A DNA stretch of 64,000 nt from Candidatus Kerfeldbacteria bacterium (GTDB lineage Bacteria > Patescibacteriota > Patescibacteriia > UBA10025 > JAHIVO01), in the NCBI GenBank assembly GCA_016214565.1, contig JACROE010000002.1, positions 728,007 to 792,006 on the forward strand. The letters run 5' to 3'. The position numbers and the translations under genes are program-made. Positions 1 through 64,000 of the stretch are shown here, in pieces. Each line of letters opens with the position of its first letter. The stretch's first letter is position 1. Below the pieces are notes generated by a model, which did no database searches, was not told where the DNA came from, and saw nothing but the letters and a program-made list of their open reading frames with translations.

Positions 1-1
1 G

Positions 2-1708
2 CAGAGCACTCTTTCGACGCCACTTTTCACCGACCACAACGAGCTGAAAACCTTTGACTGGGTTGTCGCCAATCCGCCCTTTTCATACAAAGCATGGCGC
101 AACGGATTCAATCCGGAGGCCGACGACTTTGGCCGTTTCGACGGATTTGGCGTTCCGCCAAAGAAGAATGGTGATTTTGCGTTCTTGCTTCATATACTCA
201 AGAGCCTCAAGAGCACGGGCACCGGTGCGGTGATTCTGCCGCATGGCGTACTCTTCCGAGGTAACACCGAAGCCGACATCCGAACCAACATCGTGAAGCG
301 GGGATACATCAAAGGCATAATCGGATTGCCACCTAACCTCTTTTACGGCACCGGTATTCCGGCCTGCATTATCGTCCTCGATAAGAAAGACGCGGCCAAT
401 CGTAAAGGTATTTTCATGATTGACGCGTCGAAAGGGTACGTCAAAGACGGGAACAAGAACCGACTCAGAGAGCAGGATATCAGGAAGATCGTCGACACCT
501 GGGACGGCAAACTGGAAATTCCGAAGTTCTCCCGGTTTGTTCCGAACGAAGAGATTGCCGAGAAGAACCAATACAATCTCAATCTACCGCGCTACATCGA
601 CACCCAGGAGCCGGAAGACATTCAAGATATAGAGGCCCACTTGAAAGGGGGCATTCCGGAAGCCGATATCGAAATGCTGAGCGCCTTTTGGGAAGTGTGC
701 CCTGGGCTTCGTAAGGCGCTGTTCAAATCGTCCGACCGAAAGGGCTATGATCAGTTGGCGATTGAACCGGGTGATGTTCGAAAAACGATTTTGGATAACC
801 AAGAGTATCACGCTTTTCGAGCACAGGTGGATAAGATCTTTGGTAGTTGGCGCGAACAGATTGTCCCCGGTCTCAAGGGCATTTCCACTAAGGATCACCC
901 CAAGGCGATAATCCAATCTGTCTCTGACAAGCTGCTCGCGCACTGCACGAAACTGCATTTGATAGACAAGTACGACATTTACCAGCATCTTATGAACTAT
1001 TGGGATGAAGTGATGCAAGACGACGCCTACATTCTCACGACCGAGGGCTGGAAAGCTGGCAACGTCGTCACTCGATTGCAGCGAGAAGGCAAGGGAAAGA
1101 AGAAGGACATAGAAGGTCTGCCCGGACTTGAGGGCCGTCTCATTCCCGTTTCGCTTATGATAGGGACCTATTTCAGCAATGAGCAGGCTGAGCTTGACGA
1201 GCTATCTGTACGATTGGAGCAGATAGCTGCGGAAATGGACGAACTCAAGGATGAGCATGGCGGCGAAGAGGGCTTACTTACTGAGGTCATTGACAACGAT
1301 AAGATATCCAAAGGGGCAGTTCAGAAAAGGATCAAGGAAATCAAAGACGACAGCGACTTCGCTGATGAACTGAAGGTTCTGGAAGCGTACTTCGCGAACT
1401 TCGAGAGTGAGGCGGAAACCAAGAAACTCATTAAGGATCGTGAAAAGGCACTTGAGGCCAAGATTCTGGCGAAGTACCCAAAGCTGACACTTGATGAAGT
1501 GAAGACGCTTGTCGTCGACCGCAAGTGGATGGATTCGTTGCAAGGCATGATTCTAGGGCAGGTAGAGCGCTTGGCGCAATCACTTGCGAGTCGAGTTCAG
1601 CAGTTGGCTGAGCGATATGCCGAGCCTCTGCCGGCATTAACGAAGTCAGTTGAAGCACTCACTTTGACGGTGAATGGTCATCTGACAAGAATGGGTTTCA
1701 ATAAATAA
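2..1708 (+). CDS. hsdM: Type I restriction-modification DNA methyltransferase subunit HsdM, 5'-truncated by window edge
   Basis: Frame 2 is open from nt 2. It encodes ...FDWVVANPPFSYKAWRNGFNPEADDFGRFDGF..., with the N6-adenine MTase motif IV NPPF at nt 74-85. The C-terminal coiled-coil region is typical of HsdM. The ORF-track ATG at 185 is internal. Confidence 0.85.
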   Translation, partial: QSTLSTPLFTDHNELKTFDWVVANPPFSYKAWRNGFNPEADDFGRFDGFGVPPKKNGDFAFLLHILKSLKSTGTGAVILPHGVLFRGNTEADIRTNIVKRGYIKGIIGLPPNLFYGTGIPACIIVLDKKDAANRKGIFMIDASKGYVKDGNKNRLREQDIRKIVDTWDGKLEIPKFSRFVPNEEIAEKNQYNLNLPRYIDTQEPEDIQDIEAHLKGGIPEADIEMLSAFWEVCPGLRKALFKSSDRKGYDQLAIEPGDVRKTILDNQEYHAFRAQVDKIFGSWREQIVPGLKGISTKDHPKAIIQSVSDKLLAHCTKLHLIDKYDIYQHLMNYWDEVMQDDAYILTTEGWKAGNVVTRLQREGKGKKKDIEGLPGLEGRLIPVSLMIGTYFSNEQAELDELSVRLEQIAAEMDELKDEHGGEEGLLTEVIDNDKISKGAVQKRIKEIKDDSDFADELKVLEAYFANFESEAETKKLIKDREKALEAKILAKYPKLTLDEVKTLVVDRKWMDSLQGMILGQVERLAQSLASRVQQLAERYAEPLPALTKSVEALTLTVNGHLTRMGFNK

Positions 1709-1709
1709 C

Positions 1710-3002
1710 GTGGACGTCATGTCGACAAGGGTAACCGTAGAGAACGAATCATCACTCAAGACTACTGAGGTAGGTGCCATACCCCGGGATTGGGATCTAG
1801 TCTCATTCGATGACGCCTTCGAGTTTCTTCGCACAGCCTCATACTCGCGAGAGCAGCTGGGCGCAAATGGTGATTACCAATACATTCACTACGGGGACAT
1901 CCATACGAAGTGGTCATTTTTTGTTGATATGTCAAAGGCTCGCACTCCAACTGTCGATCGCGGGCAAGCGGGGAATTATAGTCAGATAAAGGAAGGCGAT
2001 CTTATCCTTGCCGATGCCTCTGAAGATTATGCGGGTGTTGCTAAGAGCGTGGAAGTTATTAATCTCGGTGAAAAGAAGGCCATTGCGGGCCTCCACACCT
2101 TCCTCCTGCGAGACAAGGGCAACAACTTCGTTGACGGTTTCAAAGGATATATTACTTCGAGTCCGCTTGTCAAACCTAGCTTGGACCGCTACGCCACAGG
2201 CTTAAAAGTCTTTGGCATATCTAAGAACAACTTGAAACTGGTACCGATTCCAAAGCCACCATCGGAACAGCAGAAAGCCATTGTTAAGGCGCTCAGAGAT
2301 ACAGACGCCTTGATAGAAAGCCTCGAGAAGCTCATCGCCAAGAAGCGAGCAATCAAGCAGGGCGTGATGCAGGAGCTACTGACCGGCAAGCGGCGGCTGC
2401 CGGGGTTTACTAAGGCGTGGACCAGAGAAAGAATAGGAGATTGTACTCAAATCGTCAGCGGTGGCACCCCGCGCACAGATAGAAACCAGTATTGGAACGG
2501 TGGCATTAAGTGGTGTACACCTACCGACATTACTGGCACTTTTGGGAAATACCTTCATGATACTCAGCGATCAATTTCACAGGCGGGTCTCAAAAGCTGT
2601 GCCGCTCGCCTTTTACCTGCTGGCACTCTGCTGTTATGCAGTCGTGCGACCATAGGTGAAGTCAGGATAGCTACGGATCAAATCTGTACCAATCAGGGAT
2701 TCAAATCACTTGTCTGTAGCGATCGAATTGACAACGAGTTTCTTTATTACCTCCTATTGACGCTCAAGCAGAAGATGATTGAGAAGGCGATTGGTTCAAC
2801 ATTTCTTGAAATTGGGAAACGGGAACTGGCTGCGCTTGAAATACCTTATCCGCCCATAGAGGAGCAGAGAGCGATTGCAATGGTCCTTTGCGAATTAGAT
2901 ACCGAATTGGAGTTACAGCAGAGCAGACTGCAAAAGTTGACCCAGGTTAAGCAAGGCATGATGCAATCTCTCCTAACTGGTAAGATAAGACTAACAGTGT
3001 GA
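1710..3002 (+). CDS. hsdS: Type I restriction-modification specificity subunit HsdS
   Basis: 430 aa with two target-recognition halves. Each is followed by the conserved HsdS repeat: PPSEQQKAIVKAL...KRAIKQGVMQELLTGKRRL and PPIEEQRAIAMVL...QVKQGMMQSLLTGKIRL. GTG start 1 nt after the hsdM stop. Confidence 0.9.
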   Translation: MDVMSTRVTVENESSLKTTEVGAIPRDWDLVSFDDAFEFLRTASYSREQLGANGDYQYIHYGDIHTKWSFFVDMSKARTPTVDRGQAGNYSQIKEGDLILADASEDYAGVAKSVEVINLGEKKAIAGLHTFLLRDKGNNFVDGFKGYITSSPLVKPSLDRYATGLKVFGISKNNLKLVPIPKPPSEQQKAIVKALRDTDALIESLEKLIAKKRAIKQGVMQELLTGKRRLPGFTKAWTRERIGDCTQIVSGGTPRTDRNQYWNGGIKWCTPTDITGTFGKYLHDTQRSISQAGLKSCAARLLPAGTLLLCSRATIGEVRIATDQICTNQGFKSLVCSDRIDNEFLYYLLLTLKQKMIEKAIGSTFLEIGKRELAALEIPYPPIEEQRAIAMVLCELDTELELQQSRLQKLTQVKQGMMQSLLTGKIRLTV

Positions 3003-6000
3003 CTACTATGACAAAAGAAGCGACCCCCAAAGTTGGCCAAATCGAACGCAAGACCCAAGACCGTCTTGTGGCGTTGATTCGTGACCGTCTGAATTACGAC
3101 TACCTTGGCAACTGGGAAGACCGTGAAGATAATAGCAATGTCGAGGAGCTACTTCTTCACTCGTACCTGATTCGGTCCGGATATAGTGACACACTCGTAT
3201 TCAAAGCCGTTGAGGAGCTGAAGAAATGTACAGGTCGATCGAACATCAGCCTATACGACCTTAACCGTGAGACGTACGGTCTGTTGAGGTACGGGGTGAA
3301 AGTCAAGGAAGGTCACGGCGAACACTATAAGACTATTTGGCTCATCGACTGGGAACACCCCGAGAAAAATGACTTCGCTTTCGCAGAAGAGGTTACGGTC
3401 AAAGGGAATCGGACCAAACGCCCGGATATCGTGCTTTATGTAAACGGAATTGCCTTAGGCGTGATCGAGTTGAAACGGAGTATCGTATCGGTTGCCGAGG
3501 GAATCCGCCAGAACATCGGTAATCAAAAGGACGCTTTCATCAAGCCTTTCTTCGCAACCGTTCAACTGCTCATGGCCGGAAACGATACCGAAGGACTTCG
3601 ATTCGGCACTACCGAGACGAAAGAGGACTGCTACCTCACTTGGAGTACAAAGGAGCCGGGATATGAGAAAGACAATCGGCTTGATCGCCATGTTTTGCAA
3701 ATGTGCGAAAAGAAGAGGTTCCTCGAGATCGTTCACGACTTCATTGCCTTCGACAGCGGCATTAAGAAGACCTGTCGGCACAACCAGTACTTTGGAGTCA
3801 AAGTAGCGCAGGAATTCGTGCAACAGCACAAGGGCGGAATAATCTGGCATACCCAGGGCTCAGGTAAGAGCCTGACCATGATCTGGCTCGCTAAGTGGAT
3901 TAAAGAACACATGCACGATCCACGCGTACTTGTTCTGACCGACCGAAAAGAGCTTGACGAGCAGATCGAGCGGTTTTTCATGGGCGTAGATGAGAAGATC
4001 TATCGCGCGAAGAGCGCAAGGGATTTGATAGGGCAACTCAATATCAAGAATGAGTGGCTGCTCTGTTCGCTAGTGCACAAATTCGGCCGTACCGGAGCCA
4101 CCGGTGAGACCGACGTGGATGGATACATCGCCGACCTCAAGAAGAATCTGCCAAAAGACTTTTCGGCCAAAGGCGATCTTTTCGTGTTCGTCGATGAGTG
4201 TCACCGTACGCATACCGGCAAGCTTCACGAAGCGATGAGAGAGCTCCTCCCCAACGCTACATTCATCGGTTTCACTGGCACGCCGCTTCTCAAAATTGAC
4301 AAGTCGAACAGCATTGGCGTTTGGGGCCCATACATCCACACCTACAAATACGACGAGGCAGTGGCCGACAAGGTTGTGCTCGACTTACGATACGAAGCTC
4401 GACGCGTAGACCAAGACATCACGTCACAGGAGAAAATCGACCAGTGGTTCGAGGAACGAACCAAGGGGCTCACCGACGTAGCCAAGGCGGAACTGAAGAA
4501 GCGGTGGGGGACGATGCAATCCCTGTTGTCTTCCAAGTCACGCTTGGAAAAAGTAGTCTTCGATATTCTCGATGACTTCTACAAAAAAGAACGTCTCGCC
4601 AGCGGCCGCGGCAACGCCATGCTGGTAGCGAGCAGCATTTATGAAGCCTGCCAGTACTACGAGATATTCCAGGCTCAGGGATTTACCAAGTGCGCCATCG
4701 TCACGTCATACGAGCCTGGCGCGATTCAGTCCGAAGACCGCGAGTACGCCATCTACCAGAAGATGCTGGGTGGCAAGGCCACCGAAGAGTTCGAGAAGGA
4801 AGCCAAGAAGAAGTTCATCGAAACACCAGGACAGATGCAACTTCTCATTGTCGTGGACAAACTCCTGACTGGTTTTGACGCACCGCCTGCGTCCTATCTG
4901 TATGTCGATAAGAACATGCAGGATCACGGCCTATTCCAGGCGATTTGCCGAGTCAATCGGCTCGACGGTGAGGACAAAGAGTACGGCTACATCGTCGACT
5001 ACAGGGATCTTTTCAAAAAGCTTGAACAAGCGGTCACCGACTATACTGCCGGAGCATTCGAAGGCTTTGATCAAGAGGATGTTCTTGGGCTACTCAAGGA
5101 CAGGTTAGAAGAAGGTCGCAAAGATCTCGAGGAAGCTCTAGAGGTCGTAAGAGCTCTTTGTGAACCAGTTGCGCCGCCCAAAGATTCTGGAGCCTACATT
5201 CGCTACTTCTGTGGAGACGTTGAAAATCCATACGCCCTGAAGGAAAACGAAATCAAGCGGGTCAAGCTCTACCGTTCCGTCAGCCATCTACTTCGAATGT
5301 ATGCCGATCTCGCCAACGATATGGAGAAGGTCGGATTCTCCAGAGCGCAAGCCGAAGCGATCGGCAATGAGGTAAAGCACTACGAACAGGTCCGGATGGA
5401 AGTCAAGCTTGCAAGCGGAGACTACATCGACCTGAAGAAGTACGAGCCGGCCATGCGGACTCTTATCGACAGGTACATTTCGGCAAAAGAAAGCGAAAGG
5501 CTATCCGCGTTTGATGACATGACCCTCGTGGATTTGATCGTCAAAAAGGGCAAAGATGCCATCGACGACCTACCGGAGTCGGTGAAAAAGAACCAAGAAG
5601 CTACCGCTGAGACAATCGAAAACAACGTCCGCAAGCTGATCATCGACGAAACGCCTACGAATCCGAAGTACTTTCTCCGCATGTCGGAGCTCCTCGATAC
5701 CTTAGTGAAGCAGCGGAAACGGGCTGATATCGAGTACAAGGAGTACCTGGCCAAGATTGTCGAGCTTACTAAGCAGGTCAAGCACCCGGAACAGTCGCGT
5801 CATTATCCTTCGCGGGTTGATACACGAGCCAGACAGGCACTCTATGATAATCTCGGACAGGACGAGGGTAAAGCTGTTGCCCTGGACGAGGCAATTGTAG
5901 GCGCACTGGAAGACAACTGGCGTGGTCACATGCAGAAGGAACGTCGGGTGAGGAACGCAATTAAGGGCGCGATGCCGGGGATATCGGAGGACGAGCTCAA

Positions 6001-6040
6001 GTCCTTATTTGAGCTCGTAAAGAATCAACATGAGTACTAA
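2999..6040 (+). CDS. hsdR: Type I restriction enzyme R subunit HsdR (SF2 helicase/translocase + nuclease)
   Basis: 1013 aa. Walker A-like QGSGKSLTM, DEAH-box FVFVDECHRT and helicase motifs are present. The start overlaps the hsdS stop (GTGA), giving translational coupling. Confidence 0.9.
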   Translation: MTTMTKEATPKVGQIERKTQDRLVALIRDRLNYDYLGNWEDREDNSNVEELLLHSYLIRSGYSDTLVFKAVEELKKCTGRSNISLYDLNRETYGLLRYGVKVKEGHGEHYKTIWLIDWEHPEKNDFAFAEEVTVKGNRTKRPDIVLYVNGIALGVIELKRSIVSVAEGIRQNIGNQKDAFIKPFFATVQLLMAGNDTEGLRFGTTETKEDCYLTWSTKEPGYEKDNRLDRHVLQMCEKKRFLEIVHDFIAFDSGIKKTCRHNQYFGVKVAQEFVQQHKGGIIWHTQGSGKSLTMIWLAKWIKEHMHDPRVLVLTDRKELDEQIERFFMGVDEKIYRAKSARDLIGQLNIKNEWLLCSLVHKFGRTGATGETDVDGYIADLKKNLPKDFSAKGDLFVFVDECHRTHTGKLHEAMRELLPNATFIGFTGTPLLKIDKSNSIGVWGPYIHTYKYDEAVADKVVLDLRYEARRVDQDITSQEKIDQWFEERTKGLTDVAKAELKKRWGTMQSLLSSKSRLEKVVFDILDDFYKKERLASGRGNAMLVASSIYEACQYYEIFQAQGFTKCAIVTSYEPGAIQSEDREYAIYQKMLGGKATEEFEKEAKKKFIETPGQMQLLIVVDKLLTGFDAPPASYLYVDKNMQDHGLFQAICRVNRLDGEDKEYGYIVDYRDLFKKLEQAVTDYTAGAFEGFDQEDVLGLLKDRLEEGRKDLEEALEVVRALCEPVAPPKDSGAYIRYFCGDVENPYALKENEIKRVKLYRSVSHLLRMYADLANDMEKVGFSRAQAEAIGNEVKHYEQVRMEVKLASGDYIDLKKYEPAMRTLIDRYISAKESERLSAFDDMTLVDLIVKKGKDAIDDLPESVKKNQEATAETIENNVRKLIIDETPTNPKYFLRMSELLDTLVKQRKRADIEYKEYLAKIVELTKQVKHPEQSRHYPSRVDTRARQALYDNLGQDEGKAVALDEAIVGALEDNWRGHMQKERRVRNAIKGAMPGISEDELKSLFELVKNQHEY

Positions 6041-6758
6041 TTCTTACATGCTCAAGGTCGGATTGGTGGAGGCGCTGATTGTCAGGAAGGCGATCAAGAA
6101 CGTCCACCTGTCTGTTTTGCCGCCAGAGGGTAAGGTTCGAGTCACCGCACCAGTTGCGATGAACGATGACGCTATCCGCATATTGCTGGCTACCAGGCTG
6201 GGCTGGATAAATCGTCAACAAACGAAATTCCGCAATCAGCAACGACAGACTCCGCGAGAATACGTATCCGGTGAAAGTCACTACCTATTCGGCAGGCGGT
6301 ACCGCTTAGAAGTCCGATACGAGGAAGCTCCACCCCGCGTTGAAGCGAAGGCCAACGGAAAACTGTTCCTATATGTCAGACCGAACGCTTCTCAGGGGAA
6401 GCGCCACGAGGTGATAACCGAATGGTACCGTACCGAGCTTCACCAGCTACTTGAAGACTTGATACCGAGATGGCAAGACAAAATCGGTGTTCGACCATCT
6501 GTATGGGCTATCAAGCGCATGAGGACCCGGTGGGGCACCTGCAATAAGGACAAAAAGCGGATTCTTCTAAACCTTGAGCTAGTCAAGAAGCCGGTCTCCT
6601 GCATTGAGTATGTTGTGGTTCATGAACTGATCCACTTGATTGAGAAGAAGCACAATAATCGATTCGTCCAGTTGCTGACGAGGCATCTGCCGAAATGGAA
6701 GAGCCAAAAGCAGGAACTGAATCGCTTCATATTGTCGCATGAGGAGTGGAGATATTAG
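6030..6758 (+). CDS. YgjP/DUF45-family zinc metallohydrolase (M48/WLM-like), common accessory gene of Type I R-M loci
   Basis: 242 aa. HExxH motif VVHELIHLIEKKH plus WGTCN... are typical of the YgjP family. The ATG overlaps the hsdR 3' end by 11 nt. Confidence 0.7.
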   Translation: MSTNSYMLKVGLVEALIVRKAIKNVHLSVLPPEGKVRVTAPVAMNDDAIRILLATRLGWINRQQTKFRNQQRQTPREYVSGESHYLFGRRYRLEVRYEEAPPRVEAKANGKLFLYVRPNASQGKRHEVITEWYRTELHQLLEDLIPRWQDKIGVRPSVWAIKRMRTRWGTCNKDKKRILLNLELVKKPVSCIEYVVVHELIHLIEKKHNNRFVQLLTRHLPKWKSQKQELNRFILSHEEWRY

Positions 6759-6779
6759 CAAATAGGGAATATCATACTC

Positions 6780-9700
6780 ATGAAGTGGATAACTGCATCA
6801 GACATCACCAACTGGGCAAACACACAACAGCGGCAGTGTTCTCAGACCTTGCCGGAGTTAGTACGTCGCCTGATTTTTGCTATCACTTCCGATATTCGAA
6901 CGATTGAATTCCCGAGTGGAGACAGTGTATCCACCAGAGGTTGGGATGGCCGACTCGATGCACCCGTAGCTGTCCCGTTTTTTCCGCAAGGCGTGTCGGG
7001 GTGGGAAATTGGCTCTGATAAATCGGCCAAGAAAAAGGCCGATGGAGACTTTGCCAAACGGATTGCTGAGCCTGACGGGCTTATTCCCGCTGATACCACT
7101 TTTGTCTTCGTTACTCCGAGGTCGTTTCCGAGCCGCGCGAAATGGCAATCTGATAATCAAGCAAAGGGACACTGGAAGGCGGTGCGAGTTGTTGCGGCAG
7201 ACGGGATTGAACAGTGGTTGGATTCTGCGCCGGCGGTAGCGCTATGGTTGGCGAGAACAATTGGCAAAGCAACCGGAGATAGACTCCGAGACATCGAAGA
7301 GTGTTGGGATGAATGGTCCTATTCGACTTCACCTCCCATGAGTATCCCGTTGGTAATTGCAGGACGCACAAATGAACAGGATAGAATTCACAAGTGGCTA
7401 TCGGAAACACCCGATAGGCTTGAAGTTCAAGGTGATTCTCCAGCTGAAGCGCGTGCCTTTCTGTATGCTGCAATCTGCGGCTTGCCGGAGAGCGAACGTT
7501 CGCGAGTGCTCTCAAGATGCATAGTGATTGATAATTTAACGGATCTCCGTAATTGTATAAGAACGTTTCTCAATCCGTTGGTTATTGTCACTACTTCTGA
7601 TTGCAGTGAGGCGGTTGGCCTCGCTATCAACAAGGGACACCATGTCTTTGTCTGTGTGGATGCAAGTGTGATAGATATCGCTCGAATTTTACGTCTTTCC
7701 CGTCCGAAAAGGTCAGCAGTAGCTGCCACCCTGCAAGAATTGGGCTTGTCGCCAGCTAACGCCCAACAACTCGCGCGGGATTTCGGGCGAAGCATCCCGG
7801 TACTCCGCCGCCACTTAGCCGTATCGGGTGCTGCCCGGCGGCCACCGTGGTCAGAAGCCGACCAGGCACGGTCTCTCATGCCATTGATGCTACTTGGTTC
7901 AATTTCTGAAAGTACAGACGGGGACAAACAAATTGCTGAGATAGTCTCCGGGTTCTCATTCACTGTTTATGCCGAACGGCTTAATGAGCTTAGAGTATTC
8001 GAGGATAGCCCTGTAGTAAAAATTGGAGAAGTATGGACACTCAAATCGCCGCTCGACTCTTGGTTTTTGATCGCGGGACAATTGACCGCAGATATTCTCA
8101 CCGCATTTTCGAGTGCGAGCACGCAAGCGTTAGAAGAACTGCATCCGAAGTATGAGCTATCACCCGACGAACGGTGGATGGCAGCTTTTCATTCCAAGAT
8201 TAGGCAATATTCCCCGCATTTGCGAATGGGTCTTGCCGAAACTCTGGTCCGTATGTCGGTCTTCGGTGATAAAGCACCGATCGCGCTATCCGCTCCTCAA
8301 GTCGCACAGCAGGCGGTGCGAAATATCTTGTCAGCAACAACCAGTTGGCAGGGGTGGGCTTCAATACAGGACATTACTCCGCTGCTAGCCGAGGCCGCAC
8401 CCGTAACATTTCTCGAAGCTGTGGAACAAGTTATTGCCACCCATCCTGAAATCGTTACAGAATTGTTCAAAGATGAGGGTCAATCGCTCTTTGGGGAGTG
8501 TAAGCATGCTGGCCTGCTGTGGGCACTTGAGTCTATCGCCTGGGACCCACAGTACTTTGAGCGCGTCGTTGCTTTATTAGTCGACTTGGCGAAGTTAGAC
8601 CCAGGTGGACAGTGGGTAAATAGGCCCCTGAACAGCCTCAAGGATTTGTTCTTACCCCAATACCCACAGACTCACGCGGGCCCGACGGCGCGGTTATCGG
8701 CGTTCGAAACCCTCATACAAAGAGACGCTCAGCTAGCCTGGCAGATCGCATACAGTTACTTCGATCGCGGAATCATTAGTGCCTCGCATCAATATCAATG
8801 GCGTGATGCCGGAGGCGAGCGCCGAGGGTTGGAACCGGAGTCCAATGAGAACTATGCTGCCTACCTGACGGGATTATGGCCTAAAGCGAAGGCACTGGCG
8901 GCGATGCCAATAAATGTAATACAGGCACTAGACGACTTTACAAGACTTCCACCGGACTTTCGTGAACAGGTTGCGTCCGTTCTGTTGTCAATGAATGCCG
9001 AAGAACTGTCTTTGGATGATCGACTTCGGTTATTAGAAAAGGTGCGAGAAGCTTTGAACTGGATTAACAGCTATGGTAAGGAGGAGTATCAAGAGTCAAT
9101 ACCGAAACTAAAGGAGATACTACAGCGCTTTGAGCCAGATGACGTTATTGAACGTGTCGGCTGGCTATTGAAGTCGCCTTGGCCACGTCTTCCCGAAGGA
9201 ACAACTAAAGATTACGACGCTGACGAAGAGCACGTTGCAGCGTTGCAACAGCAGGCCGCGCGTGAGTTACTCGACAGTATTGATATTGAAGCTATTCTCA
9301 GCTTTGCCAAGACGACAGAATACACTGGCGTTGTGGGTACTGCTATAGGGAGAGCGATAAAAGATGACGAAGAAGACCAGCGAGTGCTAAGCCAGCTTAT
9401 CAAGGGAGCTTTGCCAACCCAGGCTCGCGAAGTAACAGGATATGCCGCGCAACGAATACGCATCGCCGGAATACATTGGATCGACCGGCAAATAGCGTAC
9501 CTGAAAACTGTTGGCGTAGCAACACCGGAGGTCATTGCATTAATGCTCTTGGGACTACCCGAGCAAGCTTCGACGTGGGAAAAGGTCGCAGCGTTTGGGA
9601 TTGAGGTAGAGAAAGCTTACTGGGGACTAGCGACAGGGCGTTCGCGTTCAGATCGACTCTCAGATGCTGCTTTGGCAGTAACGAAGCTGTTGAATGCTCA

Positions 9701-10568
9701 TCGACCGGATGCTGCGCTTGAGATTGCTGGGGATCCCAAGTTATCTTTGCCCAGTGCATTACTGAAGCGCCTATTGCTCGAGCTGTTGGAGCACAGCAAG
9801 TCTGCAACACAACCTCGTCACGATGCGATGCTGCCTTTTCACTTGGGATATGTATTCAGGCAGATTCACGAGCGCGATGAGTTGCCGCTGGGAGAGATTG
9901 TAGCCCTGGAATGGCCCTATGCCTCATTGTTCGATGATTTCAAACAGTATTTGTCTAAGCCCTTGGCCATCCACCGACTATTACAGCGCGACCCTGGTCA
10001 GTTTGCCGATTTCGTCGCGCTCATGTACAAACGCGATGACAGAATCCGAACAGATGAAGAGCCGCTTGACCAAAAAGCCATGCAAATCGCCAGAAACGCG
10101 CGTGAGGTCGTATCATCCTGGCGGCTTATGCCGGGTCTGAGTTCTGACGGCGGTATTGATGAAGGCGAGCTTCGTGCTTGGGTTCTCGCCGTGCGCGACA
10201 AGTGCAGATCTCTGAAGACAGTAACTGGCTGCGATATTGAACTAGGCACCATGTTAGCGCACGCCCCTCGCGATAGCGATGGAAATTGGCCTCATACGGC
10301 TGTCAGAAACATCATCGAACTACTGGCAAATCAGACTATTGATCGGCATATCGAAACAGAGCTGTTCAATAGTCGCGGCACAACGGTGCGTAGCCCAGGA
10401 GAAGGTGGCAGGCTGGAGAGAGAGCTCGCGCTAACCTATCGCCGGATGAGCGACGCGCTGAAAGAGAAGTGGCCAAGAACCGCTCAAATCTTGCGCTCCA
10501 TGGCTAGCACCTACGAGCATCAGGCGGGTCGGGAAGATATTGATGCGCAACTGAACGACTTCAGTTGA
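6780..10568 (+). CDS. Large uncharacterised protein (1262 aa), alpha-helical-repeat rich with a distinct ~180-aa N-terminal domain; function unknown
   Basis: Long uninterrupted ORF, co-directional and 21 nt downstream of the YgjP-like gene. No Walker A, no HEPN Rx4-6H motif and no obvious PD-(D/E)xK motif were recognised by eye. The N-terminus is ...SGDSVSTRGWDGRLDAPVAVPFFPQGVSGWEIGSDKS... Confidence 0.6.
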   Translation: MKWITASDITNWANTQQRQCSQTLPELVRRLIFAITSDIRTIEFPSGDSVSTRGWDGRLDAPVAVPFFPQGVSGWEIGSDKSAKKKADGDFAKRIAEPDGLIPADTTFVFVTPRSFPSRAKWQSDNQAKGHWKAVRVVAADGIEQWLDSAPAVALWLARTIGKATGDRLRDIEECWDEWSYSTSPPMSIPLVIAGRTNEQDRIHKWLSETPDRLEVQGDSPAEARAFLYAAICGLPESERSRVLSRCIVIDNLTDLRNCIRTFLNPLVIVTTSDCSEAVGLAINKGHHVFVCVDASVIDIARILRLSRPKRSAVAATLQELGLSPANAQQLARDFGRSIPVLRRHLAVSGAARRPPWSEADQARSLMPLMLLGSISESTDGDKQIAEIVSGFSFTVYAERLNELRVFEDSPVVKIGEVWTLKSPLDSWFLIAGQLTADILTAFSSASTQALEELHPKYELSPDERWMAAFHSKIRQYSPHLRMGLAETLVRMSVFGDKAPIALSAPQVAQQAVRNILSATTSWQGWASIQDITPLLAEAAPVTFLEAVEQVIATHPEIVTELFKDEGQSLFGECKHAGLLWALESIAWDPQYFERVVALLVDLAKLDPGGQWVNRPLNSLKDLFLPQYPQTHAGPTARLSAFETLIQRDAQLAWQIAYSYFDRGIISASHQYQWRDAGGERRGLEPESNENYAAYLTGLWPKAKALAAMPINVIQALDDFTRLPPDFREQVASVLLSMNAEELSLDDRLRLLEKVREALNWINSYGKEEYQESIPKLKEILQRFEPDDVIERVGWLLKSPWPRLPEGTTKDYDADEEHVAALQQQAARELLDSIDIEAILSFAKTTEYTGVVGTAIGRAIKDDEEDQRVLSQLIKGALPTQAREVTGYAAQRIRIAGIHWIDRQIAYLKTVGVATPEVIALMLLGLPEQASTWEKVAAFGIEVEKAYWGLATGRSRSDRLSDAALAVTKLLNAHRPDAALEIAGDPKLSLPSALLKRLLLELLEHSKSATQPRHDAMLPFHLGYVFRQIHERDELPLGEIVALEWPYASLFDDFKQYLSKPLAIHRLLQRDPGQFADFVALMYKRDDRIRTDEEPLDQKAMQIARNAREVVSSWRLMPGLSSDGGIDEGELRAWVLAVRDKCRSLKTVTGCDIELGTMLAHAPRDSDGNWPHTAVRNIIELLANQTIDRHIETELFNSRGTTVRSPGEGGRLERELALTYRRMSDALKEKWPRTAQILRSMASTYEHQAGREDIDAQLNDFS

Positions 10569-10617
10569 CAATTTGTACAGGATGACATTCGTCTTTTGCT
10601 TGTGCCGGTGCTATAAT
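10565..10617 (+). promoter_or_regulatory. Sigma70-like promoter with extended -10 (TGcTATAAT) only 8 nt upstream of the ATG, so the mRNA is probably leaderless
   Basis: TTGACA at 10565-10570 and TGnTATAAT at 10609-10617. The CDS ATG is at 10626 and no SD is present. Confidence 0.45.
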
Positions 10618-10625
10618 CAACGCGT

Positions 10626-11417
10626 ATGCCCAACGGCGGCGGACAAATCGACCTGAAACACTGGCTCCAAGAACATCGGGAAATCTCCGATGAGGATTTT
10701 CGGTTCCTGATTGGGCATTCTCTCAGCCATCTTCGCATTCCTTTGACCGGAGTCCTGGGCTATCTGACGATGCTCGTCGAAGGGGACTTCAAGGCGCGAG
10801 AATTCTCCACAATTCACAAGTCGCTCAAAGAAACAGTACAGGAAGCCCTCGATACGCTAAGTGATGTTATGAAATTGAGGATTGCCTACGCGCGACAATT
10901 TGCACCGAAGACCAAGCAAAACAGCGCAAAGAAAGGACTAAAAAGAGTACTGCATTTCGAAGACGATAAGATGCTCACAAAGATATACCGAGTACGATTC
11001 GAACTGGATGGACTGCAGTACGAACCGCGAGAAACTCCCGCGCCCGATCCAGTAGCTTTAGTGAAAAGCGTTAAACCCGACCTCATCCTCATGAGTGTCA
11101 TTATGCCAGAAATGGATGGGTTTAGCGCGACCAGATTACTGAAGGGCGATCCGGAGACGCGAAACATTCCTTTATTATTCCTGACAAATCTCGGACAAAA
11201 GGAAGATATCATTAAGGGAATGAGCCTTGACGCGGTCGATTACTTGGTCTCTGCGCATTACACTCCCTGGCAGGTCGTCGACCGAGTGCGAGAGGTGTTG
11301 AAACTACCCAGACTCAAAAGAGATGAAAAGCTCTATCCGCCATTACCGACTCAGGGTAGTCGGGTGCCAAGGTACCAGGACATTCCGAAGGATGAAACGA
11401 TTAACCGTGCGGCATAG
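10626..11417 (+). CDS. HisKA-like (DHp H-box) domain fused to a degenerate receiver (REC) domain; no HATPase domain
   Basis: The H-box is HSLSHLRIPLTGVLGYL. The REC-like C-terminus is DLILMSVIMPEMDGFSATRLLK...LLFLTNLG...DAVDYLV, where the phospho-acceptor Asp position reads Ser and the conserved Lys before Pro is missing. Confidence 0.55.
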   Translation: MPNGGGQIDLKHWLQEHREISDEDFRFLIGHSLSHLRIPLTGVLGYLTMLVEGDFKAREFSTIHKSLKETVQEALDTLSDVMKLRIAYARQFAPKTKQNSAKKGLKRVLHFEDDKMLTKIYRVRFELDGLQYEPRETPAPDPVALVKSVKPDLILMSVIMPEMDGFSATRLLKGDPETRNIPLLFLTNLGQKEDIIKGMSLDAVDYLVSAHYTPWQVVDRVREVLKLPRLKRDEKLYPPLPTQGSRVPRYQDIPKDETINRAA

Positions 11418-11606
11418 TGGCTCATTGTCGGAAGTTAACCACAGAGTCTGACCACTCTGATTCAATGCGAGTGTTTTGGTCAACATGCTAGAATATTCTC
11501 ATCGACGTTGAGACTTTGCAATTACTTGGGTTTTTCTGGATAAGCGGGTTATCGGAGGCCATTCGACTCAGAGTACAATTTCATTGACTATTATCACTTT
11601 CAGACT

Positions 11607-11900
11607 ATGGCACTCATTAAGTGCAGTGAATGCGGAAAAGATATTTCGGACCAGGCAGAGGCTTGTCCGCACTGTGGCAATCCTCTACGGCCCATTGTCG
11701 TACAGGCTACCAGCAAGCGTTGGAAACTTGCAAAACTAATTGCATGGATCAGCATATTGGTGGGGATATATCTCTTCTTGCGAGGCTATGGCCTCGACGA
11801 GTGGAGTAGTCCAATGACCGGCTTTGGTTTCACGTTAGCATTTGTTGGTTTTGTAGCGCTCATGGTGGCCAAATTTGGAAGCTGGTGGAACCACAAATAG
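11607..11900 (+). CDS. Small zinc-ribbon (CxxC...CxxC) membrane protein
   Basis: MALIKCSECGKDISDQAEACPHCGNPL is followed by two predicted TM helices. Confidence 0.45.
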   Translation: MALIKCSECGKDISDQAEACPHCGNPLRPIVVQATSKRWKLAKLIAWISILVGIYLFLRGYGLDEWSSPMTGFGFTLAFVGFVALMVAKFGSWWNHK

Positions 11901-12125
11901 CGGTATCATTTCGACAGGTGATCACGCTAGAACGGGATTGTCTTCTATTGCAGTTCTAACATCATTCACCAGACGGACGGGGACAGGAAACGTGCACATC
12001 GGGAACTGCCTTTACAGAGACCCTGATTTGTGGTATTCTGTTGACTAATTGCCCTCATTTTAGCCAAAAACTGTCAGGGTGTTCGATGAAAAAGGTGCGA
12101 ACGTCTGACACCAGGCCCCACCATT

Positions 12126-12355
12126 GGGTGCGTAGCTCAGTCCCGACGCGAAGCGGTCGGGATTCCGACTGAAACGTCGGAACTGGTTAGCCTTCAAAAT
12201 CCCATAGGATATGTGAGAATAGAAGCCCATTTATTTGTAGGGGTGCGTAGCTCAGTCCCGACGCGAAGCGGTCGGGATTCCGACTGAAACGTCGGAACTG
12301 GTTAGCCTTCAAAATCCCATAGGATATGTGAGAATAGAAGCCCATTTATTTGTAG
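12126..12355 (+). repeat. Two identical 115-bp tandem direct repeats; each begins with GGGTGCGTAGCTCAG (the 5' end of the downstream tRNA-like element) and contains two perfect 7-bp hairpins
   Basis: Copy 1 (12126-12240) and copy 2 (12241-12355) are identical by eye. The hairpins are TCCCGAC-gcgaagcg-GTCGGGA and TTCCGAC-tgaaac-GTCGGAA. Confidence 0.85.
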
Positions 12356-12409
12356 GGGTGCGTAGCTCAGCTCGTGAGGTCAGAGGTTCGATCCCTCTCG
12401 CGCCCACCA
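12356..12409 (+). other. 54-nt tRNA-like element (7-bp acceptor stem with one G-U, short D-like hairpin, T-arm AGAGG-TTCGATC-CCTCT, encoded CCA) lacking an anticodon arm; tRNA remnant/pseudogene or minihelix-like RNA
   Basis: GGGTGCGTAGCTCAGCTCGTGAGGTCAGAGGTTCGATCCCTCTCGCGCCCACCA. The acceptor strands GGGTGCG and CGCGCCC pair, the T-loop is canonical, and the length is too short for a functional tRNA. Confidence 0.4.
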
Positions 12410-12552
12410 CGCGTTCACAATTGCTTCGTCCTTCGTGTGACGAATCAAGTTCGTCCCACTCCGCACGTCAGCAATGTGCCCGCTTTTCCCCATCAAGCAG
12501 AGCTTGATGGGGGATCCCGAAGAAAGATTACTAAAAAATCCGTTACGGTATT

Positions 12553-13185
12553 ATGAAAATTACCCCAGACAAAGAGACAATTGCCCGCGAACCGAAAGCA
12601 GAACAGGGCGTGCCAGACTACGCGAAATCACCGCGCGGTTTTTTGGTTGAGCTGATAAAAATCGTTTTGATCGCCGTGGTGATTATTATTCCGATCCGGT
12701 ATTTTTTGTTTCAGCCGTTTTACGTCCGTGGCGCCTCCATGGAGCCGAATTTCCACGACAATGAATATCTCATCATTGATGAAATTACCTATCGTTTTAC
12801 TGAGCCGCAGCGTGGAGAGATTGTGGTAGTTCGGGATCCAAAGAATCATGCTGAATTTTTGATTAAACGTATTATCGGTTTGCCGGGTGAGACCATTCAG
12901 GTGATCGAGGGCAATGTATACATTTACAATCAGGAAAATCCGGAGGGAAAAATATTATCTGAGCCATACTTATTTAGTCACATAGTTACGACGCATGATC
13001 AGCGGGTGGAGGTAGGCTCGGATGAATATTTCGTGATGGGGGACAACCGACCGGTTAGCCTGGATTCGCGGAGCTTTGGCCCTATTTTGAAAAAAAATAT
13101 TGTGGGACGTGCCTGGCTTCGGGTGTGGCCGTTTGAAACTTTTACTCACTTTTCTGTGCCAAGTTATAGTACGCAATCACAATAA
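12553..13185 (+). CDS. lepB: Signal peptidase I
   Basis: N-terminal TM helix. Catalytic Ser box GASMEPNF, Lys box KRIIGLPGE and GDNRPVSLDSR are present. Confidence 0.9.
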   Translation: MKITPDKETIAREPKAEQGVPDYAKSPRGFLVELIKIVLIAVVIIIPIRYFLFQPFYVRGASMEPNFHDNEYLIIDEITYRFTEPQRGEIVVVRDPKNHAEFLIKRIIGLPGETIQVIEGNVYIYNQENPEGKILSEPYLFSHIVTTHDQRVEVGSDEYFVMGDNRPVSLDSRSFGPILKKNIVGRAWLRVWPFETFTHFSVPSYSTQSQ

Positions 13186-13192
13186 TAAATTT

Positions 13193-14674
13193 ATGAAACC
13201 TATGCCGCAAAAGAAATCAGAGAAAAGCAAAAAACCGTTGCAACTCCTGCGAGGGTTTAAGGATATATTGCCCGAGGAACAGCAATATTGGGATTATGTA
13301 CGGACGACCGTTGAACGTTTGGCCCGTACGTTTAGCTTTGCTCGGATTGAATTACCATTGCTTGAGGATGCAAATTTATTTATCCGATCAGTTGGAAAAG
13401 AGACTGATATCGTGGAAAAAGAAATGTATGTCTTTGAGGACAAGTCCGGCGATACCGTAGCATTGCGACCGGAGGGGACGGCCGGCGTCGTTCGTGCGTA
13501 TATCGAGCATGGCATGATTACTCGGCCCCAGCCAGTAAAAATGTATTATGTTGGCCCATTTTTCCGTCATGATCGGCCGCAAGCAGGACGTTATCGTCAG
13601 TTTAATCAGTTTGGATTTGAGGTGATTGGGGATGCGCATCCCGTGATTGACGCCCTCCTTATGATGATGGCGTATACTATATTTAATGATGTGGGCGTGC
13701 CGGTAACCCTGCAGGTAAATAGTCTCGGCTCTCCGGAGTGCCGCCGCAATTACGTGAAAGCGCTCCAGGAATACTTCAAAACCCGCAAGAATTCATTGCC
13801 TGAAGAAGATTTGAAACGGCTGCAAACAAACCCACTACGCTTATTGGATAGCAAAGAGCCGGACACACAAGTGCTCGTCGAGGGTGCGCCACAGATTGTT
13901 GATTTCCTTGACGACGAATCAAACAAGCATTTTATCAAAGTGCTGGAGCATTTGGATGAATTAGATATTCCCTATGTGTTGAATCCACGACTGGTGCGCG
14001 GTTTGGATTATTATTCTCGCACTGCGTTTGAGATTTGGCCGGTACCCTATGAAGAACCACCGCAACCAGAAGCGCCAGCGCCCGAGCCAGTCAAAGGTCA
14101 TCATAAGCCAGAAGAAGAAAAACCAGTGGAAGAAAAATTAGAAAAGCTGGATAAACCGTCAGCGCAGAGCGCATTGGGCGGCGGCGGCCGGTATGATTAT
14201 CTCGTGGAGCAGTTGGGCGGACAGCCGACGCCAGCCATGGGGTTTGCGTGCGGCATTGAGCGATTGATTTTGGAAATGAAGTTGCGCCATATCTCTCCGG
14301 GCAGCGTGGTGAGTCCGGATATTTTTCTGGCTCAGCTTGGCGATGAAGCGCGAAAGAAGGCGCTGAAAGTTTTCAATCAGTTGCGTGCAGCTGGCTTCCA
14401 AGTCGCTGAAAGTTTTTCTAAGAATGGTTTGAAATCCCAGATGGAGCAGGCAAATCGTTTGGGCGTCAAATATACGGTTATCATCGGTCAGAAGGAATTG
14501 ATGGATGACACGATTTTGATTCGAGATATGGAGAGTGGCATTCAGGAAACATTTGATTTCGAGAAAATGATTCCCGAATTGACGAAGCGTCTGCGAAAGA
14601 ATGGGACGAATGGTGCAGCGCCCATCATGCCCCCCGTTCCGCAGACCGACCTCAATCAGCCGAAACTTTTATGA
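13193..14674 (+). CDS. hisS: Histidyl-tRNA synthetase, with a Pro/Glu/Lys-rich low-complexity insertion
   Basis: LRGFKDILP, LRPEGTA and YYVGPFFRHDRPQAGRYRQFNQFGFEVIG (class II motifs) are present. The start was chosen at ATG 13193, just after the lepB stop. The ORF-track start at 13100 overlaps lepB. Confidence 0.9.
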   Translation: MKPMPQKKSEKSKKPLQLLRGFKDILPEEQQYWDYVRTTVERLARTFSFARIELPLLEDANLFIRSVGKETDIVEKEMYVFEDKSGDTVALRPEGTAGVVRAYIEHGMITRPQPVKMYYVGPFFRHDRPQAGRYRQFNQFGFEVIGDAHPVIDALLMMMAYTIFNDVGVPVTLQVNSLGSPECRRNYVKALQEYFKTRKNSLPEEDLKRLQTNPLRLLDSKEPDTQVLVEGAPQIVDFLDDESNKHFIKVLEHLDELDIPYVLNPRLVRGLDYYSRTAFEIWPVPYEEPPQPEAPAPEPVKGHHKPEEEKPVEEKLEKLDKPSAQSALGGGGRYDYLVEQLGGQPTPAMGFACGIERLILEMKLRHISPGSVVSPDIFLAQLGDEARKKALKVFNQLRAAGFQVAESFSKNGLKSQMEQANRLGVKYTVIIGQKELMDDTILIRDMESGIQETFDFEKMIPELTKRLRKNGTNGAAPIMPPVPQTDLNQPKLL

Positions 14675-15015
14675 CCGAGCAGTGCATTTTTTGCAGTATC
14701 GTCCAGGACGCAAAGCCTGAGGTACTTATTTTCCGCGGGAAACACATCGTGGCATTCCACGATATTTCTCCAAAAGCGCGCGTGCATGTCTTGGTCGTGC
14801 CCAAGGTGCATCGTGAATCACTCAATGCAATTACGCCAGCTGACTCCGAAATGATCGCTGAATTATTTGGTTCCATTCCTACGATTGCCGAACAGCTCGG
14901 CATTCGTCACAGCGGCTACAAAGTCGCGATTAATACCGGGGCTGATGGCGGGCAGGTAGTACCGCATCTGCATATTCATGTGCTGGGCGGAGAGCCACTT
15001 TCAAGCTTGGTCTAA
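14671..15015 (+). CDS. HIT-family (histidine triad) nucleotide hydrolase
   Basis: HLHIHVLGG histidine-triad motif. 114 aa, overlapping the hisS stop. Confidence 0.85.
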   Translation: MTEQCIFCSIVQDAKPEVLIFRGKHIVAFHDISPKARVHVLVVPKVHRESLNAITPADSEMIAELFGSIPTIAEQLGIRHSGYKVAINTGADGGQVVPHLHIHVLGGEPLSSLV

Positions 15016-15063
15016 TGATCAGAAAAGTACCAATTTGGGCTTTTTTCCGCTATTCAGAATAAA

Positions 15064-15093
15064 TTGACAATACTCCATCTGGCGTGTTATAGT
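15064..15093 (+). promoter_or_regulatory. Sigma70-like promoter for rpsU (TTGACA, 18-nt spacer, TATAGT)
   Basis: TTGACA at 15064-15069 and TATAGT at 15088-15093. The SD AAGGAAGGTG lies before the GTG start at 15155. Confidence 0.5.
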
Positions 15094-15154
15094 AACAACG
15101 ATTTTTGAGAGTAAATTATTTGAACTAACTTTTAGAAAGGAAGGTGACATTTCA

Positions 15155-15445
15155 GTGGTTGAAGTAAAAAAACGAGAAGGCGAGTCTCCCGAAAGTCTGC
15201 TCCGGCGCTTTACTAAGCGCGTTCAATCATCCGGCGTTTTACTCCGGGCGAAGCAGGGGCGGTATTATGCTCCGAAGCGCAGCAAACTTGAGCTTAAAGA
15301 TGCAGCCGCGCGCCGTCAATTGATTACCGAAAAGAAAGAATTTCTCCGCAAAGTTGGCAAGCTTGAAGAATTTATTGATCCGCGCCGACCGAATAAGCGC
15401 GGCACTATCAAAAAATTGCTCCAGGCAAAAATTCGCAGCAAATAA
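15155..15445 (+). CDS. rpsU: 30S ribosomal protein S21 (GTG start, C-terminally extended)
   Basis: VEVKKREGESPESLLRRFTKRVQSSGVLLRAKQGRYYAPKRSK matches the S21 signature (ALRRFKR...G...E.RRR.YEKPS). Confidence 0.8.
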   Translation: MVEVKKREGESPESLLRRFTKRVQSSGVLLRAKQGRYYAPKRSKLELKDAAARRQLITEKKEFLRKVGKLEEFIDPRRPNKRGTIKKLLQAKIRSK

Positions 15446-15457
15446 TTTGTCATTCTC

Positions 15458-15901
15458 ATGACCATTACTGAACGAATCGATGCTGACCTGAAGCAGGCCA
15501 TGCTGAAGAAAGAGGCGAAGCGCCTCTCGGTATTGCGTATGCTTAAGAGCGCCATCCACAATCGCGCCATTGCCGATCGCGTCAAAGAATTATCAGACGA
15601 TCAGGTGGCAAAAGTATTAAAAACAGAATCCAAGAAACGCAAAGATTCGATTGAGGCGTACACCACAGGCGGCCGGCGAGATTTAGCGCAACAGGAATCT
15701 GATGAAGTAGATATCATAAAAGAATATTTGCCCGCCGAACTTGACGAGTCTGCTGTTCAGGCAATCGTTGATACCGTGGTTGGGGAATTGGGGACTGGAG
15801 CGGCTTTTGGCGCCGTGATGAAAGAAGTGATGGCGCGCAGTGCTGGCCAGGCAGATGGCAAACTTGTTTCCTCGCTCGTCAAGAAAAAGATTGGTTCGTA
15901 G
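15458..15901 (+). CDS. yqeY: GatB/YqeY-domain protein
   Basis: DLKQAMLKKEAKRLSVLRMLKSAIHNRAI...DGKLVSSLVKKKI follows the typical YqeY pattern, directly downstream of rpsU as in many bacteria. Confidence 0.8.
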   Translation: MTITERIDADLKQAMLKKEAKRLSVLRMLKSAIHNRAIADRVKELSDDQVAKVLKTESKKRKDSIEAYTTGGRRDLAQQESDEVDIIKEYLPAELDESAVQAIVDTVVGELGTGAAFGAVMKEVMARSAGQADGKLVSSLVKKKIGS

Positions 15902-15967
15902 AGAACATTGTCCGCGTCCCGCGTACCATTAGTCTTCATGCTTAATTAATGGTTCTCGTCAGCGCAC

Positions 15968-18900
15968 GTGAAAGATACACTGAAAAAAAATAAAAATTCA
16001 CTTTTGGGCGTCTTTGGGTTTTTGCTTATCGTGGCAATTGTTGGCGCGGCGGGCTGGCTTGCCGTACCGGAAACGAGCGCGCAAGTGAATCTGGATCCAA
16101 ATCTCGGTACTACGTTTGGTTTGGGAACGGCGGATCTATTGTCCACGGTGATTAACATTGTTCAGTGGGCGCTTGGATTCCTTGGTTTGATTGCGGTCAT
16201 ATTTATCATGTATGGCGGTTTTGTCTGGATGACGGCGGCCGGCAATCAGGAAAAGGTGGAAAAAGCCAAGAAGATTATTACGCGGGCGGTGATTGGTCTG
16301 GTGATTGTCCTGTTGGCTTGGGCCATCGTTACCTTTATCGTTGACCGAGCGCTTGATCTGACGGGTGGCAATGGCAGTAGTTGTACGGATGGTGATGTGA
16401 ATGGATGCTATCTGTGCTCAAGTGGCTCATGGGTGTATCAAAATGCGTGGCCGGGCTGTAATGCGGGCGGGGCTAATTTCTTTGATGTCGTGGATACGTA
16501 CCCAGCGGACGGGCAGACTGGCGTGTATCTCTGTAGTATCGTTCAGGCGGAATTTAATGGGAATATTGATGCGGCTACGGTTCCGGGCGCGGCGTTTGTC
16601 TATGTGAACGGCGGCGGTCAAAATGGCGATGCCTGTACTGCTAACACCGATTGTGCGTCTGGCGTTTGTGCGGCTACTTGCCAGGGGAATTCAGTGCCAG
16701 GCAATTGGAACGCCAGCGGCGATACGTTAGAATTTTTGCCTAGCCAAGAGCATTTGCCGAACACCATTTATCAGGTTTATTTATGCGGCAGTGGGGCGGG
16801 CAATCCTGACTGCACCAGCCAGATAGAGGAAGACGCAGCGACACCGAGACAATTTATCGGTGAAATCTGGTTCTTCACGACCGGCAATTCGACGCTGAAT
16901 GAACCGCCTGAGGTGACGGCCATCTATCCGGCTGACGCGGCTGCCAATATTTGTCTGAATACGACTATTGCGGCGAATTTCAGCCAGCCGATTCGCAAGG
17001 CATCGCTCAATGCCAATACGGTGCAATTCACCACCGGCGGCGGACCGGTTGGTTTACGCACACCTTTTAGCATCCCTAGCACGTGGGATTCTTTCTCGAC
17101 CCGGCCGAGCAATGCCATGACCGCTGGCGCGGAATATAATGTCAAACTTATTGCTGGCACACCTGGCAACACGGATCCGAATAACGGCATCATGGACGTC
17201 TGCCTGAATCATTTGGATGGTGATTATAATAATAATGAAGACGGCAGCCCGGGTGATGATTTCATGACTATCAATAATGAGCCGAGCGGCGGTGAAGTGG
17301 CGCCGTGGAATTTCTTCGCGGATACCGACACCACCAATATCGAGTGCACCCCGGAGATCAGCAGTATCGTTCCGGCCAGTCAGCGGTATGATGCTGATCC
17401 CGGCATCACCATCAATGGCAGCAATCTCTCCATCAACGGCGATATCCGATTTGAATTGAACGTGATGCACGACAACCGCTGCATGGATGTGAATGGCACG
17501 CCCAATCAAGCTTGTGTCGCGAGTTGGACCGGCGATCAAATCAGTACGCGCATTCCTGCTGGACCAGTTGCCTTTGCCGGTGAATCACCCTCGGCTGGTG
17601 CGGCTGACGGTAATGTGCGCGTGGAGATCGGCGCGGGCGATGATGAGAAGAGTAATACTTACGCATTCGACGTTTCCAGTCCGCAGATACGCCGGGCCTT
17701 AGGCATCAATAATCAGGCGCATGGCGGCATCAGCCAGGCGGTCAAGCTCGAACGGCGCACGGGGAACGCCAATGACGGTTTTGGAGCACCTGGTACCGTT
17801 GAGTTTTTCAATATTTCTACCCAGGCACGAATGCCGGCGGATACGCTGAATTGCAGCACCACCTGGACTAATAATTACGCGTTGATTAAAGTACCCGATT
17901 TATCTAGTATCGGCGTGACCGCGTGCGACACTTCAATTTACAGCTGGTATGACTGCCCCACCGCAGTGCCAAATTCGGTGGTTGGCATTCAGTTATTTGG
18001 CGCAGGCGGCGCTCAGCCGAGCAACATTATTAAATTTATTTATACGACAGAAACGCCCGGACCAGTGCTCTGTGAAGTGGTGCCTGAGTGTGGCAATGCC
18101 GGAGCGGCAATAACCTTAACCGGTGAGGCGTTTGGCGCATCTCAGGGGAGCGGGCGGGTGTGGATTTCATCGCCGCCAGTTTCCGCCCCGGTAACCGGTT
18201 GGAACGAGGGTACCATCACCGCCACCGTGCCAAATCTGCGGAATGGCGTGCATGAGGTGAACGTTGAAGATGATAATGGCAAATCATCATACTCCATGGA
18301 TTTTCAGATTCCGTGCGGCGACATTCCTCAGGTCGTAGAAAATGCCAGTTGCGCCGCAACCTGCAATGGAGGACCGAACGATGGAAATTTGTGCAGCGAC
18401 GATAGTCAGTGTCCGGGTGGCGCTTGTCAGATCTCCATGGCGTCCCCGAATCCCTATAAAGGTACTGATGACGTGTGCGTGAACGCCATGTTTGGCGCGC
18501 GATTTACCGTGCCGATGAATACCGGTACATTCAATGCGAATATCATTTTGGAGAGTTGCGGCAATGATAGTTCCTGCGCTGCACCGGTGGCCGTCACGCA
18601 TAATATGGGAACTTTTGGTGCCCCGCTGAATGAACGATTTATCATGCAGCGCACCGTCGCAGGGGTGCCGACTGATCTGGATCCAAATACCTACTATCGT
18701 GTGACCATTCGCCGTCAAGTTGAGAGTACAACTGGCGCGCGAATGAACGCAGATTATGTGTGGCTGATTAAGACCAAGGCTGACACCGGCCCCTGTCCGG
18801 TGGAGAATGTTATGGTCACGCCGGGAAATGCGGTGCTCTATAATATCGGGGATACAGAACCATATCTCGCTACTGCGATTGGTCCGAATTGTGCCTTGCT

Positions 18901-21900
18901 TGATTCCAGTGATTACACGTGGTCATGGACATCTGATAGCGCCATCATCGCGTCAGTTACGGGCAGCACCACAGAAAATGAGACTGCCACTGGCAATGCG
19001 CTGGGCACCACGTATATTCGTGCCTCAACCGAAGGAAAATCAGGTAGGGGAAAACTGAAAGTTGACCCTGCGTCATGTGCGTTTAATCCGACACGGTGTG
19101 CTGATCCGGATCAGGACGGGGTGAATGAGTGCGCGGGAAGCCGGTGTGATTTATTGTCGGATCGTTGTGTGCCGGTGATTGCTGATTATAATGAAGACGG
19201 CCAGATGATCTCGCCTCAGACCGGCATTGCCGGGTCGTTTGTCACCATCGAGGGATGCTATTTTGGCACGGCGCGGGGGACGGTAAATTTCGGTGGTACG
19301 CCGGGTGTATACGAATGTACCAATGCCTGGTCAGACCATTCCATCACTGTTTCTGAGCCGGGCAATCCAGTTGGTACATATCTGATTGACGTACGTCGTC
19401 CCGATGGCCGATGTTTAGGTGGCACCAATGATGGTTTGAGTTGCGTGAATAATAGCGTCTGTACCGGCGGGGGTGTTTGTACCACCTATGCCACCACGGA
19501 CAATAGTCCCTATGGCGCAAATCAGAATAATATTGGCGTCTACTACTTTAGCGTGGGTAACGTCTGCTCCGGCATCTGCGTGGGCGGCGCCAATGCCAAC
19601 CAAGCTTGTCAGAATAATGCCAACTGTGCCAGTAATAATTGCGCGCCTGGCGTTCCGGCTCCAAGCGGCGTGGCGCCCGGCATTTGTCCGCCACTCAATC
19701 CTGATTCAGGACGAGAGGGGGCAAATGTATATATCGAAGGAAAGAATTTCAATCCGCCGACGCTTAATCCAGCCACCACGCGCGTGTATTACCATAGTGG
19801 TTTAGCAGATACCCATACGGCTATTACGACCCGTGGCCAAGCCTGGGCGGATACTGAGATTAATCGATCACGCGTTCCGGCGGGCACCGTTACTGGCGGC
19901 GTGAGCGTTCAGGTAAATAATTGCCCATCAAATAGTGTTACCTTTAGGGTGAGTTGTGATAGAAATAGCCAATGCTCCACTGGTTGTTGCCAAGCCAACC
20001 AATGCGTGGCTTCAGCAAATTGCAGTTCGGGTACACCAGGGCAATTGTGCCAGTTGACTGCGAATAATCCTTTCTGTCAGGTTGGACCGGTGATTCCCGC
20101 TGGCGACTACCGTTGTATTGATCCGGCAGGCCACCGCCAGCCCAATGCACCGGCTGGGGCTACCTATCCACCGGCGGCGGTTGATGATTGCCGAACCTGT
20201 TGCTATCCTGGCCAAATTTCATCAACTGGCTTAACCTGCTCGGTCAATTTGCCGGCTTCGCAAACAGCCTGCACGGGTGCGAACCGTGGATTGTACTGTG
20301 GCTGTACCGGTGACGCGCAATGTGGTGGCAGTACCGCTTGCGGTTCTGACACCTGCTGCCACGGACGGCCAACGGTCGTCAATACTGAACCGCCATCACC
20401 GTCGAATTGTCGCAATATTCGTTTCCAAGTTGATTTCAGCGAAAAGATGGATGCGAGCTCGTTTGTGATTGGGGCTGATTATAACGCTCCGCAAGCAGAT
20501 GAGAGTGTCTTCCTCTATGACGCGACGAATAACACCACGGTAGCTGGGACGATTAAAGCATATCCGCTTGGATTTTATTTGTATCCGAGTGTGGCACTGA
20601 CTGCGGGGCATACGTATCGAATATTCATTCGGACTGAATTAGTCAAAAGCGATTTGGGCATTGCCATGTCGAGCGTGCCGGGCTGGCATTCTGAGACCTG
20701 GGTGATTAATGGTGGGGCGCAAATTTGTAGGATTGCCGGATTGAGAACTATCGTTATGGATGAGAATGGGTTTGGACAATATCCGCCCCAGATTCCAAAT
20801 TTTTCTTGTGGATTCAGCGGGTGTGATCCGGGGGATATTTTTGCCACTCTAGAAGGTGCCAATTTACTATTATTAGTTGACGCACTTGATCAAAATGGGA
20901 CCCCCATCAGCGGTGGCGCTGATCCGATCGATTATACGTGGAGTGAGACGGATCCCAGAAATGTATTTACGCCAAATTATGATCCGGGCCCACCCTTCAC
21001 GCCTGGCTGTCCGGCCAATCAACCGAGTAATTTTTATTGTATTATTACTTCAGATAATCATACTGGGCTAGGGCATCTCAATGTGACTGCGGACGGTTCG
21101 GTGACGTCATTTGGTGATCTGGGTACTTATAGCGGCAGTGTACCGATTCGCGCTTCTTTGTGCTCGCGGTCATGGCCAAATCCGCGTGTACCGGATAATG
21201 ACGTGTTCCCATTTGAGGACACGAGCTATCATTTTGCGCTGTGGTATTGTGCTGAGGATGGTTTAGCCTTACTCCGCCCAACGACGGAAGCTGTGATCAA
21301 ATCCAATGTTCCTTCTGTTCCTCAGGAAGATGAGTTGGTACGAGAATTCTTCTTCTTGCGTGATGGGAGCACCGATGCTATTGGCGTCCGGGTCATGGAG
21401 AATGAGCAGAAATTATCTCCGACGCAGTGGTATCGCGCGCAATTTGGACCAGCCGCTCCTGAGCCGCAGCCATTGACCGTGGATGGGTATCCGGCAGTTC
21501 GCGCTGGTCGGACGGTGTATGTCGCTGCTACTAATTTATCAGGCGGTACCGTGTACGCAAATATTTATTTGATGTCCTATAATGACGGCGCTTCGAGTGA
21601 GACCATTGAAATATTTAATCGATTACTTGCAAACTGGGAATTTAATACTAATTTAACCGGTGCACAAAAAGGTCAGCTGCAGCGCGATCTTCAGCGTTTG
21701 TCTGATTTGAGTGATATCGCGGAGAAGCTCATAAATTACAAAGGCGCCAATCAGAAATTCCCAGAGTTATCCGGTGGGACGTATGTTAAAACTGTCAGTA
21801 ATTCATTATGGCCATCGTGGCAAGATACGCTGGGCGTGGCCTTGGGCGGAAATTTACCGACTGACCCGGTCAATGATTTTGAGGCTTGTACGCCTAATGA

Positions 21901-24109
21901 TGAGACGACCTGCTGGAATGATGCGACTAAAAAGTACCAATGTAATGTAGGTTCAAAATTATATCAGTATCACACCAATGAAGCCGGTGGCATTGCCAAC
22001 CTCTTCACCTTCCTCGAATATGATGGTCCAGGAAACTGGCGGACTGGATTGACCAATCCATGCGCGGGTATGACTGAAGCGGCATGTAATTGTTTCAATT
22101 ATCAATACGCAGTAACCGGAACTAATTTGGATCGGAATGGTCCAATTATCACCGCGGTGAATGGAAATCCTCCGGGAACAACTTTGGTTGTCGCTGGTAC
22201 CACTAATTTAGTGGTCACCGCCACTGATGCCGACAGTGGCGTGAATAGCGTTGAATTTTATATTGACGGAATTCGCCAGGCGACTGATACCGATGGCACC
22301 AATGGATGGAGCTGGAGCATGAATACCGGCGCCTTTCCAGATGGCAATCATAGCTTGGGAATCAAGGCATACGATGTGGCTGGCAATTATTCTGATGCTA
22401 ATTTTACCCTTGATATCGATAATGCTGGTGGTGGTGACGCGAGCGCTCCGTTTGCCCGCATTATCAGTCCCACTGCAGGACAGACCGTCAGCGGCATGGT
22501 CTCCATACAGACTGAGGCAAGCGATAATTATGATATCGTGTCCATGACGATTGAAGTGCGACCGAACACATGTAGCTCGGGACAGATATTCGCAGATACA
22601 GTGCCGTTCGGCGGCATCCAAACCAATGCATCTTTCAATTGGTCATGGGATAGTAGTGCCAGCGCTTCAGGCACGTATTGCATTTGGTTGGATGTGATTG
22701 ACGGGGTTCGACACGGGTATGCCACGGCACTCGTGACTTTGAGCAATCTTGATGCCATCAATCCGACGGTGAATATCACCGCGCCAGTTGCCAGCCCGCC
22801 CTCAATTTCGGGAGAGGTAAATATTACCATGACCGCCAGCGATAATATCGGCGTGGCGCGGGTGGATGTGTATATTGACGGCCAATACCGTGGCCCTGCA
22901 TCGTTAAGTGGGGGGAATTATATCTGGCCCTGGAATACGCGGGCGTATCCGAATGGTGATCATGAGTTGCGGGCGTATGTGTATGATCTTTCCGGAAACA
23001 CTGGTTCAGCGATACCAATCGTGGTGAATGTGGATAATATTGAGAATGATATTATAGCGCCTACGGTATCCTTTATAGCGCCGACCCCCGCTTCTGGTAC
23101 GGCCATCGAAGGCGTGATAACGATTCGTGTTGACGCCCAAGATGATAAGCAAGTAGATCGGGTAAATTTCTACGTGGACTATCTCCAGCGATCGATTGAT
23201 ACGGATGGTTCGAATAATTGGGAATGGACATTTGACACCACCGGCATGACTGATGGTTGGCATCGGATACAGGTAGATGCACTAGATGTGGCGGGGAATC
23301 GCAGCGAGTACATCGAGGTCAGGCTGGGCATCAATGTCCCTGGCGGACCATTGATCACGAATGCCGGGATAGATCCCGCATCAGGTCCGGCCGGAACTCC
23401 ATTCTGCATCCAGGCTGATGTGACCAGTCCTACGGGGGTGGCCAGTGTTGTGGCGAGTATTCAGCAGCCTGACGAAATTGAACTTGACCGGGTTACCTTA
23501 ACGTTAACCGGTGGAGATACATATCAAGGTTCGTGGACGTCGCCGATTGGATCGCCGGATCAGAGTTATTATGTGGATATTATTGCTGAAAGCACTGACG
23601 GACGCGTCAGTGAGTATGAGAATATCCACGGCGCTACGGGTTCATGCGGTGGCGGCGGTGGCAGTGCCCCAGTTATCACGAGTGTGTTGAGTCGGTCGCT
23701 GCAGGAGGATACCGCGTTTACCTACACTATCACCGCGACGAATACTCCCACGTCATATAATGCGGTTGGTATGCCGGCCTGGATGACTCGATCGGGGAAT
23801 GTGTTATCAGGAACACCGCCAACTCCGGGTACATTTACGGTAGCCATTTCCGCAACCAATGCTTTTGGCACTGATACGAGAAATTTGACCGTTACTGTTA
23901 CGGCCGCATCCAGTGCTTGCGATTTCTGTGAGTTTGTCGGACCAAATAATTGTACAACTTATACGACCTCACTCAGTTGTAATACCGCCGGGTGTTATTG
24001 GAGAAATTTCCCTGCACCGGCGCGATGTGTTGATTATCCTTGCTCAGCCTACAATGGTGCCCAATCCGCTTGTGAAGCGCGATCAAGCTGTTCCTGCACT
24101 GCGACGTAA
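15968..24109 (+). CDS. Giant secreted/surface protein (2713 aa) with N-terminal TrbC/VirB2-type (T4SS-pilin-like) double-TM domain, many Cys-rich modules and Ig-like/Big-type repeats
   Basis: GTG start. The N-terminus ...TVINIVQWALGFLGLIAVIFIMYGGFVWMTAAGNQEKVEKAKKIITRAVIGLVIVLLAWAIV matches the pilin-like signature found at the N-terminus of CPR giant proteins. The C-terminal half has repeated ~100-aa modules (VDxYIDG..., NIT..., DN... patterns) consistent with Ig-like folds. The 8.1-kb ORF is uninterrupted. Confidence 0.8.
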   Translation: MKDTLKKNKNSLLGVFGFLLIVAIVGAAGWLAVPETSAQVNLDPNLGTTFGLGTADLLSTVINIVQWALGFLGLIAVIFIMYGGFVWMTAAGNQEKVEKAKKIITRAVIGLVIVLLAWAIVTFIVDRALDLTGGNGSSCTDGDVNGCYLCSSGSWVYQNAWPGCNAGGANFFDVVDTYPADGQTGVYLCSIVQAEFNGNIDAATVPGAAFVYVNGGGQNGDACTANTDCASGVCAATCQGNSVPGNWNASGDTLEFLPSQEHLPNTIYQVYLCGSGAGNPDCTSQIEEDAATPRQFIGEIWFFTTGNSTLNEPPEVTAIYPADAAANICLNTTIAANFSQPIRKASLNANTVQFTTGGGPVGLRTPFSIPSTWDSFSTRPSNAMTAGAEYNVKLIAGTPGNTDPNNGIMDVCLNHLDGDYNNNEDGSPGDDFMTINNEPSGGEVAPWNFFADTDTTNIECTPEISSIVPASQRYDADPGITINGSNLSINGDIRFELNVMHDNRCMDVNGTPNQACVASWTGDQISTRIPAGPVAFAGESPSAGAADGNVRVEIGAGDDEKSNTYAFDVSSPQIRRALGINNQAHGGISQAVKLERRTGNANDGFGAPGTVEFFNISTQARMPADTLNCSTTWTNNYALIKVPDLSSIGVTACDTSIYSWYDCPTAVPNSVVGIQLFGAGGAQPSNIIKFIYTTETPGPVLCEVVPECGNAGAAITLTGEAFGASQGSGRVWISSPPVSAPVTGWNEGTITATVPNLRNGVHEVNVEDDNGKSSYSMDFQIPCGDIPQVVENASCAATCNGGPNDGNLCSDDSQCPGGACQISMASPNPYKGTDDVCVNAMFGARFTVPMNTGTFNANIILESCGNDSSCAAPVAVTHNMGTFGAPLNERFIMQRTVAGVPTDLDPNTYYRVTIRRQVESTTGARMNADYVWLIKTKADTGPCPVENVMVTPGNAVLYNIGDTEPYLATAIGPNCALLDSSDYTWSWTSDSAIIASVTGSTTENETATGNALGTTYIRASTEGKSGRGKLKVDPASCAFNPTRCADPDQDGVNECAGSRCDLLSDRCVPVIADYNEDGQMISPQTGIAGSFVTIEGCYFGTARGTVNFGGTPGVYECTNAWSDHSITVSEPGNPVGTYLIDVRRPDGRCLGGTNDGLSCVNNSVCTGGGVCTTYATTDNSPYGANQNNIGVYYFSVGNVCSGICVGGANANQACQNNANCASNNCAPGVPAPSGVAPGICPPLNPDSGREGANVYIEGKNFNPPTLNPATTRVYYHSGLADTHTAITTRGQAWADTEINRSRVPAGTVTGGVSVQVNNCPSNSVTFRVSCDRNSQCSTGCCQANQCVASANCSSGTPGQLCQLTANNPFCQVGPVIPAGDYRCIDPAGHRQPNAPAGATYPPAAVDDCRTCCYPGQISSTGLTCSVNLPASQTACTGANRGLYCGCTGDAQCGGSTACGSDTCCHGRPTVVNTEPPSPSNCRNIRFQVDFSEKMDASSFVIGADYNAPQADESVFLYDATNNTTVAGTIKAYPLGFYLYPSVALTAGHTYRIFIRTELVKSDLGIAMSSVPGWHSETWVINGGAQICRIAGLRTIVMDENGFGQYPPQIPNFSCGFSGCDPGDIFATLEGANLLLLVDALDQNGTPISGGADPIDYTWSETDPRNVFTPNYDPGPPFTPGCPANQPSNFYCIITSDNHTGLGHLNVTADGSVTSFGDLGTYSGSVPIRASLCSRSWPNPRVPDNDVFPFEDTSYHFALWYCAEDGLALLRPTTEAVIKSNVPSVPQEDELVREFFFLRDGSTDAIGVRVMENEQKLSPTQWYRAQFGPAAPEPQPLTVDGYPAVRAGRTVYVAATNLSGGTVYANIYLMSYNDGASSETIEIFNRLLANWEFNTNLTGAQKGQLQRDLQRLSDLSDIAEKLINYKGANQKFPELSGGTYVKTVSNSLWPSWQDTLGVALGGNLPTDPVNDFEACTPNDETTCWNDATKKYQCNVGSKLYQYHTNEAGGIANLFTFLEYDGPGNWRTGLTNPCAGMTEAACNCFNYQYAVTGTNLDRNGPIITAVNGNPPGTTLVVAGTTNLVVTATDADSGVNSVEFYIDGIRQATDTDGTNGWSWSMNTGAFPDGNHSLGIKAYDVAGNYSDANFTLDIDNAGGGDASAPFARIISPTAGQTVSGMVSIQTEASDNYDIVSMTIEVRPNTCSSGQIFADTVPFGGIQTNASFNWSWDSSASASGTYCIWLDVIDGVRHGYATALVTLSNLDAINPTVNITAPVASPPSISGEVNITMTASDNIGVARVDVYIDGQYRGPASLSGGNYIWPWNTRAYPNGDHELRAYVYDLSGNTGSAIPIVVNVDNIENDIIAPTVSFIAPTPASGTAIEGVITIRVDAQDDKQVDRVNFYVDYLQRSIDTDGSNNWEWTFDTTGMTDGWHRIQVDALDVAGNRSEYIEVRLGINVPGGPLITNAGIDPASGPAGTPFCIQADVTSPTGVASVVASIQQPDEIELDRVTLTLTGGDTYQGSWTSPIGSPDQSYYVDIIAESTDGRVSEYENIHGATGSCGGGGGSAPVITSVLSRSLQEDTAFTYTITATNTPTSYNAVGMPAWMTRSGNVLSGTPPTPGTFTVAISATNAFGTDTRNLTVTVTAASSACDFCEFVGPNNCTTYTTSLSCNTAGCYWRNFPAPARCVDYPCSAYNGAQSACEARSSCSCTAT

Positions 24110-24163
24110 ATAATCATAATTTTTTAAGTTAATATGCTAATAATATTAGAAAGGATTAAACGT

Positions 24164-25675
24164 ATGAAACATTTAAAAATTAATTCGCTCGTTCTTTTGG
24201 TGATTGTGCTGAGCCTCTTCATGGTTGGAGCGGCAATGCTTGGTGGGCTTGATCTCGTTCAGGCGCAGTCAACTGATACCTCGCCAAGTTTTGAAGTTGC
24301 TACAACATCGCTTCCGGTTCTCACTGGTCAGGGGGTAAGCCTGAATCCGTCTCAAGTCGATCAAAATGAGACCGTACGCATTTCTGTCGAGGCATATGAT
24401 GTTTCTGGTTTAGCCAGTGCCGTTGCCTACGTGCGGAATTCGACGCCTGGATCGCGACCAGTTGCGGATGTGCCATTATTTGACGACGGACAGCACGGCG
24501 ATGGAACCGCCGGAGATGGAAAATTTTCGGGTACCTGGAATGTTGGGTCAAATGCTGATGGCATTTATCCGGTTGAAGTACAGATTGCCGATCGGTTGAA
24601 CAATACAGCCACAATCAGCAATGTGGTGACAATCGCCATTGGGGTTGGTGCATGCGCCAGTGATAGTCAGTGCACGACCGGTAGTCGGTGTTGCGGTGGT
24701 GTCTGTGGTACTGATCAGTGCGCCTCAAACAGCCAGTGCAATGATAATAATGCCGGAACCAGCGATACCTGTATTTTAACCAGTTGCCCTTCGTACTGCA
24801 GTAGCATTCCGATTACGTCATGTAGCAATAATGACGGATTCTGTCCTGCGTCCTGTACCTCGGCAAATGATAATGATTGTGCTGACACCAGCGCGCCAAT
24901 CATCGCTATTGGAACCCCGGCAACGGATGGGACAACGCTTTCAACCAGCCCCACACAAATTATTGCTCAGGCATCCGATGGCCAGTCGGGGATTGATCGA
25001 GTCGAATTTTATCTCGATAGTGAAACAGCTCCTCGGGACACGCAATATTTCGACCAACCAAGCGGGTCGGGGACGTATATTTGGGTGTTAAATCTCGCGA
25101 GCGTTACTAATGGCGCCCATACGATTACGGCAAAGGCAATTAACGGCGTGGCGCTGACTAGCACGGCCACGCGCGCAGTGCAGGTATCTACTGATTCTTC
25201 AGCACCATTTAATGTGACCATCACCAGCCCTGCCCAAGGAAGCATCTACGCGAATACCAGCACCATCAATGTCAATATTGCGGCATCAGATAATCAATCA
25301 GTGACTGAAGTCAGGGTATACAGCCTTAATGGCGGTGGACCTCTCGGGCAGGCGACCACGTCTGGAACAAGTGTTAATCAGCAGGTATCTATATCAGCTG
25401 GCGCCATAGCCGCGGCATATGATCCGTTGTGGTCGATTGCCGCTGCAGAACCGGCCAAGCGACCGCTTCCCTTTATTTCGGTAGCACATGCGGCTACTGG
25501 GGGTGGACAAACATGCACCACCAGCACGGTCTATACGTCTAAATGGATTTATGCGGTTGCCTATGACGCAGCTGGCAACAATACCCCCAGCCCTATTGTC
25601 GCGCTGTCAATTTCTAGTTCGGTAACCACGTGCACGAATTCAACGACTGACACAGCGCCACCACCAACGATTTAA
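24164..25675 (+). CDS. Secreted Cys-rich / Ig-like repeat protein (signal-anchored)
   Basis: The ATG at 24164 has an AAAGGA SD. N-terminal hydrophobic segment, a Cys-rich stretch (CASDSQCTTGSRCCGGVCGTDQCASNSQCND...) and Big-like repeats (VEFYLD...GAHTITAKA). Confidence 0.6.
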   Translation: MKHLKINSLVLLVIVLSLFMVGAAMLGGLDLVQAQSTDTSPSFEVATTSLPVLTGQGVSLNPSQVDQNETVRISVEAYDVSGLASAVAYVRNSTPGSRPVADVPLFDDGQHGDGTAGDGKFSGTWNVGSNADGIYPVEVQIADRLNNTATISNVVTIAIGVGACASDSQCTTGSRCCGGVCGTDQCASNSQCNDNNAGTSDTCILTSCPSYCSSIPITSCSNNDGFCPASCTSANDNDCADTSAPIIAIGTPATDGTTLSTSPTQIIAQASDGQSGIDRVEFYLDSETAPRDTQYFDQPSGSGTYIWVLNLASVTNGAHTITAKAINGVALTSTATRAVQVSTDSSAPFNVTITSPAQGSIYANTSTINVNIAASDNQSVTEVRVYSLNGGGPLGQATTSGTSVNQQVSISAGAIAAAYDPLWSIAAAEPAKRPLPFISVAHAATGGGQTCTTSTVYTSKWIYAVAYDAAGNNTPSPIVALSISSSVTTCTNSTTDTAPPPTI

Positions 25676-25707
25676 TGCGGTCAACGTATTCATAATACCT
25701 AATTTCT

Positions 25708-26328
25708 ATGCCCGGGAACCCAAAATCGGAAAAACCTATTGAAGATATTTTTGCGGAAACTGACGTTTCTCGTCCGGTTAAGCGCGTACCGACCCGTGCG
25801 ACGGCGGCCCAGCCAAGTCCTCGGTCGACTACTATTGTTCGGCGTCCGGCCGTACCGCTTGAGGTGCAGCCGCGTCCGTGGTATTTGCGTCGCGCTTTTC
25901 TTCTGATCGCTCTGCCCTTAGTTATTGTGTCGTTGGTTGCCGTGGTGATTGCCTTGGGACCATTTGGCATCGGGGCTGATACGGTCAATCAACCCGCTCT
26001 TAATACCGTGCAAAGCGTAAATAATTCGGGGAGTGTTGTGGCGCAAGAAATTCCGGTCGTGAGTAGTGAACGGATTGACGCCGACGGAGATGGTTTGACG
26101 GATGCCGAAGAAGAGGCGGCAGATACTGACCCCGCTCAAACGGATACCGACCACGATGGACTTTTTGATCGAGATGAGGTAAAAGTGTATCTGACAAATC
26201 CACGCAACCCGGATACTGACGGTGATGGCAATAATGATGGCACCGAGGTAAAGAATGGATATGATCCTAAGGGCAGCGGATTGCTCCGCGATCTCAATGT
26301 TGCAATCCAAGAATTAAATAATAGTTAA
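25708..26328 (+). CDS. Membrane-anchored protein with thrombospondin-type-3-like Asp-rich Ca-binding repeats
   Basis: TM helix LLIALPLVIVSLVAVVIAL. Repeats are DADGDGLTDAEE, DTDHDGLFDRDE and DTDGDGNNDGTE. Confidence 0.55.
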   Translation: MPGNPKSEKPIEDIFAETDVSRPVKRVPTRATAAQPSPRSTTIVRRPAVPLEVQPRPWYLRRAFLLIALPLVIVSLVAVVIALGPFGIGADTVNQPALNTVQSVNNSGSVVAQEIPVVSSERIDADGDGLTDAEEEAADTDPAQTDTDHDGLFDRDEVKVYLTNPRNPDTDGDGNNDGTEVKNGYDPKGSGLLRDLNVAIQELNNS

Positions 26329-26342
26329 CGTTTTCTTCACCC

Positions 26343-27419
26343 ATGACTCCTGCACCACAATCGTCATCTTCGAATACTCGTACCCCTGCTCCACAAACTC
26401 GCACGGCTCGGATTTATACCATGCCGGAAAAATTTTACGTCGAGGAAGGGAAGCGGAATGCACAACGTAGTCCGTTGAGGATGATTTTAGTTTTTGTTTT
26501 AGTGTTGATTGTGTTAGGTGGCGGTGGTTTTTTGGTGTATCAACAGATGCAAAAACCTGACGGAACCGAACAAACCAATAATTCTTTAATTGGGGTGATT
26601 AATACCAATACCGCGGTTAATAACACCAATACTTCAACTAATGCTACCTTAAATAGCAACACGATCCTGAATACGAATCGGCTAACCAATGGGTTTGTCA
26701 ACGTTAATTCCGTACAAACGAACAGCGTATTTACTAATACGAATAGCGCAGTAAATACAAATACATCGACCGTCCTTGATAGCGAGGATTCAGATAGCGA
26801 TTCACTCACCAATGTGGAAGAGGCTCTGTATGGTACTAGTTTATCGGTGGCTGATACGGACGGGGATAGTTTCGCTGATGGCCAGGAAGTATTGAATGGG
26901 TATGATCCAAATGCTGCTACTGCGCGTCTCAGCAGTAATAGTGGCGTACAGGTGCATTCAAATTCGACTGACGGTTACTCGCTCTGGTATCCGCGGAGCT
27001 GGGCGGTGGCCAATGATCCGCAAAATACCCGTGGAAAATTATTTTCAACCAGCGGTGAATTTATTTCCGTGAGTGTTCAGGATAACCCTGCGCAATTATC
27101 AGCGCGCGATTGGTATCTGACAAAAGCGCCTGGTGTGAATCCGTCCTCAATCAGTTCTGTTACCAATTGGGATCGGACACTCACTGGCGTCAAATCAGTG
27201 GATGGTATGACGGTATACTTCACGCGAGGAACGTTTGCCTATGTGGTGAGCTATAATACGAATATATTGAGCCAAGCAAATTTCCGCACTACTTTTGCCA
27301 TGATGTATCAAAGTCTGACCATTCTCAGCACGCCCACCAATACCAACAAGGCAACCACTAATAGCAATACGAACGCGAACAGCAATACCAATAGCCAGTC
27401 TAACAGTAATCAGCTCTAA
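26343..27419 (+). CDS. Paralogous membrane-anchored protein: TM helix, Asn/Thr-rich low-complexity region, TSP3-like Asp-rich repeats, C-terminal globular domain
   Basis: MILVFVLVLIVLGGGGFLVY TM. Then ...NTNTAVNNTNTSTNATLNSNT... and DSEDSDSDSLTNVEE...DTDGDSFADGQE. Same architecture as the upstream gene. Confidence 0.55.
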   Translation: MTPAPQSSSSNTRTPAPQTRTARIYTMPEKFYVEEGKRNAQRSPLRMILVFVLVLIVLGGGGFLVYQQMQKPDGTEQTNNSLIGVINTNTAVNNTNTSTNATLNSNTILNTNRLTNGFVNVNSVQTNSVFTNTNSAVNTNTSTVLDSEDSDSDSLTNVEEALYGTSLSVADTDGDSFADGQEVLNGYDPNAATARLSSNSGVQVHSNSTDGYSLWYPRSWAVANDPQNTRGKLFSTSGEFISVSVQDNPAQLSARDWYLTKAPGVNPSSISSVTNWDRTLTGVKSVDGMTVYFTRGTFAYVVSYNTNILSQANFRTTFAMMYQSLTILSTPTNTNKATTNSNTNANSNTNSQSNSNQL

Positions 27420-27853
27420 TGCAGGTTACTATCACGCGGGCGCCAGGGATAGTGGTGCAGACATCGTTTATTCATAAATTAAGCCAGGTCATTGGCCGAG
27501 TCCTACCGCGCTATCGTGGTTCTGCGTTTTCGATTGCGTTTGTTTCGAATTCCGTCATCCGACGTCTCAATAAAACCTATCGACGGAAGGATGCTCCGAC
27601 CGACGTCTTGTCTTTTGCGGAGCGAGAAAGTGCATCTGGCTGGCTGGATCAAAACTATCTCGGTGACATCGTGATTGCGTATCCTTATGCGCGTCGGCAG
27701 GCCCGTCTGCAGGGGATAAGCATTCGTCAGGAGTTAGTGTGGCTAGTCACTCACGGATTTCTACACCTGATTGGACATGATCATATGCGCCCTCAGGAAC
27801 AACGGCGCATGCTCGCGCTGGAGAAAAAAATTATCAATCGTTTTACTCGGTAG
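27419..27853 (+). CDS. ybeY: Endoribonuclease YbeY (rRNA maturation factor)
   Basis: HGFLHLIGHDH is the zinc-binding H3xH5xH motif. 144 aa. Confidence 0.85.
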   Translation: MQVTITRAPGIVVQTSFIHKLSQVIGRVLPRYRGSAFSIAFVSNSVIRRLNKTYRRKDAPTDVLSFAERESASGWLDQNYLGDIVIAYPYARRQARLQGISIRQELVWLVTHGFLHLIGHDHMRPQEQRRMLALEKKIINRFTR

Positions 27854-27858
27854 TACCT

Positions 27859-28230
27859 ATGGCCGTTCTCGACATCTATAAGTTAGCAAAAAGTTTTCGA
27901 TTCGCCTTTCGAGGTTTCTGGTATGTGGTGCGCAATGAACAAAACATACGCCTACACTTATTGGCGAGCCTCTTTGTCATTATTTTGATTATTTATTTCA
28001 ACGTTGCACTGTGGCAGGCGATCATTTTGATCTTAGTCATGATGTTTGTCTTGGTTTTAGAATTGATTAATACTGTGTTTGAAAAAATGGTTGATATCCT
28101 CCGCCCGCGGATACATTATTATGCTGAAGTAATTAAGGACGTCATGGCTGCCGCGGTATTGATCACTTCAATCGGCGCAGTTATTGTGGGAATATTGATT
28201 TTTGCCCCGTATTTTATTGCGCGTTGGTAA
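27859..28230 (+). CDS. dgkA: Diacylglycerol kinase / undecaprenol kinase family (DgkA)
   Basis: Three TM helices. ELINTVFEKMVD matches the DgkA E-x-N-T-A-I-E motif. ybeY-dgkA adjacency is common. Confidence 0.75.
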   Translation: MAVLDIYKLAKSFRFAFRGFWYVVRNEQNIRLHLLASLFVIILIIYFNVALWQAIILILVMMFVLVLELINTVFEKMVDILRPRIHYYAEVIKDVMAAAVLITSIGAVIVGILIFAPYFIARW

Positions 28231-28334
28231 GGTTTTTTACTTTTTATAACCAAACACATTTTTTGTTCAAGCTGGGGATTTTGCATATTAACGACTTTTT
28301 CGGTATACTATAGACTATATCAACCATCCACACT

Positions 28335-29588
28335 ATGGCACGAGAAGACATCATTACTGGATTAGACATTGGTTCAACCGCGATTCGCATTGTGGTCGGA
28401 CAGCGCAATCCACACGATAATCAGATACATATTTTAGGCGCGGCCGAACAGCCTGCCGAAGGGGTAAATAAGGGATCAATCACCAGCATTGAGGATGCGG
28501 TGTCATCCATCTCGAGCGCCTTTGAGCAGGTTGAACGCATGACCGGCGTACCCGTCGAGCATGTCTTTGTCGGCATCAATGGCAGTCACATTACTTCGCA
28601 GGACAGCCATGGCGTGATTGCGGTATCTAAATCAGATGGGGAGATCAAAGAAGAAGATGTCGAACGGGTGATTGAAGCAGCTCAGGCAGTGGCCACTCCG
28701 CCAAATTATGAAATTTTGCATGTCATACCGCGTAGCTTTGCAGTGGACAATCAGGCGGGGATTAAGGATCCCATTGGCATGACGGGCATTCGTTTAGAAG
28801 TTGACGCACAGATTATTCAGGGATTGTCTGCTCAGATAAAAAATATCACCAAATGCATTTACCGTACCGGTGTCGATATCGATGATCTTGTACTGGGCGT
28901 TTTGGCTAGTGCTGAGGCAGTCCTGACGCGTAAACAGAAAGATCTGGGTGTCGCTCTCTTGAACATCGGCGGTACGACAACCAGCTTATTGGTATTTGAA
29001 GAGGGTGAGGTGCTGCACAGCGCAATTTTACCAGTCGGCTCGAGCCACATCACCAATGACATTGCCATCGGACTTCGCACTTCGATTGAATTAGCGGAGA
29101 AGATAAAAGTTGAGTATGGATCTGCATTACCAGACGAATTGAATAAACGTGATGAAATCAATTTGCACGAACTTGATTCGCGGGAAGAGGGAGCCGTTTC
29201 ACAGAAGCATATCGCTGAAATTATTGAAGCGCGATGTGAAGAAATTTTTTCGTTAGCTGATAAAGAATTGCAGAAAATTGATCGTTCGGGGTTGCTTCCT
29301 GCGGGAGTTGTTTTGACTGGCGGTGGCGCTAAACTGAACGGACTCATCGAAGTTGCTAAGCGAGAATTCAAATTGCCGGCAGCGCTCGGCTATCCGCTGA
29401 ATATAGCTTCGACAGCCGTTGATAAAGTTAACGATGTTAATTACTCAACGGCGATTGGTTTGTTGTTCTGGGGAGCCGGACTATCGGATGATTCAGGAAG
29501 CGGTAAAAAATTATCAATGCCAAAATTTTCTTCTGTAGCAGACGCGACCGGGAAAATGAAAAAATGGTTTAAAACACTTATCCCGTAG
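28335..29588 (+). CDS. ftsA: Cell division protein FtsA
   Basis: Actin-fold ATPase: GLDIGSTAIRIVVG, ...LNIGGTTTSLLVF.... 417 aa, directly upstream of ftsZ. Confidence 0.9.
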   Translation: MAREDIITGLDIGSTAIRIVVGQRNPHDNQIHILGAAEQPAEGVNKGSITSIEDAVSSISSAFEQVERMTGVPVEHVFVGINGSHITSQDSHGVIAVSKSDGEIKEEDVERVIEAAQAVATPPNYEILHVIPRSFAVDNQAGIKDPIGMTGIRLEVDAQIIQGLSAQIKNITKCIYRTGVDIDDLVLGVLASAEAVLTRKQKDLGVALLNIGGTTTSLLVFEEGEVLHSAILPVGSSHITNDIAIGLRTSIELAEKIKVEYGSALPDELNKRDEINLHELDSREEGAVSQKHIAEIIEARCEEIFSLADKELQKIDRSGLLPAGVVLTGGGAKLNGLIEVAKREFKLPAALGYPLNIASTAVDKVNDVNYSTAIGLLFWGAGLSDDSGSGKKLSMPKFSSVADATGKMKKWFKTLIP

Positions 29589-29612
29589 TCGCTCTATTTA
29601 TTCTTAATTCGT

Positions 29613-30842
29613 ATGCCCAAGAATAGTAGATCACACACTCATATGGAAATTAAACCTGACATCGAAACGTTCGCAAAAATAAAAGTTGTCGGCGTCGGTG
29701 GTTCAGGCGGTTCGGCTATTGATCGTATGATCAATGCCAAGATTCAAGGTGTTGAGTTTATCGCTATAAATACAGACGCCCAAGCTCTGCATCATTCAAA
29801 GGCGCAAGCTAAGATACATATTGGCAAGACGGTCACTCGTGGATTAGGAGCTGGTATGGATCCCGAAATAGGCCGAAAAGCAGCGGAGGAAAATCAGGAT
29901 GAAATCCATGACGTCCTCAAAGGAGCCGATATGGTGTTTATTACCTGTGGTTTAGGCGGTGGCACTGGTACTGGCGCGGCACCCTTGATTGCCGATATTG
30001 CTCGCGATCTCGGCGCACTCACCGTATCAGTGGTAACGAAACCATTCGCTTTTGAAGGAGCGCAGCGACGGCAAATCGCCGACACTGGCCTGCAGGAATT
30101 GACCGATAAAGTTGATACGATTATTACGATTCCCAACGATCGCATTTTGCAGATTATTGATAAAAAAACGTCCCTCTTGGAAGCATTCAGCACCGTGGAT
30201 GAAATATTGCGCCAGGGCGTCCAGGGTATTTCTGATTTGATTACTGTTCCCGGATTGATCAACGTTGACTTTGCTGACGTACGCTCAGTCATGGAGAATG
30301 CCGGTTCTGCTTTGATGGGTATCGGACAGGGGACGGGCGAAAATCGCGCGGTTGATGCTGCCAAGGCGGCCATTGATAGTCCGTTACTTGAACTCTCGAT
30401 TGAAGGCGCCAAGGGAATTCTCTTCACCGTGACCGGCGGTCCTGACCTCGGGATGTACGAGGTGAATGAAGCAGCTCGGATTATTACTGCTTCAGCTGAT
30501 GCCAATGCGCGCGTCATTTTTGGTTCAGTTATTGATGAGTCAATGAAAGATCAGATCAAGATAACGGTCATCGCGACTGGTTTCGGCGGCAAACAGCGGA
30601 CCATCAAAAAAATCGAGCCAATCGGGTATGGCGATCGTGATGAAGCGCCGGTTCGCCCTGCTTTCTCTTCTTCACCCATGAAACCGCGTACGGTGGACAA
30701 GCCAATGCGCCCGATGCCTCCGGTGACCCCACCGGCCCGTCCGATGCCAACGCCGCCTCCAGTATCTTCAAATACGCCGTCCAGCACCAGCGGAGATGAG
30801 GATTTAGAAATTCCGGCTTTTATCCGGAAGAAGATGATGTAA
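29613..30842 (+). CDS. ftsZ: Cell division GTPase FtsZ
   Basis: Tubulin signature [10 protein letters not shown] and [15 protein letters not shown]. Pro-rich C-terminal linker and conserved C-terminal peptide ([11 protein letters not shown]). The true start may be ATG 29643 (MEIKPD...). Confidence 0.9.
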
Positions 30843-30965
30843 ACAGGCAGGAAGCCCCTTTTGGAAAAGTGGTTTCCTATGTCTTCCGCAAAGGATTGCA
30901 TCGCTCGCCCGACGTACACTCGAGGCCATGCGGTATTATCATGTCGAGGAACTATTGTAAAAAAA

Positions 30966-30993
30966 GACTGCCTCAAGGTAACTTGAAGCAGTC
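30966..30993. terminator. Bidirectional hairpin terminator between convergent ftsZ and Hsp70-like genes
   Basis: GACTGCCTCAAG-gtaa-CTTGAAGCAGTC, flanked by an A-run (5') and GGCTTT (3'). Confidence 0.4.
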
Positions 30994-31011
30994 GGCTTTG
31001 TGTACTATGTA

Positions 31012-32268
31012 TTATTTCGCACTGAGTGCGAGGCCCCGAACAACGCTGGTGAAAACGTGTTCGTTTCGTATGATATCCCGTCCGAATATCTGTGTGATTT
31101 CCTGACGGAGTAACGGGACGTAGGAAGTCCCTCCCGTCATAAAGACGGTGTGGATATCAGTGGGCTTAAGCCCAGCATCAGACAGCACGGTTTTCGCGCA
31201 ATTGACGACCTGATGAGCCTCGTCCCGTATGTCATCAGAAAATGCTGAACGCAATATCGTCTCCTTAATCTTGATTCTTGAATGAAAGAATTTGATTTGG
31301 GCTTTTTCTGCTTCTGAGAGATGGCACTTTGCCCGCTCAATAGCACGAAAAAGGGAATAGCCCAGATTTTCTTCAATCAGAGCCTGAAGACGAAGGGATG
31401 ACTCGGGGTCATCTGAACAAGTCGCCAGCCGGCGAATAAATTCCATATCCTCAGGGTTTTTGAGGAACGTAATTCGGTGCCATTCGCAGAGCTGTTTCAC
31501 AATATGCGATGGAAGATCTAACCATTTTTCCCATGATTGCCATTTCAGGTTTGCCCCGAAATATTTGATGAGATGGTTACGCATGATGATGGAATCGAAA
31601 CGGTCACCACCGATGTAGACCCCGCCGGTTGATAGAATGTCGGACTTTCTGTCCTCACCCTTATTCCGGTGCGGCCCAAGCTGCATAATAGTGAAGTCGG
31701 AGGTGCCACCGCCGAGATCAGCGACCATAACAATTTCCGCTTTGGAAAGTGTATGTTCGTAACTTAGAGCGGCAGCAATCGGCTCGAGCTGAGTCTGAAT
31801 GTCGGTAAAACCAGCACGTCTGGCCGCCTCAATTAATCGGCGTTCGGCTACCATTTCCTCGTGGGGATTGGTTGAGAAACGAGCAGGGCGCCCGATGATT
31901 ACCGATTTCACGTTTTGGCCGACAGCGGCATCCGCAGCTTTTTTCAAGGTGATCATAATTCGAGATACGAGATCTTCGATTTCGTAATAATTTCCCTTTA
32001 TGATCGTCCCTTCAAAAGCTTCGTCAGGCAAAATTGCTTTGATTGATTGGAGCAATCTGCCCTGCATTCCACTCGATATGTAAGTCTGTACCCCCTCATC
32101 ACCGATTATGGGGAATATTTTCTCCTCGGGGAAAAAAAGGACCGACTTCATAGTTTCAGCGCCACCCAACCCTACTGGTACTATCTCAACTTCACCATTA
32201 TTGAGATAAGCGATTGCCGAATTGGTTGTGCCAAAATCAAGGCCATACGTTATGTGATCCATGATCAC
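31012..32268 (-). CDS. Hsp70/actin-superfamily ATPase, nucleotide-binding domain only (YegD-like short Hsp70 homolog)
   Basis: ITYGLDFGTTNSAIAYL (DnaK phosphate-1 motif) and DLGGGTSDFTI (phosphate-2). 418 aa with no substrate-binding domain. Confidence 0.7.
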   Translation of the reverse strand: MIMDHITYGLDFGTTNSAIAYLNNGEVEIVPVGLGGAETMKSVLFFPEEKIFPIIGDEGVQTYISSGMQGRLLQSIKAILPDEAFEGTIIKGNYYEIEDLVSRIMITLKKAADAAVGQNVKSVIIGRPARFSTNPHEEMVAERRLIEAARRAGFTDIQTQLEPIAAALSYEHTLSKAEIVMVADLGGGTSDFTIMQLGPHRNKGEDRKSDILSTGGVYIGGDRFDSIIMRNHLIKYFGANLKWQSWEKWLDLPSHIVKQLCEWHRITFLKNPEDMEFIRRLATCSDDPESSLRLQALIEENLGYSLFRAIERAKCHLSEAEKAQIKFFHSRIKIKETILRSAFSDDIRDEAHQVVNCAKTVLSDAGLKPTDIHTVFMTGGTSYVPLLRQEITQIFGRDIIRNEHVFTSVVRGLALSAK

Positions 32269-32628
32269 ATCTCCTTCTATTTATAGGTCTATGTTAATGT
32301 TCAAATTTAATGGGAATCGTTTGTCAATTTTGTCTTTTGGTTAAGTATGTATAGTAATTAAATCAATCTTTGTCAAGGCATGAGCCCTGCTATCTTGCCC
32401 CGCTATTATGATATTTAAAAAATAAAAAATTGAGCAGGCTTCTGTATGTTATTAAGTTAGCTTATTTAGGTAGTGGGACTTGACAAATATGCCTGACTGT
32501 ATAATAATCACAAGATACATGTTTTTGCATGTATAACATCATGTAGGTTTTGCTAATATTTATTCAATATTAGTGAAAAAAGTTCATTACGAATTATGTA
32601 GGCTACTCCCGATGGAGTAAGGAAAAGC

Positions 32629-33087
32629 ATGGAGGTTTTTGTGGATTATGTAGTAATCATGTGCACACCGTATAGTGTGCGTGCTGGTCTGGTTGAGAAG
32701 ATAGTGGATGATTTAAGTACCGTGACGGCGGGTCGAGAAATCATGCGAAAGACCGTCAGGCTGAGTCGAGATGATATTGCCTTCATCTACCCACGAATGG
32801 TTAATACCATATATTTTGACTTGATCAGCGAGTGCTTCACTGCTGGCGATTCAGAGTGTATTGTTCTGTCCGGCGACGGTATTCATGATCGAGTGAATAC
32901 AGTCAAAGGAAAAATTCGATTTGTGGATGGGATGATTTCTGCCAATGGGCTACGCGGGCAGTATCTAGCGGGAGAACAGCGATACGAATTCTTTTTTCAT
33001 TCGACTGATTCTAATAATGAGTCGGATGAATTAGGTGCTAGATTTTTTGGCAAAGAGTTCGCTTTCGCTGACAGACCGAATGAATAA
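32629..33087 (+). CDS. Divergent nucleoside-diphosphate-kinase-like protein
   Basis: The C-terminal half, GLRGQYLAGEQRYEFFFHSTDSNNESDELGARFF, matches the NDK segment (G.IRGD....N.IHGSDS...A.RE...FF), including the catalytic His. The N-terminal Lys/Tyr motifs are diverged. Confidence 0.5.
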   Translation: MEVFVDYVVIMCTPYSVRAGLVEKIVDDLSTVTAGREIMRKTVRLSRDDIAFIYPRMVNTIYFDLISECFTAGDSECIVLSGDGIHDRVNTVKGKIRFVDGMISANGLRGQYLAGEQRYEFFFHSTDSNNESDELGARFFGKEFAFADRPNE

Positions 33088-34738
33088 GATGGCCAACGAT
33101 ATTTCAACGTTGGCCTTCGTTTTACCTATGATACCGCAGTATCTATACAATTTATTAAAACCAATCGTTGGTCGTCAGGCATCAAAACGCAATGCATTAT
33201 TTCAGTTTCTTCGCAACGCATTTGGGAAAATATTTATCCCGGCGTCAAATCAGGTCAACGGTTTTTTGATGAACCTGCAAAAGTCCGGTCATTCATTTGA
33301 ATTGGCATTTGAAGGTATGTATGAGCCTCAGGAAACCAATTTTTTGAATACCCTAGATCTTGAGGGTAAGATAGTATTTGATGTTGGCGCATGTATGGGA
33401 TATTATTCTCTGTTGTTATCAAAAAAAGTTGGACACGCCGGAATGGTATACTCATTTGAACCCGAGCAAGAAAATTTTCAGCTTTTAGAAAAAAACATCA
33501 GAGACAATAACTTGTCAAATGTAACCGCTTATCGAGCAGCCGTCGGTAACACGGAGCAGCCGGTTTTTGTTAAACGAGGCAAAACGCCGGGTCAGCATAC
33601 TGTATATTCAATTTCTCAAAACTTTAAAAGCAATGAGGAAGTGCCCATGGTGCGATTGGACGATTTTATTAAGAGAGAAAAGATTGATCCGCAAAAAATC
33701 GGTTATGTGAAAATAGATGTTGAGGGACTTGAATTGGATGTGCTTCTGGGCATGAAGGAGACAGTAACGAAGGGGGCTCGTGTAATAGTACAATGTGAGT
33801 ATGCCCCACAACATCTGAGGGAGCATAATTGTAATTTTCAGTCGCTGGTTGATTTTATTAAGCAATACAAATTGAATGTGTACTATTGGGATTTCAGCGT
33901 TGACTCATTATTATATATTAATGATCCAAGCTGGTTATTGATCGATGAAGTGGTTACTGAATTTACAAATGGAGCACATTATTGTCGGAACTTAATATTG
34001 ACGAGCACTCCACTTTCTTCAGAAATGGCAGCGAAAGAATTGCTATGTGAAGTATCTGACGCACAGGTAGCACCGTCGAACAGAATACTCATCGAAGATA
34101 AGACTGACTTAGGGTTGAAACTCCCGAGTAGTGGTAAATATTTTGTAGAATTGATGCGGGATTTGCCAATTGCCGGGAAAATCGTTTTAGATATTGGTAC
34201 AGGGTATTTTGGGTATTTAGCGAACCATGCCAAGTTATTTGGAGCGGCGCGTGTTGTGGCCGTTGACGTCAATGAAGAAGCCATTGTAGTTGTTAAAAAA
34301 TATTATCAATCGCCCGGCGTTGAATATCGACATGGCGATGTTTATTCTGCTCTATATCCTGATGAAAAATTTGATGTTTTATTCAGTAACCCGCCTCAAT
34401 TGCCCAGAGGAGCGTGTACCAAAGTCCACGACGTCGCAGGTCCTGATGGCATGGCGGTTATTGATAAGATATTGAGCGGATTTTCTCAGCACGCACAGCG
34501 TAATGGTACGCTGTATTTGTTGGTGTTTGACTTTATTTTTTCTGCAGTGGCCGCCGCTTGCCATGACCGAGGGTTGAATTATAAGGTGCAGGCATACTAT
34601 AATAAAAAAATCCGTACGGGCGGGGAGACGGAGAAAGCGATGTCTCTGATTAAACAGTTATATGACGGGTATTCTTTTAAAAAAGAGCATGGTTCATATG
34701 TCCATAAAGTATTATTTTTAGCCATCACAAACACATGA
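33080..34738 (+). CDS. Two-domain methyltransferase: N-terminal FkbM-family MTase fused to C-terminal class I SAM-dependent MTase with NPPQ motif
   Basis: The FkbM-like region is IVFDVGACMGYYSLLLSKKVG...VYSFEPEQENFQLLEKN...VKIDVEGLELDVL. The C-terminal Rossmann region is VLDIGTGYFGYLA...VVAVDVNEEA...DVLFSNPPQLP. The start was taken at ATG 33080. Confidence 0.7.
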   Translation: MNKMANDISTLAFVLPMIPQYLYNLLKPIVGRQASKRNALFQFLRNAFGKIFIPASNQVNGFLMNLQKSGHSFELAFEGMYEPQETNFLNTLDLEGKIVFDVGACMGYYSLLLSKKVGHAGMVYSFEPEQENFQLLEKNIRDNNLSNVTAYRAAVGNTEQPVFVKRGKTPGQHTVYSISQNFKSNEEVPMVRLDDFIKREKIDPQKIGYVKIDVEGLELDVLLGMKETVTKGARVIVQCEYAPQHLREHNCNFQSLVDFIKQYKLNVYYWDFSVDSLLYINDPSWLLIDEVVTEFTNGAHYCRNLILTSTPLSSEMAAKELLCEVSDAQVAPSNRILIEDKTDLGLKLPSSGKYFVELMRDLPIAGKIVLDIGTGYFGYLANHAKLFGAARVVAVDVNEEAIVVVKKYYQSPGVEYRHGDVYSALYPDEKFDVLFSNPPQLPRGACTKVHDVAGPDGMAVIDKILSGFSQHAQRNGTLYLLVFDFIFSAVAAACHDRGLNYKVQAYYNKKIRTGGETEKAMSLIKQLYDGYSFKKEHGSYVHKVLFLAITNT

Positions 34739-35187
34739 ACATCATCGTAAAAGTCGCTGGGGTTGTTTTCGATTCAGAAAATAAAATTCTCTTGATCAAA
34801 GAGAAGTATCGAGAAGCCGACGGGTATAAATGGAATCTGATCAAGGGAACTTTCGATCACGCGGATGAGACGCTTGATGATTGTCTGCGTCGAGAAATCA
34901 AAGAGGAAGTGGGCCTGGTTGCTGGTCAAATCTCCTTGAGAAAGATTTTTCAGTATGGTACCCCTGACCAGATTAAGTTATTGTTTGTTTTTTATGTACA
35001 TAATTGTACGGGCGAGGTGAGTATTCCTGATTCACGGAGCGCAGTCGCAGGGGAGGATATCCAAGAGAGCGCTTGGTTTACTCAGAAAGATATCATGGCC
35101 ATGGCACCTGATTCGTTTATTGCTTCATATGTAAGTAAATCATTATCTGCTCGTGAGGATGGCCAGGTTGATATCGAACGGCTGTAG
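34735..35187 (+). CDS. NUDIX hydrolase
   Basis: The Nudix box is GTFDHADETLDDCLRREIKEEVGL (GX5EX7REUXEEXGU). Confidence 0.8.
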   Translation: MNIIVKVAGVVFDSENKILLIKEKYREADGYKWNLIKGTFDHADETLDDCLRREIKEEVGLVAGQISLRKIFQYGTPDQIKLLFVFYVHNCTGEVSIPDSRSAVAGEDIQESAWFTQKDIMAMAPDSFIASYVSKSLSAREDGQVDIERL

Positions 35188-35321
35188 CCGGGTGAGGGGT
35201 AGTTTTTCTCTCGGGAATGTATAGTACTCTGATTTCAGAGGCTGACCTTGCCAAAAGGGTTGATTTTATTATATACTTTCGATATTGAAGTAATATTTTA
35301 GTAATGTTTTCCGATTGAATT

Positions 35322-35831
35322 ATGCGATGTCCTGCGTGCCATTTTGATGATACCCGCGTCAATGATTCCCGCTTGGTCAATGAAGGGATGGCGATTCGTC
35401 GTCGTCGCGAATGCGCGAAATGCGGCTTTCGTTTTTCAACCTATGAGGAAGTTGAGATATTGAATCTGACGGTGATTAAACGCGACGGACGCCATGAGCC
35501 ATATTCTAAAGAGAAGCTTGAGCGCGGATTGCATAAAGCATTTGAGAAGCGCCCGATCACCCATGATGATTTTAAGCGTTTGGTTAATAAGATAGAACGC
35601 GATATCCAACTGGCTGGTAAAGAGGAGATCAAAAGCAGCGAGATCGGTGAAATCATTATGCGAAATCTGAAGCGGAAGGATCAGGTGGCGTATATCCGTT
35701 TTGCCTCGGTCTATCGGTCTTTTAAGGACGTACAGTCTTTTCAGCAGGAATTGAAAAAGCTGCTGAGTAATAAAATTGTTCCTGAACGAAAAAAGAAACA
35801 GCGCACTCATTCGTCTACCGGAGGGCATTAA
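35322..35831 (+). CDS. nrdR: Transcriptional repressor NrdR (zinc ribbon + ATP-cone)
   Basis: MRCPACHFDDTRVNDSRLV...RRRRECAKCGFRFSTYE...YIRFASVYRSF aligns closely with NrdR. Confidence 0.9.
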   Translation: MRCPACHFDDTRVNDSRLVNEGMAIRRRRECAKCGFRFSTYEEVEILNLTVIKRDGRHEPYSKEKLERGLHKAFEKRPITHDDFKRLVNKIERDIQLAGKEEIKSSEIGEIIMRNLKRKDQVAYIRFASVYRSFKDVQSFQQELKKLLSNKIVPERKKKQRTHSSTGGH

Positions 35832-35850
35832 TCATTCAGTGAATTATCGT

Positions 35851-36345
35851 ATGAAAAATGTTTCACATTTTACGTTCAGTGTCAGCATGATGGGGGTGAT
35901 GGCTTTTGCCTTGATGGTCATCGGGTCATTTGGTTATGTTGTGGAAAAAGACATCGTTCAGCTCAATGCTGATCAGCCACGCTTGGCTTTGTCGCAAGTG
36001 CGCGGGCGGGTGGCCGGTATCGCCATTGAGTCGATCGGACAAGCCACGTTTGTTGTCGACAATGGCACCGATGAGCCACTCCAGGTTTCCTTCCCCGTTC
36101 TGCCCGACATGACGGTCAGAGAAATTTTGAACCAAGTAGGCTTAGCGTTTGATTTGAAAATAGAAACGGTCGCGAGCCCTGCCGGCGTGATTGTGCGTGG
36201 CATTGGTGACAAAATCAATGGCATGGATTCACGATATTGGCGGTATGCGGTGAATGACAAGACTCCTATTTTCAGCATAGATGAAATAATCGTGCGCGAT
36301 ACTGATACCATTCGATTCTATTTTAATCGGGAAGTTCAAAATTAA
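35851..36345 (+). CDS. Small signal-anchored hypothetical protein
   Basis: N-terminal TM helix (MMGVMAFALMVIGSFGYVV). The ATG at 35851 is preferred over the ORF-track start at 35776, which overlaps nrdR. Confidence 0.45.
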   Translation: MKNVSHFTFSVSMMGVMAFALMVIGSFGYVVEKDIVQLNADQPRLALSQVRGRVAGIAIESIGQATFVVDNGTDEPLQVSFPVLPDMTVREILNQVGLAFDLKIETVASPAGVIVRGIGDKINGMDSRYWRYAVNDKTPIFSIDEIIVRDTDTIRFYFNREVQN

Positions 36346-36366
36346 CCGAGGGGCTTAACGACTATC

Positions 36367-37293
36367 ATGCGACCGTACCGACCGTATCACCAGGCACATG
36401 CATCCACGCGCGATGGTGGCATATTTCGGGCGGGAAAAATATTCCTCATGTTGATCGCCCTCGTTCTTTTGTTTTTTATCATCAAAGGGGTATTCGGTTC
36501 TTCGGCTGAGCCGAATTTGGTAGATGGGACTGGTCAGGCGATCCCACCGACAAATGAAGTGGCAAATACTGCGTCAACTAATGTCGCTGTTGTGACGAAT
36601 ACTAACGCTAATACGAACGCATCGGCGAATACCAACACTTCCAGCAATACTAATGCTGATGCGCCATCAACCGCTTTTGACACCACGGCGTGCGACCAGG
36701 TATACAGCCGAGGTTCATCCGAGACAAAAGCAGCTGTGCTGACTTTTAATGTTGGCACGACAAAAGAGGGCGCGCTACCCCAGTTGCTTACGGCACTCAA
36801 GCAGGCGAACGCACCAGCCGCTTTCTTTGCGCGCGGCGATGTTGCCACTGAAAACCCGTCCCTGATTCAGAAAATTTCCGAGGCTGGATTTCCTGTGTAT
36901 AATTTAACCAATACGCATGTTCGCGCAACAGATGTTTCGGCCGAAGAATTGGTCGCGGAATTGGAGGAAGCCGATACCGCGATTGACGAGCTGGTGACTA
37001 CTGGTTCTCAGCCGTATTTCCGTCCACCGTATGGTGCAGCTGACGACGACGTCGTTGCCACCGCCGCTGAGGCTGGCTATTGTACCGTGACTTGGACTAT
37101 TGACGCGATGGACTGGTCGACTGAGTATACCGCCGCTTCTTCGCAGGCACGGGTACTGGACAATATATCTAGCGGAGCAATTGTTTTAATGCAAGCAAGC
37201 AACGCGACTACGGCGGAAATCGTCCCTCCCATTATCACTGCTTTGAGAAATCAAGGGTATACCCTGGTTGATTTAACTACTATCCTGGATTAA
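36367..37293 (+). CDS. Membrane-anchored polysaccharide deacetylase (NodB/CE4)-like protein
   Basis: TM helix followed by an Asn/Thr/Ala low-complexity linker. The domain shows NodB-like segments (VLTFNVGT..., FFARGDV..., QPYFRPPYGAAD..., IVLMQASN). The metal-binding motifs are partly diverged. Confidence 0.5.
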   Translation: MRPYRPYHQAHASTRDGGIFRAGKIFLMLIALVLLFFIIKGVFGSSAEPNLVDGTGQAIPPTNEVANTASTNVAVVTNTNANTNASANTNTSSNTNADAPSTAFDTTACDQVYSRGSSETKAAVLTFNVGTTKEGALPQLLTALKQANAPAAFFARGDVATENPSLIQKISEAGFPVYNLTNTHVRATDVSAEELVAELEEADTAIDELVTTGSQPYFRPPYGAADDDVVATAAEAGYCTVTWTIDAMDWSTEYTAASSQARVLDNISSGAIVLMQASNATTAEIVPPIITALRNQGYTLVDLTTILD

Positions 37294-37297
37294 CTAT

Positions 37298-37783
37298 ATG
37301 CGGCAAAATCATTTGATTATAGCGGCGCTGGCACTCATTTTGTGTTTAGTAGTTGCGCTACTCGTATTGTATCTTCAGTCTCGCGAACCCCGTTCGGAAA
37401 GCGTTGTGCCGATCACTAATTCCGGAGAAATTGTCGAGTGCTACACCGACACCGATTGCATCGTGGGCGGTTGTTCTGGGACGGTGTGTGCCGCTCGCTC
37501 TGAAGCGGACAATCTGGTCACCACGTGTGAATATCGCAACGAGTATGCGTGTTTTGCCAAGGATAACTGCCTGTGCATCCAGAATCGGTGCAACTGGCAG
37601 GGGAGCCAACAATTTCGCAATTGCGTCCTAGCTCCTGAAACGCAGGATCCGTGTGCGGGGTATGAGGGCCAGCAACTACTTGATTGTCAGGCCGATGAGG
37701 CCACACAGAGTCGCTGCCGTGGGTTGGCCGGGATGGAGCTCCTCGACTGTCTGGTAGGAAATCCAGTGAACCCCGACGACTAA
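37298..37783 (+). CDS. Secreted Cys-rich small protein
   Basis: Signal/TM segment, then about 16 Cys in 120 aa (CYTDTDCIVGGCSGTVCA...CEYRNEYACFAKDNCLCIQNRCNW...). Confidence 0.45.
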   Translation: MRQNHLIIAALALILCLVVALLVLYLQSREPRSESVVPITNSGEIVECYTDTDCIVGGCSGTVCAARSEADNLVTTCEYRNEYACFAKDNCLCIQNRCNWQGSQQFRNCVLAPETQDPCAGYEGQQLLDCQADEATQSRCRGLAGMELLDCLVGNPVNPDD

Positions 37784-37891
37784 TGGGTGAAAGGGCAGTT
37801 ATGCCGCTTGCGTATCTATACATTAGAAGGCGCCCCTTTACGGTGGTTTATTAAAAAAAATAAAGGAGTATGGTACAGTAATATATAGTCT

Positions 37892-39193
37892 ATGGATATA
37901 CAATCTATACCTCAAACCTCAGCGCCGAAAGGACCATCACGTGGATTGTCACAAAACATTACCATGACGATTGGCATGTTTCGCACTTTGCTCGTGGTTG
38001 TAATTATTTTTTGTATTATTATTGGTGGAGCATCAGCTATGTTTTTTTCCGGATGGATGCGGGCTGATTCGAATGTGGCAGGGTGGATTGATCAGCACAT
38101 TTTCAACAACAAGACAGGTGACACCAACCTTTCTTTACAAAAGACATTGCAGGTGACGACGGAAGAGTCAGCGACGATAGACGTGGTCAAGGCAGCGTCG
38201 CCGGCGGTGGTCAGTATTATTATTTCCCAGGATTTAAGTAAACTCTACAGTCAATCAGAACTATTTCCATTTGAAGACTTTTTTGGGTTTGGCACGAATA
38301 TCCAGCCACCCCCGCCGGAAGGAAAACAAACGATCGGTGCAGGGACTGGGTTTATCATAGAAGCTGACGGCTTAATCGTTACTAATAAGCATGTGGTATC
38401 TGATGAAAGTGCCGAATATACGGTAGTGCTTCAAGATGGCACCCAGCATACTGCCACGGTGCTTGATACTGATCCATTGAATGATTTAGCCGTACTCGAC
38501 ATTGAGGCGACTGATTTACCGACACTTCAATTGGGCGACTCAGACAGTCTACAGATTGGCCAATTTGTCATTGCCATTGGCAATACCTTAGGTGAATACA
38601 GCAATACGGTTACTCGTGGCGTGGTTTCGGGCTTATCTCGTACCGTTACCGCGGGTGATGGCAATGGATCATCAGAAACGCTTGAAGATATTATTCAGAC
38701 GGATGCCGCCATCAACCAAGGGAATTCTGGTGGGCCGCTCCTGAACCTGAACGGGGAAGTGATTGGCGTTAATACGGCAGTTAGCCGAGAGGGGCAATTA
38801 GTTGGATTTGCCATACCCATCAATCAAGCGAAATTGGTGATTGACAGCGTCCGTGAATTTGGGAGGATCGTACGTCCGTACCTCGGCGTGCGTTATATCC
38901 CGATTACCAAAGAAATCGCCGAACGTAATTCATTAGCCGTTGATTATGGCGCATTGATCGTCAGGGGTGAACGAGCCGCTGATCTAGCGATCGTTCCCGG
39001 CAGCCCAGCGGATAAAGCGGGGCTGCTCGAAAATGATATAATTTTAGAATTAGAGGGACAGCGCATTGATGAGGACCACAGCTTGGTGCAGGCATTGCAA
39101 TCACATGCGTCAGGTGATACGGTTACCCTGAAAGTATATAGTAAAGGCGCTGAGAAAACAGTTACGGCGACACTTGAAGAATTACCTGATTAA
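37892..39193 (+). CDS. htrA: HtrA/DegP-family serine protease with PDZ domain
   Basis: Trypsin-like catalytic triad region: TNKHVV, DLAVL and GNSGGPLLN. C-terminal PDZ. N-terminal TM helix. Confidence 0.85.
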   Translation: MDIQSIPQTSAPKGPSRGLSQNITMTIGMFRTLLVVVIIFCIIIGGASAMFFSGWMRADSNVAGWIDQHIFNNKTGDTNLSLQKTLQVTTEESATIDVVKAASPAVVSIIISQDLSKLYSQSELFPFEDFFGFGTNIQPPPPEGKQTIGAGTGFIIEADGLIVTNKHVVSDESAEYTVVLQDGTQHTATVLDTDPLNDLAVLDIEATDLPTLQLGDSDSLQIGQFVIAIGNTLGEYSNTVTRGVVSGLSRTVTAGDGNGSSETLEDIIQTDAAINQGNSGGPLLNLNGEVIGVNTAVSREGQLVGFAIPINQAKLVIDSVREFGRIVRPYLGVRYIPITKEIAERNSLAVDYGALIVRGERAADLAIVPGSPADKAGLLENDIILELEGQRIDEDHSLVQALQSHASGDTVTLKVYSKGAEKTVTATLEELPD

Positions 39194-39221
39194 TCATATT
39201 TATATGCCAAAAGGAGAGCAC

Positions 39222-39623
39222 ATGAGTGAACCTGTAGACGAAGCGCTAGCCCTGGAAGCCGAGTCGCATCCTGAGCTGCAAGAAGCTCGTGCCATGCTTG
39301 AGGAACTGTATGAATTAGCGCACGAGTTAGATCCGGAAGGGACGCGATCGTATGCTCAGCTCCGTGACAGCAGCAAGATGTTTCGTAAGTTGACCACCTC
39401 GCTTCAGCATACGATTGAAATGGGGGGCGCGCCGGCAACCGCCGCGCATTTACTTGAAGCTATTGTTGAGAACATCATCGATTATCACTCTGCGCACGAA
39501 TTTGCGCGAGCGATGACTGATCCGCGGCATTTGGTGAGCGGAAGTACCGAATTCGAATTGTATACTCACTTGATGGCTGGTTTGCGGGAAAATATGAAAC
39601 AGGACATGCCCGAAGCTGCCTAA
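39222..39623 (+). CDS. Hypothetical acidic protein
   Basis: The ATG at 39222 has an AAAGGAGAG SD. The ORF-track start at 39174 overlaps htrA. Confidence 0.45.
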   Translation: MSEPVDEALALEAESHPELQEARAMLEELYELAHELDPEGTRSYAQLRDSSKMFRKLTTSLQHTIEMGGAPATAAHLLEAIVENIIDYHSAHEFARAMTDPRHLVSGSTEFELYTHLMAGLRENMKQDMPEAA

Positions 39624-39667
39624 GGCAGACCTGGCGAGATTTCCTATTTTCCGGTAGGATATGGGGT

Positions 39668-40768
39668 ATGAAAGAATTACTCGCGTCACTGGAGGAATTA
39701 CAATCAAAAATTGAACGGACCTGGAAGCTGCTTGATCTCGACCACCAGCGAGATGAAATGAAATCGCTTGAATTTGAGATGGCCGAGCCTGATTTTTGGT
39801 CGGATCCCGATCGGGCAAAAGCGAAAAGCAAGCGGCACGACGAGATTCAACGGGAACTGGATCAATGGGAGCGCATCCGTCGAGATGTGGAAGAAACCAA
39901 GCATTTGGCTGGCGATAGTATCGCGAGCGGAGATCATAGTTTGGCGGATGATATCACCAAGCGTCTAGCTGAACTGGAGCAGTCATTTACTTCGCTTGAG
40001 TTTTATCTGATGCTCTCTGATCGCCATGATACGCGCAATGCGATTGTGGCGATTCATGCGGGTACGGGCGGTGTTGACGCGCAAGACTGGGCGGCCATGC
40101 TGCTTCGGATGTATTTACGCTATATTGAAAAAAAAGGGTGGACCGCACGCGTCGTGGATGAATCAGCTGGTCAGGAAGCAGGCATCAAAAGCGTGACTTT
40201 CGAAGTGCAGGGACGCTATGCCTACGGTTATCTCAAGGCGGAAGCGGGCGTGCATCGTTTGGTGCGCATTTCACCCTTTGACGCAGAAAAAATGCGCCAT
40301 ACCTCGTTTGCCCTGGTTGAAGTATTGCCTGAGTTTGATGATACAGATGAGATACAAATAGCCGATAAAGATCTGCGGATTGACACGTACATGTCTTCAG
40401 GTAAAGGCGGCCAGTCAGTGAATACGACGTATTCCGCGGTGCGTATCGTGCATATCCCGACTGGCATCACCGTGACTTGCCAGAACGAACGCTCCCAACA
40501 GCAAAATAAAGCTACCGCATTGAAAATATTGAAGGGAAAGCTGCACGCCATTGCCCAGGCAGAACAGCAGGCTGAGAAACAAGCGCTGCGTGGTGAGTAT
40601 CAAGAAGCCGCCTGGGGTAATCAAGTGCGTTCGTATGTATTGCAGCCGTACCAGCTCGTCAAAGATCATCGGACGAAATATGAAGAACAAGATGTCAATC
40701 GAGTGCTGGATGGTGGCCTGGACAGTTTCATCGAGCAGCACTTACGTGAAACGATAAAGAGAGTATAA
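39668..40768 (+). CDS. prfB: Peptide chain release factor 2, encoded in a single frame (no programmed +1 frameshift)
   Basis: SPF tripeptide (VRISPFDAEK) and GGQ (SSGKGGQSVNTT). 366 aa, contiguous from the ATG. Confidence 0.9.
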   Translation: MKELLASLEELQSKIERTWKLLDLDHQRDEMKSLEFEMAEPDFWSDPDRAKAKSKRHDEIQRELDQWERIRRDVEETKHLAGDSIASGDHSLADDITKRLAELEQSFTSLEFYLMLSDRHDTRNAIVAIHAGTGGVDAQDWAAMLLRMYLRYIEKKGWTARVVDESAGQEAGIKSVTFEVQGRYAYGYLKAEAGVHRLVRISPFDAEKMRHTSFALVEVLPEFDDTDEIQIADKDLRIDTYMSSGKGGQSVNTTYSAVRIVHIPTGITVTCQNERSQQQNKATALKILKGKLHAIAQAEQQAEKQALRGEYQEAAWGNQVRSYVLQPYQLVKDHRTKYEEQDVNRVLDGGLDSFIEQHLRETIKRV

Positions 40769-40778
40769 TACCTGATAT

Positions 40779-42674
40779 ATGTGTGGAATTGTCGGTTATA
40801 TTGGCACCCGTGAAGCCAGACCTATCCTTTTGGATGGTCTGAAGCGTTTAGAATATCGGGGCTATGATTCCTCCGGTATTGCCACAGTGGGTGACGGCTT
40901 ATTGATTCGGAAGGCGGTCGGTCGCATCGCAGAATTGGAACGGCAGTTAGGTGGCATGCAATTTCCGGGATCAATCGGCATTGCCCATACCCGTTGGGCG
41001 ACCCATGGTGTCCCGTCAGATGCAAATGCCCATCCGCACACAGGGCAAGATGGGATTGTAGCATTGGTACATAATGGCATTATCGAAAATTACCGTTCGT
41101 TGCGCGAATTGTTGCAGCGGCAGGGACATACGTTTCGTTCGGAAACGGATACGGAGGTAGTGGCACATTTGATTGAGCGGTATCATAATAATCATTCGCT
41201 TGAGGAAGCGGTGCAAATGGCGCTGGTGCAACTGAAAGGCGCCTACGGTCTGGTAGTGATGAGCAGCAACGAGCCCGATACGTTGATTGCGGCTCGTAAT
41301 GGCAGCCCGCTCGTTTTAGGCATTAGTGAAGGTGAGTATTTTATCGCTTCAGACGCTGCGGCGTTACTGCCCTATACGCGTCAGGTGATTTATCTCAGTG
41401 ATGGGGAAGTGGCAATTTTGAAACGGCACACCTATTCAGTTCGCACGCTTGATAATCAAATTGTTAATAAGGAAGTTGAGCAGATTACCTGGGATCTGGA
41501 GCAGATTGAAAAGGGTGGCTTCCCGCACTTCATGCTAAAAGAAATTTATGAACAGCCGACCGCAATTCGCCAGACGCTGAGCGGCCGGGTGCACGCTGAT
41601 CGAGCGGCGGTTCGATTACGCTGTCTCAAGAATGGTTTTGTCGATGGAGTAGGCACGATTAATTCCATTAAGATACTTGCGTGCGGCACATCATGGCATG
41701 CCGGATTGGTTGGCCAGTTTCTCATGGAGAAGACACTCCGTATTCCGGTCACCTGCGAACAAGCCTCAGAATTCCGATATCGCCATCCGGTGATCGTTCC
41801 GCATTCCATTGCCATCGCTATTTCTCAGTCTGGCGAAACCGCGGATACCAAAGGTGCGGTGACACTGGCTAAGGAATTAGGCGCCTACACGCTGGGGGTG
41901 GTCAACGTGGTTGGTTCAGCGATTGCTCGCATGGTTGATGGCGGCGTGTATTTGCACGCGGGACCAGAAATCGGCGTGGCCTCAACGAAGGCATTTTCCT
42001 GCCAAGTAGTGGCATTGTCCATCCTCAATGTTGGCTTAGCTGAGATCCTTGATCGGGTCAAACCATTGCCTAATGGTAAGAAACGAATTGCCCCGGAAGA
42101 CGCAATCAAGATTGTAAATGAACTTGATCGATTACCGGACAAAGTACAGCGCGTGCTGGATAGCGTGTACGACCGCAACGGCACCGGCGGCATTGTCAAA
42201 AAAATTGCCCAGGCATTTGGCTCCAGCGATCATTTCCTATATTTAGGTCGCGGATATAATTATCCGATTGCCCTTGAGGGTGCGCTTAAATTGAAAGAAA
42301 TTTCTTATATTCACGCCGAAGGCTATTCCGCGGCGGAAATGAAGCATGGTCCGATTGCGTTGATTGATGAAAATATGCCGGTGGTAATTGTCGCCCCCCA
42401 GGACAGCGAGGAACCGCAGAGTTATGACAAAATCGTCTCCAATGCGGAGGAAGTGCGCGCCCGCGGTGGCCGTATCATTGCCATAGTGAACGAAGGGGAT
42501 GCCCAGATTTCAAAATTAGCTGAATGGGTGATTGAGATCCCTAATACTCTGGCACATCTTGTACCGGTTCTTGCCACAATTCCACTGCAGCTGCTTGCCT
42601 ATGAAATTGCTGTGCAGAAGGGGTTTGATCCGGATAAACCGCGCAATCTCGCCAAGTCGGTAACGGTGGAATAA
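40779..42674 (+). CDS. glmS: Glutamine--fructose-6-phosphate aminotransferase
   Basis: MCGIVGYIG N-terminal nucleophile Cys and two SIS domains. 631 aa. Confidence 0.95.
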   Translation: MCGIVGYIGTREARPILLDGLKRLEYRGYDSSGIATVGDGLLIRKAVGRIAELERQLGGMQFPGSIGIAHTRWATHGVPSDANAHPHTGQDGIVALVHNGIIENYRSLRELLQRQGHTFRSETDTEVVAHLIERYHNNHSLEEAVQMALVQLKGAYGLVVMSSNEPDTLIAARNGSPLVLGISEGEYFIASDAAALLPYTRQVIYLSDGEVAILKRHTYSVRTLDNQIVNKEVEQITWDLEQIEKGGFPHFMLKEIYEQPTAIRQTLSGRVHADRAAVRLRCLKNGFVDGVGTINSIKILACGTSWHAGLVGQFLMEKTLRIPVTCEQASEFRYRHPVIVPHSIAIAISQSGETADTKGAVTLAKELGAYTLGVVNVVGSAIARMVDGGVYLHAGPEIGVASTKAFSCQVVALSILNVGLAEILDRVKPLPNGKKRIAPEDAIKIVNELDRLPDKVQRVLDSVYDRNGTGGIVKKIAQAFGSSDHFLYLGRGYNYPIALEGALKLKEISYIHAEGYSAAEMKHGPIALIDENMPVVIVAPQDSEEPQSYDKIVSNAEEVRARGGRIIAIVNEGDAQISKLAEWVIEIPNTLAHLVPVLATIPLQLLAYEIAVQKGFDPDKPRNLAKSVTVE

Positions 42675-42695
42675 TTTGTCATTGGTGAGGATGTT

Positions 42696-42720
42696 CCCTT
42701 GACAAAAGGGCTTATTTTTT
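42696..42720 (+). terminator. Rho-independent terminator after glmS
   Basis: CCCTT-gacaa-AAGGG followed by CTTATTTTTT. Confidence 0.55.
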
Positions 42721-42992
42721 GGTAGGCTGAGCCATAATGCAATTTGACATATCCAAGGTATGGTGGGGAAATGAGCAGAAAAGAAGCTGTAGGCGGTGAT
42801 CTTTTTTCGCCGTTCCCCCCGCCTTGGTAAACCGAGGTGAAAAAATAACGCAGTGATTTTTCATTGCATTCAAAAGACATTCAAAACCAACAACCACAAA
42901 CCTGCATCAGTATGAAAGGAGCAAGCTGATGCACATCATTTCGGAAAAAAGCAACTTGAAACCTGAAACTCAATTCAGAAAGAAACACCGCC

Positions 42993-43313
42993 ATGGAACA
43001 AGACAATGGAACTGTCATAACTGCTCAAGAGGCAGTTGCCTCTGAGGCGCAATTGTTTGATTGTCCGCACGATGAGTGTGGAGCCTCTCAGAGTGTACAG
43101 ATTGTCGGAGAAGCTCATGTCACTTCAAAAGAACCGCTTGGGTACTGCGATAAGTGTAAGGGATGGACTATTGATAATCCTCCTGATATTCTTGTCGGAG
43201 GACCGGCCGGACTTAAGCAAAGACGGGGTGACTTGTGCTGCAAGTTTACCTTAAATGCAGCCGGACGGGCCCGAGGGCTTACTAAGGTAATCAATCCGCT
43301 CAATAAGACCTGA
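42993..43313 (+). CDS. Small Cys-containing hypothetical protein (106 aa)
   Basis: ORF flanked upstream by an AAAGGAG SD (12 nt before the ATG) and downstream by a strong terminator. Contains a CPHDEC...CDKCKGW possible zinc-ribbon. Confidence 0.4.
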   Translation: MEQDNGTVITAQEAVASEAQLFDCPHDECGASQSVQIVGEAHVTSKEPLGYCDKCKGWTIDNPPDILVGGPAGLKQRRGDLCCKFTLNAAGRARGLTKVINPLNKT

Positions 43314-43347
43314 GCACTTCGTTCCATTTTTCATTTTTCTCTCATGA

Positions 43348-43385
43348 GGCAGGATATCCAGCTGGATCCTGCCTTTTATTTTTTA
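43348..43385 (+). terminator. Rho-independent terminator
   Basis: GGCAGGATATCCAGCTGGATCCTGCC followed by TTTTATTTTTT. Confidence 0.7.
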
Positions 43386-43482
43386 TCTCGTGAGAGATAA
43401 ATCTCTAACGGGATTTGACAGCGAGCTGTTGCTAGGTTAGTATTAGATTTATCAACCTTCCCATATTTTTGGGGAGGTTATT

Positions 43483-44991
43483 ATGTATCCACAAAAAGCA
43501 ACGATTTTTTTAGCAGGAGGAATTACACTGTTAGTTGGCGCTGCCCTAGGTCTCCTGTTTGAACTCCCGGTTGAAGCCATGATTGCTATTGGCGCTTCGG
43601 GGCTGGTTATTGCTGTTGTTCAACGTCGTTGGCGTGCCGGTTTACTGGTGGGTATTTGCTTGATTACGTTCGCGCTGGGGATGTGGCGATCATACGCGAG
43701 TATGACTGCGGCAGAGCAAGATGGACTGGTGCCATATCACGGTCAAACTATTTCGTTCATTGGTGTCGTTGACGCCGAGCCTGACGTGCGCAGCGATCAA
43801 GTAAAGTTGACCATTGCGGTGCAATCCGATGATGATGGTAATTTATTATCTGGTCTAATATTAGTCTCAGCGTTGCTGTACCCCGAATATCAGTATGGCG
43901 ACCGGCTCTGGATACGGTGCCGCATCGAGCAGCCGGGGATTATCCAGTCGGATGACGGGCGCGATTTTAATTACGGTCGGTATGTATCACTGTCACATAT
44001 CTATAGCGTTTGTTTCCGGCCGCAGATCAAACTGATCGACCGCGGGCAGGGCAGTCCACTGATATCAGGATTGATTCAGGTTAAGCAACAGTTTATTGAG
44101 CGTTTGACGCGGGTGATGGGTGAACCAGAGGCGTCGTTTGCCGCTGGATTGCTCGTTGGTGCCAAACAATCATTACCCGAGTCGGTGCGGGCTGCCTTTC
44201 GTATCACTGGCACGTCCCACATCATTGCGTTGTCTGGGTATAATATTTCAATTATTGCAATCTGCATTCAGAAATTATGCAGCACGTTTTGGTTGTCTCG
44301 CCGAACTGCTTTTTGGGTTGCCGTGGGAGTGATTATTTTTTTCGTGGTGATGACTGGTGCGGCTGCCTCAGTCACTCGAGCGGGGATCATGGGCGGCCTG
44401 GTGTTGCTGGCTCGGCAGTTGGGGAGGATGAGCCGCATTGCCCAAGCCCTTGTTTTGGCTGCGTGTATCATGATATGGATGAATCCGCCGGTACTTCTCT
44501 ATGACATCGGCTTCCAGCTGTCATTTCTCGCCACATTCGGCCTGGTATATCTTTCGCCATTGATTGAGCGATGGCTGAGATGGGTACCCGACCTGTTTGC
44601 CTTGCGCAGCAGTTTGTCTGCTACACTGTCTGCCATCGTCATGACCTTGCCGATCATTGTATATTATTTTGGCACTGTATCTCTGATTGCCCCGCTAGTT
44701 AATGTTTTAATATTGCCATTTATTCCGATTGCGATGGGCTTTGGGTTTGTCACGGGGCTGCTTGGGTTTGTGGTACCCATGCTGGCAGCATGGTTTGGTT
44801 GGCTGACCTGGGCATTGTTGCACGGCATACTTGTTCTCATCCGGTGGTGGGCTGGGTTGCCGTTTGCAGCAGTGCATCTTCCGGTCATTTCCATTGCAGT
44901 TTTAATTATCGCGTATCTCGTATTGGTGGTATGGCTGTGGTGGCTGCATAAAAAACCGCCGGCTGATGCACAACCGGCGGCGGCTCTTTGA
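43483..44991 (+). CDS. comEC: ComEC/Rec2-family DNA internalisation channel (DUF4131 + competence domain), without the metallo-beta-lactamase domain
   Basis: Polytopic membrane protein. The conserved competence-domain region is ...AAGLLVGAKQSLPESVRAAFRITGTSHIIALSGYNISII... Confidence 0.75.
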   Translation: MYPQKATIFLAGGITLLVGAALGLLFELPVEAMIAIGASGLVIAVVQRRWRAGLLVGICLITFALGMWRSYASMTAAEQDGLVPYHGQTISFIGVVDAEPDVRSDQVKLTIAVQSDDDGNLLSGLILVSALLYPEYQYGDRLWIRCRIEQPGIIQSDDGRDFNYGRYVSLSHIYSVCFRPQIKLIDRGQGSPLISGLIQVKQQFIERLTRVMGEPEASFAAGLLVGAKQSLPESVRAAFRITGTSHIIALSGYNISIIAICIQKLCSTFWLSRRTAFWVAVGVIIFFVVMTGAAASVTRAGIMGGLVLLARQLGRMSRIAQALVLAACIMIWMNPPVLLYDIGFQLSFLATFGLVYLSPLIERWLRWVPDLFALRSSLSATLSAIVMTLPIIVYYFGTVSLIAPLVNVLILPFIPIAMGFGFVTGLLGFVVPMLAAWFGWLTWALLHGILVLIRWWAGLPFAAVHLPVISIAVLIIAYLVLVVWLWWLHKKPPADAQPAAAL

Positions 44992-44999
44992 AATTATTG

Positions 45000-46001
45000 T
45001 TAGGCAACGAATTCGCCTTTGACTGCGGCGTGGCTGGCCTGGAGCCGCTTAAGGAATACCGCTTGGGCTGCTGCAACATTTTCTGATTTGCCCAACCAAA
45101 CCTTCAGCGGCGGTTCCTGCAGCGCTCGGGCGTAGGAGAAGCTGATTTTCCATGGGCCATCATTGGCTTTTGCCACCGCGTTCAGATTACTGGTGGCTTG
45201 TTCAGGCGTTTGGCCGCCGGACAGGAAGACAATGCCCGGTACCTGTTGTGGGACTGATTTTTTGAAACAACGGATAGTAGCGGTTGCAATTTCCTCGGGT
45301 GAGGCTTGAGTTGAGCACTCTTTTCCACTAATGACCATGCTGGATTTCAGAATGACGGCGGTAAGGTCAACTCGATAATTTTCTAATTCTCGGAACATGA
45401 TTTCGAGGGTTTGCGTGGTCACCGCTTCACTGCGCGCCAGGTCGTGCGGTCCGTCGATCAATACTTCAGGTTCAACGATGGGCACGATACCGGCCTCTTG
45501 GGCGAGGGCGGCGTAGCGGGCGAGGGCATGGGCGTTGGCTTGCATGCAGGCGACGGTCGGGAGCCAATCACCGTCAATGGTTATGACCGCGCGCCATTTG
45601 GCAGCACGGCAGCCCTGCTGATAAAAAGCAGCAAATCGATCGCGGAGTTTATCCAGTCCATCCGTTACTTTTTCTCCCGGGTAGAGGGCAAGGTTATGAG
45701 CTCCCTTATCCACTTTGATGATCGGAATGACACCATGCTTCTTGAGTAGTTCAAGAAAGGGGGTGCCATCATCGGCAGACTGAGTCAGCGTTTCCTCGAA
45801 GAGGATAATGCCTGATAGATAGTTGCCGATATCCGGCGTGGTGAAAAAAAGGTTCCGGTATTGACGACGCGTTTCCTCGGTCGATTCGAGGCCGATAGAT
45901 TCGAGGCGCTTGGTGGCGGTCGAGACCGATTCGTCTGCTGCCAGAAATCCCTTATGGTCGGCGACTAAGGCTTGGGCAATGTCATGGAGTGATTGGTTCA
46001 T
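45000..46001 (-). CDS. fba: Fructose-bisphosphate aldolase, class I
   Basis: HKGFLAADES (substrate-binding motif), IVEPEVL and the Schiff-base Lys region. The start was chosen at the internal Met (MNQSLHDIAQAL...), 4 nt after the glpX stop. The ORF-track start at 46070 would overlap glpX. Confidence 0.85.
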   Translation of the reverse strand: MNQSLHDIAQALVADHKGFLAADESVSTATKRLESIGLESTEETRRQYRNLFFTTPDIGNYLSGIILFEETLTQSADDGTPFLELLKKHGVIPIIKVDKGAHNLALYPGEKVTDGLDKLRDRFAAFYQQGCRAAKWRAVITIDGDWLPTVACMQANAHALARYAALAQEAGIVPIVEPEVLIDGPHDLARSEAVTTQTLEIMFRELENYRVDLTAVILKSSMVISGKECSTQASPEEIATATIRCFKKSVPQQVPGIVFLSGGQTPEQATSNLNAVAKANDGPWKISFSYARALQEPPLKVWLGKSENVAAAQAVFLKRLQASHAAVKGEFVA

Positions 46002-46005
46002 AATT

Positions 46006-46956
46006 TTATGATGATGCTTTATATGCGTCGTGATGGGTCGAAATATATCGAGCAGTGCCGGAAGATCCACGTAAGACTAACGAGTGCGTTTCGATGAATC
46101 GTTGGCGGGTGATGACTCCACGGAGGAGGGGTCCATCAATAATGCCGGTGGCAGTAAACGTCAATTGTCGGCCGTGGGCTAAATCCTCGGCGGTATAAAT
46201 TTTTTTGGTGTCATATCCCGCGTTAGCGATCACTGCAGCATGCTTGTCATTGGGCGGGGTAAATCGGGCGAGCAATTGGCCCCCCATAATTTTGACCGGC
46301 GCAGCGGCGAGGACTGCCTCGGTGCTTCCGCCGATGCCCATGACCATATCTATGTCATGTTCCGGCATGCAGGTAGCTACGGCTGTGGCCACGTCGCCGT
46401 CTGATACCATTCGGACCCGGGCACCAGCGGCACGGAGTTCCTCGACCAGGGACGTATGGCGGGGGCGGTCAAGTACCATGACGGTTATCTCTCGCGTGTC
46501 TTTGCCCAGCTTTTGAGCGACCTTTAATACGTTTTCGGTGGGAGTGGCATCGAGATCAATCACGCCCGCTGCTTCTGGACCAACTGCGATTTTGTTCATG
46601 TAGGTATCGGGCGCGCGAAAAAGCGAGCCGACTGGACCAGCCACGATCACGGCCATCGCATTGTACCGGCCGTGGGCTACGCTGTCGGTGCATTCCAGAG
46701 GATCGACGGCGATTTCCATAGCGGGACCGGCGCCGGTTCCAATAGTCTCGCCGACGTAGAGTTCGGGCGCTTCATCCTTTTGCCCCTCACCAATCACCAC
46801 GGTGCCAGCAAAATCAATCTGGTTAAATCGAGAGCGCATGGCATCGACTGCCGCTCCGTCGGCTTTCTTTGCTTCACCATAGCCAATCCACTCGGCCGCG
46901 GCGATTGCCGCAGCCTCAGTAACCCGAACAAATTCCAGTGCGAGATTTCTGTCCAT
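46006..46956 (-). CDS. glpX: Fructose-1,6-bisphosphatase class II (GlpX)
   Basis: 316 aa with typical GlpX blocks: EAAAIAAAEWIGYG..., VVIGEGQKDEAP and DPLECT. Confidence 0.9.
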   Translation of the reverse strand: MDRNLALEFVRVTEAAAIAAAEWIGYGEAKKADGAAVDAMRSRFNQIDFAGTVVIGEGQKDEAPELYVGETIGTGAGPAMEIAVDPLECTDSVAHGRYNAMAVIVAGPVGSLFRAPDTYMNKIAVGPEAAGVIDLDATPTENVLKVAQKLGKDTREITVMVLDRPRHTSLVEELRAAGARVRMVSDGDVATAVATCMPEHDIDMVMGIGGSTEAVLAAAPVKIMGGQLLARFTPPNDKHAAVIANAGYDTKKIYTAEDLAHGRQLTFTATGIIDGPLLRGVITRQRFIETHSLVLRGSSGTARYISTHHDAYKASS

Positions 46957-46990
46957 AGAGTAATGGTACCCGTAAATATCCTCAGCGTCA

Positions 46991-47842
46991 ATGTATATGA
47001 ATCAGAAAAAAATAAAGCAAATAATAGTTAGTGGCAGTTTTCTAATAGTATTGATTGCCTTTCTTTTTGTTACTCAATTGCAGCAGCGACCGGCTGGGGT
47101 TCGGGTAACATTTTTTGATATTGGCCAGGGAGACAGTGCGTTAATTCAAACTTCGGCAGGTTCTACTATTTTGATTGATGGGGGGCCTGATCGAACAATT
47201 TTAGAAAAGCTTGGTGCAGCGCTACCATTCTATGAACATTCGATTGACCTGATGATTCTGACGCATCCTCATGCCGACCATTTGAACGGACTACTGGCGG
47301 TGCTCGAGCGGTATGAGGTCAAGAATATTCTGTACACGGATGTCGCGTATGATGCACCACAATATGATGAGTGGCTACAGAGGCTCGAAAGTGTTTCAAG
47401 TAAAAAATTAATCGCTCATGCTGGTCAAACATTTACCTTTGATGAAGTGCAGCTTGAGGTACTCTATCCATTGTCCGATATGTCAGGGCAATCAATCGAT
47501 GATATCAACGAGTCATCTATCGTCGCGCGTCTAAGCTATCAAAATAATTCAATACTCTTCACGGGAGATGCCGGTGTGCCGACTGAGCAAGTACTCCTGA
47601 ATGCGGGAGTTGAACTTGAAAGCGATATTTTGAAAGTTGGACATCATGGGAGTGATACGTCGTCCTCAATTGTTTTTATTAATGCAGTCAGCCCTGCTAT
47701 TGCCGTTATTTCTTTGGGTAACAACACGTTTGGGCATCCGAAAGCCAGTGTTTTGAAGCGTCTGGAATACGTAGGTGCAGCGGTGAAACGCACCGATCAA
47801 CTGAGTGATATCGTGATTGAATTACCCCTTGACAAAAAATGA
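46991..47842 (+). CDS. Membrane-anchored metallo-beta-lactamase-fold hydrolase, equivalent to the C-terminal domain of full-length ComEC
   Basis: HPHADH metal-binding motif in ILTHPHADHLNGL. DIGQGDSALIQ is typical of the ComEC MBL domain. N-terminal TM helix. Confidence 0.75.
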   Translation: MYMNQKKIKQIIVSGSFLIVLIAFLFVTQLQQRPAGVRVTFFDIGQGDSALIQTSAGSTILIDGGPDRTILEKLGAALPFYEHSIDLMILTHPHADHLNGLLAVLERYEVKNILYTDVAYDAPQYDEWLQRLESVSSKKLIAHAGQTFTFDEVQLEVLYPLSDMSGQSIDDINESSIVARLSYQNNSILFTGDAGVPTEQVLLNAGVELESDILKVGHHGSDTSSSIVFINAVSPAIAVISLGNNTFGHPKASVLKRLEYVGAAVKRTDQLSDIVIELPLDKK

Positions 47843-47859
47843 TTAATATAGTACTATGC

Positions 47860-48121
47860 CAAGCTGTTTTGCTTATGGAAACATAAGTGAAATAGACGGA
47901 AAGATCAGTAATGATCTTTGACAATATATCTACGGAAGTTACATCAACTATACCAATAACAATCAATCGCTCACCCCGAAATTTTCGGGCGTGGAAAGGA
48001 GTATTCCTATGAACGTTTTGACGTTCGATATACCTTCGGGTATATGGCGTGCCAGGGCGCCTGTAAATCAATCCTGGAGAGTTTATAAAACTCGTCCACC
48101 TCGGAAAGGAGGTGAGCGATA
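47860..48121 (+). promoter_or_regulatory. Highly structured 5' leader (candidate riboswitch-like / translational-control RNA) with SD sequestration
   Basis: At least six local hairpins are visible, including GAACGT-tttg-ACGTTC, ATACC-ttcg-GGTAT (UUCG tetraloop) and GAGTTT-ata-AAACTC. An 8-bp long-range helix pairs CGCTCACC (47968-75) with GGTGAGCG (48111-18). A competing local hairpin pairs CACCTC (48097-102) with GAGGTG (48109-14) and covers the SD AGGAGG (48107-12). Confidence 0.4.
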
Positions 48122-49165
48122 ATGGTAAATACGGCAAAAATCGCAGCGTCTACTACAAAAGCAGTCGCTCGCGGTGTGCTGATTCGGAAACTTGCTTCGA
48201 CTGTCTTCTCTATGGTTCGAAAAACCCCAGTAATGGAGAATCTGATTTATCAGTTTGCTCTATTTGTGAGGTCGTTACCAGCAGGTGACGATATCGGAGC
48301 TGAGGTCATCAATACCATGCCAGAGGATCTGCGATCAATTGCAGAGCCGATCTGGCGCGAGATTAATCATCTTTCGGAGGAAGATATGAAGAACAGGTTT
48401 GGTCGGGGAAATCCCAATCAGCAAAACAAAGGCCAGGGAGAGCAATCTTCAGGCCAACAGCAAGTGAATCGTAGTCGACAGGATATTGAGCGAGCGCTAA
48501 CAACAATGGCAGCGCTTGATCAGAAATTCTCGGTGTTCTTGGGGGGGCTGCTTTCGGCAGAGCCGCCAGGGACACGGGAGATTATCCTGGAAGCGATTGG
48601 GCGGATTTATAAAACCGTCCCGTTGCTCACCGCATTTCTTACGCCCCTCTTGATCCGCAAGGAGCGAGAGGAAAAGGTAAGTCTCCTCGATGAATTGGTA
48701 CTCAATCCTCCGACTTCGGCAAAACCGAAAACGGAGCATCATGGTACTGATGCAACGAAAGCATTTACGGTACTGTCCTGGCTCCGCCTGGCAGACGAGA
48801 ATGCTTTCAAGAAAATCATGGAGATCATGACCTCAGAAGCAAACGATTCTGACAAGGATCGTCCGGCTTTCTATGCGTATTTGGCCGCGCTGCATCATCT
48901 CCAAAAAGATGAAGCCGTGGCGAATTTGCAAGCCGTTGCCGCGATTGATGATCTTGAAGCGCGTGCGAAGATGGTGGGTGTTAATCCTAACTGGAAGACC
49001 CAGCTGAAGCGCACTTTTGGGATCCATCGGGGCAAGGTCACACAGGAAATGGTCGATCGTGCGCGTATGCGTGCCGATGCCGCCGTTAAAGAACTTATGG
49101 ATTACCGTGAACGCACTCGGCGTCAGCGGGAAATCAGAAAGATGAATCGGAGTCAATATGTCTGA
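48122..49165 (+). CDS. Hypothetical protein (347 aa)
   Basis: ORF preceded by an AGGAGG SD. No recognisable domain. Confidence 0.5.
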   Translation: MVNTAKIAASTTKAVARGVLIRKLASTVFSMVRKTPVMENLIYQFALFVRSLPAGDDIGAEVINTMPEDLRSIAEPIWREINHLSEEDMKNRFGRGNPNQQNKGQGEQSSGQQQVNRSRQDIERALTTMAALDQKFSVFLGGLLSAEPPGTREIILEAIGRIYKTVPLLTAFLTPLLIRKEREEKVSLLDELVLNPPTSAKPKTEHHGTDATKAFTVLSWLRLADENAFKKIMEIMTSEANDSDKDRPAFYAYLAALHHLQKDEAVANLQAVAAIDDLEARAKMVGVNPNWKTQLKRTFGIHRGKVTQEMVDRARMRADAAVKELMDYRERTRRQREIRKMNRSQYV

Positions 49166-49664
49166 AACACACGACAAATCGTCACAGCCGTCCGCAGTCG
49201 TCGGTAGTGCACTCGACACAGTAAATGGCCTCTTCGAAGGTATTGGCCAGTTCGTCAGAGAACGGCCGATCAAGGACATCGTCATTGCATGGATTATGGG
49301 AGCAGTTACTACTAAAGTAGCTGCCTCAAGCCTACGGAATTTCTTGGACAATGATCCGTTGGCTGACGAACTCCATGCGGAGAATCGCCGTCGTCTTCGT
49401 GCCGAGCTTGAGCTTGACGCGGAGAAATTCCTGAACAAGTGTCGGGACGTCCTTGAGTCTATTGGTGAGAAATTCGAAGAATGGGCTGCTGCTGATAAGA
49501 AGCGGGGTGCCGAATTGCTAGAGCAAGCGGCCAGTCGTTTTGCAGGAACCAAGAATTTTTCTTGGCTTGCTGACTTCTGTCGTCCCACAGCTTCTCAAAC
49601 CACGCCGGCACCGGTGGTGAGTTCACTCATCATTACGGCCGGGAAGTATTCAACCGTTCGATAG
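49158..49664 (+). CDS. Hypothetical protein (168 aa), start overlapping the upstream stop
   Basis: ATGTCTGA overlap with the preceding gene suggests translational coupling. Confidence 0.45.
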   Translation: MSETHDKSSQPSAVVGSALDTVNGLFEGIGQFVRERPIKDIVIAWIMGAVTTKVAASSLRNFLDNDPLADELHAENRRRLRAELELDAEKFLNKCRDVLESIGEKFEEWAAADKKRGAELLEQAASRFAGTKNFSWLADFCRPTASQTTPAPVVSSLIITAGKYSTVR

Positions 49665-49673
49665 GAAGGTATC

Positions 49674-51842
49674 ATGTTTAATAGAAAGAAAAAAGAACAG
49701 GCAGCTGAGCTGAAGGCTCCGGCTGCAGCATCCGCACCGGTTGAGGTTCAGTCGGCAAGTCCGACGTCTCAGCAAGCGGCTGTTCCTGAAAAGGAAGAGA
49801 AGGTAGAAGAGGGGTTCTTTAGCTCCATCGGTAGTTTTTTCGGGAAGCTCGGTGATCTCTTCAATGAAACCAAAGGGCTTCGTACCGTTGAACACCTGTT
49901 CGCGGTATATGGTGCCTTCGAAGCATTCAAGAAGAAACACACGATCTGGGGGCACTTCATTAATCTCCTCAGCATGATTGCTGTAGGCGTTGATAAGTTC
50001 CTCGATCCGACGAAGTCATTTTTGACTGCCGTCTTTGTGCGTTATATGCGCGCGGTTCGATTGGCCCTGCCAGTCATGGTTCTGTGTTTCCTCTCTGCGC
50101 TCATCATTCCTCTGGCAGGCTTCACCGGCCAATCAGTGTGGATGATGGGGCTCTATTCGGCGCTGATTATGCTGTTTCTGTCGATATTCGTCGATTATAC
50201 ATTTATAGCGAGTATTGATAGGCCGTCCGCTCCGAATTCGAGCCAGAATACCATTCCAGAAAGCGCCCTCATTCTGAGTGCTGCTGAGCGAGAAGCGCGT
50301 GACCGTGCTTGTCGAGAGGCGATGGTTAGTGCCGAACGTCGAGAGTCTCGACGCCGTCGGCGCAGCGCCATCATGCGTCGGATTCTGGGCCATTCCGGGA
50401 TCTTTATTGGGTCGTGGCTTTTCATTCCCACGCTGTCCTATATGGTTGGCGGGGTTGAGCCGACGACTCTGGTGCTGTCTGCGCCGTTTTTGCTCATTCT
50501 GAGCTTTCTGGCGCTGATCGTATTCCTGCCTTTGCTTGGCATTGCATATATTCTTATGCGCTTTGCCAACAAGGGTAAGACGCCTCCGTTCCTGGAGTCA
50601 GTCTACAATCCGCTGTTTGTGTTGTTCTTCTTTGTGGGCGGTGCGACGATTACTTTCGAAATGCTCCAGGTCTGGCATCTGCCTGGCTGGATGTTTATTG
50701 GAAGTATCATCGCACTTCTCGTGCTGGGTGTAGCTGCTATTCGCAAAACGTGGATTCGTACATTCTTGCAGAATACCACGGTTGTCAATGCATTTCTCAA
50801 GTTGGGGATCGTGGCGACACTGTGTGTAATTTGCATTGCGATTCCTGACAGCGGTAATCAGCAGTTACTATTCCGCACAGCCCAGGACTGGTTGGGCAAT
50901 GGTGCACGTGAGGTTGCGCAGAGCAATGTTACGCGTCCAGGTGGCGACGTTATCTTTGACCACAAGGTTGACTCATGTGACCTTGAGGTAGTTAAGAAAA
51001 TCGTCAATAAATCCACAAAGGTTTCTTCAATTGACTCAGCGTATGCTGATGTTAATCAGGACGGTGTCGTCAATGACATCGATGTGGTTTTCTTTGAGAA
51101 AGCGCTGAAGGAAGGAACTACGCTCATGCTGCGCCGCCCAACCAGTGTGCAGTTTGTAGCGAAGAATGAAGTGGATGATGAACAATCTGAATCTTCTATC
51201 CCTCCTTCGCCGGTAAACCCTGCTGATACCACTCCGGCGGCTCCGTCCACCGCCCCAGTTCCAAATGCAACTCCCACACCGCAGCTACAGCGGACTCAAC
51301 CGAGTCAACCGCCGCGGTCAAGGCTCGTTGTCGCCCAGCAGGGGATGTATTCGGAAGAAATTCCGATTAGCACTCTCGCTTCAGTGACCTGGCCAGTTGC
51401 GGTCACGGAAAATTCGATGTATACACTGCCTATTAGTGTACGCATCGATAGCCTTTCGCGCGGCACTGGATCTACCACGGCGTACGTAACGTTTCTCTAC
51501 CCGCAACCGGGTCCAGAAGCAGATCGCACGCCTCAGCGATTGTACATTGGACGTGGTACTCGCATTGAGTACGCCGCTCACCTAGTGCGGCATGCGTACT
51601 TACCAGAATTAAAGGTTTCCGAGGTTCAATTTCAAAACCCACTCTGGGGCGGAGAATACGAACAAAAGAATCTTGAGAATGGAGTACGCACGCTGAACAC
51701 CGGCCAGAAAATTGGCGCTAAGCTGATTTTCTCTGGTGAACTTCCGTATGATTTCTATAAACTCAACTTAGTCCTGATATTGTCTGGACGGCAGTATGAA
51801 GCGAAGTTGATCGTACCCCCGCCGGTGGGTTCATCGGTATAA
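49674..51842 (+). CDS. Polytopic membrane protein (722 aa) with C-terminal extracytoplasmic region containing a dockerin-like Asp-rich motif
   Basis: Multiple hydrophobic helices between aa ~120-400. Motif VNQDGVVNDIDVVFFEKAL resembles a dockerin/EF-hand-like Ca loop. Confidence 0.55.
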   Translation: MFNRKKKEQAAELKAPAAASAPVEVQSASPTSQQAAVPEKEEKVEEGFFSSIGSFFGKLGDLFNETKGLRTVEHLFAVYGAFEAFKKKHTIWGHFINLLSMIAVGVDKFLDPTKSFLTAVFVRYMRAVRLALPVMVLCFLSALIIPLAGFTGQSVWMMGLYSALIMLFLSIFVDYTFIASIDRPSAPNSSQNTIPESALILSAAEREARDRACREAMVSAERRESRRRRRSAIMRRILGHSGIFIGSWLFIPTLSYMVGGVEPTTLVLSAPFLLILSFLALIVFLPLLGIAYILMRFANKGKTPPFLESVYNPLFVLFFFVGGATITFEMLQVWHLPGWMFIGSIIALLVLGVAAIRKTWIRTFLQNTTVVNAFLKLGIVATLCVICIAIPDSGNQQLLFRTAQDWLGNGAREVAQSNVTRPGGDVIFDHKVDSCDLEVVKKIVNKSTKVSSIDSAYADVNQDGVVNDIDVVFFEKALKEGTTLMLRRPTSVQFVAKNEVDDEQSESSIPPSPVNPADTTPAAPSTAPVPNATPTPQLQRTQPSQPPRSRLVVAQQGMYSEEIPISTLASVTWPVAVTENSMYTLPISVRIDSLSRGTGSTTAYVTFLYPQPGPEADRTPQRLYIGRGTRIEYAAHLVRHAYLPELKVSEVQFQNPLWGGEYEQKNLENGVRTLNTGQKIGAKLIFSGELPYDFYKLNLVLILSGRQYEAKLIVPPPVGSSV

Positions 51843-51876
51843 TGTTTCCCTTCGGGAGCATTATGTAACAATCTAC

Positions 51877-51914
51877 CAGGCGTTGTGATTCAATCACAGC
51901 GCCTGTTTTTTATT
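51877..51914 (+). terminator. Rho-independent terminator
   Basis: CAGGCGTTGTGATT-c-AATCACAGCGCCTG followed by TTTTTTATT. Confidence 0.65.
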
Positions 51915-51924
51915 GCAGAATGAC

Positions 51925-51953
51925 TTGCAAAAGTAGTTTATTTATGCTATACT
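51925..51953 (+). promoter_or_regulatory. Sigma70-like promoter (TTGCAA, 17-nt spacer, TATACT)
   Basis: TTGCAA at 51925-30 and TATACT at 51948-53. Upstream of the 51995 gene. Confidence 0.5.
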
Positions 51954-51994
51954 AGCAATGAAAATAAAAATCAAATAATCATTTTTACTACGTT

Positions 51995-53803
51995 ATGAGG
52001 AAAGTAATCCCGACTCTCCTTCGTATGTCAGTAGTGCCGCGCACTATTTTTTTTAGTTTAGTTGTGTTGGCTGGCATTCTCATTATTGGTGTACACCCGG
52101 CTCTTGCCGTTGATAGTGGCTATGAAAGCTTAGCAGTTGATACTGGCGCTGGCATTATATCGGTACGATTGATACGAATTAATCTGAAGAGCGAGGGTCT
52201 CGGCGTGAAATCGTTAACTACGTACGATGGCGATTGCAAGGACAATTGCCCGGTCCAATCGTTGGGGACTTTTGTTCAGGAGGTAGGCGGATTTGCCGGT
52301 ATCAACGGAAGTTATTTTTGTCCCGCTGATTATGCATCCTGTGCAAGCCAAGATGGATCGTATTTTTGGCTGTGGTATGATTCGGTTTCCGGCGCATTTA
52401 GTAATTCATACCAAAATCAATTTAATCGAGGTCCGGTCATTGCCTTTGGCAAAGATAATTCAACTCACTTTTTCCGCTATGCAAAAGATTGGCCGGGAAA
52501 AACGGAGTTTGAGTCTAGGACGGGGGTTGAGTTAGCTGCCGTCATTTCGAATGGTCCGGGGTTGATTTTCGAAGGTAATCTAATAGTTACGGATTCGGAT
52601 TTGGATACGAAACAGCGCACGGTAAAATCAAACAGATCTGCCATTGCCTTTAAAGGGGATAACGTATATTTGGCGGTTGCCTCATCTGCTACGGTCATGG
52701 ACCTGGGTCGGGCGTTGAAGGTGATGGGTATGTATAATGCGATGAATCTTGATGGTGGCGGCTCCTCAGCCTTGCATTATAATGGGAGCTATATTTTGGG
52801 GCCCGGTCGGAATATTCCGAATGCACTTGTTTTTACATCCACTGGTTCGACCGTGTCAGCTGCTCCACAACCGCGAGTGGCATCGGGTACTTCCTTCTTT
52901 GCCTATGACTCAACTCTGCGCTCTGGTTTCACCGTTTCAAGCGGTAATGTGCTGGGTGATAGCAAGGACGAAATTGTAACCGGGACAGCTTCCGGATTAG
53001 CGCCGCATGTGCGGGTATATGACGGCAAGGGAAATTTGCTCAAGCAGTTTTTTGCTTATGACTCTGGTTTGCGCAATGGCGTAAATGTGACTGCGTGTAA
53101 TATTGACGGCGTTGGCTCGGATGAGATCGTGACTGCTCAAGGGCGCGGTGGATGGCCGTTGGTGAGGATATTTGATGGGTCGGGAAATCTCATTCGTAGT
53201 GGATTCTATGTACTCGATGGGAAATTTACTGGAGGGGTTAATTTAACCTGTGGTGACACTAATGGCGATGGTACTAGTGAAATTGTAGTAGGTGCGATGC
53301 GCGGCGGGGGACCGCAAGTGATGATTTATAATGAAGTAGGCCGGGCGCTGACAAATTTTATGGCTTATGATCCTGGCTTCCGTGGCGGAATCATGGTATC
53401 TACCGCCGATGCCGATGGCGACGGGAAAGATGAGATAATCACCGGTCCGCAAACCGGCGCACCACATATTCAAATATTTCAGGTGCGCAACGCTATCAAA
53501 CGATTATCCCCCGGATTTTATGCATTCAGCACTTCCTATCGCGGCGGTGTGGCAGTAGCTGGGGTCGATACCAATGGCGATGGTAAAAAGGAAATTGTAG
53601 TGGGAGTTGGAGATAATGCTACCCCTTTTGTGAAGGTATATAATATTCGAGAGCAGTGGCAGGATGAATTTTTTGCCTATGCCACGACGTTTTTGGGTGG
53701 ATTGCAGTTAGCTGGTGGGGACGTGGATGGGGACGGGAAGGATGAACTGCTCACCGTGCCACGCGGGGGCGGCGCACCGCAGGTGCGGATGATTAATTTA
53801 TAA
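51995..53803 (+). CDS. Secreted protein: N-terminal phosphodiester-glycosidase (NAGPA/DUF2233)-like domain + C-terminal FG-GAP repeat beta-propeller
   Basis: Signal peptide. AINGSYF...NLDGGGSSAL is characteristic of the phosphodiester glycosidase family. The C-terminal repeats DGVGSDEIVTAQ, GDTNGDGTSEIVVG, ADADGDGKDEIITG, VDTNGDGKKEIVVG and GDVDGDGKDELLTV are FG-GAP-like. Confidence 0.65.
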   Translation: MRKVIPTLLRMSVVPRTIFFSLVVLAGILIIGVHPALAVDSGYESLAVDTGAGIISVRLIRINLKSEGLGVKSLTTYDGDCKDNCPVQSLGTFVQEVGGFAGINGSYFCPADYASCASQDGSYFWLWYDSVSGAFSNSYQNQFNRGPVIAFGKDNSTHFFRYAKDWPGKTEFESRTGVELAAVISNGPGLIFEGNLIVTDSDLDTKQRTVKSNRSAIAFKGDNVYLAVASSATVMDLGRALKVMGMYNAMNLDGGGSSALHYNGSYILGPGRNIPNALVFTSTGSTVSAAPQPRVASGTSFFAYDSTLRSGFTVSSGNVLGDSKDEIVTGTASGLAPHVRVYDGKGNLLKQFFAYDSGLRNGVNVTACNIDGVGSDEIVTAQGRGGWPLVRIFDGSGNLIRSGFYVLDGKFTGGVNLTCGDTNGDGTSEIVVGAMRGGGPQVMIYNEVGRALTNFMAYDPGFRGGIMVSTADADGDGKDEIITGPQTGAPHIQIFQVRNAIKRLSPGFYAFSTSYRGGVAVAGVDTNGDGKKEIVVGVGDNATPFVKVYNIREQWQDEFFAYATTFLGGLQLAGGDVDGDGKDELLTVPRGGGAPQVRMINL

Positions 53804-53815
53804 TAGTAATAAGTT

Positions 53816-56560
53816 ATGTCTATGTTTATACAATCACGTTTGTCCTCTAGCATTACTTTAGTAGTGGGTTTTTTGTTGGTAGGAGCGGTGGTAATTTTAT
53901 TAGCTCCGGCTGCTGATGCTGCAACAAATATATCTGCCTGTGGAGTGCTCTCGACCGCCAATGAGACATATCTCTTAACTCAAGATGTGACTGCAACAGG
54001 AACGTGTTTCACAATTGCTGCGCATGGTATCACACTTGATTTACAAGAACACACCATTTATTATGGCACTGGATCGGCTACTCGAATGTACGGTGTGGCA
54101 ATACCATCCTCGAGTGTTACTCGCCGCCCGTGGTTTCCTGACCCGAGTATTCCGAATAGTGCATTTGTAGGTGCTGATAATGTGACTATTCAGAATGGCA
54201 TGATAGTTCAATTTGGTGATGGCACCGAATCTTACCCAATATATATTTGGGGCTCAGATAATACAACCATTACCGGTACCTTAACGCAATCCAACGGCGA
54301 TGATACGGGTAATATTTATTTTAATTACAGCAGCGGAGCTACTGTTTCTGATAATTACCTCATCAATTTTTCTTCGGTTGTAACAAATCGACATCAAGGG
54401 CGCGATGTGATTGGATTTGAAGGAGGTAATGGAAATTTACGCATTCATAATAATTATATCTGGGGTGGACCGCAATATGGAATTCGGGTGCGTCAGGGAT
54501 CCGCTACTCAGCCGGTATATATTTATGACAACTATATTAGCAATGATGGAATAGTAGCGAATCCTTATGCGATCGGGGTTTCAGTAAATAATGCTCGTGT
54601 TTATGGCAACACTATCACACCGAATAATGGTCGTGGTATTCATTTAGCAGGTGTCACGGGCGCTCAAGTATATAATAATACAATTTCAGTTAGCGAAGGG
54701 GCAAATCTAGAGTACAGCCCGGGCTGGACTCAAGGAATTAAGGTTGAAAATAGTTATTATGCTTCAATTCATGATAATGAGATTTGGGCTACTGCTGGCA
54801 ATGGTTTTGGCCATGCCTATGCCCTTGATATAACGCATGATCCTAGCTCTGGCGCTCCGTCTAATAGTGAAATATTTGATAACACATTTGTTGCGATTAC
54901 GTGGGATAATGATCGTACGGCTGCCGCGATACACTTGACAGGAGTGAATCCAAGTAGTGGCTTTGATATCCATCACAATGATATACAGGGGAACAACTAT
55001 TTAGTTTTCGCTGATTACGATTCAGCCAGTGATGTACATTTTCGGTCAAATTCATTTTCCCAAATGGGCGAAGCTACCAATTTAAAATTCTTGTATTTTT
55101 ATACTGGCAGCAAACCCTCTCAAGACTTATATTTCCTTGACTCTACTTATGATGTATGGATCAACCCAACTAATGCTGGATATCGGGCGGCCGGTGCAGA
55201 TGTGAGTTATCATATACAGCAGTACATTTCACTTGCGGTGACCAACGAATCAGCAGTGCCGCTTGCGGGTGCTTCAGTGAGCATTCGTGATAACGCTGGT
55301 ACCGTAGTTGGCAGCGGGACGACCGATAGTGAGGGTCAGGCACTATTTGCCGTGAAAACTAATTCATACGTAGGCAAACCGTTCGTCAGCACAGCGTTTA
55401 CGCCCCATACTGTTTATGTGAGTAAAACTGGATTTAAAAGTATTGCCTATCCTGTCACGCTCTCTAGCTCACAGGCGGTGATAGTTGCTCTAGCAAGCAT
55501 AACAGGTGGTGGCCAGTCATCTGCTGATCAAGAACTTTTTGATGATACGGCAGATCCGGTACCTTCGCCGTTACCTGCTCCCGGAACGAGCGTCAATCCT
55601 ACACCCATGGCCTGGTCGCCTCGTTTGACGGAGTCAACCGCATCATTCTTTGCGTACCGGTCCGACGAGCGGAAGGGATATCAGGTTGCTGCCGGCAATG
55701 TGCTGCGCGATTATCGGGAGGAAATTATTGTTGGTACCACTTCGGGTATGGCGCCACATGTGCGCGTATTTGATAATGCTGGCAATGTACGCAGCCAGTT
55801 TTTCCCCTATGATCCTGGATTGCGTAATGGTGTGACCGTCACCGCCTGCAACGTCATGGGGAATTCGCTTGAAGAAATTGTTACGGCGCAAGATCGCGGT
55901 GGCTGGCCGTTAATTCGAATTTTTAACGGATTTGGTGAACGACTTCATGAAGGGTTCTTTGTTTTTGATGGAAAGTTTACTGGTGGTATCAACCTTGCCT
56001 GTGGCGATATCAATGGAGATGGCTTGCATGAAATTATTGTAGCGGCTCGGCGCGGTGGTGGGCCGCAAGTGATGGTGTATAGTGGCACTGGACGCATAAT
56101 TGCAAATTTTATGGCGTATGATAAGGGATTTCGTGGCGGTATCAGTGTAGCCGCGGCTGATACTGATGATGATGGTATAGATGAAATAATTACCGGCCCG
56201 CAGTGGGGCGCTCCACATATTCAGATTTTTAACGTTTCCAGTGGTACCGGAAGACGGGATTCGCCTGGATTTTTCGCTTTCAATCGAGATTATCGTGGTG
56301 GCGTATCGGTTGCCGGTCTTGATACCAATGGCGACGGGACGAAAGAGATTGTTGTTGGAGTCGGGGATAACGCAACTCCCTTTGTCAAAGTATACTCAGG
56401 TCGTCAAGAGTGGCGCGATGAATTTTTTGCCTATGGCACCAGTTTTCTAGGCGGTGTACAATTAGCGGGTGGGGATGTTGATGGAGATGGAGCCGATGAA
56501 TTGATAACGATTCCTCGAGGACGTGGGGCACCGCAAGTTCGAGTCATAGATTTAGATTAA
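53816..56560 (+). CDS. Secreted protein: right-handed parallel beta-helix region + carboxypeptidase-regulatory-like domain + C-terminal FG-GAP propeller paralogous to the upstream gene
   Basis: Signal peptide. Beta-helix repeats (NNTISVSEGANLEY, IHDNEIWATAGNG...). CarboxypepD_reg-like LAVTNESAVPLAGASVSIRDNAGTVVGSGTTDSEGQALFAV. The C-terminal ~300 aa is near-identical in pattern to the upstream gene (VTACN..EEIVTAQDRGGWPLIRIF..GKFTGGINLACGDINGDG...). Confidence 0.65.
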   Translation: MSMFIQSRLSSSITLVVGFLLVGAVVILLAPAADAATNISACGVLSTANETYLLTQDVTATGTCFTIAAHGITLDLQEHTIYYGTGSATRMYGVAIPSSSVTRRPWFPDPSIPNSAFVGADNVTIQNGMIVQFGDGTESYPIYIWGSDNTTITGTLTQSNGDDTGNIYFNYSSGATVSDNYLINFSSVVTNRHQGRDVIGFEGGNGNLRIHNNYIWGGPQYGIRVRQGSATQPVYIYDNYISNDGIVANPYAIGVSVNNARVYGNTITPNNGRGIHLAGVTGAQVYNNTISVSEGANLEYSPGWTQGIKVENSYYASIHDNEIWATAGNGFGHAYALDITHDPSSGAPSNSEIFDNTFVAITWDNDRTAAAIHLTGVNPSSGFDIHHNDIQGNNYLVFADYDSASDVHFRSNSFSQMGEATNLKFLYFYTGSKPSQDLYFLDSTYDVWINPTNAGYRAAGADVSYHIQQYISLAVTNESAVPLAGASVSIRDNAGTVVGSGTTDSEGQALFAVKTNSYVGKPFVSTAFTPHTVYVSKTGFKSIAYPVTLSSSQAVIVALASITGGGQSSADQELFDDTADPVPSPLPAPGTSVNPTPMAWSPRLTESTASFFAYRSDERKGYQVAAGNVLRDYREEIIVGTTSGMAPHVRVFDNAGNVRSQFFPYDPGLRNGVTVTACNVMGNSLEEIVTAQDRGGWPLIRIFNGFGERLHEGFFVFDGKFTGGINLACGDINGDGLHEIIVAARRGGGPQVMVYSGTGRIIANFMAYDKGFRGGISVAAADTDDDGIDEIITGPQWGAPHIQIFNVSSGTGRRDSPGFFAFNRDYRGGVSVAGLDTNGDGTKEIVVGVGDNATPFVKVYSGRQEWRDEFFAYGTSFLGGVQLAGGDVDGDGADELITIPRGRGAPQVRVIDLD

Positions 56561-56582
56561 AAATTAATTAATTTGTAAAGTT

Positions 56583-58775
56583 ATGCAACGCAATTATTTC
56601 GTCATTTCAATTGTCTTGCTGATTGTTATCGGCGTTATACTTGGGGGTGTCTATTGGTATACACAAAATAACGGATTTATTGATCCAGCATTACTGTCAT
56701 TTGGTGAGTCCAATAAACCAGTTGCCGCTACGCTCGCATATCAGCAGGGGACCGTCTTGGTGCGTGTAGACGGCGCAGATTGGGCGACCGTTGAGACGGA
56801 CACCATTTTGCATGCTGGAGATCAGGTATCAACTGGCATCGACAGCAAGGCGATCATAGAATTTGAGAATGGCGACGTCATGCGTTTAGGATATACCACG
56901 GAAGTGGTGCTGACGGAATTGGGTACCAATCGGATGATTATTACCCAGCAGAACGGCGCAACCTATCATCGGGTGGCCAAGAATCCTAATCGTACGTATT
57001 CGGTGAGCAGCGATGATATGCTGGTGAGCGCATTAGGCACCGCTTTTGATGTGATTGATAGTGGTGATACAAAAACAGTCGGCGTCATTGAAAGTTCCGT
57101 GGTCGTCGATACTGATTTAGATAACGAGCAGGTACCCGAAGGGTCAAAAGCGTTAATAACCGAGACGAGCGACGATATTAGTGTGGCGGAAATTGATGCG
57201 GATTCATTACAAAGCGATTGGTATACGTGGAATAAGGAAGAGGATTCAAAGAAGACGGATGACCTCGGTGCATTTGAGCCGTATGCCGGGCCTACTCTGA
57301 CCATTACCGAGCCGACGACCCCATTGGTGACCAGCACCACCTCGGTTCAGGTAGTTGGCACTGTCTCAAGCGACGCCACCGGTGTCACCATTAATGGTAC
57401 GGCAGTTGCACTGGCTGAATTATCATTTGCTCATACAGTGTCGCTGATGGCCGGCAAAAATGTTATCGAGGTCATTGCTACTGATGCGGCGGGTGATCGT
57501 ACCGTCAAGGAGCTACTCGTAACCGTTCCCAGCGAGACGCAGGCCACTCCATTGATCTTAACTGGTGAAACAACTACCACGGGCGTATCTTTGAAATGGA
57601 ACCGATCCACCAGCAGTAGTTTCAGCCAGTACAAAGTGGTTCGGTCTACAACCGAGGCTGAGCCGGTCTATCCGGGCGCGGACGTTATCGCTGCGCTTCG
57701 TTCGGGAGAGGAACGTTTTACTGATACCTCCGGTTCAGCAGAAACAAGTTACTATTACCGAGTTTGTGAGCTCATGTCAGACGATGCAATTTTTTGCTCA
57801 AATGTGATATTTATGCGCGGGAAAGCTGCGGCGGCTGAGGAGGAAGAGGCTGACGAAGAGCGGGTTGGTATATTTTTATCAGGTACGGCTGGAAGTACGG
57901 GTATTACATTGAAATGGATTGTAGAAAATATCACCGTGACGAATGGATTTAAAGTTATTCGCAGTGATAAAGAAAATCCAAGTTATCCAGGAGACACCGC
58001 TGAGCGGGTGAGTGACTCGGCCGTCCGAAGTTATACCTGGACTCTCACTGACGGCAAGACCTATCATTTCCGGGTGTGCCAATATACTGAAAATGGCTGC
58101 ACGGTCTACAGCAACGACGTTGCGGTGACTGCCACTGCACCAACTACCAGTGACTCTGTCAGCATAACCATGTCTGCTAAAGCTCAGGAAAATGGCGTGG
58201 GCCTTTGGTGGACCGACGCGTCAGACATTACCGGATTTAAATACTACAAGGTAGTCCGTTCAGAAACCGACGCAGATCTTCGCTATCCTGATGACGGGTA
58301 TATTGCTGCAAAATCTGATGATGAGCTGAGCCACCTCGACTACAGCGCGAAAAAGGGTAAGGCGTATTACTATCGCATCTGCGCGGTGGGTAATGAGATA
58401 TACTGTAGTAATGTGGTGCGCGTTACCGCTATCCATATCAATGCCGCTCCCGTGGCTGTCTCATTGACTGCAGTTGTCGATGGCGGTGCGGTCGTTCTCT
58501 CATGGACGCAGTCAAATGAAGCAGACTTTTCGGCGTATAAAATTGTTTGGTCCCAGACCGACAGCACTCCAACTTACCCTGATTCAAGCTATTTGAAGGC
58601 AATTTCTGATAAAAGTGAACGAAGTTATTCTGACACGGGCGCCGTGGTCGGACAGCGGTCGGCGGCGGTGACTATAACCAGCGGTACACATTACTACAGT
58701 GTTTGTGTGCTGGATTCACAAGGGCAAGTAGCGTGCAGTAATACGGTGACGGTCATTGCGGGAGTGGTGCAGTAA
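56583..58775 (+). CDS. Signal-anchored protein with FecR-like N-terminal region and five fibronectin-III-like repeats
   Basis: TM helix IVLLIVIGVILGGVYW. Repeated ~100-aa modules each end in YYYRVC / YHFRVC / YYYRICAV / HYYSVCV. Confidence 0.6.
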   Translation: MQRNYFVISIVLLIVIGVILGGVYWYTQNNGFIDPALLSFGESNKPVAATLAYQQGTVLVRVDGADWATVETDTILHAGDQVSTGIDSKAIIEFENGDVMRLGYTTEVVLTELGTNRMIITQQNGATYHRVAKNPNRTYSVSSDDMLVSALGTAFDVIDSGDTKTVGVIESSVVVDTDLDNEQVPEGSKALITETSDDISVAEIDADSLQSDWYTWNKEEDSKKTDDLGAFEPYAGPTLTITEPTTPLVTSTTSVQVVGTVSSDATGVTINGTAVALAELSFAHTVSLMAGKNVIEVIATDAAGDRTVKELLVTVPSETQATPLILTGETTTTGVSLKWNRSTSSSFSQYKVVRSTTEAEPVYPGADVIAALRSGEERFTDTSGSAETSYYYRVCELMSDDAIFCSNVIFMRGKAAAAEEEEADEERVGIFLSGTAGSTGITLKWIVENITVTNGFKVIRSDKENPSYPGDTAERVSDSAVRSYTWTLTDGKTYHFRVCQYTENGCTVYSNDVAVTATAPTTSDSVSITMSAKAQENGVGLWWTDASDITGFKYYKVVRSETDADLRYPDDGYIAAKSDDELSHLDYSAKKGKAYYYRICAVGNEIYCSNVVRVTAIHINAAPVAVSLTAVVDGGAVVLSWTQSNEADFSAYKIVWSQTDSTPTYPDSSYLKAISDKSERSYSDTGAVVGQRSAAVTITSGTHYYSVCVLDSQGQVACSNTVTVIAGVVQ

Positions 58776-58790
58776 AATTGCAAAAACGAA

Positions 58791-58821
58791 ACAGGCCGTC
58801 TTTTAGACGGTCTGTTTTTGT
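58791..58821. terminator. Bidirectional hairpin terminator (serves the + strand gene and the - strand tRNA/rplT operon)
   Basis: ACAGGCCGTC-ttttag-ACGGTCTGT with TTTTT on the + side and TTCGTTTTTG on the - side. Confidence 0.6.
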
Positions 58822-58844
58822 TCATGCATAATCAATCCCCAAAG

Positions 58845-58919
58845 CGGGCCCAAGGGGATTTGAACCCCTGGTCTCCTCCGTGACAGGGAGGCGTGTTAAC
58901 CGGGCTACACCATGGGCCC
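58845..58919 (-). tRNA. tRNA-Asp (anticodon GTC), no encoded CCA
   Basis: The reverse complement folds as a canonical cloverleaf: GGGCCCA TG GTGT AGCCCGGTTA ACAC G CCTCC CTGTCAC GGAGG AGACC AGGGG TTCAAAT CCCCT TGGGCCC G. The anticodon loop CTGTCAC carries GTC. Confidence 0.85.
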
Positions 58920-58941
58920 ACTTTGGGGACAGTCGGCAGGA

Positions 58942-59286
58942 TTATTTGGAGATTTCTTTAACCAGCGCAGCAAATGAATCTGGATGGTGTTCAGCAAGAT
59001 ACGATAATGATTTTCGGTCTAGCTGGACATTAGCTTTCTTCAGCAGATTGATCAGACGGCTGTAGGAAACATTGTGTTCTCGTGAGCCAGCATTAATTTT
59101 TGTCGTCCATAGATTTCGGGCGGTTCGTTTCTTGACGCGGCGATCGCGATAGGCGTGGGCGCCAGCTTTTTTGACAGCGGTTTTCGCACGGCGAATAAGA
59201 CTTTTGCGACCCCAACGAAAACCCTTCGTGCGTGCAAGTAATCGTTTTCGGCGATGAACATGACTAGTACCTCGTTTGACGCGCAT
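58942..59286 (-). CDS. rplT: 50S ribosomal protein L20
   Basis: MRVKRGTSHVHRRKRLLARTKGFRWGRK... matches the L20 signature. Confidence 0.9.
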   Translation of the reverse strand: MRVKRGTSHVHRRKRLLARTKGFRWGRKSLIRRAKTAVKKAGAHAYRDRRVKKRTARNLWTTKINAGSREHNVSYSRLINLLKKANVQLDRKSLSYLAEHHPDSFAALVKEISK

Positions 59287-59289
59287 AGG

Positions 59290-59490
59290 TTATCGATACG
59301 GAGTTAATTGCTTAATCGATTTTATCGCTTCAGTGGCGGCCACTGATTGGTCGCGACGTTTGCGGCGGGTGACCACTCCTGATTCGCGGGAATTGAAGTG
59401 ATCCTGGCCTGCCGTACGTCGAATCAGGCGGCCTGAGCCGGTCTGTTTGATGCGTTTGGCAGTTGCTTTGTGGGTCTTGAGTTTTGGCAT
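59290..59490 (-). CDS. rpmI: 50S ribosomal protein L35
   Basis: MPKLKTHKATAKRIKQTGSGRL... . 66 aa. Confidence 0.9.
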   Translation of the reverse strand: MPKLKTHKATAKRIKQTGSGRLIRRTAGQDHFNSRESGVVTRRKRRDQSVAATEAIKSIKQLTPYR

Positions 59491-59581
59491 GGTAGTAGCT
59501 GAATTAGGTAGGTTATAGCTTAATAAGGATACTCAAAAAAGTCAACGGTTGGTAGGAAGGGGGAGTAGCCGTGATTATCGG

Positions 59582-60139
59582 CTATTTTTTCAATCCAATA
59601 ATCATGAATAAGCGATTGCCCTGGCGGGAGACATTTTTTTCTACCGCTGCGCCGGGCAGTCCCTGGGCGAGATCGTCCACAAACTTTTTCATGATTTCCT
59701 GAGCGCGATCCGCATAGGCGCGTTCACGGCCGCGCAGAATCATTTCTACTTTTGCCTTGTCGCCTTTTTCGAGGAATTTGGCGGTCTGGCGGCGACGATT
59801 CTCTAAGTCGTGCGGTCCGATTTTTAGAGTGAGGCGAATGCCCTTGATTTCAACTTTTTTCTGCTTGGCTTTCTGTTTGCGTTCTTTCTTGTCGAGATTA
59901 AATAAGAACGCGCCATAGTTTGCGATGCGGCAGACGGGGGGCTGAGCCATGGGTGAGACTTCGATGAGATCGAGACCCCGTTCGATAGCAGTCGCGAGCG
60001 CTTGACTCGTTGACATGACGCCGAGCTGCTGGCCCTGTTCGTCAATGATTCTCACTTCAGGAACTTGGATCTGATGGTTGACCCGGTTGCGGCGGACAAA
60101 CTTTGGTTTATGTACGTGGCGGATAGGAGTGGCAGTCAA
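59582..60139 (-). CDS. infC: Translation initiation factor IF-3
   Basis: EVRIIDEQGQQLGVMSTSQALATAIERGLDLIEVSPMAQPPVCRIANYG... . This is the canonical infC-rpmI-rplT operon order. Confidence 0.9.
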   Translation of the reverse strand: MTATPIRHVHKPKFVRRNRVNHQIQVPEVRIIDEQGQQLGVMSTSQALATAIERGLDLIEVSPMAQPPVCRIANYGAFLFNLDKKERKQKAKQKKVEIKGIRLTLKIGPHDLENRRRQTAKFLEKGDKAKVEMILRGRERAYADRAQEIMKKFVDDLAQGLPGAAVEKNVSRQGNRLFMIIGLKK

Positions 60140-60151
60140 TGATTAAATAGA

Positions 60152-60552
60152 TGGTGGAAGCGAGGGGTATTGCACCCCTGTCCATGATGTTCGCGGTATT
60201 CATTTCTACAAGTGTAGTTCGTTTGGATTTGGCAACCGCCTGGTAAAAGCGAACAAAAGTCCGGGCGGCTGTTCGTCACACCAATTGTCGAGAATACGCG
60301 GTGACGGCGCGCATTCCGTATCCCGAAAATGTCACTACGCTATACTATCGGGCGTTGTATAGGTAATGGCGGTTGGATGTATTATGCAACCGCGAGTGCC
60401 GGCATACGGAACGCCGAAGCGATCGTAGCCTTCACTTTTGAAACAAATGAATTGGCATTTGTATAGTGTTATCAGTTTGATTTACATCTCACGATAACAA
60501 GAGATGACTTGCCATGAATATCAACGTGCACCTGTCGATTTTTTCTGCTCCC
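60152..60552 (-). ncRNA. ssrA: tmRNA (ssrA), about 401 nt, adjacent to smpB
   Basis: The minus-strand RNA starts GGGAGCAGAAAAAATCGACAGG (compare E. coli GGGGCUGAUUCUGGAUUCGACGGG). It ends GGACAGGGGTGCAATACCCCTCGCTTCCACCA (compare GGACGCGGGUUCAACUCCCGCCAGCUCCACCA). The acceptor has a G3-U70 pair, the Ala identity element. A candidate tag ORF reads ...GCT ACG ATC GCT TCG GCG TTC CGT ATG CCG GCA CTC GCG GTT GCA TAA (ends ALAVA*). Confidence 0.6.
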
Positions 60553-60656
60553 AGGAGATAATGAGGGGACAACTACAGTTTTCCCCTCATGACTCTTGTT
60601 GAAAACCCTCCGCCTCAGGCGGATGGTTTTCGATACTTTTCACAAGCAGAGTGCGG

Positions 60657-61103
60657 TTATGCTTTCTGGCGCAGTGCCCGCTGGATGTCCCGATCGGTTT
60701 CACGCTTTTTGATAGCAGCGCGCTTGTCGAATTGCTTCTTACCTCGACACAATCCTAGTTTGACCTTGATGAAGCCGCCCTTAGTATAAACAGAAAGTGG
60801 CACTATTGTCAACCCTTGGGAGTGCTCTTTACCGATCAAAGAATCAATTTCTTTCCGGCGCATGATGAGGCTGCGCTCCCGAATTGGATCGAGCACATGG
60901 TTCTGACTGCGGGGGTATTTACTAATATGGGTATTCAATAATCGAAGCTGGCCGTTATGCGTAGAAACATATCCACCCTGCAGGCTCATATGCCCCAGTT
61001 TGGCAGACTTAACTTCCGGACCGGCTAATACAATACCCGCCTCGTATTCCTCAAGTACGTGGTAATCATGATAGGCCCGTTTGTTGGTGGCTAGGGTAGG
61101 CAT
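60657..61103 (-). CDS. smpB: SsrA-binding protein SmpB
   Basis: NKRAYHDYHVLEEYEAGIVLAGPEVKS... is the canonical SmpB N-terminus. 148 aa. Confidence 0.9.
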   Translation of the reverse strand: MPTLATNKRAYHDYHVLEEYEAGIVLAGPEVKSAKLGHMSLQGGYVSTHNGQLRLLNTHISKYPRSQNHVLDPIRERSLIMRRKEIDSLIGKEHSQGLTIVPLSVYTKGGFIKVKLGLCRGKKQFDKRAAIKKRETDRDIQRALRQKA

Positions 61104-61198
61104 AGGTCTGTAGTATAGTCGATATTGGCTGGTAAATAAATCTCGCCCGGCGTTATATCACGTCGGACGAGGTGCGAAAGCTCCGCTACGCCAGGAGG

Positions 61199-61768
61199 CT
61201 ATTTTCGCGGAACGAAAGTTAGTCGCGCCACAGACTCAGTGTACTGATAGAGATTTTGGATATCTCGATAGAGTGCGCCATTGAGAATTGAGTATTCCAC
61301 AAAGAGTGGAAATCCTTCAGAAAACATATGATCCAGTATAAGCGCGGTACAGAGCGCTGCATCGATCTGAGGGAGCGCTACGTATTCAGTCGGCGATCCA
61401 TTATTCTTGAATCCAAGTTCGGCGATGAGGCAGCCGTTGCTATTACTCAGATAGATGCCATCGAGCGTAGGCCGTTGGGCGGGAATTAACATCATCATCT
61501 CATCCAGTAATGTGTCGGCGTGAATATGCCCAAGCTGGATCTGCGATAATTTTTTGATCGTCTTGGGAGGGAGCTGGATAAGGGCGCAGGCTTGCGTGTC
61601 GGCGTGAATGAGGGCGATCAGATGCTCCTGATCAATTGTTGACGCCTGGCTCGGCAAAGGATCAATGCATTGTTCGTGACTGATGACACACAAATCAACG
61701 CTTAGATACTGAAGAGTGCTATCAGACATACTGTCCTCCTGTTGGTGGGTATCGATAAGAAGGTGCAA
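61199..61768 (-). CDS. Hypothetical protein; weak resemblance to TsaB/YeaZ (inactive Kae1-like) fold
   Basis: 189 aa. YLSVDLCVISHEQ... and ...LDGIYLSNSNGCLIAELGF loosely match the YeaZ N-terminal pattern (LAIDTATE.VSVAL / DAIAVG.GPGSFTG.RIG). Not conclusive. Confidence 0.35.
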   Translation of the reverse strand: MHLLIDTHQQEDSMSDSTLQYLSVDLCVISHEQCIDPLPSQASTIDQEHLIALIHADTQACALIQLPPKTIKKLSQIQLGHIHADTLLDEMMMLIPAQRPTLDGIYLSNSNGCLIAELGFKNNGSPTEYVALPQIDAALCTALILDHMFSEGFPLFVEYSILNGALYRDIQNLYQYTESVARLTFVPRK

Positions 61769-61812
61769 AGTCCTTAATCCTAATCCTAGCTCCGCCGTTC
61801 GTCAAGCGCTGA

Positions 61813-63474
61813 TTGTGCTATACTGTACCTATGCATTTCAAGAATTATATTGCGCAAAAAATTGAGCGGGTGGTGCGACAGCGGTGGCCCGAATTAGATG
61901 ATTTGCCACGCATTGATTTGGCATATCCGCCGGAAGAGCGGTTTGGTGATTATACGACGACACTCGCGTTGCAATTAGCGCCTCGGCTAAAGATGAATCC
62001 GCTTGAAATTGCCAAGATAATTATCGCTGATTTGGGAAAAATTTCCGCAGTACGCCAAATGAGTGTGGTGGCGCCAGGGTTTATTAATTTTTTTCTTGAT
62101 TCGCGCTGGTTAGCACGTCAGGTCGGCGAGATCACGTTGCGCAAGACCGCCGCGGTAAAAATCGACGTGGGCCATGGTCAGCGCGTCGTGGTCGAATATG
62201 TCTCGGCAAATCCAACCGGTCCCGTCACCATGGCTAACGGGCGCGGCGCTTTTTCCGGTGACACGTTGTCACGTGTTTTACGCTTTACCGGGTATCGAGT
62301 GAAGCGGGAATACTATCTCAATGACGTCGGGAACCAGGTTAATATTTTAGCTGAATCAGTGCTGCGCCGGTATTGGATCAATCAGGGCATTAAAATGGAA
62401 TATCCGGATTATTGTTATCAGGGAGATTATGTGAGTGATTTGGCCCGGCGGATCAATGTGCCAAATTATACGCTCCAAAACGCGGAAAAAATTCAAGAAA
62501 TCAAGGACAAAATTAAAGGTCGTATTCTGACGAAAATGGTTGTAGACATTGAGCGGCTATTAGAAAAGAAATTAAACGTTCATTATGATACCTGGTTTTC
62601 TGAAAAATCACTCTACACCTCAGGGCTCGTTGATCGCACTCTACAACAATTGAAAGAATTGCGCCTGCTCTTTAAGTTTGAAGGAGCAATTTGGTTGAAA
62701 ATGAAAGATGCGGGGGAAAAGCAAGACCATGTCTTGATTAAGGCTGACGAACAGCCCACATATTTTTTATCAGAAATTGCGTACCTGTATGATAAGTTTA
62801 TTCGCCGAAAAATCGATCGGTATATTTGGTTAATTGGTGCTGATCATCATGGTCATGCACAACGAATAAAAACCGCGCATCGCATGCTCGGGTTGCCTGG
62901 AATTGTAGATGTAATTTTGATGCAATTTGTTCGTCTCATCCGCAACGGCGAAGAGGTGAAGATGTCTAAGCGTGCCGGCACTTTCGTCACGCTGGAGGAG
63001 CTCGTGGATGAGGTCGGCGTGGATGCGGCGCGGTATTTTTTCCTTATGCACGATTTTAATTCGCATATGGATTTTGATTTAAATTTGGCAAAAAAACAGT
63101 CGAAAGACAACCCGGTGTATTATGTTCAGTATGCCCACACGCGTATCTGTAGTATACTGAAGAAAGCGAAGTCTTTGAAAACAGATGGTACGCAGCTCCT
63201 GCCAAAAGAAACCCATCCGTCAGAAGTACGGCTGATCAAGCAGTTAATCCGGTGGCCTGAATTACTCACCGATGTTGCCGTCTCTTATCAGGTGCACCGA
63301 CTTCCGACCTATGCGACCGAACTTGCTACCGCGTTTCATGATTTTTATACTCAATGTCGGGTGATTGATGGCGCGACCGTTATCGGTCATCGACAGAAAT
63401 TAGTTCGCGCGACGCAGATCATACTCCAACACGTTTTGGCAACCATGGGCATCACCGCCCCCGAAAACATGTAA
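61813..63474 (+). CDS. argS: Arginyl-tRNA synthetase
   Basis: HIGH-class motif in ...ANPTGPVTMANGRG... and the KMSKS variant KMSKRAGTF. C-terminal DALR anticodon-binding region. The start may be ATG 61831 (MHFKNYIAQK). Confidence 0.9.
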   Translation: MCYTVPMHFKNYIAQKIERVVRQRWPELDDLPRIDLAYPPEERFGDYTTTLALQLAPRLKMNPLEIAKIIIADLGKISAVRQMSVVAPGFINFFLDSRWLARQVGEITLRKTAAVKIDVGHGQRVVVEYVSANPTGPVTMANGRGAFSGDTLSRVLRFTGYRVKREYYLNDVGNQVNILAESVLRRYWINQGIKMEYPDYCYQGDYVSDLARRINVPNYTLQNAEKIQEIKDKIKGRILTKMVVDIERLLEKKLNVHYDTWFSEKSLYTSGLVDRTLQQLKELRLLFKFEGAIWLKMKDAGEKQDHVLIKADEQPTYFLSEIAYLYDKFIRRKIDRYIWLIGADHHGHAQRIKTAHRMLGLPGIVDVILMQFVRLIRNGEEVKMSKRAGTFVTLEELVDEVGVDAARYFFLMHDFNSHMDFDLNLAKKQSKDNPVYYVQYAHTRICSILKKAKSLKTDGTQLLPKETHPSEVRLIKQLIRWPELLTDVAVSYQVHRLPTYATELATAFHDFYTQCRVIDGATVIGHRQKLVRATQIILQHVLATMGITAPENM

Positions 63475-63485
63475 TCGCATTCACT

Positions 63486-64000
63486 ATGAAGATAGGTATC
63501 GATTGCCGAACCATTCTCAATCCAAAGCTCGGCGAGCGCGCCGGGGTGGGGCACTATACGTACAATCTAGTGAAGCATCTTTTGCGTATCGACAAAACGA
63601 ATACGTACTATTTGTATTTCGATCACCGCATCATGGACACGGGTGAATTTTCTCAAGCGAACGTTCACATCAAACAATTGCCATTTTCCCAATACAATAA
63701 GTTCTTGCCGTTTGCTTACTCTCATATGCTGATCTCGGCGTATTTATTGAAGCATAATCTGGACGTGTTTCATTCTCCGATAACCTCCGTACCACTAACC
63801 TATCCGAAGAAGACGGTGGTGACCGTTCATGACCTCGCCATTTATAAAAATCCGGCGTGGTTTCCCTCCCAAATTTTTAGCACTCGCTTATTAGTCCCGC
63901 GTGCCGTGAGTACGGCTGACCATATCATCGCCGTTTCCGAGAGCACCAAGCAAGATTTGAAGGAGCTATTCAATGTCCCGAGTCGCAAAGTAACGGTAAC
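63486..64000 (+). CDS. Glycosyltransferase family 4 (group 1) protein, 3'-truncated by window edge
   Basis: MKIGIDCRTILNPKLGERAGVGHYTYNLVKHLL... is the typical GT4 N-terminal domain. The frame is open to the end of the window and is not in the ORF track because no stop lies within the window. Confidence 0.7.
   Translation, partial: MKIGIDCRTILNPKLGERAGVGHYTYNLVKHLLRIDKTNTYYLYFDHRIMDTGEFSQANVHIKQLPFSQYNKFLPFAYSHMLISAYLLKHNLDVFHSPITSVPLTYPKKTVVTVHDLAIYKNPAWFPSQIFSTRLLVPRAVSTADHIIAVSESTKQDLKELFNVPSRKVTV

Follow-up and report, generated by a model that had tools for sequence, protein, structure and literature searches.

Positions 47860 to 48121 of the window, by which we mean the whole 64,000-nucleotide stretch of Candidatus Kerfeldbacteria DNA that was analysed, encode on the plus strand a genuine, conserved and structured cis-acting RNA that was previously uncatalogued. 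In our preferred reading, to which we give a probability of roughly 55%, this RNA is a leader that sequesters the Shine-Dalgarno (SD) sequence of the following gene and is unlocked by translation of an upstream open reading frame (uORF) and termination-reinitiation. It adds a new case to a known kind of control element and is not proven to be a riboswitch.

The leader, its operon and its conservation

The minimum free energy (MFE) predicted for positions 47860-48135 was -92.8 kcal/mol, compared with -63.3 +/- 5.1 kcal/mol in 200 dinucleotide shuffles (z = -5.83; 0/200), and the fold signal of the opposite strand over the same interval was weaker (z = -3.7). The original prediction of at least six hairpins including a UUCG tetraloop was borne out, as seven are present (HP1, HP2, P3 and P5 to P8 below), one of them the UUCG hairpin with 7 bp. 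One sequence that had been read as a perfect palindrome, CCGAAATTTTCGG, cannot be one because it is 13 nt long, with two 6-nt arms around a single central T. The elements in and around the leader are:

47829-47857, plus strand: promoter-like element, TTGACA, 17-nt spacer and TACTAT (10 of 12 consensus matches), overlapping the 3' end of an MBL-fold gene
47864-47895, plus strand: HP1, a 14-bp hairpin with a GAAA loop, at the predicted 5' end of the transcript
47900-47919, plus strand: HP2, an 8-bp hairpin, AAAGAUCA-GUAA-UGAUCUUU, with a GNRA loop
47918-47924, plus strand: UUGACAA heptamer directly 3' of HP2, identical in 7/7 lineages despite variable surroundings
47925-47965, plus strand: A-rich linker ending in AAYAAUMAA, variable in length and sequence, with indels
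47975-47989, plus strand: P3, local hairpin CCCGAA-AUU-UUCGGG
48011-48026, plus strand: P5, hairpin GAACGU-UUUG-ACGUUC, found in the window, L001, L002 and L022, with U-A changed to A-U in L022
48028-48045, plus strand: P6, 7-bp hairpin AUAUACC-UUCG-GGUAUAU, absent from L003 and L005
48046-48061, plus strand: P7, hairpin GGCGU-GCCAGG-GCGCC, with changes from G-C to A-U and from C-G to U-A
48073-48077, plus strand: CCUGG, candidate pseudoknot partner of the P7 loop CCAGG (48052-48056)
48079-48093, plus strand: P8, hairpin GAGUUU-AUA-AAACUC, present only in the window and L001, with a 4-bp analogue in L005
48122-49165, plus strand: main gene, encoding a 347-aa orphan protein, first in an operon of dockerin, FG-GAP, beta-helix and adhesin-like proteins

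A search of the whole window with Rfam 15 (4227 models) at the gathering thresholds returned just tRNA and tmRNA, both elsewhere, and at E <= 10 the interval 47700-48300 gave two chance snoRNA matches only, far below threshold; no family thus matches the leader. No terminator-like hairpin was found on the plus strand.

The protein encoded by the main gene had no match in Pfam, PHROG or NCBIfam, and the first two proteins of the operon, together with their relatives, obtained no function from these three collections. Word-based protein searches with the orphan returned only two to three relatives, while a full HMMER search gave eleven proteins, namely the window's own and ten distant relatives, at least two of which were placed on a genomic locus. 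The orphan proteins are 16-34% identical across lineages, and the alignment of ortholog N-termini supports the start at 48122. The C-terminus of the orphan is basic and helical. Its AlphaFold model was unusable, with a pLDDT of 39.9.

The element is present in seven Kerfeldbacteria-like lineages of ultra-small (CPR) bacteria: the window, L001, L002, L003, L005, L021 and L022. In each of them it is flanked by the conserved promoter on one side and the same orphan gene on the other, also in lineages with an IS200-like gene between it and the MBL gene, and TTGACA-17-TAnnnT is found at an equal distance to HP1 in 7/7 lineages, including two with the IS200-like gene upstream. Within the window it occurs as a single copy. 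The next-closest MBL neighbours (L015-L020) have no such RNA, and a scan of GTDB genomes and JGI metagenomes for the HP1-HP2 signature identified one true locus (L006), identical to L003; the eight other matches to the signature (L007-L014) were discarded as chance.

Compared with L001, the closest relative, the intergenic region of the window is 88% identical, against 70-75% for the flanking genes and 43-49% for their saturated third codon positions. All 15 differences that fall in paired columns retain the pair, four of them as double changes, and a 47-nt block at the 3' end is identical in the two. Among all seven lineages, of which the window and L001 are closely related, compensatory changes occur in HP1, P3, P6, P7 and the flanks of the long-range closing helix P2. 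The best alignment was curated by hand, with 230/230 cells of its helices canonical and 17 compensatory pair positions; automatic alignments misplace some helices, MAFFT for instance the closing helix and P6 of some sequences. The counts from the model-based alignment are therefore conservative, and even so 80.9% of cells pair (71.0 +/- 1.6 when shuffled, 0/500; 35-45% in slid controls) and 14 pairs show double changes (8.0 +/- 1.9 when shuffled, 0/500). Covariation and conservation upstream of orthologs, the two properties on which the original prediction was staked, are thus both present in seven lineages.

The upper stem of HP1 has three covarying positions (C-G/U-A/G-C, U-A/A-U and A-U/G-C), and the hairpin is likely a 5' stabiliser. 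The GAUCA..UGAUC core of HP2 is present in five lineages, is collapsed to AGAUCU in L021 and is replaced by another hairpin in L022. A DNA operator at HP2 was considered and rejected: its arm spacing shifts from 4 to 2 nt in L002, and because of this shift and of the collapse in L021 an RNA hairpin or a dispensable element is the better fit. For the heptamer, a role as a second promoter -35 box was likewise rejected, no conserved -10 box being found after it, and a search for a conserved complement found none.

P3 shows three covarying pair positions over five to six lineages (GAA/UUC, GGA/UUC, UU/AA, GCA/UGU, UUUU/AAAA), P6 shows five, with a loop of UUCG or GAAA, each a stable tetraloop, and in P7 91% of cells are paired (alignment A10). 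P2, P3, P7 and several unpaired blocks are retained across the members, the unpaired blocks being GURGAAAGGAG, the GCCAGG loop, GUAAA and CCUGG. CCUGG and CCAGG form a perfect 5-bp complement in 5/7 lineages, are absent in L003 and L005, and are invariant, hence without covariation; they suggest a candidate pseudoknot with the P7 loop. The number of internal hairpins varies, with P6 and P8 missing in L003 and L005, an extra hairpin in L022 and a P4 that is not homologous; P8 is outside the core element.

A gene on the opposite strand, a 143-aa ORF at 47706-48137 (minus strand), does span the entire region. As an explanation of the conservation it can for practical purposes be set aside, as indels of 1, 4 and 1 nt separate the window from L001, its frame is interrupted in L001, leaving fragments of 31 and 70 aa, and in L022, leaving fragments of 37, 46 and 67 aa, and the covariance model favours the plus strand (80-166 bits, compared with <= 17 bits on the minus strand).

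The Shine-Dalgarno helix and its alternative partners

The multi-hairpin domain is closed by P2, whose strands and competing partner are:

47966-47975, plus strand: P2 5' strand, anti-SD-like AUCGCUCACC, a perfect 10-bp complement of 48111-48120
48106-48120, plus strand: main-gene SD (AAGGAGGUGA) fused to the P2 3' strand GGUGAGCGAU, mean P(unpaired) 0.12
48096-48102, plus strand: proximal C-rich strand CCACCUC, with GUGGA at 47991-47995 (forming P2b) or GAGGUG at 48109-48114 (forming P9) as partners

The pairing of CGCTCACC (47968-47975) with GGTGAGCG (48111-48118), noticed from the start, thus extends by two further pairs, and AGGAGG is found at 48107-48112, 9 nt before the ATG at 48122, as had been described. 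The P2 core CUCACC/GGUGAG is invariant save for one U-G in L002, and the flanking pairs covary (G-C/A-U/G-U, C-G/U-A and U-A/A-U); since the core never varies, the pairing rests on this invariance and on the three flanking covariations. P2 is included in the MFE fold of 5/6 lineages, and its 5' strand has a P(unpaired) of at most 0.10 in all five lineages tested. A part of the MFE fold that extends the closing stem to 29 bp, UUUUCGGG/CUCGGAAA, was rejected, being not conserved (61% of cells paired), and P3 covaries instead. The SD directly after P2 is mostly paired in the predicted folds (P(unpaired) 0.11-0.17), in agreement with the proposed sequestration, in which the long-range helix holds the SD within a covariation-supported fold. 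The main genes of L003 and L005 have an additional SD of their own, which is only partly paired in the predicted folds (P(unpaired) 0.59 and 0.35, respectively).

A local alternative, CACCTC (48097-48102) with GAGGTG (48109-48114), is present in the sequence, as was proposed, and the SD-side strand has two potential partners in all lineages. Of this local hairpin, P9, just a 4-bp CACC/GGUG core is conserved, and it is 4-11 kcal/mol less stable than the long-range fold. P2b is paired in 74% and P9 in 76% of cells, with compensatory changes in neither. After the P2 5' strand was blocked or removed in the predictions, the SD remained paired, in the local hairpin, and therefore an external agent would be required for its opening. 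The original prediction had taken the two mutually exclusive pairings as the hallmark of an expression platform. This does not hold, as P2 and the local hairpin both bury the SD and hence do not form an ON/OFF pair. What survives of the candidate orphan switch is a conserved structured leader without a Rfam match, and what does not is its switching by alternative pairing.

A true riboswitch or RNA sensor would use the multi-hairpin domain closed by P2 as an aptamer for a metabolite, an ion or another signal, with binding shifting P2 relative to the alternative pairings, thereby controlling initiation on the uORF or the main gene, and with the uORF as the relay. We regard this as unlikely. It is encouraged by the strongly conserved, covarying structure with stable tetraloops, the conserved unpaired blocks, the possible pseudoknot between a loop and the 3' side in 5/7 lineages, and the two potential partners of the SD-side strand in every lineage, and a riboswitch relayed by a uORF has precedent (PMC11260477). 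It is disfavoured by the empty Rfam search even at E <= 10, and by hairpins that vary in number and identity (P6 and P8 lost, one extra in L022, P4 non-homologous), which make the leader appear unlike a fixed ligand pocket. Both pairings bury the SD, the local one lacks covariation, and the most conserved "junction" sequence is accounted for by being an SD. Finally, only one operon, in one narrow clade, carries the element, and the genes of this operon do not point to any ligand. We consider it improbable that the domain serves as the aptamer in a new class of riboswitch or RNA sensor, confined to this Kerfeldbacteria-like CPR lineage, that senses a small molecule or host-derived cue and controls the dockerin/FG-GAP/adhesin-like operon (candidate host-attachment factors) via an embedded uORF relay.

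An open reading frame inside the closed domain

The domain closed by P2 contains a possible translation start and a reading frame that leads to the main gene:

47993-48001, plus strand: SD1, GGAAAGGAG, 7 nt 5' of the AUG at 48009
48009-48122, plus strand: sORF1, 37 codons, MNVLTFDIPSGIWRARAPVNQSWRVYKTRPPRKGGER, whose stop TAA (48120-48122) overlaps the main ATG (TAATG)

All seven lineages share an unchanged SD1 core, GAAAGGA, with an AUG 5-10 nt downstream in each, and SD-like motifs are rare in the genome of the window (about 7/37 ORF starts). The invariant SD1 and the AUG at 48009 did not figure in the original prediction. The uORF is 27-50 codons long, and all seven lineages keep its frame open, against 1-4 stops in frames +1 and +2 over the same region; in each lineage an open frame would arise by chance with a probability of 0.10-0.44, and these probabilities are not independent between lineages. 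Frame 0 stays open up to the main start in 6/7 lineages, in L002 to the end of the contig. End points can be given for the six lineages with the main start on the contig, as that of L002 ends first. Relative to the main start the uORF stop ends at 0 nt in the window, +6 in L001, +16 in L003, -2 in L021 and +12 in L022; in L005 it lies 58 nt before the main start, and a second short ORF, exactly behind P2, ends at +10. The distances from the AUG to the GUAAA motif are 54, 54, 66, 48 and 51 nt, each a multiple of three.

These features might be expected of an ordinary gene for a 37-aa small protein, one that has an unremarkable UTR before it, is translationally coupled to the gene that follows and is conserved for its peptide. 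The SD, AUG and open frame are conserved, the overlap of stop and start is typical of operon genes, and some residues recur (MN.., AR.PV, KGGE). The substitution pattern makes this reading very improbable: 28/29 conserved residues have an identical codon, compared with 47.5% in the flanking genes (P = 1.4e-8), and changes are spread 5/5/5 over the codon positions, with 8 replacement codons as against 1 synonymous-only codon. Synonymous sites are thus frozen, whereas amino acids are often exchanged, and radically so (I to P, I to G, V to E), in step with base-pair compensation. The residues shared between the peptides, which differ widely between lineages, coincide with RNA motifs (the GCCAGG loop, GUAAA and the SD), the frame of L002 is shifted relative to the homologous nucleotides, and the 150 nt 5' of the uORF are as conserved as the ORF. 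As judged from these substitutions, the sequence of the uORF is under constraint at the RNA and not the protein level, and no conserved arrest peptide or regulatory codon run was found among the uORF peptides.

We also considered a leader that does not switch, and that would instead provide mRNA stability through its 5' hairpin, a fixed low translation or a binding site for a protein such as the orphan product, the uORF being a by-product or weakly used. The position of HP1 coincides with the predicted 5' end, HP2 and the unvarying UUGACAA resemble a sequence-specific recognition site, the 47-nt 3' block shared by the window and L001 is identical beyond structural need, and the orphan protein has a basic, helical C-terminus. 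Such a leader, however, leaves unexplained why a strong SD, an AUG and an open frame that terminates at the main start are maintained despite orphans of only 16-34% identity, and why the frame changes its length in multiples of three, and no protein partner can be named. We hold it to be rather unlikely.

Proposed unlocking by a translating ribosome and its place among known leaders

According to the preferred reading, the mRNA of the orphan surface-protein operon would be made from its own conserved promoter with a 5' leader of about 260 nt, composed of HP1, HP2, the A-rich linker and the multi-hairpin domain closed by P2. The anti-SD-like CUCACC would pair with GGUGAG at the SD of the next start codon, and because P2 pairs the SD region, direct loading of ribosomes at the main start would be blocked. 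SD1 (GGAAAGGAG) and the AUG at 48009, inside the closed domain, would initiate the short uORF, whose ribosome would pass through P5-P8 and the P2 3' strand and terminate at the main start codon or next to it (UAAUG in the window), melting P2. The main gene would then initiate by termination-reinitiation or via the transiently exposed SD. As the uORF ribosome melts P2, expression of the operon would be gated by the efficiency of uORF initiation and translation.

The course of the uORF through the structure to the main start offers, on sequence grounds, a way for a ribosome to open the helix without a ligand, and the small conserved uORF probably must be translated for unlocking. Translation of the uORF and its coupling to the main gene are steps that we infer, as we do any modulating signal, for which temperature, a metabolite, a factor and translational status are candidates. 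A sensor of a ligand or factor may act upstream of the uORF relay, and the "gating" could equally be constitutive coupling. The purine-rich motifs could be purely structural, which is conceivable because the genome uses few SDs. In L005, the coupling model requires a relay through the second ORF.

Leader ORFs located before a buried SD are familiar from attenuators of the ermC/cat type and from arrest-peptide sensors (SecM, MifM), in which the position of the ribosome sets the exposure of the SD. They depend on arrest of the ribosome, either by a conserved stalling peptide or in response to a drug, and on a pair of alternative hairpins of which one leaves the SD free. The present leader shares with them the ORF upstream of an SD buried in structure, whereas its peptide is not conserved and both of its alternative pairings bury the SD. 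With translational "OFF" riboswitches it has in common a conserved multi-helix domain that covaries and has the SD in its closing helix, and it differs from them in that 0/4227 Rfam models match, its hairpin complement is variable, it is confined to a single narrow clade and it offers no ligand clue.

In the ppe2 leader of M. tuberculosis, a B12 riboswitch controls a translated uORF (uPPE2), and PPE2 is produced by termination-reinitiation for which the uORF is essential (Kipkorir et al., NAR 2024, PMC11260477). Both leaders are structured and have a uORF with its own SD and a stop overlapping the main start (AUGA in ppe2, UAAUG here), main-gene expression is proposed to depend on uORF translation, and the downstream genes include surface or secreted proteins of unclear function. 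The ppe2 leader differs in having a recognised cobalamin aptamer with proven ligand binding, whereas no known aptamer matched here, and PPE2 is without an SD of its own, in contrast to the strong main SD that is locked here in a long-range helix, with the uORF inside the structured domain. In Salmonella, mgtQ is a small ORF between mgtC and mgtB whose translation remodels stem-loops and permits translation of mgtB (Choi et al., mBio 2021, PMC8092293). As in mgtQ, a short ORF overlaps stem-loops that sequester a downstream ribosome-binding site, and the ribosome is proposed here to be the unfolding agent. In contrast, mgtQ is very short and needs specific acidic codons, while the uORFs described here have 27-50 codons and no codon or peptide motif independent of the RNA, and the sequestering helix spans about 135 nt.

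We searched the literature for cis-regulatory RNAs native to CPR/Patescibacteria and found none reported, and the regulation of surface proteins in these episymbionts is poorly understood. The leader precedes an orphan/adhesin-like operon in a genome where most genes appear to be leaderless or without an SD, and it provides a concrete, testable case of post-transcriptional control in CPR/Patescibacteria. It would join a small set of bacterial leaders in which a uORF is the key to a long-range SD lock and, if a ligand or host cue acts on it, would mark the orphan operon as signal-responsive.

Genomic setting and distribution of the leader

The leader RNA lies in a 279-nt gap separating two plus-strand genes in a genome of Candidatus Kerfeldbacteria (CPR/Patescibacteria; locus-tag prefix HZC01).

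Features of the leader region
46991-47842 (+): MBL-fold gene, the C-terminal domain of a split ComEC
47829-47857 (+): sigma-70-like promoter TTGACA-17-TACTAT, overlapping the 3' end of the MBL gene
47860-48135 (+): structured leader
48122-49165 (+): main gene, a 347-aa orphan ORF with no Pfam, PHROG or NCBIfam match

Downstream of the main gene the same strand encodes a second orphan, followed by large proteins that carry dockerin, NAGPA/FG-GAP, beta-helix, fn3/FecR and adhesin-like domains. For the main gene, NCBI lists a 317-aa protein (P0001) that begins at ATG 48212; N-terminal alignment with its orthologs in L001, L003 and L005 (L numbers denote loci from related genomes), together with the Shine-Dalgarno (SD) sequence AGGAGG 9 nt upstream, supports ATG 48122 (347 aa) as the likelier start.

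The split ComEC consists of a Competence/DUF4131 part (43483-44991, +) and the MBL part, between which lie two opposite-strand genes, for a class-I aldolase (45000-46070) and a GlpX FBPase (46006-46956); L003, L005 and L018 share this arrangement, L004 in part. The aldolase ORF has a GTG start and overlaps the GlpX ORF by 65 nt; its orthologs measure 337 aa versus 356 aa as listed for the window, and its real start is probably further downstream. Elsewhere in the window, a tRNA gene (58845-58919, -) and a tmRNA gene (60152-60552, -), both Rfam matches at gathering threshold, are unrelated to the leader, and a very large ORF (15968-24109, +) encodes 2713 aa.

Relatives of the orphan protein are scarce: a word search found two, and an exhaustive search listed eleven proteins, namely the window's own and ten distant relatives. 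By walking from the neighboring MBL gene and from two distant orphan relatives, the same gene order was reached in six further lineages (L001, L002, L003, L005, L021 and L022; L003 is identical to L004 and L006 in the leader region), all six with a homologous leader. Identity to the window's orphan protein is 72%, 34%, 30%, 26% and 16% in five of them, the L002 contig ending before the gene. The promoter, TTGACA-17-TAnnnT, keeps a fixed spacing from the first hairpin in all seven lineages. The next-closest MBL neighbors examined lack the element, and the window carries a single copy.

An IS200-like gene separates the MBL gene from the leader in L005 and L022; the leader, together with its promoter, remains with the orphan gene. 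These Y1 transposase-family genes (L005 6941-7480; L022 2146-2697) lie 5' of the leader promoter, which in L022 is inside the 3' end of the gene. Since their proteins are only 33% identical, they are either a long-established gene or the product of repeated insertions into a single site.

Structure and covariation

The minimum free energy (MFE) of 47860-48135 (+) is -92.8 kcal/mol, compared with -63.3 +/- 5.1 in dinucleotide shuffles (z = -5.8, 0/200); the minus strand gives z = -3.7. The features described in the original prediction are all present in the sequence: its hairpins are clean, three of them closed by stable tetraloops (GAAA, GUAA, UUCG), although the 13-nt "perfect palindrome" is really two 6-nt arms flanking a central base. 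The Rfam search proposed alongside returned no match to the leader, neither in the whole window at gathering thresholds nor in 47700-48300 at E <= 10.

The intergenic regions of the window and L001 are 88% identical, whereas the flanking genes are 70-75% identical (third codon positions 43-49%), and the leader is therefore more constrained than the surrounding proteins. Between these two lineages, differences are three times as frequent in unpaired as in paired columns, and all 15 in paired columns keep pairing, four being double changes. In a curated helix table of seven lineages, all 230 cells at 50 pair positions are canonical, with compensatory changes at 17 positions, located in upper HP1 (within 47864-47895), P3 (47975-47989), P5, P6 and P7 (among the hairpins P5-P8, 48011-48093), and in three pairs flanking the core of the long-range closing helix P2. 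The P2 core, CUCACC/GGUGAG, is invariant, while the P6 loop alternates between UUCG and GAAA.

As a less hand-fitted measure, a covariance model built from the 3' domain scored 80-166 bits on the plus strand in all seven lineages and at most 17 bits on the minus strand. In the model alignment 80.9% of cells are paired, against 71.0 +/- 1.6% in shuffled controls, and 14 pairs show double changes, against 8.0 +/- 1.9 (0/500 reaching the observed value in both cases); these counts are conservative because P6 of L021 and L022 is still misplaced. In a slid-partner control, 35-45% of cells pair. The long extended stem of the MFE fold, paired in 61%, was rejected as a conserved helix; the local hairpin P3 is conserved in its place. 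A candidate pseudoknot, invariant in five lineages, would join the P7 loop CCAGG to CCUGG (48073-48077).

The heptamer UUGACAA (47918-47924), 3' of hairpin HP2 (47900-47919), is invariant in all seven lineages amid variable surroundings. It matches the promoter -35 core exactly; no partner sequence and no -10 box were found for it.

Predicted sequestration of the ribosome-binding site

The original prediction held that the SD-side strand switches between two partners. Both pairings are available: the long-range complement is perfect over 10 bp (47966-47975 with 48111-48120, P2), and the local CACCUC/GAGGUG alternative pairs 48097-48102 with 48109-48114 (hairpin P9). As a switch, the proposal is weakened on three points. 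Only the 4-bp CACC/GGUG core of the local hairpin is kept across lineages, with no compensatory changes; five of six lineages have the P2 fold as their MFE structure, and blocking its 5' strand costs 4-11 kcal/mol; and the alternative fold leaves the SD paired too. Both states are thus "off", and an expression platform does not operate in that way. The internal hairpins, moreover, differ from lineage to lineage, unlike a fixed ligand pocket.

In L003 and L005 the SD/AUG module is duplicated by an insertion, about 40 nt long, that separates P2 from the main start (L003 7148-7192; L005 7735-7780). The insertion comprises a small hairpin, a second copy of the SD (GGAGGAGGUGAU and GGGGGGUGAU, respectively) and a short ORF of 17-19 codons overlapping the main start codon. 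The P2 5' strand is complementary to the second SD too, with U-A in L003 versus C-G in L005, and in these lineages the P2 3' strand would serve the 17-19-codon relay ORF.

An upstream ORF as a proposed relay

The best-conserved block of the element, overlooked in the original prediction, is GURGAAAGGAG (47991-48001), a strong SD that in all seven lineages has an AUG 5-10 nt further on. The window's AUG opens an upstream ORF (uORF) of 37 codons (48009-48122), and the stop of this uORF overlaps the main start (UAAUG).

Position of the uORF stop relative to the main start
Window: 0 nt
L001: +6 nt
L003: +16 nt
L021: -2 nt
L022: +12 nt
L002: frame open to contig end
L005: early stop; another short ORF, which begins just 3' of P2, ends at +10 nt

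The SD, AUG, frame and end point of the uORF are conserved. The other two frames contain 1-4 stops per lineage, the chance of an open frame being 0.10-0.44 per lineage, and the AUG-to-GUAAA distance is a multiple of three throughout, despite turnover of the intervening hairpins. The evolution of the uORF is unlike that of a protein gene: between the window and L001, eight codons carry replacements and only one a purely synonymous change, changes fall 5/5/5 over codon positions, and 28 of 29 conserved residues use an identical codon, versus 47.5% in flanking genes (P = 1.4e-8). Residue changes like I to P and I to G correspond to the two partners of compensating base pairs.

Few ORF starts in this genome (about 7 of 37) carry an SD-like motif, and many genes appear to be leaderless, so that two strong SDs in one leader stand out. 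Across the window (e.g. 10626, 40779, 37892, 53816) no SD-like motif is present at most ORF starts, and at several a TATAAT-like box lies 7-10 nt 5' of the ATG, which suggests widespread leaderless or SD-independent initiation.

The most likely mechanism combines an SD lock, uORF translation and reinitiation. The upstream anti-SD strand, about 135 nt away, would lock the ribosome-binding site of the main gene, while the internal SD would load ribosomes that translate the uORF through P5-P8 and the P2 3' strand. These ribosomes would terminate on the main start codon, and the main gene would therefore be initiated by termination-reinitiation or via a transiently opened SD. We infer uORF translation and its coupling to the main gene from this arrangement, which has documented analogues in Salmonella mgtQ (PMC8092293) and the Mycobacterium tuberculosis ppe2 leader, where PPE2 requires a uORF that is controlled by a B12 riboswitch and acts through termination-reinitiation at an AUGA overlap (PMC11260477). 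Because sensor and uORF relay coexist in ppe2, the leader in the window may be a riboswitch as well, though this is the less likely reading, with the structure as its positive evidence. We file it as an SD-sequestering leader with a uORF relay, not as a riboswitch.

The element is a genuine cis-regulatory leader RNA, restricted to one lineage and not catalogued before, and in our literature searches we found no account of regulatory RNAs native to Patescibacteria. Its narrow distribution and orphan target genes limit its significance; in its favor stand solid comparative support and its occurrence in an understudied phylum.
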